Positions 1-64,000 of a stretch of 64,000 nucleotides of DNA are shown in pieces (position 1 is the stretch's first letter; every line of letters begins with the position of its first letter). The stretch is from contig JAHLTZ010000011.1 of NCBI GenBank assembly GCA_025786725.1, positions 186,001-250,000 on the forward strand. The letters run 5' to 3'. Position numbers and translations under genes: made by a program. The DNA comes from Syncephalis fuscata S228 (Eukaryota > Fungi > Zoopagomycota). The notes beneath the pieces were generated by a model. That model was not told the DNA's origin and did not search any database. It worked only from the letters and a program-made list of their open reading frames with translations.

Positions 1-3000
1 AGCACTACTGTTACTGTTATTACTATTACTATTATTTGCATTATTGGTAGTACTAGTAGTATGTGGATTAGTGGATGTTGTATTGGATGCACCTGTTGAT
101 GTGTAACCATAGCCCGCTGCACCACTTATACTATTAGTATGTTGGTGTTGTGAGTGAGGTGACTGGATACTTGACGCTGTTGTAGGTGAGTCTGCATAAT
201 AAACACTTGTATGCCCATTACCACCATTTGTTGTTGTTGTTGTTGTAGCAGCCTGTCGTTGTACAATACGTAACCAATAAAGACCAGGTAAACATGGTAA
301 TGGATGTATAATAATACAGCCAACTGCAGTTGACTGTTCCGTCAATAAATGTGTATTAATAAACTCGAATGCTCCCGCTGGATCTTCTTGTACCCATAGA
401 CAAGTAAGTGCATCCAGTGTCGATGATCGTCTAAATGTATTCCACGCATCAGATGAACAAATGTCTTCAGTCACTACACAGCCTGGCAGTAAATACGGTG
501 TATGGAATTGAAAGTCGGCTTCATCGCTTGATTGATGTATAACTGTGCCTGATAGTAGTTGTTGTGCCCAATCCTCATTCTCATCAGCAGTTGAGATAGA
601 TAATTGTTTAGCACAAGCTGGCACCTAGTAGATATAATAGATATGTATATACAGATATAAGTATTAATTAAATAATTGGCTATTCTATTTACCTGACGAC
701 CTAGACTACCCAAGAATCGATCAAATTCAAGGGAAATTGATCCATTAAGTTCAGGATCAATAAGTCGTTCCTTTGTTGTTGGTTGAGTGCGAGCATAATA
801 AATGGATACACCAATAATATCACGTCTAATTAATTAATAATTAGCTAATTAATACAAATAAAATAATTGTAATTAACCTACGTAGGAATAGTATCAAAAT
901 CACTTAATGTATCAAGTAATTTATGATTCAATGGCAATACGGCAACATCACCTCGACTTTCCTTTCTTAAATAACCAATTTGTGCAGCAAATTGGCGGAA
1001 GAGCTGTGTTCTGTTTATAAAACATGGTATTAATATTAATATAACGCCAATCTACACTAAATAACTTACGGATTACTTGCTTGTCTTGGTTTGGGTGGAT
1101 AAACATAAGATGATCTATATAATAATAACAATAAATAATAGTAATAAATAATATAATAGCAACTTACTCAAATACCGTCGTTGATAATGGTAATGGATGG
1201 TTTTTTTCAAGTTCTGACTGGTCTTTCATCAATTGATCGACCAGTTCTGCTGCTCGAGCTGATTCTGTACCTTCGTTGAACATACGGTCAAATGCCGGTA
1301 TATACTGCTCGTTCACCGCTTCAACTCGTGCCACTCGTGGTGGTGCTGGTGGTGTAGGTGGTGCCGGACGTGGTTGGCGTTGTTCACGATTTGCATCACT
1401 TACGGCAATCGATCCAGAAGATTCAGCTGGCAAATGTTGTTCAAGGAAGTCGCTAGTAGCTAGTCGAGAAGTGGCCCTCGATACATGTTTGCCCATAAGA
1501 TCGCGGAACACTATAATGATTTCATCTTCTGTCGACGATAATGCCAACTCTTCAGTAGTTGTTGATTTCTCTACAAATCCTACCACAATGCGATGATCCA
1601 CTAGAATAAATCGAATACCATGATCGGCAATGGATGCTGATTGTTGTTGCTGCTGCTGTTGTTCAAGTAATCGACGTAATGGTGTTATATCGTCAATATT
1701 ATCGATTATTGGATTACATAGGTCGCGTGATCGTCGTACCATATCCATAAATCGATTAAGATGAATCTTTAATTCCCATTGAATAAAGTTGGCTTCACTA
1801 CTAAGCTCAACGCCAGCAATTAATGTCGGATAGCTTGATATAATACTAGTGGCAGCATTCATTGTGGTAGCCGCAGTTGTGGTGTGTTGCCCTTGGCCGT
1901 GAGCAGTAAGACTCATGGCGCGTGTACGAGCCAGTCGTTTAATGTCACGTTTTACTCGCCATGACATGCCATGGTCTTGCTGACTAGTTGTGGCGGCAGA
2001 ACTTGATGCTGGTCGTTCAGCTCGATGAATTTGTTGAGTGGCCATTCGAATGGCATGCTCAAATGTCTGTAATACAGTACGACAAATACTACTATCCTCG
2101 GCCAAATGTCTACTGGCACCTGCCCATCGAAGAACAGTCTCGTAGGCTGAATGGATCATTTGCATATCCTAATGACTAGTTATTAGCAAGTTATTCAATA
2201 TACATATTAAGCTTATATCTTACCGAACGAGTGTTTGTAAAGGCACTTTGGATCATTCGACAAATAGAAAAGATAACTTGACGAGCACAGTCCTAAGCAT
2301 CATTAGTTTAGTTATAATGTTAGTAATAGATTCGTTATAATTCGTATATATCATCTGCTTACGATGTCGAATCGTCCATATTGTTTAGACCAACTGGCTA
2401 AATCAGTTAATACATCAAATCCTTGACTTGTAGCCATGGGTGGCAATTCCTCTGTCAATACCTGTAATATACATTGTAATTGGTTAATCAATCAATCATA
2501 TACGTAGTCTATTCTAATAGCGACCTACTTTATCCAATATGGTACGAACGACAACGGTAATTAATCCATTGGTGCGACCATCATCAACCATAACAAATAC
2601 TTGAGCCAATCTTACAAGACGTGTAAAATTGAATGGATTTGCTTCATTGGTAATTGAAGCTAAAATCATTCAAGTATACTACGATTTAACTAGTTATAAT
2701 ATATTGCATTAGTTAATACATTCTATAATGCTATATCATCATACTTACACTTTCATATGTATTACTAGGTAATGTGTTGCATTGACGACCATATAATTCA
2801 GCTATCTACTCCACCAGTTATAAATAAATGAATAAATAAATAAATAAATGGTTATTACTAACCCGATTCATAACGGCCGTTTCACTACGGTGATGATGAC
2901 CACTATCATTAGGGAAGGGCGTCCATTGTTTCGGTAGTGTAAGATGGGCCAGTCCATGTGGTAAACAGACAAGTGTAGTCAAATGACGAATGGCCGCCAC

Positions 3001-4238
3001 TCGCCATGTTTGATAGTAGCCCATTTTGCTTTCTGGCAATCCTGGTGCCATCTAATGGAACGATATCAATAGCTGTTCATGTTATCTGTACTAACCAACT
3101 TACCCAAGGTAATATACAACGCACAGCATGGACCAGATAAGGTACAATTGTAGTGACACCTTCAAGATCTGCTGCCAATAACATGTCACCCTCAGATAAT
3201 AATGCGGGAATGGAACAGCGTGTTTGAGAAGACTAGATAGACAAATAGTAACATAGCAGACGAGTTAGATATCAATGCTAATTCAAATAGCCATACTATA
3301 ATACCTCAACAATAATCTGGTAAAAGCGCTGCAGATATTCATTGCCCAAACGTGTACGCCGTTGAGGTGCCGAGAATACACGACATAGTGCACCAAGAGC
3401 AATCATTTTACCTTCAATTTGTCTATATAGCATAAGATAATGTCATTAATAGATAGTAAATTACTTACCGTGGATCTTGCCAACGAGTCGAACACACGTC
3501 AAATAGCCATGTACCAAATAGTCTAAAAATAGTATTACCATCAGGTGGTAATGGATTACCCGGCTATTTAATAGTCATAATAATGGTAAATATTTAATAA
3601 CATCTGTATTGTATACTATATATTACCGTTTTAATAGGATCAGAACTTGCACCTCCTACTACAATAAATGTTTTTATAATACGTGCAATTCCCTAATTTG
3701 CTTATTAATACTTCATAATACACCATCTACTATAGTCATCTAACTTACATGGAATGCCTTTTCAAAGTTATGTGGCTGTAATCGACAAGGATCTCCAATC
3801 ATATCTAAATATGGTTAATTATTACTTAATACCACCAATTACTTATTAATAGCTTACTAAGGGTTCTCACCCAAATAGGTAGTAAAAGATTCTCTGTTGG
3901 ATCCAATCGAATCATAGCTGAATTGCTATTACATATTAAATAGCATCGTTTAATAATAAGATGAACTAATAGTATAAATTTACTTACGCTGTTACTTCTA
4001 TACATGATGTACCAGCACCGGGTCCATAAAGAATACGTAGAATACGTTGTGTCATAGCATAGCTATAAACACACCAATTATCAATGACTCGAGCACGATG
4101 TGCCCAATGAGGGAATGCATCCTAATGATCCATATTCGTATCAATCATAGTGACATATGTTAAATACTTACAATTAAGTAATCTGTTAATTCAGCATCAT
4201 AAGATGGTGCTCTTAACAATAATTCGAATAATGTCTAT

Positions 4239-4297
<59 letters not shown>

Positions 4298-5457
4298 CAT
4301 TAGTAATTATTATAGTATAGTATATATAACTTACTTGAATTAAACTCTCGCATAATTCACCGGCTAAATCATATACTTCTGGAATAATACCGGCGGCCAT
4401 TAACTCTGACCGTGTCTCACCACCAGTTACTCCCGTATTTGAATTACTATAATTCATATTATGTACACTGCCGCCTGCACTGTTTAGTGTCTCTATAGGA
4501 TGACCTGTTGCGTGGTTGGCTGCTAGTGTTTCCATAACGGCAGGCATACGAAGTAATCGATCACAGGCTCCACTAACAACACGTATAAGCACGCGCCAGG
4601 TACTTTCACTCATTTCACCGGTCAGTAAACGACCAGCCATCGTGAACATCTTCAATACTTTACGGCATAGCTCAGCATATTCACGAAATGCACTCGATCG
4701 ATCCTGTACCTCCGAGGAAGTATGTGTTGCCGCATTGGTATTCGTGGTATGTGTACCCGATGTACCGGTCAGTGGTGGATCCATAACAATACCAATGTTT
4801 GTATTATTCTCTGACATAGAGAATACACTTGTACCAGAGGGTGATACAGGTGCCGGTGTTGTGGGATGGCCCGATGGATGATCATGAAATGATCTTGGTT
4901 CAAATAATTGTGATAAATGACGAAATAGTGTCTATTAATAAATACATGAATATAAATATATATGAATATTAACATTATAATTATTAATCAATCGATTTAC
5001 ACTTACTTGAAGGAATTGTTGTGATTGGATGCCTTCCTTTGTATCTTCAGTATCAATACTTCGATAGCACTCGGGACGTGCATTGCGTTCAAGTAGCCAT
5101 TTACTATAAATATCGGCTGCATCATTCATCAATGCACTGTCCGCGTAGGAAGGCAGGGCAAATACTTGTCCAATGGCGGCCATACACCATCGGGCCTGTG
5201 CCACTGTTGTTATCCTCGGTGCGGGCTGTGCGGACTTTGACGTAAATGTCGATAAAGGTGGTGCCAAGTACGTGGTCACTAAACGAACAGCCGCCCGTCG
5301 AAAACTAAGTTGACAGTCAGAAAGTGCATCAGAATCTAAATAGATTAAGTATTTAAATGTCTATTAATAACATTTTTTCAATATATTTATTAGTGTTCAG
5401 CCTACCACTATCCGTTATGGGCAGTAAACCCATTTCAGTTATCCATTCTAGTTGCAT
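1..5457 (-). CDS. RALGAPB: Ral GTPase-activating protein beta subunit-like (RalGAPB); multi-exon (~20 introns), 3' end beyond window start
   Basis: ATG at 5457 (MQLEWITEMGLLPITDS). Spliced exons give 'VAQARWCMAAIGQVFALP', 'TWRVLIRVVSGACDRLL', 'PHWAHRARVIDNWCV', 'PDGNTIFRLFGTWLFD', and Rap-GAP-like 'VSIYYA...EFDRFLGSLG' near 700-820. These match RalGAPB-family motifs as I recall them. GT-AG introns with branch points; at least one indel near 300. Confidence 0.8.
4240..4296. repeat. (AAT)n microsatellite inside a RalGAPB intron
   Basis: Perfect AAT run; it explains the poly-Y tail of ORF 4239..4817. Confidence 0.95.
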
Positions 5458-6180
5458 GATGACCACACGTGGCCTACTGGTTATTATGCCACGTTATGTC
5501 TGTAATCTGCTGCTGCTGCTGTTGTTGTTGTTGTTGTTGCTATATACTAGTACCATAAAAGATGACAAGTCAATAGTAATAAATCAATGCTTGGTATTCA
5601 ACTGGACAGTATCCAGTCTACTTTGACAAATAATACGCAATAATGATATAAAAATAGAGGCCACAGTTATTGCCACAGACCCAGATTATGTGTGCACGAC
5701 GCGTTTCTACTAGATTGTCGATGCTACTAGATACTATGTAGGAATGACAAATAGCAATTATAAAATAGGTATCAAACAATAATAAGTTGATAATAGCCAA
5801 GAATCAATAGGAATACGAATAGAGTTATAATAGAAAAGAGAAGCGATATCGATTATTGATCAAGTACAAAGGTCTGGCTGCTCAAAGTTCAACACCGCGT
5901 GATAATTGTCTACTCAAGGTTACGCTAATGATGCAGACCGGTTTTACACTCTGTCCTGGTCAAAGTGTTTTAAATAATAGTTGAAATATTATTAATAGTC
6001 TTCATTTCTCTTTATATATACACACACAGTATTTACCAACATTGTACTTTCATCTTTATTACCGTTATTACTCTATTATTATACTACTACTAGCTGTTTC
6101 TCTATCTATCTTGACTATTAGTGTTTTATTTAGTTCATCTAGTTCCAACTACCTACATTGAGTAGCTGTCGTTTATAAAT

Positions 6181-6759
6181 ATGTTTAGAATGCGCTCTTT
6201 TATCATTGCTTTGATGTTGCTAATGGCTGCAGCTGTTCCCCTTGTCCAAGCCGACTGGCAAATAACCTCGCTTAGTACTGGAGATCGTGAACATATATGT
6301 GCCCAGAATATGGCTTACTGTTTTAATAACTGTAACGGTAAAGCACCTATGAATTTCTGTAATACTACTACTATGGGCTGGAACTGTGGATGTGCTGATA
6401 AAACACCTGATCTTGCTGACTATCAATGGCCGATTGTACGTGCCGAGTGTAGTGGCCGCTTTAATCAATGTCAACTGAAATGTCAAAAGGATCCCGTCAA
6501 AATGATAGAATGCAGCACCAAGTGCAGCGATACCTATAAGTGTGATTATGGCAAAATGCCACCTTCTAATCTCCGTGTAAAAAGTCCATCTAGTGTTCCT
6601 GATTATACTGGTGTTGTGGTTTCTAGTAATAGTAATAATAGTAGTAGTAGCAGTAGCAAGGATTCAAATAATGCCAATAGCCTACTATGTTCTCTCGCTC
6701 CATTATCTTACACTGCTGGTGCGCTGATGGTTGTTGTTGGTGCTATATTGACCCTTTAA
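6181..6759 (+). CDS. Secreted, probably GPI-anchored Cys-rich cell-surface protein (DUF7707-like)
   Basis: Intronless 192 aa. Signal peptide (..AVPLVQA|DW), 12-Cys domain, Ser/Asn-rich linker, C-terminal hydrophobic GPI-type tail. Confidence 0.8.
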   Translation: MFRMRSFIIALMLLMAAAVPLVQADWQITSLSTGDREHICAQNMAYCFNNCNGKAPMNFCNTTTMGWNCGCADKTPDLADYQWPIVRAECSGRFNQCQLKCQKDPVKMIECSTKCSDTYKCDYGKMPPSNLRVKSPSSVPDYTGVVVSSNSNNSSSSSSKDSNNANSLLCSLAPLSYTAGALMVVVGAILTL

Positions 6760-7570
6760 AAGCTAGTAATACTTTTATTCACTATAGTGAATATGTATTA
6801 ACAGCAATGTTCATATTTTTAGTTATTACTGTGTTGCTGTCAAGCATATTAATAAACACATACACACATGTTTAGATAATATTGATTGCTTTTCTGAATA
6901 GAAATTTAAATGTCGCAGCTCTAGACTTTAACCAATTACAAAATGATTACTATACATGTAAATACTTGATTTGGTGATAATCAGTTGGCTTGAATGTTTT
7001 AGTTTTAAAAGAAAATCGGCAGTTTAAATAGCAAAATAACAAAAGCAGCAATACTAAAATGAGCATAAACCCGTGTATCATATTATTAATTGCAGTTAAA
7101 AAATTAAAAATATAACTATGTTAGACAAGCGTACCATGCATAAAATAATACTATATGATACTATTTATAATAGCATGGTTTTATTTTTGATAATGTAGAC
7201 ATGTGCATTTTTAAACAATATAAAGGACAAAAACTACATGATAAGTAATATATATATAGCATTGCCAAATAAAGCTTTGTTTATATGGTTTGATATTTTA
7301 AACTCATTGAACATCGGCCAAAAATAGAACATGTTGACAAAACTAAATTGTAGCAATCATCTTGTAATCATTTGGAATAACTGGCTTTAAAAGTAAAAGC
7401 TAAGCAGTATAAATAAACGACTAATTCAAAGCATTACATTTTTTATATCATTATTCTCTCTCTCTCTTTCTCATATATATATCAGTACGTTTACTCTTTT
7501 TTAGTAAAACGTTATTGTTACGATTTTTATTTTTTAAACACCACTTTGATTTAACATTTAAACTTTTACG

Positions 7571-8722
7571 ATGATATTTCAAAGCGCACGTACTTTTATC
7601 GCTGTCACTATGGTCACTGTTGCTGCAATGATGTTGATGTCGACGTTGAATAACGCCGTAGAAGCAGTCCAGCAAACTCCAAGTGTTGTACTAGCTCGAA
7701 ATGGAGAAATGGGCTTTGATAAGAGTATGTATAATTACGATTATTATAGCAATTATAAAATTCTAATTAAACAGCTACAGATGACAATACATTTTACGGA
7801 TATTCAATTAAGCAGCCAGGCATGTTCAATGATCCCAAATTTGCAGTCACCTACATTGGCAATGGAAATGTGGATGCAGTTTACGACAATACGCCAGTAC
7901 GAGTTCGCTGTGATACTATCAATCGTTCTGAACAGATACTGCGATTTAATGGATTCAACAATATAACTCTTTTAGTGCAAGAGGTATGTTACATTGACTA
8001 GATAGACTACCATGACTAATAATATGATTGAGCATAGAGTTGCTTAAAATGGAGTTCCAATACTCCTCAAGAAATAAAAGATAAAGAAATCATTGGGTGT
8101 CCTATAAGGACTTATCATATAAAGCGCACACCGCAAGAACCGTATCCCACAAATGACAATATGCATTGCCATCTTGTTAGGCATCGCACTTCGCCAAATG
8201 ATTATGGCAAGTGGCCTTTCGACCCACGTTTTGCCAAGGACACCTCGGTCATCAATGACCGTATCAGTAAGCTTGTTTCGCAGATAACCGATGCTAAAGT
8301 TCTTATCGATATATTAAACCAAATTCAGCAAGGCACGTAAACACTAATTATAAAGTAAATTATGGCTAACTTGCTACACATTAGGCATGCTTTTTATGAG
8401 AAAATTAAAATGGTACTACGGATTAGCTAAAGGTAGGCTGATTTGGAATCTATACTATGAGTGTAGTGCTGACTATTTATAAGATGACGGTTTGGACTGT
8501 GGCTCTACTGGATGCAAAGTTAGATTTCATCTATGGGGAACTGTAGTTCCTACTACATTCAAGGATATCAAGCCTGAAAACAAAAACCGCGTTATTACAG
8601 AACTGAATACTAAAAATCATCAACTTATTTCCACATTTTATACACACTTGACTGGACAAGAACGCGTATTAGTCGAGGCAAAAGTTAAAAATGTTTTGGC
8701 TGCTATAATGATTATTGTATAA
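7571..8722 (+). CDS. Secreted protein with degenerate protein-kinase-like features (pseudokinase-like), 5 exons
   Basis: Signal peptide (..LNNAVEA). Introns 7725-7780, 7984-8037, 8333-8384 (GC-AG) and ~8432-8483 join one open frame: ...VRVRCD...ILNQIQQGMLFMRKLKWYYGLAKDDGLDCGSTGCKVRFHLWGT... The kinase relationship is inference. Confidence 0.65.
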
Positions 8723-9096
8723 GCCAGTTGAATTCACAATGCACTTTCAACACTGCAAACGGAATAAAGCATATTTTTAATGTTGAAATTATTGTTTATA
8801 CTCAATATTGCATTAGCACTTTAGTAAATAATGTTGTAAGCAAATATAGGATTTACTGTTTTAAACAGTATAACTACTTTATTACTTGTAAATCCACTTA
8901 TATCCACGTCCACACGCACGACTGTCCTTTTGCTCTTCCAGTAATACTATAGACGTACAATAGTAATGAATGTAGGATCTATTAGAATTATACACAGTTA
9001 ATAAATTGTTCGAATTAACAAATTTAAAGTAATAGCAAGTATTATCAATTAAAACACAAGTGTTACAAGATAATTGAGTAAAATGATTTAATTACT

Positions 9097-9990
9097 TTAT
9101 ATTGTATTATGGCGATTACACTGTTGAACTGCTTCTAGCAATCCTTGAGCACTAGGCGATTTTGCCACGGCATCAACACGAATACCAGCCGAAGAAAGTG
9201 CCGCTGCTGTTGTTTGACCGATAGCTGCAACTCGCCACACAGCACACTCCTCTGCTAAGTGCTGCTCATCGTGTTTCTTAATATAAATAGGAATTGTAGT
9301 AAGATAAGGTAGAGCAATATTAGCACCTGATGGACTAAAGAAAGCAAGCCAATTAGTGCCAGTGTTATACTGTAGCATAGCTGTAGAAGCAAGTTTGAGT
9401 TGCGTCGCTAGTTGTGCGTCCTCGCCAACAGCATATACAGCCAATTCCTGGAACGGACAAGCTGCTGCTGCTAAACGTCGTGGCAGTGTATTGCGCCGCT
9501 GTTCGCCCGATAGAAATAGCAGTGTTTTAGCTGTCGTCGTCGTTGTTGTTGTTGACCAAGTATCGATAATCACATCAGCAAGTCCTTCGGCCTCTCCGGC
9601 AGGCGAGCCTAACGATTCCACACCTAGCATTGTTTGTAAGGTAGCTGCAGTGCTAGGACCTACGGCAAACCATACAACCGTCCGCCACCAACGTAATAAA
9701 CTATCGCTATCATCGAGACGCGATAATACTTGCGCAAATGCTTTAACTGCACGCTTACTCGTTACAACGACACCCCAATGCTCGGCCGTCTTAGGTACTT
9801 CCTGAACAAGTCGTGCTAATTCCCCTTCAGCAATCCATTGATCAGCTAATGGTGCAATACATTGTACTTGTTCGAAATGGTTCGTAAATTCACGTATATA
9901 AACATCTTTTTCTGTACAAGACCCGTCATCTGTCGAACGACGTAGTAATAAAATACGCAAAGTCATGGGATAAAAGGTAACTAGTGCCAT
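9097..9990 (-). CDS. HEM4: Uroporphyrinogen-III synthase
   Basis: Intronless 297 aa with HemD motifs VVVTSKRAV, FAVGPSTA, LLFLSGE, AFFSPSG, AAIGQTTAAAL, VAKSPS. Confidence 0.93.
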   Translation of the reverse strand: MALVTFYPMTLRILLLRRSTDDGSCTEKDVYIREFTNHFEQVQCIAPLADQWIAEGELARLVQEVPKTAEHWGVVVTSKRAVKAFAQVLSRLDDSDSLLRWWRTVVWFAVGPSTAATLQTMLGVESLGSPAGEAEGLADVIIDTWSTTTTTTTAKTLLFLSGEQRRNTLPRRLAAAACPFQELAVYAVGEDAQLATQLKLASTAMLQYNTGTNWLAFFSPSGANIALPYLTTIPIYIKKHDEQHLAEECAVWRVAAIGQTTAAALSSAGIRVDAVAKSPSAQGLLEAVQQCNRHNTI

Positions 9991-10254
9991 TTAATGTTGA
10001 ATCGATTTTATCACGTAACATCTACTTTGCATCTCCCACTTCAACGCAGCAAAACTTTTTACGCTATCAATCGTAATGATTTGAGTAATTAACGTTGAAA
10101 TCATTATTCACAATAAACATTAAAGCAATGTTATTGTCCATTATAATTTCCATAAAACAGAATTAATTATAACATAAAATTGTGTCAGTAATAATATTAA
10201 ACATTTAAATAAATAATGTAACATACTATTTGATTTCTTTGGAACATTTGACAT

Positions 10255-10862
10255 CAATTATTATTGTTGTTAGTCATGTGTACAAAATTGATCGAATATT
10301 AATAAAAGTCATTGGTCATGATTCCATGTCATTCCATATTAATTGTTGTTGCATCCATGTACAATATGGACTATTGCATCTAAATGATCTTTTTTATTTT
10401 TCGACCTTTTACTGTTGTGTTTTAAGCATATTTGCAATGTAAGATACTTATCTATGGCGACAAGAAGGTAGAAAGACTAGCGTTTCTGATGTTCACCATT
10501 GTTTTGAGCATTGTTGGTATCAACTTGGTAGAAGCAGATTATTTGCCAACCATTGATGAAGCAAATAACTTTCACCATATGCAATAATGATAGGTTGAGT
10601 GTCTTTACCAGGAAGATTTTGTAGCGACAGTTGTAATCAGAATATACGGCATGCCGTTGAGGTTACTTGAACAGGTGTTGATGCAAAATAAGAAAATAAA
10701 GACTAGGGATTAAATAGTGTTTTTATTGATGTTCAAATAGGCATGTTATTTATATTGTTATATTCAGCATTATCGGATAATATAATACTGAATAGAAAAA
10801 TAAAATGGCAATAGAAAAAGAAAGTGAAATGAATAAATAAAAAATGTGGAGTCAAGGTAAAA
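10255..10862 (+). repeat. ~610-bp direct repeat, copy 1 (copy 2 at 14301..14911)
   Basis: Both copies start CAATTATTATTGTTGTTAGTCATGTGTAC and align throughout with scattered substitutions (roughly 90% by eye). Confidence 0.95.
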
Positions 10863-11159
10863 ATGACATGACCATATAAATATTATGCGCTCAATCCAAT
10901 GTTTTGTTTTATTTTAATATGTAGCTATACAGCTTTTATTAATGAGCAATAAATAAAATTAATGTGTCTTTCTATTGTTGCAATAATGTATAATATTAGC
11001 TGTTTACTCTAATAAATAATTAGATTAAGCCTTATAATAGTTGGCTTAGTTGGTGGTCGTGTAAATGTGTGTATATAAATGGTTACAATGTGATTGTAAA
11101 TATTTATCCGCACAAACAACCAGAATTACAATTATAGCGACAATAATAAGCTATTTAAC

Positions 11160-12132
11160 TACTAAACGCATTTATTTAATTTATTTACATTTCTCTGTTT
11201 TCTGTGTATTATCTTGGTTTAACGTTGTTGCTGTTCTAATCGCATCCGCAACGACCAACTTTTGATAAATGTAGTTCAGCTTAGCATAGCTATAATGATT
11301 TGCCATAGGTTAAACCAGTAAGCCTTTGAGATGCCAATTGTTTTTTCATTGGTTTCTGCTTTGGCTTGTTCTCCTATATTCTATCTTACTTGCCTTGTCA
11401 GAAATGGTTTCAGAAATGTAAGCAGCACTTAGGCCTTAGATGTTTACCAATTGATATGCAACCCATTGCTATTATGCATTTGAATTGCTGATATTTGATT
11501 AGAATGTCTATTGTGTTTAACTAGTGTCTGCATATTGTATTGCGCGTAGTTTAGCCAATGCAATCTAGTTTACAGCTGAAAACTGATGACGAAAATGACA
11601 TGTTGGAATGTTCTATTGCTCAAAATGCTGTGATGCATCATCCTACAAATAGTACTCATTGTATAATCAATTTCAGGTGATTTGGATTAACCGCCATTTG
11701 AATGATGGTAGTTGTACAACATGTGGCACAATATGCCTGGGTGGTATGATGCATTTGTGAATTCAAAACAATGATTAGCCCATAAAATGGGCATAGTGTC
11801 GAATGAAATGCACGCATGTACCAATCAATATACTTTATAATCTAAAATTACGACTGACCTATGTATAGCAATAAAAACTTGTATAAAATACCAGTTTAAT
11901 ACATTAAACTTGTTTTGCATCAGTGCTGAGTGCTATTCTGTATGCAACAGATATTGAGGACCGAATCGGTAGAAATGGCAGCAAATACATCGTTATCGTT
12001 TTACAAAGCCAAACAATATACTTGTTTTTACCAAATAGTTAGACTGTGAAACAAAAAACACAGAACGGTGTACATATTTCTATTGTATATGCACTGCTCA
12101 TTGGGATTGCTGCGTCATTTGTGTAAATGCTG
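11160..12132 (+). repeat. Diverged duplicated segment, copy A-left (paralog ~30670..31678)
   Basis: Shared blocks such as AATGCTGTGATGCAT, CACGCATG(T/C)ACCA, CAGATATTG and GTAAATGCTG occur in the same order; about 65-70% identity by eye; no intact ORF. Confidence 0.75.
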
Positions 12133-12218
12133 AGAAGATTGAAGTAAAACCAGGCAGGTTGAAATCAAGGCCGAACAGGTTGAAATCAAGACTGGGCAGG
12201 TTGAAATCAAAGCTAAGA
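12131..12218 (+). repeat. 21-bp tandem repeat (CAGGTTGAAATCAA core x3), reading as the heptad QVEIKxx
   Basis: CAGGTTGAAATCAAGGCCGAA / CAGGTTGAAATCAAGACTGGG / CAGGTTGAAATCAAAGCTAAG, preceded by a degenerate unit. Confidence 0.85.
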
Positions 12219-12357
12219 AGCATACTATTACATTCCCAATCTATTAATATACACATACACCTTAAACCATTTTTGGGTTTACTTTATTGGTTCATATTGT
12301 ATATCAATGGTATACCTCGTGTGCTACAGTATACTAGTATCTCAACATAGCTGTAAG

Positions 12358-12365
12358 TATAAATA
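12358..12365 (+). promoter_or_regulatory. TATA box of the small secreted-peptide gene
   Basis: TATAAATA ~140 nt upstream of ATG 12501, followed by a CT-rich leader and an ATCACC-ATG context. Confidence 0.55.
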
Positions 12366-12500
12366 GCTTGCAAAATATACACAACCAACTGCAATATCAT
12401 CATTACACTCTACTTCTTGCTATACACACTCTACTCTCCACTATACCAACCACACTCTACTATTTCTTTTATTTGCTTGTCTTAACAAATTAATATCACC

Positions 12501-12671
12501 ATGAAGCTTTCCATTGCCGTCGTTTGCACCGTCGTTGTGGCTTTGACAGCCGCTACAACCATGGTTGATGCTAAACCAACCATGGTAGATGATAAACCGG
12601 TCATGGTGAATGATAAAGCAACTTTGGTTGGTCGTGGTTGGAAGCCATGTTGGCCAAGACCGTGGTGTTAA
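12501..12671 (+). CDS. Small secreted prepro-peptide (56 aa); predicted mature peptide GWKPCWPRPWC
   Basis: MKLSIAVVCTVVVALTAATTMVDAKPTMVDDKPVMVNDKATLVGRGWKPCWPRPWC*. Signal peptide, heptad-repeat pro-region, Arg site, 2-Cys Trp/Pro-rich C-terminus. GC-richer than its flanks; below the ORF-track length cutoff. Confidence 0.85.
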   Translation: MKLSIAVVCTVVVALTAATTMVDAKPTMVDDKPVMVNDKATLVGRGWKPCWPRPWC

Positions 12672-12683
12672 CCACAATTGACA

Positions 12684-13060
12684 GTTTCAAGACATCAGCA
12701 TTGGTAGTGCAATCAAACCACTAGTCCAATACACTATAGGTATATATTCGGTGAAAATCAAGACCATTTGACAACTACGCCGTCCAGTCTATTTATATAT
12801 CAAGTTTTGGCCAATGCTCCGGTTTAGCCAGTCTTTAATCAATGGAATCATTATTTTATCAACAGGCTTGCAATTAGTTGTTTCTATTCAACTGTGCAAG
12901 CTTATAGTAATAAATTTATGGTTCCATCTTAACTATATCTATAATCATGTTCTATTTGCATCCAATAATTGCCAATATTAATCAAATAGTTAAATTAACA
13001 AACTGTGTATGATTATATCATGTAAGCTATAAGCATATATTAGTATGGATAGTAGCAAAG
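12684..13060 (+). repeat. Duplicated segment, copy A-right (paralog ~32206..32610)
   Basis: For example TTTAATCAATGGAATCATTATTTTATCAACAGG and TAGTTGTTTCTATTCAACTGTGCAA are identical in both copies. Confidence 0.9.
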
Positions 13061-14300
13061 CTATTATTATCCTATAACCAAATAATAGTATGCTGAAATT
13101 AGCATAAATATGTTTTTTAATAAAACATGGTAACAAAGTATAGGATATTATAAAACAAAATAAATAGACAAATCAAGTACGTGAATAGTGATAACAAAAC
13201 TATACTGTATGCAATTGACCAAGAGTGATGAACAAATAAATTAAAATCTACTAAAAGAATGCAGTTAGCAATAAACTTTTAGCTTTTATTAGTATAGCTT
13301 TTACAGTTTACAATATTAATTATATACACGGACATATGGTATATGTATACAGGATAGATATGTACAGTGCAATAATAATGATAAATAAATAGTTTATCAC
13401 CATTGACACTCACTACCCAATTTCATCAACAATAAAACGAATTGTTGATTTAAATGCGTAACTATTATAGTTATTTAACTGCCAAATCACATTAAACAAC
13501 CAATAATATACTTAATATTGTTGAAAAGTTATTTTTATTTAGTTAATAAAGATATCATAAGATTTAATACAAATCAAGTGGTTTAAATAATCCGCCACAG
13601 CACCCTCTTAAGCTTCTTTGCCATGTTCCACGACTTTTCTAAATTATGACACTGGAACAACTATCGTAATGTTTAGGAATGGATGCTAAAAGTAAACTGT
13701 TCTAGTTTGCCAATGATAAATGCCATGTTGACGGCATTATTTTGCATATCTTCACTCTTGCTTGATACACCAACCAATTAATTTGAGTTGATCAAAGCAA
13801 TAATACTTTTATGTAATTCGGAATTAATTAATTGCTATATCTGATAATTGAAACGCTCTAAACCAGTCTGATTTTATTTGTTAATTAAATTTAAATTTAA
13901 AAAATATTTATTAGCTAAATCATTTTTATTTTACATTACACTTTCTTCATCTTGATAGCTGTTTTAACTACTAGTTCAATACTATTAATACTAGTTTTAC
14001 ATATTATATTTTTGTATTGTATTTGTTAGTTGCATTTGCCACCAATATATTGTTGGACATATTTTGGCAAATAGAACACGATCGGCATTACTGTTAATAT
14101 TGCTACAATTAACTAAATTACGTAAATAAAGTTTAGATTAAATTTGTTGTATTATTGTGATTATTTTTTCAAAATCCCAATTCTACTTTAAGTCTCATAT
14201 TTGAGTTTTCTAAGCAAATCGGTTTCAATTGAAAACATGTTGTCATGCACAAGAAACATAGTTATAATGTTTTATTTAACTACTTTGAAATTTATGAGGC

Positions 14301-14911
14301 CAATTATTATTGTTGTTAGTCATGTGTACAAAAATTGATCGAATATTAATAAAAGTCATTGGTCATGATTCCATGTCATTCCATATTAATTGTTGTTGCA
14401 TCCATGTACAATATGGATTATTGCATTTGAATGATCTCTTTTATTTTTCGACCTTTTACTGTTGTGTTTTGAGCATATTTGCAATGTAAGATACTTATCT
14501 ATGGTGACAAGAAGGTAGAAAGACTAGCGTTTCTGATGTTCACTATTGTTTTGAGCGTTTTTGGTATCAACTTAATAGGCGCAATTACTTTGCCAACCAT
14601 TAATGAAGCAAATGACCTTCACCATATGCAATAATGATAGGTTGAGTGTCTTTACCAGGAAGATTTTGTGGCGACAGCTGTAACCAGAATATACAACATA
14701 CCGTTGAGGTTACTTGAACAGGTGTTGATGCAAAATAAGAGAATAAAGACTAGGGATTAAATAGTGTTTTTATTGCTGTTCAAATACGCATGTTATTTAT
14801 ATTGTTATATTCAGCATTATCGTATAATACAATACTGAATAGAAAAATAAAATGGCAATAGGAAAAAAACTGTGAAATGAGTAAATAAAAAATGTGAAAG
14901 CCAAAGTAAAA
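14301..14911 (+). repeat. ~610-bp direct repeat, copy 2
   Basis: Aligns to 10255..10862. Confidence 0.95.
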
Positions 14912-15453
14912 TAGCTCACTAGCATTAAATAATTTATTAGAAAACTAATGTGATTCAGTGTCAAAAGATCAAAGCTAGTATTCTTTACTTGATTAAACTA
15001 TACATTTGTTGTTCTACTAAACATGAAACTGGGTGGTGAGTTATATTAAATCACTAAATTACAATGCTTTCAATACTTTACAGCAATAATAATATGGATT
15101 AACATTTATTTAGTTATTATATTTTATTGTAAGTAGCATCAAATACTATTTATTTATTTCGATATTAAAAATAGTACTGATCAATTGACACTGATTGATT
15201 TGATCGGATTTGATATGACACTGCTTCAACAAACCCCTTCTCAGCATTAAAAACCGATCGACGGTTTATTATTCGAATTATGGATCTTTTTGTCTTCAAT
15301 TTGAAAATAAGGACTCAAAGTACAATAGCTCATTGACGATAACCCAATTTATCCATATAATGTGTATATACAAACACAATGCACACGCGCAATAACATCA
15401 TTACTCAATAAACTACGATTATAGCGAGAGGAAAGAGACAGACAGAAATGGAA

Positions 15454-15992
15454 TCAAGTTAGCAGCATTTCGTCACAGACCGAAGTGCGTACTGTTCCAC
15501 GTAGGCTACCAGAATTCATACGTGGACTGCCCGGTCCATGAGGACTTCCGCCACTAAGCGTGCCTGTGATAGAGGCCACATGAGAATTGGAGTGGGAGGT
15601 AGCCGTGGTTATAGTGTTGGGTAAAGGCATCACGGTTCCACCGTTATTGGACAGTCCATCCATCGACTTAGCCCGCAAAGACGGAGAACTAGCCGGACTT
15701 GTCGTTTCTGAGGTACTTGTTATAACAGGGGGCGGTGCCAAGAATCGAGAAAGTAAATCGAAGATCGGTTCTTTCATCGCCGACAAATGAAACTCGGCAA
15801 ATGACTAGATACGACATCAGTGTAAGTAGTTGTCGATAGACGATTAGTACGTGCATACCAGTCGATTATCGCCATCCACGTCTAAATCGGCAAATACTCT
15901 ATTGACTACTTTTTGCATCTGTAGATTTTGGTCTTCAGTACAAAATGGTGCATACTATAATTCAATGAAATAATTAGCAAAATAAAGTATTA

Positions 15993-16037
<45 letters not shown>

Positions 16038-16657
16038 TACATACCAGCTCTGTCATAACACGCGATAATTCTTCATGTGTAATAAAACCATCTCGATCCA
16101 AATCGTATAATTTAAACGACACTATACAAAGATACGTTAATAGGCTACTAATTATCCTTTTAACTATTGCTACTAACAGGCTAGCTTTTCCTCGGCCGTT
16201 CCTTTACTAAATTCACTTAGTCCATTAATATAGTCTTGGAAGTCAACTCGATCATCATGATCTTGGTCAAATGCATCAAAGAGCCGTTCTAGAAATTGGT
16301 TCGTAGCCGTAGAACATACACAAAAGTTGCCAACTACCTATAAATAATCAAACGTAAAATCCATGAGTAAATATGTAGTTTTACCATCAACATATCAATA
16401 TTCATCTTTAACAAGTTACTAGCCATCTTACGCTAGATATACAATAATTTACAATAAACACTTACTTGTTTAAACTGATCTCTAGTCATATGACCATCAC
16501 CATCACCGACACTTTCAAATTCTTCTCTTAACAAATCGATTTCTGTCTCAGTAACTTTTACACCGTTAAATAAAATACTATTCTAAATAGAGTATAGCAA
16601 CTTACAATGTGTCTTCTCAGCCAGCTCGTGCGTCTCCCGACTTACGTGGTTACCCAT
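15454..16657 (-). CDS. N-myristoylated EF-hand calcium sensor (NCS-1/calcineurin-B-like) with Ser/Pro-rich C-terminal extension; 6 exons
   Basis: MGNHVS start; THFTETEIDLLREEF; EF loops DQDHDDRVDFQD, DLDRDGFITHEE, DVDGDNRLSFAE; GT-AG introns. Confidence 0.85.
15994..16036. repeat. (TAT)n microsatellite in an intron
   Basis: Perfect trinucleotide run. Confidence 0.9.
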
Positions 16658-17210
16658 GATGAACTAGACGTTGGCTATATTTACAGTAACTATTATCACC
16701 GTTATGGCTTGTAATGGCACTAATAAATAACAGAGGGATTCTCTTGATCTTGCAGGATGGCGTAGTTGGCCAGATGTGTTTCTTAACAAGGCTAGTTACA
16801 GGTATTTGCCTATGGTTTGTAGATGTAGAGCTGAAGCTAAATAATCCGATAAATTGGATTGTTATTTGCGTATAAAGAGGAAAAGAATAGAATAAGCAAG
16901 TCACCGGTATGTGCGTGGGTGTGTGCAGAGGTCGGTGTATATCTACGTCAAAGCACATACTGTTATCAATGCGTGGGTGTGTGAGGTATGTTGATACCAA
17001 TGGCCTTTTACCAAATCAGCTGATATATAGATATTGTCATTGTTATGTTGGCTGGTTAATAAGCATATTACCATTCGCGGTAGATTTTATATTAACCACC
17101 GCAATAATAAGTCATTGACAACAGATACCAATAGGAAAAAACGTCTCTGCTACTTTTGCCATTTAATCTTTATTTCTCTACCAATACGCTATCGGCTGTA
17201 GTTTCAACTC

Positions 17211-17584
17211 ATGACGACGGCTTCACTTAACCAAGCACTTGTTGAAAAGTGCATTGAACTTACCAAATTATGCAGTGAGAATCTCCACTGGCTAAATACA
17301 TCTCTTGAAGCGTATGTGAGCTTAATTTTAAATATGCTATTGCTATAAAACTACTTTGACTAATAAATAGTAATCGACAGTGTTCTAGATCGTAATGAGC
17401 CAGGTGTAGTCGCGTTGCGCCAAGTCTTTAGTGTAAGTCATGACTGGAATGTTCACGTATACAAAGTTTTATTTACAAGGCAGTATAGCCAGCATCTATA
17501 GAGGTGACAAACCATGAGACAACTCAGCAGCCGCGACAACAGCAACAGCATCAGCCACTCAACACTGGTCACACGGCAACATAG
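17211..17584 (+). CDS. Small 3-exon protein, possible DASH complex subunit Dad1-like
   Basis: MTTASLNQALVEKCIELTKLCSENLHWLNTSLEA|VLDRNEPGVVALRQVFS|...; introns at 17312-17380 and from 17433. LNTSLEAV resembles the Dad1 LNxSLE motif. The last acceptor is ambiguous (stop at 17488 or 17584). Confidence 0.5.
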
Positions 17585-19098
17585 ACCAATACGTAGACCG
17601 CTTGAATAAGTGTATGTCATTAGCATATACTGGTTCTCCAGCGATATGCTTGCTTCATTGAACCATAGGCCGGCGTGACCTTGCATGCAGCACCCATGAT
17701 TGTGCCCGTGTTTGTGCGCGTGTATGTGTGCGTGTGTGTGTGAGTGTATACAATTTGTTTGAGCCAAATAGTTATTTCCAACCTGTTTTATGACATTCAA
17801 ACGACTATAATAATAATCATCATCTATTTTTTATTCATTTTACCCCTATGACTTTTAAGCACTTTATTACATGCTAATAATTACACTATTCTATCTAATG
17901 TGCAGTATAATTTATTATATTTTGAAATTAAATAAATATATTCTTGGTATAAAAAACTGCTTCTCTAATATGATCAAACTTGGTCTATAGATATACAGTG
18001 TCATAAATATCGGCCTCGAGTATGTTTCAAAATAACACAACGCCTTGACTGCAGTCGCAACCTGTTGTGCTGTTCATATCGACAGTGTGGTGATATACAC
18101 ACACTTTCTCATATATACACACACACACATGTCTATCTATACTGGATGTTACAACCGCCTATTGAAACCCCCGTCTATAAACTGGCTTTCATGCCTTTGC
18201 CCAGACAGCCTTTACTCCAGAACACCACTTCAAACATATACAAGTACCGCTTTATGCTCTCCACATTAGCTCCTTATCCGTTTTTCTACCCATTTTCCAT
18301 CGCGAATCTAGTACAGCGCATTCATATCTATAACCAACCATTATTCTAGCTTGTCGTTCTAAGTTTTCCCACTACATTTTATCTCTTTGATTTGCTTGAA
18401 GCAAACATCTCATCATTATCCTACACATTAGGAACCGATTGTCGCTGATTCTGGAGAATGAGCCTTTATAAACCACATTTTTGATCGCAATTCTATCGTA
18501 ATTATCCATTTATTAGTCGCATTGTAAAACAGTACAATTTCGATTCTATAGACTTATTTGTATTATTGCTTAATAACTGCAAACGCATGCTGTTTGAATT
18601 ATTTGCTTTAATTACGTCTAATCAACGCTTTAGCTCTCTTCCGTCCCAGTTAATAACGATAATTTCGTTAAGTTTACAACAACAACAGTATCTGCAATAG
18701 TAATATCATTTGCAATAACAATAGTAGCCATAGTATTAAGCACTGCTTCCAAGTCGTTGACCGTCTTAGCCTAACAAACGTACTTTTATTTGTTAGTAAT
18801 AGTGTTCTATTGCTCAGTTCTATTCTTTGACGTATTCCATTTTATCGCCTGGGTGGTTCTTTTGTTTAACCAACCAACCAACCACGATCCGTGTAACTAC
18901 TGCCTGTTGCATTAACGGTTGGCCTTTTCTTTTGCTGAATATACATACCACACTCGCCTTTCCTCCGACTGCTTCGGCCTTCGCCTTCAACTGCTGCTGC
19001 GTCTTTACGTCCCCTTTCTTCCTCAACTCCTTTGCTTCCTTATATTTATATTATAATTATTGCACAGCTGTGCCCTAGTATCCCGTTTAATTATCATC

Positions 19099-20288
19099 AT
19101 GCGTCAACAATTCCCAGAGGATTTCATCCCTCCTGTAGTTACTACAATAGTGTTGTCTATCTTTGGTGTACTATCAGGCATAAATTTGCTGGCGTTTATT
19201 TATGCCTTTTTTAATCGACGCTACCCGCCTATTAAGGCGAAGCAAATCAATCTGGTTGCCTTTTACTTTTTGGGTAAGTGGCGTCTAAATTCTGATTTAT
19301 AATGTTTGCCGATCCTACTATTTTGGGATGCTATATATATATTGTATAACACACTGACTAACCTATCGATTACTTGTTTATTCTTTTCATGTTTAGCCTC
19401 AGTTATTTGGTGTATTGGTTTATTACAAGTTTATGGCTTCTTTGGCTTTGAAGGCATATGGCAATATTGCGTACTATGGCGCATCTGGTTGAAGGATGTC
19501 TTTGGATTAGGCATGATCCTGGGCTTTATCAACTTTCGCTTCTATTCACTCTACGTAGTATTTGTATGTGGTAGATCTTTTGCCGATGCACCAAAGCTAT
19601 TACCGGCTGTTTGCTATGTAGCACCCTATCTTAGCTTGGCTATGGTTAGTATGCTAAGATCAGACAACGTAATACAAGAAAAGCCAGGGCATTTCTGTTC
19701 ATTGAAAGAATGGTACGGCATTGCTTTCATGCTTGTCGTCGGACTTAGTCTATTATTGGCCTTCTATCAATGCTATCTACTGCGTAACATTTCACGGTCA
19801 TTTAACGAATACAAGACGCAAGTTATCGGACTTAGTATGATTATTTTTACATACGCTGTAAACCTTGCCTTTATGAAACGTCCCTTGCCCTATATGTTAG
19901 AAGTAAAAGTTGGCATGTTTATAATGAACTTGTTAACGGCAACCATTTACATATGGCTAATGATTGGCAGCCCAATCATTGGCAGTCTATTCTATCGCCA
20001 ATCCTACTTGGAAAAGTTTGTTAGCAATTTGATGGCCGATAATGCTGGCGTGTTATCCGCAAAAGCCGTAATGTAGCTCAACCCGACAAAATCGAAGAAG
20101 AAGTAGGAAGCATACCAAGTGTGCCTATAAGATTTGCAGCACGCAACGCACTTACTATCCATGCCAATTTATCGCAGCAATTGCCATCGAGGAACCCACC
20201 ACCCTACGCAGCAGGAACACGTGCCAATCGATCAGAACCCGATTTCCGTAGTGATTTGGCATGTATGGGCGTTTACGCTGGTCGTTAA
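19099..20288 (+). CDS. Seven-transmembrane receptor-like protein with class C (7tm_3)-like motifs and no extracellular binding domain
   Basis: Seven hydrophobic segments; YPPIKAKQ after TM1; LRNISRSFNEYK before TM6; intron ~19274-19396. The frame stops at 20076, but a shifted frame continues to 20288 (probable indel). Confidence 0.7.
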
Positions 20289-20644
20289 CAAACCAGTGAC
20301 AGTTAAAATGTTTTCTTTGCAAGTGTATATTTAAAAGTCATTTGTACGCATCTACTCTTCTCTACTTCCCATGTGTTCAACATGAGTCATAATAGCATTG
20401 CTACTAGTGCCGCTTGTAGCCAATACTCTAATCGCTTGCCATTATCTACTCTCATCTATGATATAAATATATACATCAATGGTTTGCGCATAATCTACTG
20501 TTTTATTTGATTGTCTGCATTAATGCGCAATAATCTAAACGGTTTTTGCTATCATGTCCCTATTATTATAATATTAATTCTATTATTTACTCATAAACAT
20601 TAAAACAATTCATTTTTTGTCAGTTTAATAATATGCAATACACG

Positions 20645-20676
<32 letters not shown>

Positions 20677-20755
20677 AGTTAAATGATATCTCTTAAACTA
20701 TGTTGCATTTATATGTTCAATCAATAGTAATGCAAGTAGCAGGCCGTGATGGCAA

Positions 20756-21431
20756 TTATGACAATTTAGAACGAATTTCATCCAAAGTCGATTCGAATTC
20801 ACCATCAGTGTATTTCTGAATTGGCCATTGAATGCCTAATCCCTGCTCCGTATCAGGCTTGGGAATGATATGAAAATGAACATGCATCACTTCCTATTAA
20901 TATTCATACAATTAATAGCGTTAGATTAATATGAAAATGTGTAGTAGCAATAGAATTATTACTTGCCTGATGAGCTAGACGACCATTGTTCTAATGTATA
21001 TAGCATTAAGATAACATTTATTAATAGTCTAGCATGTGCTGTATAATATACGCTAACAAAACATACCTGAAGAACATTGTAGTTTGGCGCACCAATAGCA
21101 AGTGCAACGCGTTTGGCCACTGGCAGCAACTCACTCAAAGATTCGTCGCTTAGTTCATGAAAAAACTCGGCGTGTTCTTGATTGTATACATGTAGGTTAA
21201 AACACTATACTACAAGTACTTGAAAATCTAAATACCTTTAGGAATAACCAACTAATAGGAATCAGTCGATATTACTCTAGTAAATGGTTGCTAGCTAATA
21301 GATACAACTTACTGCATGTCCCTTGGATAGTGGGCCAATATCCAAAAAGGCTAGTGTTTTTCCGTTTCAAGGATCTTTCGAGAAGGAATGACTCCTTTGA
21401 CAATCTTGCAGAACAAACAAGTGGCAGACAT
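20756..21431 (-). CDS. HNT1: Histidine triad nucleotide-binding protein (HINT/Hnt1), 6 exons
   Basis: MSATCLFCKIVKGVIPS...AFLDIGPLSKGHA|LVIPK|EHAE...NYNVLQ|NNGRLAHQ|EVMHVHFHIIPKP. 16-nt microexon 21236-21251; GC donor at 20966; one homopolymer indel ~21358. Confidence 0.95.
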
Positions 21432-21796
21432 GGTTAGTGGTAAGAAACGTGTGGTTCGTAGAGTAAAGAGTAAAGAAACAAGCTGTGTTAATGGAGAAAA
21501 AGGAATGACGTACGCACACGACAATGGTATGCGTATTAATCGTTTTATAACTATCTTAAATATATTAATAGCTTTATAAATCCAACGGTTACTAAGATAT
21601 AACTTATTATTATGCTATTTATATTATATCGCACAGATGTATATCTATACTATTATGGATATATATATCATTAATATTATTAATACACTTTAAAAGAATA
21701 AGCTAATAATAATAAAAACAATTTGATTAACAATTTGATAAAAGTAAAAACCAATTTTTACTGAATTCATCTTTCTTAATAACTTACAGATCAGTT

Positions 21797-24639
21797 ATGG
21801 ATCCCTATCGCCCACCACCTTATGGTAAGTATTAGAGTTGTGTTGGCTATTACGATATATTCTGCTGTGCTTTTATCGCCATATACTAATGGTAATCGGT
21901 GGTATTAAATAGGTTACGCTGGTGGACCTCCTCCACCACAGCATTATGGCTTGGGATCTTATGGACGCGGTCACAGTGGTATGCCTATGGGACGCGGTAT
22001 AGGACCGCCAGGTGGTCCCGGTCCGCATGGCTATGGACCACCACCACCGCAAGGACAATTTGGCCGACCCGATGGATTCCCTGGTCGTGGTCGAGGCGGC
22101 TTTCATGGTCGCGGTCCCATGAACTGGCAAGGACCCAATATGATGGAACCACCAATGAATCCGCCGCCTGGTGTTACTTCATTGTTTGTTGGAGGTATAT
22201 CGCCGGGTATCAGTGATATATGGATGGAACAGCTATTGCGGGTAAGTTAGTAGGAATAGGCTATTCAGTATCAGTGCTATTGTAGTGTAAATATAATAAT
22301 GACACATTTCTCTATTTTATAGATCTGTGGCAATGTATTTCGATGGAAACGTGTACTTGATTCGGAGCGTAAGCCAAAATCTTTGGATTCTGTGAATATG
22401 TAACACCTATTGATGCATTACGTGCATTACGTATTCTTGGTGGAGAGAAAAGAGAGAACGGACAAGTCATTGAACTACCAATACCAAGTGCACCTAAAGA
22501 GACTAAAAAGCTAATTGTAAGTTATAGCAGGGTTAATAGCAATATTACTAATTAATATATATTGTATATTGTATATTTGTATATTTGTATATTTATATAT
22601 TTAGATTCGAGCTGATGAAAAAACACGAGCTGCACTTGATAAATATGAAGCGGAAAATCAAAAAGAAAAGGTTAGTATAAAATAAAGTTATAATATAGAA
22701 TAAATACATAATCAATTAGCTAATTACTTAATGTTTCAATTACAGAATGAAAGTGCAGATGATCAAGCAGCCATGGAAGGTATTGAGGCATTACTTAAGG
22801 ATATGTTTGATGCAGCTGCCAATAATACACTGGATGATAATGTTGAAGGGCCGGGAGCTGAAGAAGAAGAAGTAGCGCCTGATTTGGAACCAGAACAGCG
22901 AGAGATTGTATCACGCGAAATTGCACTATTTCGAGAACAAACAGCCAAACGTGACCGTGAACTAGAGGAGCGTGAACGTGAGACGCGTCGACGACAAGAG
23001 GAGAACGAAAGAGCCGCACGTGAACGATTTGAACCACGATCTATTAAACCGACAGTATTGGCAAGTCGTGAATCTCGTTCAGATAATAGCCGTAGTAGCC
23101 GTGTCTATTATGGCGTGACTTATGCCTATGGCTGGGTACTTAATAACTCGCGGTTAATTGAGGAACAAGAGATTGAAAAGCGTATTACTGAAGAAAAAGA
23201 ACGTGATTATAAAGACGTAAGTATTAGTAACATTACTAATTGAATGTTATTACTAATTACTAAAACACTTATGGGGATGATGCCCAATAGCGCTTACAGT
23301 CATTTACGATACGTGAAAATAAACGTATTGAGCATATTAATCGTGAAGAAAAGCTTGAAACTGAACGAAAAGAGCGACGTGAGCATGATCGAGTTAAAGA
23401 AGAACGTCGACTTCGTGAATGGAGCGACGATAAAGAAGAGGATGCAGCACTAGAAGAGTATTACGAAGACCGGTATGTTAAACCATTGTCTAAATTGAAT
23501 TTAATTGTTTACAAACTATAATGACACAGATCACGTTGGCGTAAACGACGACAAGAAATTCGACAACGTGAACGAGAACTAGACGAACGAGATCAACAAC
23601 GTGAAGAACGAAAGAAACGTGAAGCGGAAGAGGCGGCTGAACGAGAGAAGCAACGAGAACTAGCTGATAAGCAAAATGAATTAAAAACATCCACACGACG
23701 ACGTACACGATCTAGTATATCAACAGCAGATGCAGGCATGCATCCTGACCGTATGCGCATGTTAGGCATCGATGATACAAATAGCGACAATGTCACTGGT
23801 ACAGCCATGTCAGTTATTACTGCTACAACAGGCACTTTTGCTAATACAATGACTTTATCGCTTGATTCATCTACTATTACGACTGCTACCACTATTACGA
23901 CGACTACTACATCTTCAGTACCTATACCGACACCGCTTATTTCATCGGGTGTACCGGTTAAATTAAACCTTGCAGCAGCTACCACTACCAATAAACGAAC
24001 AATGATAGGTGGATCTGCTCTTGGTGAAGGACATGCAGGTGATGGCGATGAACACGAGACAGATGAAGTAGATGCACGAAAACGACGTCGATTAGCACCA
24101 CCACCGCCTATTCCTCCAGTTGAAGATCCCGAAGAACGAAAGCGACTAATTGAGAAGCTTATTGGCCGTATTCCTGTCGAACCAGAAGGTTTATGGCAAT
24201 GGTCTATACAATGGGACTATTTAACAGAAGTAAGTAATTAATTAATTAATTAATTAAATAGTATATTTAAATAGAATGAATCTAATAATATACTGATAAC
24301 CACATTGTTAATAATAGACGGTGTTGTATGAAAAGATTCAAGGATTTGTAGCTAAAAAGGTCGAGGAAGTATTAGGAGTACCTGAAGATGAATTAGTTTA
24401 TTTGTTATTGATCATATTCATCAACGAGGTACACCAACGGCATTAGTTGAAGAATTAGAAATGGTGAGTAAATAGTAAATATTAAGTGAATTTAAATGGC
24501 TTATTAATTAATTAATTAATTAATTAATAATACTTGTACTTATGAATAGGCATTGGATGAAGAAGCAATTCGATTAGTGGCTCGTTTATGGCGTATGTTG
24601 ATCTATGAAACAGAAGCACGTGCTCAAGGTATTGCCTAA
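21797..24639 (+). CDS. RBM25: RBM25/Snu71-like splicing factor (Pro/Gly-rich N-terminus, RRM, E/R-rich region, PWI domain)
   Basis: SLFVGGIS; CGNVFRWKRV..KPK-FGFCEY; LIGRIP...WSIQWDYL; KKVEEVLGVPEDELV; ALDEEAIRLVARLWRMLIYETEAR. About 8 introns and several indels. Confidence 0.9.
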
Positions 24640-24943
24640 ATGTTACTTGACAGTCATTACCAATGAATTTATTACTGGCTTATTTCTATCTGACGATATG
24701 ATATGATATGATGTATCTATTATATATATATATATATGTCTATTATATTAATATATTATACCATACCATATCATTGATCTTTTCGCTATCTCTATAACAC
24801 CATTAATGACTTGCCAGGTGAGCCTGAATGCAAATAAAAAAGATTATTAAATTTATTTGTAAAATTCAATTAATAAATTCATTTTATTAATGAAATGTTC
24901 ATCATGTATATTATTAATGAATAATACACTGTGTCAATTGAAT

Positions 24944-25540
24944 CTAAACCTTTTCAATAGGACGGCCTTCAATTTCCCAACCTCGCATACCGCCACGTAA
25001 ACTAATGACATGTTTATAGCCAAGTCGTTTAACTGCTTCGGCAGCAAGTATACTTCGTACACCGCCTGCACAGTAAAGTACAAGTTGTGCTTCATTATCA
25101 GTAATCGGTACAAATCGACCAATATCCCGGTCAACTACGCCGCGTGGCAAACAAAGTGCACCAGGAATAATACCATGTACTTGTTCCTCTCGTTCACGTA
25201 CATCAACAACGTGTAGATCAGGCGATTCGTCCTTTAATAGCTGTTCCAGTGTTTCTCCATCCATTTCTGCAATAGCTGCATCTCTTTTGACTTGTTCAAC
25301 TGTTTTCAACCATTGATTATGCTTTGAATGAGTCTATAAAATATATTACTATTATTATTGCTGCTATGGCTATGGCTATTAAAGTTAAAACTACTGACCA
25401 ACGATAGACTTCTAACTAGTAATGACGGTGAAGACCGAATACAATGACGGCCTAGCATTGAACGATTCAACTATAGCTACATTAGTACAAATAAATATAG
25501 CAAGATCAGCTATTAGTAGTTACCAAACCGTGAGTGACAT
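24944..25540 (-). CDS. Single-domain rhodanese/sulfurtransferase with probable mitochondrial presequence; 3 exons
   Basis: VVDVRE..E...GIIPGA and active-site loop YCAGGVRS. Upstream exons give an Arg/Ser-rich, acid-free MSLT|LNRSMLGRHCIRSSPSLLVRSLSL|THSK. Confidence 0.85.
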
Positions 25541-26176
25541 CGTGTTTCAGTGTTGTTAGTTGCAATAGAATAACTGTAGTATCGATTGTAATAACAAGTC
25601 TGAGTGATGTATTAGTAATTACTAGGATCATTATTATGATCTAATGGATCAGTGAATAAGATTTTATCTGATTTAGATTGTGCACTCAGCTCAATACTAA
25701 TTCAGTTTAGTTACTATTATGTTAAATATCTCGTGTAGTCTAATAAAGTTTGTAATACATATGGATTGTGTTATAATGACTGTTAAAACATACATAGGAT
25801 ATGATTAAATACAACTTTAACATAATCATCATCATCTATTAGTTTAACAATAAATAAATCATATATTTGTAGAATTAATATAATACTTGTATATTTTCTA
25901 GTAAATAAATATCTTATTAAACATTGTACTCAGACTGAATTTAGGAGTGAAAGTCGCAACTGTATTTATAAATATGATGATATTTATTGCAATTAAAATG
26001 ATATGCACGCTATACAAGTTTTTGAAAAAAAAAGGTTAAAAAATAAAAAAAAGACAAATTTTCTCCAACACATTGCACGTCCTTTCATCTTCCTCCCACT
26101 TTACTGTCCTTGACGTAAAGTAATTGTCCAGCGGTTCTTGCAATTACGTCTATTCATACCAAAGCTCACTATCATC

Positions 26177-28220
26177 ATGCCGGGCCGTCTAGAAGTTGAA
26201 GCAATCACCATGGAAGTGGATGAGATGCTTAAGAAGGAGAAGAAGAAGGAAAGAAGGAAAAGAAGGAAAAGAAAGACAAGAAGGACAAGAAGGACAAGAA
26301 GGACAAGGAGAGCAAGAAGCGAACTCACGATGAGGCTATGGATGTTGATAGCGATGCTACAGCAACTTCAGAAGATGTCGACTAAATAAGCGCAGCAAGA
26401 CAAAGGATACCGATACGGAAAGCGAACCAGAAGTGGATACAAGTCTATTGGTGTCAAGTTTTAGAATCTCTTCGCAAACAGCAACTGCATTAGAAAAGCG
26501 TGGCATTAAAGCTTTGTTCCCTATTCAGGCTGAGACATTTGACGCTATTCTCGATGGCAAGGATATGCTTGGCCGTGCACGTACGGTACCGGTAAAACAC
26601 TTGCTTTTTCATTGCCAATGATTGAACGATTATTGCTTGATGCTGCCGATGCTGGATCACAGCAACGTGGTAGCCGTTCACCAAAGGTTATCGTTATGGC
26701 ACCAACTCGTGAATTGGCCCGTCAAGTATCGGCCGAATTCGAAGGCATTGCTGGCCATCTGAAGGTGCTTACTGTTTATGGCGGTGTTGCTTATGACCAA
26801 CAAAACCAAGGACTGCGTCAAGGTGTTGATGTTGTTATCGGCACACCTGGCCGTATTATGGACCATTTAGAACGTGGTACACTCCGTCTAGAGAACATTC
26901 GCTTTGTTTGTTTAGATGAAGCTGATCAAATGCTTGATATTGGCTTTGCTGATGCTATGGAAAAGGTGCTACAAGGCGTTCAAGAGCAAAAGGCCGCCAC
27001 TCCCAATGCACCCACCTATCAAACGCTATTGTTCTCAGCTACATTGCCTGAATGGGTCCACAAAGTAGTGAAGAAGTACTTGAAGCCTGACTACGCCACC
27101 GTCGATTTGGTTGGTCAACAAAAGCTAAAGACCAATGAGGATATTACGCATTACGGTATTGTGTCTCATTGGGAAGTACGCAAAGATATTATTGGCGATG
27201 TTGTTGCCGTTTACGGTGGTGTTAGCGGCCGTACAATCATCTTCGTTAATACAAAAGCTGAAGCCAATGAACTTGCTATGAACGAGAAGCTTAAAACCGG
27301 CGCACAAGTACTACACGGTGATATTCCACAGAATCAACGTGAACGCACTTTGGCCGGATTCCGTGACGGCAGATTCCGCTGCATTATCTGCACAGATGTA
27401 GCGGCCCGTGGTCTTGATATTCCTGATGTTGATTTGGTCATTAATAGCGAACCATCACAGGTATTGAAACGTATATTCATCGTTCTGGACGTACTGGCCG
27501 TGCTGGTCGCAAGGGTGTATGTGTTACATTTTACAAGCCATCCGAATCAGGCTGGATTCGCCAATTAGAACGCCGCATTGGTACTCAAGTCAATCTTGTT
27601 GGTGCACCACAGCCATCGGATATTATCGAGGCAACCGCCTCGATGCTGCTACGATGGTGACGGGTGTTAGTCCAACAGTAGTTTCATACTTTAACAATAC
27701 GGCTACCATGCTTATTGAGAAGCTTGGTGCTGAAAAGGCATTGGCCTGTGCATTGGCCTGCATATCTGGCTATGCTGCTGGTCTACCATCACGCTCATTG
27801 CTTACCGGCAAAGAGGGTGTGCTAACACTTTGTCTACGTGTTGGCCACGAAATCCGTGGTGCTGGCTACGTTCGTACTGGATTGGAACGTGATTATGGCG
27901 TTACTTTTGATGATTTGACAACCATGCGCATGACCAAAGAAATGGACGGCGTAGTATTTGATATTAAATCATCAAAGGTCCAAGTCAATGACGAATACGA
28001 CATTGTGCTAAATGGACAGACATTCACTTCAACTAGCGGCTGGATACTTACTGCACCCACAGTGGCCCCTGAACTACAGGAACGTGAAGGGTTTGGCAAC
28101 GGCCGTAGCAATGGCGGCGGTGGCTATGGTGGCCGTAGTGGTGGCTATGGTGGCCGCAGTGGTGGTGGCCGTGGTCGTGGCGGATTCGGTGGCCGTGGTC
28201 GCGGTCGTGGTCGTTATTAG
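26177..28220 (+). CDS. DDX21: DEAD-box RNA helicase, DDX21/DDX50 (nucleolar RNA helicase II, GUCT) type
   Basis: K/E-rich N-terminus, LFPIQ Q-motif, RART-GKTLAF, PTRELA, DEADQML, FSAT, TDVAARGLDIP, YIHRSGRTGRAG, RSLL GUCT entry, RGG tail. Intronless with ~5 single-base indels. Confidence 0.92.
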
Positions 28221-28467
28221 ATTAATTTTAATTTCTTTTGCAGTTATAATAAATGTTGCCATGAAAACCGACAGTAGTCGATTTTATCGTTTAGATAAGC
28301 CCCCCTTTTTGTTGATGCACGATCGAGCATCGTCTGTGTCATAGTGATGACGGACATGAATACAGTACGAATAAACTAAAATAAATGTATCTCTCCTTTT
28401 CAACAGCCCAATATTATAGTAAATTAAATATTATAGCAATTATAGACGATCGATCATTATTACAAAG

Positions 28468-29837
28468 ATGGTTGCCAGACAATTGAAACAAAGTCGTTTT
28501 GCGAAACGAGGACCGCAATCCATTATATTTATTATATTATTAGCGTTGCTAATAGAAATACATTAGTATCAAATGTATCGGTGTTGGCCATCGATTTTGA
28601 TACGGTAGAGTCGGATCAGACTACTGAGACAGCTCCAGTAGTACTGAATATACCAAGCCCATCTTTTGGTAAACGGCCTGTCACTAAACCGGCACCATCT
28701 GCTAAATCATCGCCTGTAGGACCGAGTAATCAATCGCAGTTTTGTGCCTCAGAGTTTGCTATTACCAATCTTCATAAATGTGCTAAATTTGAGTTTTCCT
28801 ATGATAGTACGGTTGGTAAAGATGAGCCATGTGTTGCTACCGCATCGACCAATCTTACTGAGCTTAGCTTTCCTGCACCGGATCCGGAGCTGGCTAATAT
28901 GCCGATCAATAGACTGACACCATCAGTTCGTCGTATTATTGAAGGTATTACGAATACATTCGAAAACGGTACACCTGATTATGCTTATGGCAAATGTGAA
29001 CATCTGGATGATGGTCGTGGCTACACTTGTGGCCGTATTGGATTCACTACTGGTACCGGTGATGCGCTTTGGGTGGTTGAAAAATACGTTAAATATAGAC
29101 CCGGTGTTACACTTGCTCGTTACTTGCCGGAATTACGCCGACTTGCGGCGTTGCCAAGCTGTGATACTACTGGTAAAGAGAATATACATAATTTAAACGG
29201 ATTTGCAGCAGCATGGTCGGCGGCCAATCAGCGCGATACTGCTCTATTTCGTCAAATTCAAGACAATATTGCTGAGCAGCATTATTTAATACCAGCACTA
29301 AAGTTTGCTCATAAATACGGAGCAACTACTGCGTTAAGTCAAGCAGTATTTTACGATACGGTTGTTCAGCATGGTTATGCCTCTACCGAGGATAATATAG
29401 ATTTACAACGCATATTAACACTAACCGGTCCGCGACGCACTGGAGAAACTGAGATAGGTTGGCTTGATCGCTTTTTGGTTACACGGGGCCAAATGCTTTG
29501 CTGCTTCCCCGATAGTGTATGGCCAGCGTCAGCCGACCGCGTTCACGATTTACGTGATCTACTTAGCCATGGAAAAGTAAACCTTACTGGTGAAATTACT
29601 TTAAGGTCAAGCGGCATTCAAATCCTCGCTGGTAGCGATGAATTTGCCGCTGATGCACGATCAAGTGCCATTAAGATTAAAAAGCCATCTCGTCATACTG
29701 CTTCAAAAAAAGCATCAGCATTGGCTATACAATATAGGCCCAAATCGGCCATTAAATTAAAGCCATTAGTGCGTCAACCAAAGCAGACACGTACCAAGTT
29801 GGCTCGTCCTACACAAGCTATTTCTCTACTTCATTAA
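28468..29837 (+). CDS. Secreted chitosanase, glycoside hydrolase family 46
   Basis: ITNTFENG (catalytic Glu) and EHLDDGRGYTCGRIGFTTGTGD (catalytic Asp), YLPELRRL, FYDTVVQHG. Signal peptide from ATG 28468 requires one indel ~28557; basic C-terminal tail; intronless. Confidence 0.9.
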
Positions 29838-30669
29838 TTTTAAATATGCAATGATAAATAATATATAAATATTTCTAGTAATATTTGATTTATAACTCAA
29901 TAATAAATAAGTTTAATTAAGATACTTTAAAATACCATTACACCTTACATTATTCTAATGTTATTTTATAATTTTAATTTTGGTGTTTAATAGTATTTAC
30001 GCTCGGAATACAGCGTGTCAGTTAGTTAATATTGATAATAATAACTTTGTTTATTCTATTAAATATAATGATATTCATGTTTGAATATTTATTAAATTGT
30101 ATATATATATATATATATAAGTAAGTGAAGTGTGTGTACCAGTCGATAATAACGTAGGAAATAAACAAAATTGCTGTAAAATAGAAGCAAATGAATAGAA
30201 GATGGAGCAATATGAGTGAGAATAAATAAATGCCATTAGAATGGATAAATGGTGTGAAAGTGGCCAACATTCATTAGTCAGTATACTTTTTATAGTCTTT
30301 TCTTATATTTTGATATAATTATCGCGGATGTTTAACACAATGTAAACTTCATACCTGATATTCTTTTATTATACATTTTAATTACACCGGAGGTACAACT
30401 GTAAGCTAGCAATCTAAGCTTCTTTTTCTTTCGCTGTGCTCTGTGTTTTTAGTAATGTATAGCGATATACTTTAATTATTTGTTATAATTTCTATAAGCA
30501 GTGTGTTTGATCGCACTATTATTTCTTTCAACCATAAAACGGCATACAATTCAATTATCATGAATTTTAAAAGTATTGCCGAGATTAAAGCGTCATTTGA
30601 TCACTAATGTTTACCAATTTAGTTTCAAAAGATTAACTAAATTATTAGATGCATAATATCGAGTGTATT

Positions 30670-31678
30670 ATTAAATGCTATATACAGTGTTTTTTGCTTT
30701 TTGTGCTTTATTTTTGTTCAGTACTGTTGTTCTAGTTGTATCAACATTGCTTGAATTTTTACTAAACTTGATCTAACAGCATGATCTTAATGACTTGCTT
30801 TTCGTTTATTAGCTCAATGGTAAGACTAGATCAATCAATATTTAGATAGTCAATTGCTTTCATTGACCTATGTTTTAGTCGGTTGTTCTGCAAACAGTCT
30901 CGCTTGGTTTTTTGTCAAAGCCGCTTTTAGAAACATAGGCTATCAGCTAAACCTCAAGTGATTACTGCTTGGTGTGTGTTCTGTTGCTACTACGCATCCA
31001 AGTTTGACTTTATTTGAATAAAGCTGCCTGGCGTGCATATCCTATTAGCCACAAATTGTATTACATGTAATCTGATGAATACAAGCTATTTCTCAGTCAA
31101 ACATTCGATGGTACGAATAATTAAATGTAATAGTTTACTCTTAAGAATGCTGTGATGCATTCTACTACAACAGTTTCTATTGTACAGACAATTCTCAGTC
31201 AATCTTGTTTAGTTGTGATCTCAAATACCGAAAGTTATACAGTGTGTGGTATCGATGCGCTTAGAAATAATTTCTTTGTAAATTTAATGCACTGCTTATT
31301 CTTGTAAAATTTCCATAATGTCGAGTTGAATACACGCATGCACCAGTCAGCATATTTTGTAACTAAACGAAACTCGACTAATTTATGTATAACAGTAAAT
31401 AACAGTATAAATACTAATCTGATGTATTAAACTTGTTATTGCGTGTTTTTTGCATGCTACTCGGTATGCATGCAGATATTGGGAACTGCACGAGTCAGTA
31501 AAAGCAACAACAAAAGATAACAGCATTGCTTTTACAGAGCTAATCAATTTTCCCATTCTCACCATATAGCCAAATTGCACAATAAAAATACAGGTTAATA
31601 TACACATATCTATCGCATATTTACTGAATCAAGTTGGGTGGGTCATTATTATTGCCGCACCATCCGCGTAAATGCTGT
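30670..31678 (+). repeat. Diverged duplicated segment, copy B-left (paralog of ~11160..12132)
   Basis: Collinear shared blocks with 11160..12132; no intact ORF. Confidence 0.75.
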
Positions 31679-32205
31679 GCTATATAACGTGCATACCAAT
31701 AAACTAATATTAATAAAATGCGAGTGAGAATTTATATTAACTAGCTATAAACTAATTGCATCCCATATATTTTATGTATGAACAAATAAATGTAATAGCA
31801 GTAAATGACAGTTTATATGCAATAACTATACACTAATTACATGCTGTGGTCTGCGGGTGTCAGCCACATAATACTAGTTGTTAAGTACTATTATACATTA
31901 ATTAGTTATTTAATAATGGCGCCCATTTACTTTATATTAATAGCATAACATTAATAGAAAGTAAGTGACATTGTGTAATATTGATTATTCATTAATGAAA
32001 TGCTATTTAATTCATATATCAATAGCTTAATATTAACAGGATGTAAGTTGCATTGTAGTTAATTAGCTATGCGCTAATTACATGTTATGTACTGTGTCTA
32101 TCAACAACCTAATATTAATAGGTTGTAAGCTATATTTTAGATTACCAGTTTATGCATTAATTATATGCCATGTAATATATTTATTTATAAATATAAAATA
32201 GTCGG

Positions 32206-32610
32206 CGTTTTAAGACACTAGCATTATTGATAGCACAATTTAAGATTATTCCAGTACACTTTAGTATATATTCGGTGGAGGCAAGAGCATTTGATAAATA
32301 TGCCGTTCAGTCCATTCATATATCAAGTCATGGCTAATGCATCGGTTTATCCAGTGTTTAATCAATGGAATCATTATTTTATCAACAGGTTTGCATCTAG
32401 TTGTTTCTATTCAACTGTGCAAACTAGTAGTAATAAAATTATGCTTTCATTATAGCTATATTCAATCGAATTTTATATTTATAATCATGGCTTATTTGCA
32501 TTTAGTAATTAGCAAATATAATCATGTAGATAAACTAACAACAGATAGGCAAAATTATATCATGTTAACTATACACACACATTGGTACACTACAACAGTA
32601 CTATTGTTCA
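32206..32610 (+). repeat. Duplicated segment, copy B-right (paralog of the peptide gene 3' flank, 12684..13060)
   Basis: Long identical blocks shared with 12684..13060. Confidence 0.9.
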
Positions 32611-33085
32611 AATAACAATTTGAATGTAAATATTTTAATGCTACATATTAACAATAAAATATGGCTAATAAATCATAGAATTGTATACAAAAATAAATGG
32701 GCAAAAAAATGCATAAATAACAATAAAACTTTATTTTGTGCAACTAGGTGAAAGCAATGCACGAAGGCGCAATATATAACAAACAATATTGGTAATACGC
32801 AAACAATTTTTATTAATAATTTACGACTAGCATAAAATAAAATAATATATAATAAAGCTAATATAAAAAAATACATGAACATTAATGCTGAATGCATACT
32901 ATCGTGAATAAAATAATTAACTATATAATAAAATACTAATAAAATATTGATTTCTACTTTATTATAATATGAGCAGATTATGTATGTATTTATATTGAGT
33001 GGCGCTGCACAAATATATGAATATATGTATATCAAGTAATCTCCAAGAGCTTCATACATTTGGCCCTATATCCAGACTGTGACAT

Positions 33086-34061
33086 TATGACAGTATACAG
33101 CAATATCAAAAAGTAACTCTAATGTAATTAGATGGCAAAAGCAATAGTGATCATTCAATTAATAAATTGTTAATAGAATTAAGCAGAACTTTACGTACAA
33201 TGAAGTAAATTGTTTGATATTTTGCACAAGTATGCACATGACATATATATGACTATTGGCAAACTATAGTGTTATTGTATTGCATAAAAATGCAATGATT
33301 GTGATAACACACTAATAAATGTACAAAAATAGCAGTTTTTTACTGTTTATGGCTTGTATACTTAAATACGGCAAAATGATTAGCAGATTTGAGTTCCCCA
33401 TGCTAAGCTGTACAGACTGGTATGGAATATAGAGCAACGATTTTGCAACAAAAGTTGGTCAAAAATGTAATTTACGTATTAGTTGACAAAAGCAATTAAA
33501 GTTTTGATTTTAAAATTTTAATATAGAAAATGAAAGCTGATACGAGCTAACTTCAAAGCAATCTACAACGCTAAAAATCACGATAGCAATTTACTGTACA
33601 AAAACATTAATATGCAGTGACGATTTATGCCATGTATTTACATATAATGTAAATTTTTGTCAGCTAATACGTAAATTACATTTTTGACTAACTTTTGTTG
33701 TAAAAATCGTTGCTCTATATTCCATACCAGTCTGTACAGCTTAGCATGGGGAACTCAAATCTGCTAATCATTTTGCCGTATTTAAGTATACAAGCCATAA
33801 ACAGTAAAAAACTGCTATTTTTGTACATTTATTAGTGTGTTATCACAATCATTGCATTTTTATGCAATACAATAACACTATAGTTTGCCAATAGTCATAT
33901 ATATGTCATGTGCATACTTGTGCAAAATATCAAACAATTTACTTCATTGTACGTAAAGTTCTGCTTAATTCTATTAACAATTTATTAATTGAATGATCAC
34001 TATTTCTTTTGCCATCTAATTACATTAGAGTTACTTTTTGATATTGTTGCATATTATTATA
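33086..34061. mobile_element. Long inverted repeat / foldback (MITE-like): ~405-bp arms 33086..33491 and 33655..34061, 163-bp spacer
   Basis: The right arm is a near-perfect reverse complement of the left (GAGTTCCCCATGCTAAGCTGTACAGACTGGTATGG vs CCATACCAGTCTGTACAGCTTAGCATGGGGAACTC). No ORF and no clear TSD. The repeat is certain; mobility is inferred. Confidence 0.75.
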
Positions 34062-35308
34062 GCATCAAAATAATAATTTTACGTTTAAAATTTAAACTAG
34101 CGTTTTATCAGCATTTTAAATTATTATAAATATAAAAAATCAATTTTACTGCAATATAGTTATTAAAATAAAATATTTTTACAATGGTTGTATTGTTATG
34201 ATAATATAGCCAAGACCTAAATTAAGTTATTAAATGATTTGTTGAGATCACATAGGATCAATTACAAGAATAGTACATATATGCCGGATATAAGCAGTAA
34301 TTGCTATAACAAATAAGCATTACAAATATATGAAGAGTAGCTATTTGTTTGTGGTAAATATGTGAATAGCTATATAAACTGATAACACTGCATTAATGGT
34401 ATATAGTACAAAAAATTCAAGTTCTATCATTAGCTATTTCACTATATAACAATAGCATTATTTAATATCAATAAAAATATAAGCAATTTCTAGTTTCACT
34501 CTATTTCTACTTACTACCATACAAAGCTATTTAATCTACTATAGATGAACTGTGCTATTCAATGGCAAATAAAAAACAATTTTATTAACTATATGGTATT
34601 AACCAGTCAACACATTATATTCTATGCGTTAAGCATTAGTAAACCTTAAAAATTGACATTATAATAATGTTTGTATAAAGCGTTGCTTGATTATCTAAAC
34701 TACAATTGTTAGATCTAGAACTGCAATAATTTGGTGCGACAACGACGGCGTCTAAACAAGTAATATAAAGTATTGATTCTGATGATAATTTACTAATCAA
34801 ATTGAATGTGGCATCTAACGTGCTCTACTTTGCAGTTAGTTCAGCTATGCCAAATAGTTAATTTAAAAAAATAGCAGCATTGGTATAAAAGCTTTATTTT
34901 TAAAGTTGTCATTAGGTAGCAATTTGTTTATTTGAAACAAACACTTGCCTATTTACTAATTACTAATAGTGCTATTGGAATTTATTTCACGACTTATTTA
35001 TAAACAAATTCATTAATATATGATATTAATATACCAGTTTAGTTTAGTGTAAATCGATTAAAATCAAATTTCAAATAAAATCACTTATTTTCTTCAATAC
35101 TTTTATAATTTTAACGTAGCAATTTATGTAATAATAAAACGTAAATTATTTATTTGCAATATAGATGTAGGTATAAAAAGCACAATGATGGGTGGGTTGT
35201 TAAAAATAAAGAAATAGCCAAGATTCAAATAGTAAATGTGGATTAATATGTATGTTCGTTACCTTTCAAATAACAAAAGAATGGATATTATAGTTTTAAA
35301 TTTAAACA

Positions 35309-38300
35309 CTACTTCTTTGATTGCGACGACGAATCCTTCTTGTAGTGGAATCTTTCCTGTAACGTAACGCCGTAGCCCCATTTGGCTACACTGCCGCTGG
35401 CACGCCTGCGTAGGTAGCTTACACTACTACTGCTACTATTGCCCTCTCCTAGTCCATTAAGATTTGGAGTCGATCCAAATTGACTGGCATCGATGGGAAG
35501 CCCACCAATACTGCCAGCGGTATTCGACCCTCCATTCATGATGCCACCTTTATTACGTGGTGGCTCTCGAACCAAGCTTAATCGATCGGCCACGGTGTCC
35601 TCCATCCAAGGACGTGTCACTAAGTGATGTACAATAAGGAATTGAGTGACACGCGTTGCATAGATTGCTTTGGCTACAGATGAGCTTCGTTCAGTCTGAT
35701 CAACTGGCGAACTCATTGTTGATAACATGGCATTGGATGGAGTTCCTTGATCGGATAAGTTCATGCCATTGGCAGATAATGGTGCTAAGGTGAACCCGAT
35801 ACCGATGTTGGCGTTATTGCCCCTGATCCAGGCAAACTGTTAGCACCGGTACTAAGTAGATTTGAGCCATTGACTGGTGGCGGAGAAGTAGTTCGTGTAA
35901 TACCACTGACTACAGCTGGAAGTCGGTCCTGGGCACGCACTAGCCAGCCTTCTAGGCCCATACGCGATCCAAGTGATGAACTACGACGGTGCCGTAGCTT
36001 TTCTGGTGACATAGGAATGGCCAATCCGGGACTGGTATTGCTTGCATTGCCGTCAGATGTTGTAGGTAAATTGCTTTGAGATGGTGGTGAACTTAAATTG
36101 TTAAGTGATGGTTGTCGTTGCATTGAATGTGATTGAGATGGTGATGCTTGTTGTTGTTGTTGTTGTTGTTGCTGAGGCGGCAGAGTTAAAGAGCCAAATA
36201 AAGCTGGTCTATTACGTGTACGTGATTTTAACATCCAACTAGGCGGTGTTGCAGGATAGTGGCACGATGCTAATGATAATTGCATTTGTCCTAGCAATTC
36301 TTGTACACGTGCATCCTCTAATAAAGGTGTTCTAGCAGTCTTACATGCTGATGCCAAATAAGTGGCATCAAGTAAAAATACACTTAAACAAGGTACGTGC
36401 CAGCCGCTTGATGCGGCCTTGTTAAGTAGTTCACGATAACGCGAATAGTTATTATCCGGACTTACAAGTCGTTGTAGACGTTGGACACGATACATATCAC
36501 GTTTAGGAACATGGGCCCAAGTGCGTTTAAGGCGACGAATAGGCGGTGTTTGTAGGCCGCCTACTACGGCCAATAGCATCTGGTAGGAACGAAGGTCGCG
36601 TAGTGCCTTGGCCACTTTACTCCATCGATGCAGCATAGCTGTACGAGCTGTTGGCTCATCAAGTGATAGCAATGAATGTTCAACTAAGCGTGTAACATAG
36701 TTGAATAAATCAATTGATGCTTGTACTTGTGGGCTTGGTTACGCGCTGAGTGTGATAGAATAGCCTCAGGTGGTATTTGTGAAAATAGCGTAGCATCTAG
36801 CAGTGTCAACTGATAAGCAACAATTCGATACGGGAAAGACTGAATAGTTGGTGTAGCGGCTGCAACTTGTACCAACGTAGCCAGATGATTCATTCCAGCA
36901 CGTGTATTAGTTATGCGGCGTTGTTGCTGTTCTACCAAACGTGCTTTAAATGCGCGTATCTCTGATACTTCTGGCGGTGCTACAAGTCCATGTGGCGTCT
37001 TGGCTACCTCTGCTTCATATTGTGCCTCCATACCATTCTCTCTCCAAGCTGCTTCAATCGATAGTCCTTGTAAACGGCGTAGTTCTGCAATCTGTACCTC
37101 TAGTACGTTTGTTAAATGAATATGCGTACTTAGTAGTGGAGAGCGTGGCACCATTGGTACTCGATCAGGCGGACGATGTGGATTAGAAGACGATGAAGAG
37201 ACGGCAAGTCCATCAGTAGTACGGGCCGGCGTCATATCATTGACATCGCAAAACATAGCCGGTAGAAAGTCGGGCGATACTTCTAGATTGGCTAGATCGG
37301 CCGTTGATGCAGATGATATGACTGTTGCATTGCCCGGTGTCATTGACATCGAGTGTTGCAATGATTGTTCCATAGAAGATCTTGCAGAAATGGGCAGATA
37401 GCTAAGGGACGACGAACAAGAAGAAGGTGATGCCGTTGAATGAGGTCCAATATTATTGTACAATGCTTGATTAATTAACGAGTGGCCAGAGGATCGATGG
37501 ACAACTGTAGCGGAACGTGTAGGGCCAATAGTGGCGTTAGAAGATGTCCCCGTGTTACGTAGTGAACGATGTGTAGCATGCTGATCCACAGTATTGGCAA
37601 CTGTCGTACGTGGGGAAGGCACTGCAGCTACCAAGTCTGCTATAGTCTGTGGAGTAGTTGTAGATGGAGTATTGGGTTCACTATTGGCACTATTCTTGGT
37701 AGAAGTATTTACAGTGTTACGAGCCGGAGTGCGTGATGCAGCCGGTATACGGAATCGCCAATCAATCAATCCAAGGTCAGCCTCACATGGCAATGGACTT
37801 TCTGGTGGAATATCAAGAATAGGATCAGTTGGTGACACGTCCTCTTCATCCTCCTCTTCGCCAGATGATGAATCGGTGGCGTCAACAGGTGCCAATACAT
37901 TAGAAAGTCTATCGTTAATAAGCGACCGTGCTCCAGGGTGTTGATATTCAGCCGAAGAGGTGGATGGACGTGGTGTGCCTGCATCTTTACTACGGAAACG
38001 TAAGGCATCCAAGCTTTTAGTGCCGCGCATTCTTAATTGTGTACCTTGGTTACGAAGTGCTAAAGTACGACTTCTTTGTGGAGTAGTGCCCGGTATTGCT
38101 GCCGAAGGAGGGGCACTGTGGAAAAGAGTAATATTATTTGTAGTGCTATCAGGACTAACTTCTCCAGATATAGGTGAATCTATCTGTCCAGCCTTGCCAT
38201 AACTACGAAATCCAAGTAATGAACGAAGTGACGATTTGGCTGGCCTGTAGATTGGCATTGGTTGCAACACAAGTCTACCGCGGCCGCCATCAATGTCGGT

Positions 38301-38933
38301 ATCGGTGTCGACATCTGCATCAGAATGTACCGATGATTTACGAGCAAGTGAACGATCTCTTCTTCTAACCTTACTAACTTCGGCAAATCTAATTGTAGAA
38401 GGCCGACCAGATGGTGGCGTATTAACGCCACCGGCATCTGTATCCTCTCCAGCGTCCTCTCCATCACTGGTACTGACGCTAGTGCGTGGTGAATTTGCAT
38501 TTGCGGCTGTATTTGTTGCTGTGGCAGCACTAGCGATAATTGATAATGACTGATTTGAACTATTATGAGCATTATCAGTTGGCCAAAATGTTTTTAAACA
38601 TTTTTCTGCTTGATTCAAATAGCCGTGAATTGATTTGAATAATTCGGCAGCCTGTTGGACATTTAATGGCGCAGCTGGCTCTACTGTCGTTTTTGTATCA
38701 TTTTCGCCAGTAGATTCAACTTTTGGTGATTTTTGTTCACGTCTAGCCGATACAGTACGTAATAAATCAACTGATTTAGCAATGGCATCCAGCTGTTGTA
38801 AATAGGCACCTTGCTGGTAAGCCTGCATTGTAGATTGCCATGTAGTACAGTTTAATGAATCCGCCGTAACATTAGCAGCAGCAGCAGTAGTAGTATTAAA
38901 AGCAGATTGTTGATCCGATATAGAGTTATCCAT
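35309..38933 (-). CDS. CDC25-domain Ras-family guanine nucleotide exchange factor (~1200 aa, intronless, two indels)
   Basis: IVAYQLTLLDATLFSQIP, AVVGGLQTPPIRRLKRTW, LVSPDNNYSRYR, VPCLSVFLLDATYL, LSLVREP. ORFs 36684..38984, 35785..36672 and 35309..35764 join through single-base shifts. Confidence 0.88.
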
Positions 38934-39286
38934 AGTAATTAATAAAGAACACGTTAACGTTAGTAAACTTAAACAAATAAACAATGCAACTATAATTGCT
39001 TCTTAGTAGCAAGAGTGGCGATGGTGGCGTAGTAGTGCATGTATAGATATACGCAAAAAAGGGTGTTTACATACGAGAACAAAGTGAAGGCCGATGCAAG
39101 CGCGCTATTCGTGCTCTGCGCAGGTTATAGACAAGCTCACAATGGCGAACACGTGTATGGTCATCGCATGGTCGTCTGCCATACAAATAGTCATAGATTG
39201 ACTATGACGACCACGTGATTCATTGTTTAGTTTAAAATCAGGCCAGGCCATAAAAATGTGTACACGTTTATACGTGCATTTGCCTG

Positions 39287-39885
39287 TTAACTCACTAAGT
39301 ATTTGCTCTCATTTGGGCTATTTCTTTCAAGAGCAATAAACACAGTCCAATCATTGGTACTTACCAAATAGATGTCACGTGATGCTGCAAACGACTCTGG
39401 CTTGCAGGCTACAGGCAATTCAGCCTTTTGCCGGTCCGGGTTATCTGCCATCTTATTGGTGGTGGTGCGTGGTAGAGATTTTTTCCTACTTGGCGTCGCC
39501 TTGAAAGGAATTGGGCGCGGTGATTTGGCAGGAGATAGCAGAAAGGCCGGCGGATTAATAGTGTAGGCTGGCGGATCACCACCGGTGTAGGCGGCCGTTG
39601 AGCCAGCTACTTTGGACATAGTCTTAGAGTGCTTCTCAGAGTGCTTTTCAGAATGCTTTCAGAATGCTTCTCAGAATGCTTCTCAGACTTTCGCTTAAGG
39701 TCGGCTGGCAGGTAGCAGTTGGTTTCGTCAAAGCGACGGGACTTTCTATTAGAACGAAGTGAATTGATAAGGCGCCGCCGCAGTTTACGTATATAGCCAC
39801 CGCCAAAGTGAAGGCCGGGTTGATTTAAATGCTGCTGTTCATTCATCGTTATCGACCCAAATGTGTCGACAAATTGTAGCGTCAT
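39287..39885 (-). CDS. Hypothetical protein (~200 aa) with SEKH tandem repeats; one indel in the repeat
   Basis: ORFs 39607..39885 and 39287..39619 overlap across a 12-bp repeat (TCTGAGAAGCAT-like x5); GC-richer than the flanks. Confidence 0.5.
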
Positions 39886-42800
39886 GAAGTAGCAAATAGT
39901 AAATGTAATAATGTAATAAAGACAACTGATTAGTATCTATCGCAATATTCTAGTCAAGAAAGAAATAAAGAAGACATTGTGACAGTGGCGGTCAGACGCG
40001 TCATGAAGCACGTGTAGTCAGCCAGTCGAGAGTGGCCATAGATAAATTTGTGCGCGTCACCGTGCAGTTCAAGTCTTTACGGATAGCAAGAGCGCACCAC
40101 TAGCATGCGTCTTAGCTTGAACAAAGCGGTACCTTTAACAGCGGTCACGCTAGACGCAAGCCCATAAGATTGATACCATGGCTATTACAGCAATACTGCA
40201 TGCATAACAAGCCGCTCAACACTTACCAAGAAAAGAGTGCAAAATTGTAGCTGCTTGTTGCTGTTGTTGTTGTTCAACGAAGAAAAAAAGAAACAAGAGG
40301 GAAAGACGTCGTATCATGAGCAATTGGAAGGCAGCAACAGTGACTAGCGGTAGCAATGAAGGTAACAAGAAACAAATTCACGACGACCTGGGCATAGGCT
40401 TATCCGTGCATAAAAAGCATGCGTTTATGCGTGAGTAGGTAGTAAGTGTATGAAAATAGTTCACGGGCGAAACCAGCTGGCAGACGGTATTAGTAGTTTT
40501 GGGCAATCATTAGGAGCTGTTAGTTAGAGCTGAGGCAAAAAGGAAGGAAATCTGTGTGTGTATTTATGGCACAGATCCCCCAACCATAAGAAACCGTGTT
40601 CTAAATCAAGGATGCCAACCTTTTTGGTCAAATATATTTCCAGGTTAGTCTTGGCAGTCCTGTTATGTTCGTTGAAGTAATGAATGTCAATAAAAGAAGC
40701 TATAAAGGAGTTGTAAACAAGCAATGCTGCCACTTGTACCTAGTTGTTGTCGTTTTATAGGAACAAGCTAGTTGTGCAGATTTAATAATCTTAAGCAAAT
40801 ACCTTGTTTAATCGCCTTATCTGTTAAGCCTTATCCAATCAAGGCAGAAGATTTTTGATACAGATAGGCGGTGTTCAATTTTGAGAGCGTTTGTTCATTT
40901 ACCACATTTATTTAATACAAATATGTCTTGCTTTCTTCCATATCCTTCTTGGTCTTTAATAGGTTTAACCTGACTAACTACCTGTTTTATTTGACGCTAA
41001 TAATTAATAATTTGGTATAGCTAATGTTTGTGTGTTATTTAATTGCTTGGTTACAGTCCTTGGATTATTAATACATTTGTAAGGAGATGGCACCAGTGAA
41101 TAGTGCTACATAATAAACCGTTTAAACAATATAGACAATTAATTTTTATTGGACTAGCTACTACAGCCAATCAAATGTAATAAATTAGTACCTTTGTTAA
41201 ACGCATTATTGTAGCTTGCTATATAATTCAATATTTAGTAAATAATAATTTAAACTGTTTATCATAAACGCAGTATTGCTAAATAGTACAACTTGTACTG
41301 TTTTAGTGCTTTATATCGTTACAACTAACTAACTATATAAATGTGCGGAGTTTTAATTTAAGCTTTGCTGCATTTAGTGTACTAAATATTTTTTCTGCCA
41401 TATATTTTATACTATGTAACTTTTATTATAACTCCAAGAGTATTATAAATACATAATACTGTTGCCCAAATAATAACAAAAATAGCTTTTTAAATTTTAC
41501 TTTCAATTCATTTTAACTTATTATCATGTTTGCACAGTTGAACTTTTTGTAGTAAATCATTGATTCGAGCTATTGTTGGGTAATAAAGTTGTCAAAATGC
41601 TAACAGCATAATATTTATTGATTTAGTATTGAATTGTTTAACTAATTTATATTTCTGATTTTATATTCTTTCTTTGTTTGCCTGGTTAAAATTACAATAT
41701 TACATTACTGGTATTGTATTAATATTATATGAACTATTTACATAAATAATTACAGCTACTACACTTTTGCGTTATATTAAATTCTATTATATTAACAAGC
41801 AATTCTATTAAATACATAACTCATTAATGTTTATAGTGCTGTTACTATTCCACTAAGGTAGAATAATAAACAGATTACTAATATTATGCTTGGTCTTGAG
41901 TGACCTATAATGTTAGTAATTAGTGTTATATAAGACTTACTTAATTGTTTTTATTAATAAAGATTATCAACCTTTAATTAATAATTTCTACAGAAGTAGA
42001 ATAAATGACTAGAATATTGTTAGCTCAGATAAAAAGATCAGTTCAGTCTAGCAATCACTGCAAGACTGAAATGATCAAAAGGTTCAAAATTCAAATAAAA
42101 TAAAAAAGAATTTAAAACCAAGATAAGATAATGTTTATTAAGATTAAAAATATGGTTGCCATTTTATAGCAAATGGTCTTGGATACTGCGAAGGAAGAAC
42201 TTGAACGGCTTGTCTGTTCAATTTCTTCTTCCGGCAATATGGAGCTAGTTTTACTGTAATAAGTAATATGGAGCCGTGAATTGCAAGTATTTATAGGCGC
42301 TGTGTTTCTTGCCAAGAGTTAGAAACGATTGTAGTGTTGGGATCGTCGTGTCTTAACCGAAAGAATGGCCATCTTTTACTAGGACCCTGACTATTACCGG
42401 AAATGGAATAGTCACTGATGAAGTTATTGCTAATTAAGTTTTCTACCAAATATGGTAAATAACGCAACTTACACCACAATATACTGGTGAAATATAACAG
42501 TGCAATTAACAATATTAGATATATAAAAACCAGAATTAAAGGTCTACAGGTTGTCGGCAAAAATCTGTGCCGTTTCCATGTTTTAAAACTGTATTAAAAT
42601 ACTTGAGGTATCAAGTACATGCAGTGCTGGTCAAACAATTGCGAATCAAAACAGTATGACGTTATGACAATACGTAATATGACAGTATAAAAATAAAGCT
42701 TTGAATATTTATGATAGAAATTTAATATGTTATTATTAGTATTGCTATTACAGCTATTAGACATACAGATAGCTGATCTACACACATGTATGTAGATATA

Positions 42801-42934
42801 GATATAGATAGCAAGTGTCATGATATTAAATTACCAATATAGTCACATGAACAGTTGTGACGCATAGCCAACTCGTTGGCATTCTCTCATTGCCTTAGTC
42901 TTCATTTATTGTCTATTCTCGCTCGCCAACCACT

Positions 42935-44775
42935 ATGTCTTTAAACGCTGCTCAGTTAAATGAGCCATTTGTAAAAAACTTGGAATTAAGAAACGCTACT
43001 ATACCTGATGAGATATGGCTGCGTATTTTTACATATGCTATTGCCCATAATGTTGACGAAATGACCAATATAAGTTTAGCCTGTCGTCGTTTTTACCGGT
43101 AAGTTATAGCAGTTAAACAGTATCTTTATTATATAAAAATTAAAACTAATATAACTAAAGGCTGTGTGGCGAAGGAATACTATGGTATAATGGCTATCGT
43201 TCGCATTATCCAACCTGGAGCACCGGAACAGCGTACTGCAGCAATATAAAATACGATTGGCGTAAACTTCTAAAGCGGGAGTGGTCGTTGGAGAAGTATT
43301 GGGGAAAAGGAGGCTGTTGGAGGTTGCCTAAAAATGACGATGAAATCGACGAAGATGAAAACGATGACAATTATGTAGAATATGAAAGCGATGAAGACGA
43401 GGAGAGGCGTGAAGAACGTAAAGAAGATGTCGTAACTAGGCCCAATCATCATAGAAACTATCTATGCCGTTTGCAAGAACTATCCATGTCTGATCCATTA
43501 CTTGTGGATGCATTTAAATTGGATAGTTTGGAGGAAGACGAAAAGCCGGATATACGATTCTCTCGTTTTCTTATCGCCGATTTTACCTCTACTGATGAAG
43601 GTATTGTTGCTAATGGGTTCTATCGGCACGACTACTCTGCCAGTGTAGTGAGAGCGTGGTCATTTCCTGATTACAAGCTTGTATTTGAAGATATACTACG
43701 CCCAGACGATCCAGATCTACAAGAGCATCTTTTGGAAATTGGCTGGTTAACCAAACTGATGGTAACTGTAGTTACTCAGAAAACGGGCGACTGGATCAAT
43801 TTACGGGTCTACGATATTTCCGAAAAGCCAAAACGTCAGTTAAGTGAATTTGCGCTCATTAGTCAATTAAATGGACGACAAGTATATGTTATACCTAACT
43901 GGTTCCAATGGGAAAGCAGCCTAAATCTTTCACCGGAAGTGGTGGTTGTTGGTACGGAAAAATTGTCACCCAACCGTGCCATTGTTATACGACATAATAT
44001 AAACACCAAGCAAACTGCTACTATGTATTTTGGAAACCAAGTCTATTCGACTTATGTAGATCCTCGTTTTCCAAATATATTAATTACGCTGGACCACAGC
44101 TATCATCTAAGTGTATGGTCAACGGTGACGGGCGACCTATTGACGAGAATGCCATCCGAGCCCGGTATTTACTTTGATCGAGTTGCCTTAAGTAGTGTGA
44201 TTGAAGCGGTTCCTAGCGAAGTAGCAATGACAAAACTTGGCGACAAATCTAATCAGAAGCAGCAATCGTTGCGTTTGATTATTTCTTCCGTTATACATAA
44301 CCCCTATCAACAGAATAGATATCGACTTGAAATATGGAATTTAACTATACCAAACATTCCGTTTAGTTTCCCCGAATGCGACGACAAAGAACAGGTAGTA
44401 ATAATATCGGATCAGCCTCCCGATTCAACGATTGAATCCACTAAAGATGCTTCAGTATCGCAGGTTAGCCTTCGTGCATTACGTATACATGAACCACAGT
44501 CTGGTCGTATTTACTATCTACGTGCTGTTGGCCATTTATTGTTTGGTATGCACTATAGTTACGAGTTTGGCAGTAGTAAATATTTTATTATTGCCTATAA
44601 CTTGGAAACAGGCAAGTTAATATACCATTCGCAAATTTTGGATAGCAACCAGAATATCACGCAATTAAATAAGGCGCTATTAGTAGTGAGCAGTGAAGAC
44701 TTGTATGCATTAAGCCCGATTGAACCAGAGAAAACACCACAGCACGATATTGTAACTGTAAAAGACGATGAATAA
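42935..44775 (+). CDS. F-box protein with acidic linker and beta-rich (propeller-like) C-terminus; 2 exons
   Basis: IPDEIWLRIFTY...ISLACRRFYR|LCGEGILW F-box; intron 43099-43160; DWRKLLKREWSLEKYWGKG continues into ORF 43288..44775. Confidence 0.85.
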
Positions 44776-45512
44776 ACTAGAAACAATTGTTTTCTTTATT
44801 GATATTGAGTAAATCTACTATTATGTAGTAAGCATAACCAACAATAGAACCTGAATACTTTGTAGTATGTCATCATTAATGCAAATCATTTGTTTATTTT
44901 ACTGCTCATATATTTACAACTAATGATTATTTACTTATCTTATTTTTGTAATAGACATTTTTTGCTAGTAACTAATACTGATGTTCGATATATGTACTAT
45001 TTTTGTGACCAATCATGTATGATTTTAATATGTTGTTTAACTACATGATGTATTTCTTAGGCACACTTTCACAAGATTCTGTCTAGAATATCAGGATAGT
45101 AACAATATGTAACTTTTTTAATTAAAAAATAAGTAGTCAATTAAGTTATTTATTAGTTTATTAATAGATAATTGTTGTAATTAAGTTTTTAATTTGGTAT
45201 TTTTATAATTACATTGGAAAGTAATTGTTATCATTATTATAATAAACTATTTGATTTTTTCAACGAATGTGTGTGTACATTGCACCATATCCCATGCGCT
45301 ATTGTTCGCTTACATTAGAAAGAAAATATAATTGATTAGATTTTATTGTTAAAAAAACTATCTAAATCGATTAAGCTTATATTTTTATGCATTTAAATAC
45401 ACTTACAATTATTAACGTATTTTCATTGCATAGTTATAATTCATTTAATAATATTCAGTAAATTTTATTGGTAATAATCAGCAAAATAAGTAACTATTTG
45501 TGCTAAGGAAGT

Positions 45513-47708
45513 TTAATAACTGCTGGCTAATTTGCCCAAGGTATCTTTAATAGAGTTGATGGCAGCCTGGTCTGTTGGAAGGTTTTTTAGTGCTGGAACG
45601 CTGTTGGCCAAATCAAGAACTGGTGCCTTAATAGCATCCACTACTGGCTTTACCTCTTCTTCACAGTCTTCGTAGACGTCCTCCTCTTCTTCACAATCTT
45701 CCTCTTGAGCCTTCAATGTAGCCAAAGATTGGGACAGTGGTACCCAGCCTTTGCTAAAGTCACGAATAGCAGAGATTTCAAAGTTGGCGGCAGAAGTAAG
45801 CGAGATACCAGCTTGCTTAGGAGAGCCAATGATTGAGGTCAACTTATCAACGATGGTAGAAGGATTGAGTAGCTTGGAGACAGAGCTCAATGGGCTATTT
45901 GTAACGTAGCTGGCGACCATATTACGAATATTGCTGACGGCATCCTTAACAGTGGCGGAGTTGGTGCTATTGAGAACAATTGGGACACGTTCAGTACCAA
46001 ATCCGGCTGTGAAATCCTTTTTTCCTGCAGCCACAAGTTTGGAGATGACATCACCACGATTGGCCAAAGCGCAAGAGGATACATAGCCGTGAATAGAATT
46101 GATCTTGTCATAGACTTGAGTTTTGAATTGGCTTTCACGCTCGCGTGTTTTATTGACCGATTGGAAATTCATGATCATCCATTCTTCTTTAATTGGTGGT
46201 GGCATACGAAGCTTGGTGAGTGAGTCGCGGTTATTGCCTTCTGGAGTAATAGGAGCATTGTTGATGGGGACATTGGTTGCTGGTGGAGTAGAGCCATACG
46301 CAAGCTTTTCTTTTTTGCATGCACAAGGATCGACAGAAGTAGCAGGAGCAGGAGCAGCAGCAGGAGGAGAGGCAGGAGCGGCAACAGAATAACTACGGCG
46401 TACCAAACTATTATTATCTTGATGATTGAAGCGAGAACCAGCGTTACTAAACCAGTTATTCCATGTTTCTTGCCAATTATTGTTATTCTGTTGTTGTGGC
46501 TGTTGAGTAGCAGGCTGTGGCTGTTGAGTAGCAGGCTGTGGCTGTTGAGTAGCAGGTTGTGGCTGTTGAGTAGCAGGCTGTGGCTGTTGAGTAGCAGGCT
46601 GTGGCTGTTGAGTAGCAGGTTGTGGCTGTTGAGTAGCAGGCTGTGGCTGTTGAGTAGCAGGTTGTGGCTGTTGAGTAGCAGGCTGTGGCTGTTGAGTAGC
46701 AGGTTGTGGCTGTTGAGTAGCAGGCTGTGGCTGTTGTTGTTGCGGCTGCTGTGATGTCTGGCTTGAAGCAGGAGTAACTGGACCTTCTACCTTATCGGCT
46801 GGTAGATCTCCATAGGTATAGCAAAGTGCTTTGGTATCAAACATTGCCTTGACTGGAAGATCATTCCATGGCTCCAGTAGAATATCAGGTGTTGCTTGTT
46901 GGCCATTTCTTAGTTGACCACCAAAGGCCCTAAAGTTTTCTGGACGAGCCATCTGCCATTGCCACCATACACGATCCACCATACCGTGATGCATGAAAAA
47001 AAGTGGATCACCTGGGCTGTACATATTAAACATACCACCACCAATACCATTGTGCACACGGGCGTGGTATGTACCTTCTATGTCGAAAGAAAATTTGCTA
47101 AATTCATTATGGTCGGTAATGGACTTTTGCACAGCTTCGGGCGAGTAGAAGGCACCAATCTCATTACCAAAGTCAAAGGTACGACGAAGACAGTTTGGAG
47201 TTGGATAGTAGGGACGCCAGTTGGCGAATGGACCATCAGTAACACAGCCGCCTTCTTTACCGTTACCGCCAAAGTATTCGGGAGTGAATACGACGGATGT
47301 TTCTGGAGCTTGAGAATCAATACACGTGTCCCAATAAGGAAGCATGATATCAGGATAAATTTGTTGCAAATCTATTTCCAATTCACGCAACATACGACGA
47401 TGCCATGGTAAGAATAAAGGTGAGTTGTGGGCAATAGGTGCCATATCGTTGTGCAACTTTGCAAAAGAATCGTAGCGTGTTGGAGCAGGGCCAGACTGTA
47501 GTCTGCGCAGTCCATCTATAAAGCGCTGACGTTCATTAACAGAAAGAGTACGAATTTCACGACGCTCACGAACACCATTAGGACATCTATTAGGAACAAT
47601 ACGCCCAGGTTCATCTACGGGAGCTGCAGCGCCGACGAGTCCTGCGTCGGATGCTACCGTGGCTAGCGTTGCTGCCACAGTAAATAGCAGAAAGGTGGAG
47701 TACTTCAT
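45513..47708 (-). CDS. Secreted tyrosinase (type-3 di-copper protein)
   Basis: Signal peptide; RREIRTLS; CuA H..AHNSPLFLPWHR; CuB YHARVHNGIGG..SPGDPLFFMHHGMVDRVW; LCYTY motif; Q/P linker; C-terminal domain. Confidence 0.95.
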   Translation of the reverse strand: MKYSTFLLFTVAATLATVASDAGLVGAAAPVDEPGRIVPNRCPNGVRERREIRTLSVNERQRFIDGLRRLQSGPAPTRYDSFAKLHNDMAPIAHNSPLFLPWHRRMLRELEIDLQQIYPDIMLPYWDTCIDSQAPETSVVFTPEYFGGNGKEGGCVTDGPFANWRPYYPTPNCLRRTFDFGNEIGAFYSPEAVQKSITDHNEFSKFSFDIEGTYHARVHNGIGGGMFNMYSPGDPLFFMHHGMVDRVWWQWQMARPENFRAFGGQLRNGQQATPDILLEPWNDLPVKAMFDTKALCYTYGDLPADKVEGPVTPASSQTSQQPQQQQPQPATQQPQPATQQPQPATQQPQPATQQPQPATQQPQPATQQPQPATQQPQPATQQPQPATQQPQPATQQPQPATQQPQQQNNNNWQETWNNWFSNAGSRFNHQDNNSLVRRSYSVAAPASPPAAAPAPATSVDPCACKKEKLAYGSTPPATNVPINNAPITPEGNNRDSLTKLRMPPPIKEEWMIMNFQSVNKTRERESQFKTQVYDKINSIHGYVSSCALANRGDVISKLVAAGKKDFTAGFGTERVPIVLNSTNSATVKDAVSNIRNMVASYVTNSPLSSVSKLLNPSTIVDKLTSIIGSPKQAGISLTSAANFEISAIRDFSKGWVPLSQSLATLKAQEEDCEEEEDVYEDCEEEVKPVVDAIKAPVLDLANSVPALKNLPTDQAAINSIKDTLGKLASSY
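46495..46735 (-). repeat. 21-bp coding minisatellite, 11 copies encoding QPQPATQ
   Basis: GCTGTTGAGTAGCAGG(C/T)TGTG repeated 11 times. Confidence 0.95.
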
Positions 47709-49492
47709 AGTAAGTTACGATGACGCTTTAATTTGAACGAATAGTCAATAATCGATGCCAGCGTGCCACAGTGTGATATTCGTTTAGCTTGTAGTGTATA
47801 TCGATGGGGACGATGAGGTTACGGTTTACGGTTTAGAATATTGAAATTGATATTTGAGTTGATATCAAGATTAAATGGCGTCGCAAATGATAGAAATTCA
47901 CTGGAAAAACTAGGACACCTGCCAGTTGGTCGTGAACTAAAAATACGAAAGAACAAGCTAAAACGCTAGTAAGAAGAATGAAAAGAAATATTAGTAGTTG
48001 CGACTTTTACTATAATTTGTGGTGTAGTCGCAGGTTGTGCATTTAAAACACTTTGAGAAGCGGAGGAACGGGGCAAACACGAGATAGTTACAAAGCGGTG
48101 AAGTTCACGTTAACATTGTTTCCAGTCGCACAAGTAACTAGAATGACTGTTTCAAAAACCAGAAGCCTTGAAAACAGTTTCTATAGAAAGACGGTCACAG
48201 CTGTTGCAACAATGAGCGCATTTGACCCATTTAGGAAAATCAAGTGTGATTGCATTCCTTCACTGATTAGAATGTGGCAATTGACCCAGATCAACCAACG
48301 TGGCTATCAAAACAGCAATTTATCTACAATGTTCCTTTAGATGTAAAAAAAAAGAGCTTCCTAGTGTATTTCAAATAATAGCGTGCCCCGTTCTATGTGC
48401 GCCCATGATGTCGGCTATTCTATACATCCAGCTCTTTCTCTCTTGTTCTCCTTGTTGCCTTTTCTACTACAATGGATGCGATTGGAGGCGATTGTATTGT
48501 AAAACAATTGGCTGTTTAACAAAGTCATTGTCCACCATTGCGCACAAATGGACCATTGATCTGCAACTTTTTTGTGAACCACGCTATGCTAAATTGCTAT
48601 AAATAGTTATACATACACTGTTTTAAGCACTTGCATAGTTAAAACAAGCAACTTTTACGTTGACTGCATAGCTCAATAGCAAGTACCCTGACCAGTTATA
48701 ATGGTTGTTTTGATGGTAACACTCATTGTCTAGAGATAATGACACAACGTCAAACTAAATTGGCCTAACCAATTCCCTTCCTGTTAAGATAAGCCGTGAA
48801 ACTTTATAGACACAAACCTGGATAAAACAAGTCGTGTACGCGCATAGTTTGTGTCATTAATATGCTCAGTTCATGTTGATATTAAATAAAAGAAACTGTG
48901 TCGAATAATCACGCATTATCTATTTAAACATCATTGCCCATAGTTGGTATTATACTTTCGGAGTTTTAATATTTTAACTCCGACACTAACATTTATCATC
49001 AAATTATAGTAGATTGATGATCTATATATTTATTGAATTTGTAGTTTTTGATTCCTATGTTATTGGTCAACAAATATATCACAATCCTTTTTCCACGCTT
49101 TTGACATTAGGACTATTCAGTTAAATAAAAATAAACCATTGACTAGTTGCATTTAGAATTTAGTAAATAAATAGATAAAGCTATTATTTAGTATAGAATA
49201 ATCAATAATGTAGATATGACAATTAGTTTCATGCATAGAATAGATACTGCTTATCATGCCAACACTGATAGAGCCAATAATGCATAATGACGTACTCACA
49301 CAAGATGCCTAGCGAAGCCCCTTTGCCGTTATTGCTGAAAAAAAGGAAAACCAGTTTGAAATACCGCGTTCGATATCTCTTATCGTTCTACTCGCAATAA
49401 GCCCGACCCGCTCTCACCCCCAGCTTATTCTTTTTTTTTTGTTTGTTGACTACAGTAACAACAGCTGAGTACAATTCCTCTGGTATTTGACA

Positions 49493-50566
49493 ATGACGCA
49501 AGTAAATACAATGCCCCTAAATATGTCCCCGTCCAACGACGAGCTCGTTAATGAGCACGGTGTACCAGTAGCTGTGCCAGAGGCATATGCTGAAGGAGCC
49601 TTCGAAGGCCCGGAGAAGTTGCTTGAAATATGGTTTTTGCCCAATGCAACGGCCACCTATAGCAAGCTCAGTGGCGTGTTTGCTCAGAATGGCTTACGCG
49701 CAGTTCGCCGCGAAGTCTGGGAGAACATGCTGGATGTAGTACGTTGTAAAATACTTAGCAGGATTCAATCTGAATCCGTAGACGCTTATCTTCTTAGGTA
49801 TTAGGCAGTATTGTTTGTATTTAATAATTATAATGACTAATATGAACACGATACTTTATTTATTGGTGCTATAGCGAATCATCTATGTTTGTATACCCAC
49901 ATAAACTGATTCTTAAAACGTGTGGTACGACGACGCTGTTAAAAGCACTGCCAGCCATTCTACGCATTGCCGCCCGAGCTGGACTCGACAATGTATGGCG
50001 TGTCTTTTACTCTCGTAAAAGCTTTATGTTTCCAGAACGTCAAGAATATCCGCATTCCGGATGGAATGACGAGGTAAGTAGCTAGCTATTAGCTGTACAG
50101 ACTATCGGTCTTACTTCTAACCAACTAACTGCGTTATTAGGCCAAGTTTCTGGACCAACTTTTCGTTGACGGCTCAGCATACTTGGTGGGCAAGATAAGC
50201 ATGGACCACTGGTATCTTTACTTGACAGCACCGCGCGATAACTGCTTACGTCAGGCGGTGGATCTTAACGACGGCCAAACTGTCGAAGGTGATTTGTTAT
50301 CAATGCCTGATTGTCCGTTTACATGCATTGCGTCATTAAATGAAAATGATACTGCTGCGAATGCCGAGCCCTTTGGCCTGCCTACACCGACTAGCGAGAA
50401 AGGTAGTGGCCATGATGCCATACTAGCACCGGAAGAAGATCAAACCGTAGAAATTCTTATGACTGGTTTGGATATTGAACACGCTCAGCGTTTCTACTTT
50501 CGTTCAGGAGAAAGTGAAGGTTCACTAGGTGGTAAACGTGTTGATGTAAGTACCGACCATACTGTA

Positions 50567-50617
<51 letters not shown>

Positions 50618-51141
50618 TACATTTATTAATAATTACATTTATTAATAATTTACTAATATTTATTTAATATTTGTAGGAGGAAACAGGCTTGGATAAAATT
50701 GATACTAAAGCCATTATGGATTCGTATCTTTTTGTCCCTTGTGGCTATTCGATGAACGCTTTACGCGGTGAAAACTACTTTACCATTCATGTAACACCAG
50801 AGCCAGGCTATTCGTATGCATCATTTGAAACGAATGTGCCATTCTCTGGTGGTAACAAAGCAGTTACCGAATTGGTTCGTCAAGTGATCGACATTTTTCA
50901 ACCAAGTAAATTCAGCGTTACGGTGTTTAAAAGCCAGCCTAAAATGGACAGTACTTTACCTGACAATGATGGTGATGGTGATAATATCAACAACGCTGAT
51001 CATATGAATAATAACGATAAAACATCTCAAAAGCACACTTACCAAGTTGGTAATTTAGCTGGATGGCGAAGAAGTGATCGTATTCTTTACGAGTTCGAGG
51101 GATACCATCTCAATTTTTATTTCTTTGAACGGTGGTCCTGA
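49493..51141 (+). CDS. SPE2: S-adenosylmethionine decarboxylase proenzyme, 4 exons
   Basis: [17 protein letters not shown]|SESSMFV (autocleavage site), [47 protein letters not shown]. Confidence 0.97.
50568..50616. repeat. (AAT)n microsatellite in AdoMetDC intron 3
   Basis: Perfect run; it explains the poly-N tail of ORF 50183..50629. Confidence 0.9.
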
Positions 51142-52010
51142 TGTGCTTATGATGAATAAAGTGATTCGAGTCAACCAAATTTAGATGTGTTTTATTGCTT
51201 ACCAAGCACCCAATTAACCTTTGCACTAGCATGTATGCCAGCCATGTGTCTAGATGAGCGATAAAACGACAGGTAACGGACGGTGCATTTCAAGTCGGCC
51301 ACTCGCCTCTTTCAGACTATAAACCGGTTAATTCGACTATTATATGCGTACATACGTTGTCGTTATTGAGCACTTGAGTCATTCTCTCATCACGCGCACT
51401 CGCCCATTCACTCACACAAGTACAAGCATACACACGCGCGCGCAGACACACGAGTTGGTAATAATACCACCGAAAAAGCTACCACGACACGGTTTCTTTC
51501 ATTTGTTTGTGTGTTCACTTGTCTGTCTCTAACTTTTAATATTACTACAAATTTGTATGCATACAGTATACAGAATACAATCTTGTTCGTTTACTTCTAC
51601 TTTTACTATTTGTGATTAACATCCACCTTGACTCTACTGATTCCTGCTATCACTGCTATTACTATCATCGCGGCCATTGTTAGCGTGTAGCGTGAATGCT
51701 CGTTACGCAGTGATTGCATACATCCTTCATCTATATTCGCTGTCACTTCATCTTTACAAAGTAATTATTTTTATTACTGCTGCTGTTATTACTACTACTC
51801 CTATTGCCGCCGCTATTATTACTATTATTCTATAATAGTTTTTACTGATTTTCTGTTTACTAACTACACGTGTGCGGTGTGTGTGCGTGTGTGTGGACAG
51901 GCCCGCGAATGAACGTGCGTGTGTGTGTGCCTGTGTTTTTGTATGCTTATAACAGTGACCACTCAGTAGTCCTTTGCGCCTCATTATTGTAACTGGTCTA
52001 TTGACGAGTG

Positions 52011-55000
52011 ATGGAGTTTTTCAATTCATTTACACCACCACGAAGAAAACGTAGCCAGGCCTCGCAATTACCGATTACTAATCCCGCGGTTACGGCGACT
52101 GGCATACCTCCTTCTATGTATCAAAATTCACAGTCTTCATCGCAGAATAGCGATAGCCATGCATCAGGGAGCGGTGGCTCTAATACTGCATCCTCACATC
52201 AAGGGCCATCGTTATTGCACCGTGCATCTACCGGATTTCTCTCTCAATTGGCCAATTCTTTTACTAACAACAACAGTGGCCATAGTGGCCATATGTCACA
52301 TATGAACCATGGTGGCATTAGTCAGTCATCGTCCAATGGTTCTGGTGATCGTTCATCATATCAACGTGATATGCCCGATGCATACAATCTAGCGCATAAT
52401 AGCACTAATAGTAGCAATAGTAACTATTATGGTCAAAACAGTAATTCTCGTGGTGTATCATCGTATAGCAATGATACAGATGGTCAGAATAATTCACATT
52501 TACACCAACAACAATCACCGCCATTGCCACCACTTTCTTCACTGTCATCAGAATCAATGTCTGGATCACCGCGTGGAGGCCATAATAACAATACTATACA
52601 TTCAAACGATATTGATAATTTACATAATGGAATGTCAAGAACACAAGGATCTCCACCTGGTTCAGTAGCGGCTTCACTACGTATTCGACCCACTTCATCA
52701 CATCATTCGCTTAACTCGGTCTATTCGGCTCATTCCTATCTTTCGTCGAATCCTGAATCAGCCAGTATTGTAAGCGAATCAGGATCAACAAGTTGTACGG
52801 CTATTTCACCAACATCGCCACAGCCTACATTAACGATTGGTTCGCCTAATATGCCATCTTCATCAATTTCTACCCTATCAATACAGCATGGCAGTACAAG
52901 TCGGGGCAGTCTAATGGCATCGCCTCCTTCGTCACCCACTGCGGTTGAAACACTGCTACATTCAAACTCGGCACACCTTCCCGCTATGAGTTCGTCTTCT
53001 TCATTTAGCAGCAATAGTGTCAATCAACGCCGCCCTTCGAATACCATGCTGGCCATGCCGTCGGGTGCCAGTGGCACAAACATATCACTGGCTAACAGTA
53101 CACGAAGCGGCGAAACATCTGGCGCTGTATCAGATAAAGTTCTTTTAAAGAAAGTAAAAGTATTTTTAGATGACCGACAAAAATTAAAGGCGCGTTTTCA
53201 GTCACTTAGTAATTTTATTGGTAAGTTAATATTATTATTATTAATAACAAATGATTTGTTACATAGTTATTAATTGTCGAGTATTTAATGGCAATTAATA
53301 GACGCAGCCAATAGTCTAGATCAAGCAATTTTCTTTCAAGAACATGCAGAAAGCGTATTTAATGTAGTTGTTGGCACTTGTGAAGGCCATATTCAAAAGA
53401 TAAAACGTAGGTTGTTATTAAATGTAGCTGTATTGCAATAGTAAATTAATATAAACTATCAGAACGTAATGTAAAGCCTACTAGCTTTGCTTCAAAAGAT
53501 ATTCAAGTGTTACTACGAGCACTTACCGTATTTAGACGTATATTATTGTATCTACCAGATCGATTACGCACTGGCTGGCGTAGTGATGATATTGGTCGAT
53601 TACTTGCACCACTACTTGATCACGGCAATCATATGCGTATTCGTATGATTGGTCTACGTTTACTACTGCTCTGGATGCGATCAGCACCCGATTGTGAAAC
53701 ATCGGCTGCCAATGATATCCGCTGCCTGTTTGCCTATGCTATACCATTGGGCGTATTTCTACGTGAAACGATAGGCCTACAATATGTACCAACACGCTTT
53801 ACATCCCGTCTAGGCTCAATTAGACTGCCACCTGCTTTACCAGATGAAGTGTCCGATGTTGAATTATTACTGCCATCTTCACAGAAACCAACTGGTTCAG
53901 ATGCTTTATTATTATTTGGTGCAATATTCGATGAAATGGTTGTTCTTTCCCATTTATCGACCAATAATGCGGCGCCTGACGCTGAAGATGACGATTTGGC
54001 TCATTTGTCGGGCGGTGAGGCTACACTATTCTGCGCAGGCATTGGTTCGGCTCAACATGCTCTACGATACATTGCCCAGCAATTGGCCGAAGCTTATTTG
54101 GTCAAACTATTGCCAGGTGCAGTGTTTCATGAAGTAGAACATCGATTGCCAGGTAAATACTTAATCAAATATTATATAAAGTAATATACTAATGAATACT
54201 ATAATAGAAATTGGATTTATTCGCTGTCCGCCATCTTTTCTTCGGCTATTTATTGGCTTTTTACTGGATGGCACACTACCACCCAATTTTGGATCAGCCA
54301 GTCGTCGTGAACAGGCACCTGATTCGAGCGTCACTTTAATGATGCATAAAGTGACGTCAAATCTACGCCAATTCCGTGTATTTAAGGTTGAATGTGTTGA
54401 ACAGGCATTAACACTAAGACCGGCTGCAGCCTATCAAGATCTGTTTCGAAGTGCATTGTATATCGATACACATTGGATGACCAGAAGTGTAAGTGGTATT
54501 ATGCTAATTAATACAAGCTATATTAAACTTATAAATATTAATAGGAAGATGATTGGCCACTTGATTTACGTGCTATTAAAGCTGAAGGAGGCGTTGCTTC
54601 GCTGGCTGAGGAATTCAAATTAAGTAAGCAAGATCAAAAATCACCGGCGGCAATTTATTTCATGTGGAATCAGCAATTTTGTATTTATATCGATTCGTTA
54701 TTGCTACCACTTGAAACAATTCCCGATGATGAAGATGATGCACGAATTCCATTACGGCTTCATCGACTTGTACTTTCATTAGTACGTGTTGTTTTGGCGG
54801 CCAATAATGAACGGCTATTACCATCAACGTGGAACCATACACTACGTGCTTTATTGGCAATGCAAAGCTTAGTTATGGCGGGTAAACCACGCTATAGTTC
54901 AAAAACCATCGATTCACTTATTGGTATGCTGGTAAAGACAATTTACGTTACATGGGCCCGCGCCAATACAAATGATTATGAAATATGGGAGCAGTTGTGT

Positions 55001-58000
55001 GCAGCAATGCAAAAACATATTCTATGGCCACAAGTAGTCCGACAATGGGGCGTAAGTAATTATATATAACTATATTAATTGGTACTGATTATTCTATTTA
55101 TAGAAAATGGTTCTTAAAATGACCCGAGTCATTATTAAAGAAGTTTATGGTATTGATACGAAAAAATTGGGTCAAGATGTAATGCTACCTAAACTTTTAC
55201 GTAAAAAGAAAAATGCTTTACAGCGCCGTGTTTCTTTGGTATCTGGATCTATTCCAAAGGACCTTAAAGGCCAATTTCCTTCTTCTGTATCTGGATCATC
55301 TGCGGCTGCAACGGCTAGAGGTGTTCGTAAACATCATTCAGCCAGTCCAATGACTATTATTAGTGGTAATCGACATGATGATAGTATTGGCAATTCAATC
55401 ACTGGTGCATCTAATTCCAATAATACTTTGGGTATGAGTGATGAAGAGACGCCACGTATTGAGCGGAAGCGATCACAGACTCATAATGCGGTAAGCTGCT
55501 TAACAATATCTATTTTATGTCTGTATACTTATGTATACTCCACTGTAGTTGGATCGATTGGTCAATGTAACACGTAGTAATTCAGAGACACCAACTACAC
55601 AACATCCAAAGTTCCATTATGAACGTTTACAAGCTGCGTAAGTATAACAACCAACCATTTATTTACACACTATACTTTTATTAATGCCATCTACATAGAT
55701 TGGAAGTGACGTTTGCTGACTTTAAAACAGAAGGCTTTACTGAGTTGTCAAGTGTTAAATGGACACCGGACTATGCACTTCGATCATGGAAGAATATCCT
55801 TTGTTCACTTGGCAATCCAAATACGATTGAGGTAATTATCTATTTTATATATATGTATATATGTACATATGATATACGGATATTATAAACTAATATTTAA
55901 ACAAACAATATCGATTAATTAATAGAATCCAGGATTTCATTTAGAAGCCATTGATTGTCTAGTTGATACATGGTCAATGTTGGCAGCTGTAAGTTAAATG
56001 CCAATAATAGAAATAGTAATAATAATGTATGATATGATTTAGGTACAACGACGACAATCCATTGGTGGTGGCAGTCAGCCAGCATTGATTGAATTTATGC
56101 CATGGCTATTTCAAGCTGCTGATATGCCAGTGTAAGTCATTAATATAAACATAAAAAATTGAATATTTATAAATACTACTATAGAGCCTATGCTGCAAGT
56201 AGAGCTGCTGCTTATGGATGCATTTGTCGTATGATGGGTACGAAATTGGATGAGCCTATTCCACGAGAATTATGTGTTCATTTCTATCGCCTTATTCTTA
56301 AAGTAAGCATAATGTTAAAATATTATTATTATTAGTATAGATTATTTATTTGTATTATAGGGCGTGGCCATTAAAGATGACCGTATTCGTACGTCTATTA
56401 TGTGGCGTAGTGCCAATCTATTCCGTAATTGCTTACCTGGATCGACTGTTTTACTTCCTTCATATCTTATGTGTTTCCGTACTATGGTAAATATCAATAT
56501 ACTAATTAATTCATATTAATATTAATACTTATATTTATATTTATATTAAATAGCTACTAGAAGATGGTAAAACAAAAATGCGTCAAATTCCTAAAGAGAT
56601 TCGTATTGCAACGGCCAAAACATTATGTTCAATGATTTGTTTGCCAAATCGTTTCTTAAGTCTTAAAGTGCCAATTGTTACCTATAATCAATTGTTGAAA
56701 CGACTACAGGCAGATTACAAAGAGAATCCTATTGAACCTATTAGTTGTCCATCAGTAAGTATAATTAAGTAATTATTAACAATATGATTGTTAATTACTA
56801 TTGCAACAATAATCAGATTAGAGCCCATTTCATTACACTATTATCGGATCTATTGACTGCTGCTTCTAGCCAACCATTGCCTCAATATGACGGTGAATTA
56901 CATTCAATTCTTGTTTACACCATGTTGGTTATACTTTTGGATGACTTGGCAGCTGAAACACCGTAAGTTATTAAAAGTAAAAATATAGCAATAGTGATAG
57001 TAATATAACTATGATATTAGTAATACAAATATGATACGGCGCTGCCTTGCTACTTTGCTAAGTCATTTGTATTTAAAGTCGACGGAACCAGCTATTGCCG
57101 CCATTACCGGTCTATCAGTATTCCTACACGATCCGGGCCGATTGGCTGCACTAGGTGATGTAAGTTGTTTATGCTTGTTACTACCAATACTTTATTAATT
57201 CAATATTTAATGAATAATGTAGAAATTGATCATTCAAGTGATTACCGATATTGTTGGTGCTCTTGGTGAACAATTAAAAAATAGGCCACGTGAAAAGACT
57301 CGTGCTCAATGCAAGTGACAAATAAACATATAAATAATAGCAATAATACTAATTAACACTAATTAAATTAAATTATTTAGGCGATCTAATGGCTATGATG
57401 CTAGACTGTTTAGTGGAATGGATCATGATTGATTCAGTATCAGATCATGTGTTACGTCATCTGTCACCAGTTATTTTTGATACGATTAAACTTGCTATGC
57501 AAGAAGTATCATCGGTAAGTTGATTTATTTACAATTATTAATATTAATAACACGATTAGAATCAAACCGTATTTACAAACAATGTACAAACACCATCGGC
57601 TATCGATTCATCGGGACAATTTAACGATCTTAATAAGCCAATACGTCGTTCATCTATCCAGCTACTAAAAGGTCGTCGGTCTCATAGTGGAGGTGCTGGA
57701 TCAGTTGGATCAAATGATCAATTTGAAACAGAAATTGTTCATAGTCCATCGCAACTGGCCATGTCAGCATCAACAAATGCCACATCTAGCAATGCGGTAA
57801 CAGCTGTTAATATTACCGCGCCTTCAGTATCAACAACAAGCAATAGTAATCATCATAGTCATAATTTACCTAACAGTAATTTGGCACATAATAGCACTGC
57901 TATATCGCCACCTTCATCGGCAAATAATTCTCCCGCTTCAGTATCAATACCCGCTCACGATGGATGGAGTATTGTACAGGCAAGTGCATTTCGCGCTATA

Positions 58001-60326
58001 AATACTACTGTTTAACAAAGATCGGCAATTAGGAATCGGCTGAATCTGCTCTACTACATTTATTGCACCACTTTAATGGATTTCCTCCTCGACATGGTGC
58101 AGATATGGTGCATAGGTAATGTTTACATGCAGCAATATATTATTGCTCTATACTAACATTTATTGAATAGTTTGTTAAAAGAAAGCGTAAACCATGAAAG
58201 TAGTGAAGAATCCTATGAAATAGTCTATTATTGATGTATAATGGCAATACAATTGTATCATTTTGTATGGATCCATCAAATCCACATGGTAATTAGAATA
58301 GGATAAATGTATAACTATCATATTAACGAATGGTTGTTTAGTGATACGTGTCATTTTACGTAATCCAACTGGCAAATACGTGTGGGATATGCAAACGATA
58401 GAACCAACGAGCGTTAATGAATTTAGAATGAATACAACGGATGTTTCATCCGAAGCATCCAATTCATCTACTTCACTTTCTTCAACAGTAGTGACTAGCT
58501 CTACTGCTACTCCTACTACGGCTACTAATACGGCTACTAATACTCCGCTAGATTCAATGATTCTTGATAAAAAATATTTGTTGAATTCTTCCACCGATCC
58601 ATCTTCAACGACTGAATCTACTAATTCTTCGTAAGTTTTATCTAATAGTAATAGTAATAGTCTATAACTAAAAATTGTATAAACAAACATGATAGCATTC
58701 CATCTGATCCACTAGCTGGCTTATTAGATCGGTAAGTGTTATTAATAATATTATATATAATCTAATCATTTCATTAGACTTGAACTGTCGCATAGCGAAC
58801 GTTTAGTAAACAATCCATCTTCAGATAGCAGTGATCTGTCCAAACAACAACGAAAACGTCAATCGACCATTCAAACCAATTGTCATATCAATGCAATGAC
58901 TTAACCAATCCTACAGAAGTGTCCATCTCTTCAACTAATACATTGGTTAATCCAATAGCTGAACAGACACAGACTATCAATCTAAATCCCTCATTACCAC
59001 CCCGTCCTCCATTGGATACTAGGTATGTCTTTTAATAACATCGCTTTTGCTCATAAAAATAGTGCTAACAATAATAACAATAATAATAGAGGATCAATGA
59101 ATACAGTAAATACAATTCATGCTGGGCAGAATAACCAAGCTCTTGGACATGATGATCTACTCGAGCGAGTTATGGTTGATAATATGCAATGCCGCGTTCT
59201 TATGAATCATCTTGGTTTACTTGATGAAGAAGCCGTTGAGAATGATAAGATTTGTCAATTAAAGATTACAACTGCTTTAATGCGCGATGTTAAAGAATTG
59301 GATCGTAAATATGGGTAAGTTTTATTTAATCAGTTGATTGATAGATGACTAATACGGCCATTATTAGACGCGAGGTTATTAAGATTGGTCTATTGTATGT
59401 GGCACCTGGACAAGACACGGAACGTGCCATTCTTGGTAATCATTCAGCCAGTACAATGTATGATCAATTTGTATCAACATTGGATGGGAGATTGATCTAA
59501 GAAACCATGGTGGTTATCGTGGCCGACTTGACTATGAAGAAAACTATCATACAGCAATTTACTATGCAAATTCAACAATAGAAATGCTATTCCATGATGC
59601 TACACGTCTACCCACAAGTGCCAATGATCCACAGCAGGTGAAAAAGGTAAGTAACGACAATAAAATGTTAATACAGAATACTAATTAACAATGAAATTAG
59701 AAACGACACATTGGTAACGACCACGTCCATATTGTATGGAATGAACATCGGCGTGATTACCGACCAGATACCATTGGTGGGGACTTTGGTAATATACAAA
59801 TTGTAGTGACGCCAGTGCCAAATGGTCTATTTGCCATTGACATTTTCCGTGATCAACGGGTAATATTTAATAGATACATTAATTAAAAAAAATAATATGA
59901 CTGATATTTATATTTATATTTATTAGTTGGACTTGCCCGGTCCTTTGGTGGATGGTATGATGGTGCCATGGTCTATTTAGGTCCATTGGTACGAGTAACG
60001 GCCATTCATGCTTTTAGACTGTGTGTCAATCGGCTACAAGCCCGTAATCCTAAACCGTATCCTTTATTAGCAGCTGTTATTACTAACCACTACTATTATC
60101 AATTGATGTTATATATATTTAATTGATGTTACTACGATTAACTAAATAGATCGGTACAACGATTAAAGGACTTGAAGATAATTTTTGATCGTCATAGGGA
60201 ATCACAAGCGTAAGTAAATGCCATTATGACACGTTATTAAATACTAATAGTATTTATTCAACTAATAGATCGTATGTGGATTTCTTGTCAAGGTTGTTAT
60301 CGACTGTGGATAGACAAGCACACTAA
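52011..60326 (+). CDS. RALGAPA: Ral GTPase-activating protein alpha (catalytic) subunit-like, with C-terminal Rap-GAP domain; ~25 introns
   Basis: KVFLDDRQKLKARFQSL; ILLYLPDRLRTGW..LLDHGNHMRIRMIGLRLLLLW; WKNILCSLGNPN; REVIKIGLLYVAPGQ; FHDATRLP; KKRHIGNDHVHIVWNEHRRDYRPDTIGGDFGN (Asn thumb intact). ~370-aa S/N-rich N-terminal extension. Confidence 0.9.
60057..60149 (+). other. Candidate U12-type (minor spliceosome) GT-AG intron
   Basis: 5' end GTATCCTTT; TTAAC shortly before the TAG acceptor; removal keeps the frame (NPKP|SVQRLKDLKIIFDRH). Confidence 0.65.
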
Positions 60327-62185
60327 CAAACAATTATCGTATAATTATAATAAATGATTGATTTTGTAAAAGAAATATCATGTAAATTAAATAGATGTAT
60401 AAACAGTGCCACAATAAAATTTAATAGTTATTTGCAAGGCGATGTAAATGTTTCAGCTTTGTTTCAATATCTGGTAGTACAATTATGAAAAGGCACTGCC
60501 TTAAATCGCTGTTTATAGCTATTATTTCAATTGAAGTATTATTACATATTAACGAGCCTTATTGTAGGTCAAGACTAGTGTAATATTAGTAATATGCTTA
60601 TTATTTTCAATACATTAATATTAAATAATTCATTAATGATTTAGAATAGCTTGAAGATCAAATGACTAAATTTGACAACATTCAATTTATTGAATATGAT
60701 GGTGGATGATGAGTGATATCAAAGCTTAAATACTTATCATTATAGATTCATTGTTCAATATGCATATATCCTCTATATATTTATATCGTTACCAATGTAT
60801 ATCTATAAAAGTATATATCATTATGTTGTTATAGTTTCAATTACATATAGTTTGCTAAATGAATGAGGTAAAATGAGTTGAGATTTGATAATAATAAAAC
60901 TAGAACAACAATAAAAACAGTTTTGAATAGAGGAGGATTAAGAGAGCATAGGTTGATATATAAAATGATAAATGTACAGTAAGAAACATATAAAACAATG
61001 TTAAAGTTACCGTGTGTATAATGCATTGAGGGAAATGAGTAAAGTATATTGGAACATATAAACAATAGAATGTATCTAGTATATTGTAGAATGATACGTA
61101 ATAGCACGGAATAGAATGGGAATGGTATAGATGAACGAGGATATATTAAATAATGAGTCTACAATAATGATATTTAAGCTTTGTTATCATTTACCATCCA
61201 TTATCATGTTCACTAGAACGATTGTTTAGTTTAAATGTGTAATAGTCGATATAATCATTTGATCTCCAAACTATTCTAAATAATTGATAAACTGTTTAAT
61301 ATTGTAAAAGAATGTTATTTTTATTTAATTAATAAATGAGATGATAGATGCAATATGATAACACAAATCATAACCGAATGGCATTGTACATGTAAAGAAT
61401 ATGAATAAATTGAAATACCCATTAGAGAGTGTTCAAATGGTGGAATGAAAAAAGAATAAAAACCAGCATATAAAAGCAAGCATAATCATAAAGCATGTCA
61501 TCAGTAAATTGTTGAGTATAATAAGAAGAGTAGATAACAAACAGTAAAAATAAGTATGTTTATAGTAGTGTCGTCAATAAATCACTGGCAGCATTACCAA
61601 AACGAGTAATCTGAATAGATTACTACTTAAGAGTTGTCGTTACATAGTGCTTCAGTTAACATATGTAAAATGTGACACACCAATACATTACAAAAGTAAA
61701 TATCCTACTAGCTAAATAAATAAACAAACAAAATGTATCCATTTTAACAAGTCTGAATTCATCACAATTGTGTGTACAAATCTGACTACAAAACAATATA
61801 CAATTTATTTTACATTCAAAATAAAATAACTCATTACTTCAAACAACATCATAGACCGTCCAACTGCTGATCTCTTGATACGATGTTTTAGTTTCCAGCA
61901 ATATGGAACTTGTATTCTTGGATAGTGTTATGATATTATAGCCCCTTTTAAATTCCCATGCAAAAAAGGGCCTTAATGTTTCATTACTAGCCAACCACTC
62001 TAGCATTGTTTCAAAAATGAAGCATTACTTCTAGTGATTAGAAATGGACATTAGGCCTATATGTGCCATATCTGAGTATATATATATATATTAAAAAATA
62101 AGCCATGCGCGTAACAAAAATGAATAAACCATTACACGTTTCCTTTTCACGTATTTTCTTTACCTACCTTGCAATCATTTAGAAA

Positions 62186-64000
62186 ATGATTAAATCGACC
62201 ATCCACACAGTTCTATTATTACTTTATGTTGCTGGCAACATAACAATAATAGCCGAAGCTACGCCTCAATCCAATACCCCATCACCTGGAGCTTTACCAG
62301 AACGACGTATTTACAACGCACCAGAAGATGATAGTCTACCGATTTTCAAACTACGCCAATGGACACAGGATGTAAAAGATAAATCCTGGTGCATGACGGC
62401 AAGGACACGCGTTAATACGAATGACCAACAATCAGTGTGCAAGAAGAAGAGTGCAATTTAACGGCACCGCGACAATATTTGCAGTTTTGGAAATTGACTG
62501 CTAATTCATCACGTTACAAATTTAGATTCCGTGAATCCAATCTTTGTTTAACCGCAGCTGGTAATTTACGTACAGCAGCGACGGGAACAACAGCTGCTGC
62601 CACGAATCAGGCAAGAAAACAACAAACCAAAAACCAAAAACAGAGACGTGCTTTGGTGGGTGATTTGTTAGAAGGTGTTTTAAAGGCTCCGACAGGCTTT
62701 GATGCTGTTCTTGCCCACGGTGGACATCCAGAATTACAAAAACGTGATTTAGTGGATGGCTAGTAGAAGGCGTTTTAAAGGCTCCGACAGGCTTTGATGC
62801 TGTTCTTGCCCATGGTGGACATCCAGAAAGACAAATATCTGAATCCAGATTGGTTAGACGACAAAGCACATCTGCCGCTGCTCCAAATAAAGTTCCCCAC
62901 AAACTACTAATTCTAATGGTACAGTGCTGCAGTCAGTAAAGAATCAACGCCTAAACCTACTACTTCAACAGTTGCAGCTGGCAAAAATCCTAAATCCACT
63001 GCTCCAACTACACACTACGCCATCTACGATCCACTACTTCAACAGTTGCAACTGATAAAATCCTAAATCCACTGCTCCAACTAACAGCACTACGTCATCT
63101 ACAATTCCACTACTACTCCATTGCCTTCAGCAAGCGCCACGAGCGGTACTATTGCATTAAGTAGTTGTGTCGACAGTGATACACAGGTATTCCAGTCAAG
63201 ACTTGTTGAAAAGTCTGGACGTAAAAACAAATACTATCAGATTATGTCATCGTCGCTTCAGTTGTGTGTTGCCAGTAGCAGCACTAATGAAGCAGCAATC
63301 ACCTGGTACCGTGCAAAGAAAATGATGATGCACAGCTATGGCTTCTTGAAAATAATGAACTTACCATTAAAGAGATCGACACTACACATACAATTCTTGA
63401 ATATGCCGCAGCCTTCCAATTGAAAGGTTTTGAAGATAAACTTGGATTCCGTCGTGATGGCATTGTTGATGATTTGACGGTTCAAGAAATAGAAGCCATC
63501 GAAACGGCATCTCCTGGTGCCATAGCCGTATTTGAAATGGCCCTTGAACTGGCAGCGGCCATTAAGGCTTATGTTCAGACCATATTTGCCTACCAGCAAT
63601 CGGGTACACCAATTATTTCAAAGCTGATTAACAAGTTCCTTACACCCGATGATTATCCATCAGCCTGGGATAAGATATGGGGAATTGCAACTATGGTGTT
63701 GGGCTATATTCAATTACCAGGTGCAGCGGATGTTGTTAAGTTCGCGCTCATGGATGGTGTCAGCCATGTTACACGAGAAATAAACAAAGATCGTGAAGCA
63801 AAGCCGCCCCCACCGACCGAGTTAATTGCTTGGGATAAATTTGCTCTTGTGCAATGCGATTATACAGCGGATATGCTCTACGCCGGCTTCCGTGAGATAT
63901 TCCAGAAACAGCAAATTGGTCAGCTACGTACAATGCTTGAAGAGTTCCGTGCTGGCAAATACTTTATTAAGAATGATGAGTTCTACCACCAGTATCAAGT
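62186..64000 (+). CDS. Secreted protein with ricin-B (beta-trefoil) lectin-like repeats, dibasic-site-flanked internal repeats, Thr-rich linker and helical C-terminal region; runs off the window; several indels
   Basis: Signal peptide (..ITIIAEA|TPQ); SWCMTA...C...QYLQFW, NLCLTA, ALSSC...QVF, QLCVAS...PC....AQLW (QxW-type); open frame from ~63305 to the window end. Confidence 0.7.
62669..62828 (+). repeat. Coding direct repeat, 65-bp near-identical core x2 (EGVLKAPTGFDAVLAHGGHPE)
   Basis: 62669..62733 and 62764..62828 differ at only two synonymous positions. Confidence 0.95.

Follow-up and report, generated by a model that had tools for sequence, protein, structure and literature searches.

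The open reading frame (ORF) at positions 12501-12671 of this stretch raises the question of whether it is a gene and, if so, of what kind and with what history. The initial annotation saw in it the precursor gene of a secreted 11-residue peptide resembling the contryphans of cone snails. The window, i.e. the whole stretch of 64,000 nucleotides from Syncephalis fuscata that was analysed, carries at this locus the following features (L002 and similar designations refer to paralogous loci):

10046-12598, +, upstream arm of a duplication, with a ~2.4-kb block, the promoter and most of the exon-1 equivalent (blastn)
12358-12366, +, TATA box TATAAATAG, read in the sequence and identical in L002 and L003
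12420-12500, +, 5'UTR, start approximate (depth and starts of public-run contigs)
12501-12572, +, putative signal peptide, codons 1-24, MKLSIAVVCTVVVALTAATTMVDA, the family leader (11 invariant columns in an alignment of 24 paralogs; cleavage site read from the sequence)
12573-12635, +, pro-region of three 21-nt heptads, KPTMVDD/KPVMVND/KATLVGR (TRF, alignments)
12636-12668, +, predicted mature peptide GWKPCWPRPWC (translation, alignment)
12637-12672, +, twelve phase-1 triplets where paralogs have 3-nt exons (colinear with the joined L002 micro-exons)
12669-12671, +, stop codon TAA
12673-12930, +, 3'UTR, equivalent to the last exon, end approximate (homologous to the last exons of L002 and L006 from their acceptors)
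12684-14445, +, downstream arm of the duplication, extending well beyond the transcript end (blastn)
12909-12914, +, AATAAA within the 3'UTR

Translation of 12501-12671 (+) gives an uninterrupted ORF of 56 codons that ends with GWKPCWPRPWC and matches exactly the intronless ORF described initially. The TATA box, CT-rich leader and start context noted at that time are all present in the sequence, the CT-rich leader being followed by ATCACC ahead of the ATG, with an A at position -3. Likewise, the pro-region made of 21-nt heptads is underlain by a repeat of 21-nt period that TRF detects in 3.6 copies at 12556-12630. The gene is indeed unannotated, its protein being absent from two protein searches that returned 15 annotated relatives. 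The N-terminal part looks like a signal peptide, with Lys2, a hydrophobic core of 18 residues and V-D-A before the proposed cut (Val at -3, Ala at -1), and would be cleaved after VDA (Ala24). Hence, the proposal of a signal-pro-mature precursor missed by gene callers, in an early-diverging fungus that parasitises Mucorales, stands.

A leader family in Syncephalis fuscata

Six-frame searches of the species' own 29.4-Mb assembly with the leader (residues 1-29 to 1-40) gave at least 150 scored matches and 282 candidates; the tail of the ORF was never matched in the same genome search. The loci that were fetched share the layout MKLSIAVVC...MVDAKP...ALVRR followed by very different ends, which are Cys-rich peptides of 25-45 residues, short Trp-rich peptides or, in many cases, 'ORFs' that stop early. 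These early stops follow RR-G-M-F or RR-G-M-L-Q, that is, an intron donor (G|GTATGT) read as codons. The leader of our gene is 68-89% identical to the leader segments of paralogs and 51-58% identical to full-length annotated proteins. Furthermore, family members are 80-96% identical to our gene in the upstream and promoter region and 83-99% identical over the 3'UTR (12676-12938). The ORF at 12501-12671 thus appears to be no chance ORF, since its leader recurs in the genome and its promoter and 3'UTR are conserved among paralogs. The initial annotation had anticipated paralogs with conserved leaders and variable cores containing two Cys: the conserved leaders and variable tails were found, and the Cys pair is missing in some relatives.

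The 61 fetched loci yielded a sample of 57 distinct genes. Common to the family are the promoter block, the 5'UTR, the signal peptide, a short pro-region with a basic end and the 3'UTR, and the mature peptide ranges from 9 to about 40 residues. Our gene has the leader, the upstream block and the 3'UTR of the family and lacks its array of 3-nt exons. As judged from these data, the family would comprise several hundred genes encoding secreted peptides, so far found only in S. fuscata. Two very large protein collections contain only 15 annotated proteins with this leader, all of them named 'hypothetical protein BDF19DRAFT' and all from S. fuscata, so that gene annotation is poor (15 protein models for ~280 loci). 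In the NCBI S. fuscata models P0005 and P0006, tails such as RKLYCILTDYALI are the translated repeat intron AAGTTGTATTGTATATTAACTGACTATGCACTAATT. These models read through introns and do not splice the 3-nt exons. A search of the Syncephalis literature for this family or its layout returned no description. The family is a large, almost wholly unannotated repertoire of highly transcribed, fast-changing small peptides that are probably secreted.

Most paralogs have a single pro-heptad, KPALVRR, and L002 lacks the middle heptad of our gene. In our subclade, the extra heptads resemble duplicated copies whose RR was turned into DD or ND. The Arg said to precede the 11-mer is present, with the caveat that the site is Gly-Arg (LVGR) where most paralogs have Arg-Arg (family consensus LVRR). 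L002 also has LVGR, which indicates that the change to Gly-Arg predates the loss of introns described below.

Some intronless members encode six-Cys peptides. L012, L013, L014 and L019 form near-identical intronless pairs, GN[SR]AECQKCMHECM[IV]FCKIRCKPKCQS, arranged head to head ~760 bp apart on two contigs (G000:C146 at ~125 kb and C347 at ~4-5 kb). The presence of this pair on two contigs results either from an inverted duplication or from haplotig redundancy.

Upstream of our gene, ~2.4 kb (window 10100-12500) are 80-87% identical among family members. Direct repeats of ~610 bp flank the gene (10255-10862 and 14301-14911), and 521 candidate copies of this piece were detected genome-wide, typically located 1.6-2.7 kb upstream of family genes and in the same orientation. 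The recurrence of the ~610-bp piece together with the conserved block suggests that the peptide genes multiply within a unit of at least 3 kb, which may be a mobile element or a co-duplicated regulatory block. The two ~610-bp repeats were also considered as LTRs of a retroelement, which could account for the intron loss. This seems unlikely, since the piece forms the 5' portion of the family upstream block and lies ahead of many family genes; moreover, homology with the twin gene L002 begins 209 nt before the piece and LTR-type boundaries were not found.

Codon-sized exons and an intron-free twin

The mature part consists of tandem ~80-nt introns parted by 3-nt exons in 33 of the 57 sampled genes, the intron-free form being found in the other 24, ours included. 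Downstream of exon 1, the repeat has a period of ~83 nt, corresponding to an ~80-nt intron, GTAAGTTG...CACTAAT...AATATTAATAG (GTAAGT...ACTAAT...AATAG), plus three variable bases, and the micro-exons are in phase 1. A profile of the intron rests on 806 units across the 61 fetched loci, with up to about 35 units per gene; exons within the arrays are mostly of 3 nt and at times of 6 nt. Within the unit, variability peaks in the three exon columns (1.84 bits; mean of the intron columns, 0.74 bits), as expected if they hold hypervariable coding information. The following arrays were resolved into exons and predicted peptides:

L002, exon 1 + 14 exons of 3 nt + last exon (15 introns): ALEPCWRPRRPLWCP
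L006, exon 1 + 9 exons of 3 nt + last exon: ARCSWPIKC, with the stop codon made across the last junction
L009, exon 1 + 9 exons of 3 nt + last exon: SCKYWWDCV
L010, exon 1 + 10 exons of 3 nt + last exon: APWGGFRWF

A CAT exon with the same distinctive intron is present twice inside L002, which indicates that arrays grow by unit duplication. In addition, intron 9 of L002 carries a ~400-bp insertion (L021 7203-7600; G000:C13 about 179203-179600) with copies of a ~17-nt intron segment, AAGTTGCATTATATATTA, on either side; one of its ends is T-rich and the other G+C-rich. This insertion looks like a SINE-like retroposon in antisense orientation; ARAGORN found no tRNA in it.

The closest precedent for this gene layout is the NACHT-ANK (NLR) superfamily of Tuber melanosporum, for which dozens of tandem 3-bp mini-exons are described and are proposed to diversify the recognition surface (Iotti et al. 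2012, as cited in PMC9815663). As far as this secondary account goes, the layout is that of L002 and of the 33 array genes of our sample. The truffle genes encode intracellular immune receptors of an ascomycete, whereas the arrays of this zoopagomycete specify small secreted peptides, whose entire mature part they encode, and our gene is the form from which every intron has been removed. A literature search found no paper on such arrays for secreted peptides or on their intron-free twins. In the micro-exon genes (MEGs) of Schistosoma, secreted products are likewise assembled from numerous very short symmetric exons, an arrangement that may permit variation. The schistosome micro-exons measure 6-36 nt, and the introns between them are not known to derive from a single repeat unit, unlike the 3-nt exons and repeat-unit introns described here, and we know of no intron-free twins of MEGs.

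L002 (G000:C13:178413) is a copy located 20 kb upstream of our gene. According to blastn, the window is 96.2% identical to the fetched stretch L021 over 2557 nt upstream (10046-12598 against 3990-6510) and 99.3% identical over 1767 nt downstream (12684-14445 against 8234-10000, up to the end of the fetched stretch). Thus, the duplicated segment measures at least 4.4 kb, and 85 nt lie between the two arms in our copy versus 1723 nt in L002. The equivalent of the exon 1/intron 1 junction is between 12636 and 12637, exon 1 of L002 ending at the same G (...GGTCGTG). From there, our gene reads in phase-1 triplets GTT GGA AGC CAT GTT GGC CAA GAC CGT GGT GTT AAC, and the pieces of L002 are CTC TGG AGC CAT GTT GGC GGC CTC GGC GGC CAT TGT GGT GTC. 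Triplets 3-6 are identical, and spliced L002 is colinear with our gene, since an equal score is reached by only one of 2000 random reorderings of the L002 triplets. After the triplets, our gene continues in homology with the last exon of L002 from its acceptor. The predicted peptides GWKPCW-PR-P-WC and ALEPCWRPRRPLWCP appear visibly related. Hence, the initial annotation overlooked the main point: the intronless state that it recorded is exceptional among family members, and the gene has a twin made of 3-nt exons.

Relative to its sister gene, our copy precisely lacks all introns, as in a processed copy. The classical marks of retroposition (transcript-bound homology, poly(A) tail, target-site duplication) are missing: there is no poly(A) tail, and homology extends beyond the transcript, over 2.4 kb upstream and at least 1.5 kb downstream. 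Insertion at a new site is ruled out on both counts. The homology past the transcript instead argues for a cDNA recombined with a resident copy, and so precise a disappearance of 13-15 introns, sparing promoter and flanks, bears the signature of recombination with the reverse transcript of a spliced mRNA. The cDNA recombination model of reverse-transcriptase-mediated intron loss, reportedly due to Fink in 1987, involves likewise the precise loss of several introns together with promoter and flanks kept; here, the 13-15 introns were each 3 nt apart, were lost in a recent duplicate and have left an intron-bearing twin next door.

We therefore favor the following history. A segment of at least 4.4 kb would first have been duplicated, the twin 20 kb upstream keeping its 15 introns. 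Our copy would then have lost all its introns at exact boundaries, most likely through recombination with cDNA made from a spliced mRNA, the donor of this mRNA being the gene itself or a near paralog absent from the assembly. Divergence between the twins is raised over 12599-12683, a stretch that takes in the extra heptad as well as the first 12 nt of the part matching the last exon. A conversion tract copied from a near paralog's cDNA could explain it; alternatively, it reflects fast change after intron loss. Genome searches found no array carrying GTT-GGA-AGC or CAA-GAC-CGT with GTAAGT donors and no second copy of the 111-nt mature segment in the assembly, which indicates that no such paralog is in the assembly. 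Our gene would in effect be a natural cDNA fixed in the genome, in which the 3-nt pieces appear joined as predicted. Independently of RNA data, it would thus show that the spliceosome of S. fuscata joins 3-nt exons lying ~80 nt apart, an extreme case for models of splice-site recognition. The twin pair is also an unusually clean and recent case of many introns lost together and offers material for studying the manner and frequency of gene rewriting by reverse transcription. The interest of the locus thus seems to lie in the history of the gene, i.e. a recent, complete and precise loss of introns from a codon-per-exon gene whose twin is preserved. The contribution of this locus is the twin pair and its phylogenetic nesting.

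Transcripts and direction of change

Assembled contigs of four public runs (X1-X4), which by nature do not show expression level, strand or transcript ends, were compared with the locus; X3 is a soil metatranscriptome recorded as RNA, and X1 (organism A) and X2 (organism B) are only guessed to be RNA. In X2, the family 5'UTR with leader and the 3'UTR reach a summed depth of 10^5 to 6.7x10^5. Depth is ~40 in the upstream flank, climbs from ~40 to more than 10^4 between 12373 and 12440, and falls to ~0 past about 12950. This pattern suggests that the library is transcript-shaped and the family extremely abundant in it, and the mRNAs of family peptides may be among the most abundant transcripts of this sample. 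Among the 18 M contig letters of X2, 503 contigs match the leader or 3'UTR (window 12441-12576 and 12679-12900). One X2 mRNA end (...ALVRR-DSCET) corresponds to a 30-mer that was found in the genome neither contiguous nor split as ATT|CAT|GCG; in eight genes, intron 1 leads from exon 1 to an ATT micro-exon. X2 may come from another strain or species.

The contigs of X1, X3 and X4 start at 12441-12473, one X1 contig reaching ~63 nt further upstream, and contig cover ends at 12929-12950; these three runs gave no cover outside about 12441-12950. A 268-nt contig of X1 spans 12580-12847 without gaps, with an unchanged coding part and four differences, all in the 3'UTR. It thus contains no indel that would turn the ORF into the start of a longer protein, a possibility raised initially. 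A 149-nt contig of X3 spans 12648-12793, i.e. the last eight codons, the stop and 3'UTR, with six differences, of which at least three are in the 3'UTR. Since these two contigs carry the coding part or its end, an mRNA with our coding end therefore exists in at least two samples other than the sequenced strain. In X2, no contig covers 12611-12678, the part unique to our gene, whose segment 12637-12672 is single-copy in the genome. Our copy may therefore be weakly expressed or silent in that sample.

This gap in X2, in spite of the enormous abundance of the family, is one reason to ask whether our gene is a dead or dying processed copy, which would have lost its introns but would not be expressed or processed, so that GWKPCWPRPWC is never made. 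The Gly-Arg site that replaces the Arg-Arg of paralogs points in the same direction, and decayed copies exist elsewhere in the family (a truncated copy in L022 and the loss of the second Cys in L011). However, the ORF, the TATA box, the start context and the AATAAA are all intact, the Gly-Arg site is shared with L002 and is therefore older than the intron loss, and the X1 and X3 contigs contain the unchanged coding part and the last eight codons with 3'UTR, respectively. We thus consider a dead copy unlikely.

The opposite direction of change was also considered, the intron-free form being ancestral and L002 and the other arrays having gained introns later. The unrooted tree of the 57 distinct genes, built from 450 nt upstream and 95 nt of coding sequence, has intronless Cys-rich clades among its deep branches, and arrays clearly grow by duplication of units, as the repeated CAT exon of L002 illustrates. 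However, our gene and L002 are sisters (100/100) nested with strong support in a clade of array genes (L003, L009, L011), and the intronless state requires at least seven changes on this tree, six of which are forced by well-supported branches. Moreover, the flanks of the twins differ by only 0.7-3.8%, and 15 gains in phase 1 at successive codons are far less likely than a single reverse-transcription event. The same pattern recurs in a second pair, formed by the intronless L004 (APWDFDGFGR) and L010: once spliced, L010 is colinear with L004, and the two agree in their first three triplets and at the beginning of the last exon. Intron gain by the arrays is therefore very improbable.

Taken as a whole, the account of a single-exon family member that was duplicated, lost its introns through spliced RNA and would encode a secreted effector or antimicrobial peptide appears probable. 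A wider reading, which we offer only tentatively, is that codon-sized exons set in an intron repeat would form an engine of peptide variety, whose variants are sometimes frozen by reverse transcription. The present pair would then represent the before and after states at ~1-4% divergence, and the intronless Cys-rich members would be older frozen products. If so, the duplication, loss or mutation of one unit would alter one residue.

The predicted peptide

The product of our gene would enter the ER co-translationally, its signal peptide being cut after Ala24. The pro-region would then be cut after Arg45 by a Kex2-like protease, at the weaker Gly-Arg site. GWKPCWPRPWC would thus be released and secreted with a Cys5-Cys11 disulfide closing a ring of five internal residues. 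The release of exactly this 11-mer would be the weakest step, since the site (KATLVGR) is monobasic and a Kex2-like enzyme should cut it less well. Kex2-processed fungal peptides (KEPs) and alpha-factor-like precursors have the same succession of a signal peptide, a pro-region with a basic end and a short peptide. Our precursor differs from them in holding one peptide without repeats and a Gly-Arg site instead of Lys-Arg or Arg-Arg, and no family relation to them was detected.

Contryphans undergo post-translational hydroxylation of Pro and L-to-D epimerisation of Trp or Leu. The loop of our peptide, C-W-P-R-P-W-C, has the same length as theirs (five residues) and the same PWC end, and its precursor has the same signal-pro-mature layout. 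On these grounds, the peptide had been taken for a disulfide-cyclised toxin standing by itself, either convergent with contryphans or akin to them. However, the contryphan motif is CO(D-W/D-L)XPWC-amide (PMC5100318), to which our peptide does not conform: motif positions 2 and 3 are swapped, with W-P in place of Hyp-D-Trp, and, as the initial annotation correctly remarked, it has no C-terminal Gly for amidation. A Pfam search with our protein gave no hit at E values up to 10, conotoxin families included, and a search of PDB sequences gave no significant match to any solved chain. Every relative found through the leader is from S. fuscata, which places the precursor outside the conotoxin superfamilies. 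Furthermore, the loop is not kept in sister genes, being of eight residues in L002 and L003 and of five in L006 and L009, with no Cys pair in L010, L004 and L011, and PWC is absent from most sister peptides. One such string is expected among several hundred variable peptides rich in Trp, Pro and Cys. The loop and the PWC end that were noted initially are thus real, but the peptide is one variant of a hypervariable family rather than a special toxin, and the stand-alone reading can hardly be sustained. The likeness to contryphans therefore seems to be due to chance or loose convergence within this set, not to kinship, and homology is refuted as far as sequences can show. Like the conotoxin superfamilies, this large family pairs a conserved signal peptide and pro-region with a hypervariable mature peptide; it belongs to another kingdom, and shows no sequence homology with them.

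S. fuscata is an obligate haustorial parasite of moulds (Mucorales, Mortierellales). The peptide would have an extracellular role and be one among the parasite's many fast-changing effectors or antimicrobial peptides. Such a role would fit much better than that of a pheromone, given the several hundred genes, the hypervariable mature part, the conserved leader, the abundance of transcripts and the parasitism of moulds. A mating pheromone precursor, to which a short secreted peptide rich in Trp, Pro and Cys and cut from a precursor might correspond, is the least probable reading of all, since ~280 hypervariable genes with very high transcript abundance are unlike a pheromone system and the precursor has neither a multi-copy cassette nor a CAAX motif. 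The peptides of the family are hence candidate effectors or antifungals, and a disulfide-looped 11-mer rich in Trp and Pro is cheap to synthesise.

Elsewhere in the window, the ORF 28581-29837 (+) encodes a protein with a Pfam domain of glycosyl hydrolase family 46 (chitosanase; E 2.5e-42). The walls of Mucorales are rich in chitosan and GH46 is mainly a bacterial family; this chitosanase is a plausible weapon of a parasite of Mucorales. In addition, the ORF 45513-47708 (-) encodes a tyrosinase domain (E 1.4e-36) and includes at 46495-46736 a 21-nt tandem repeat of 11.5 copies with 96% identity.
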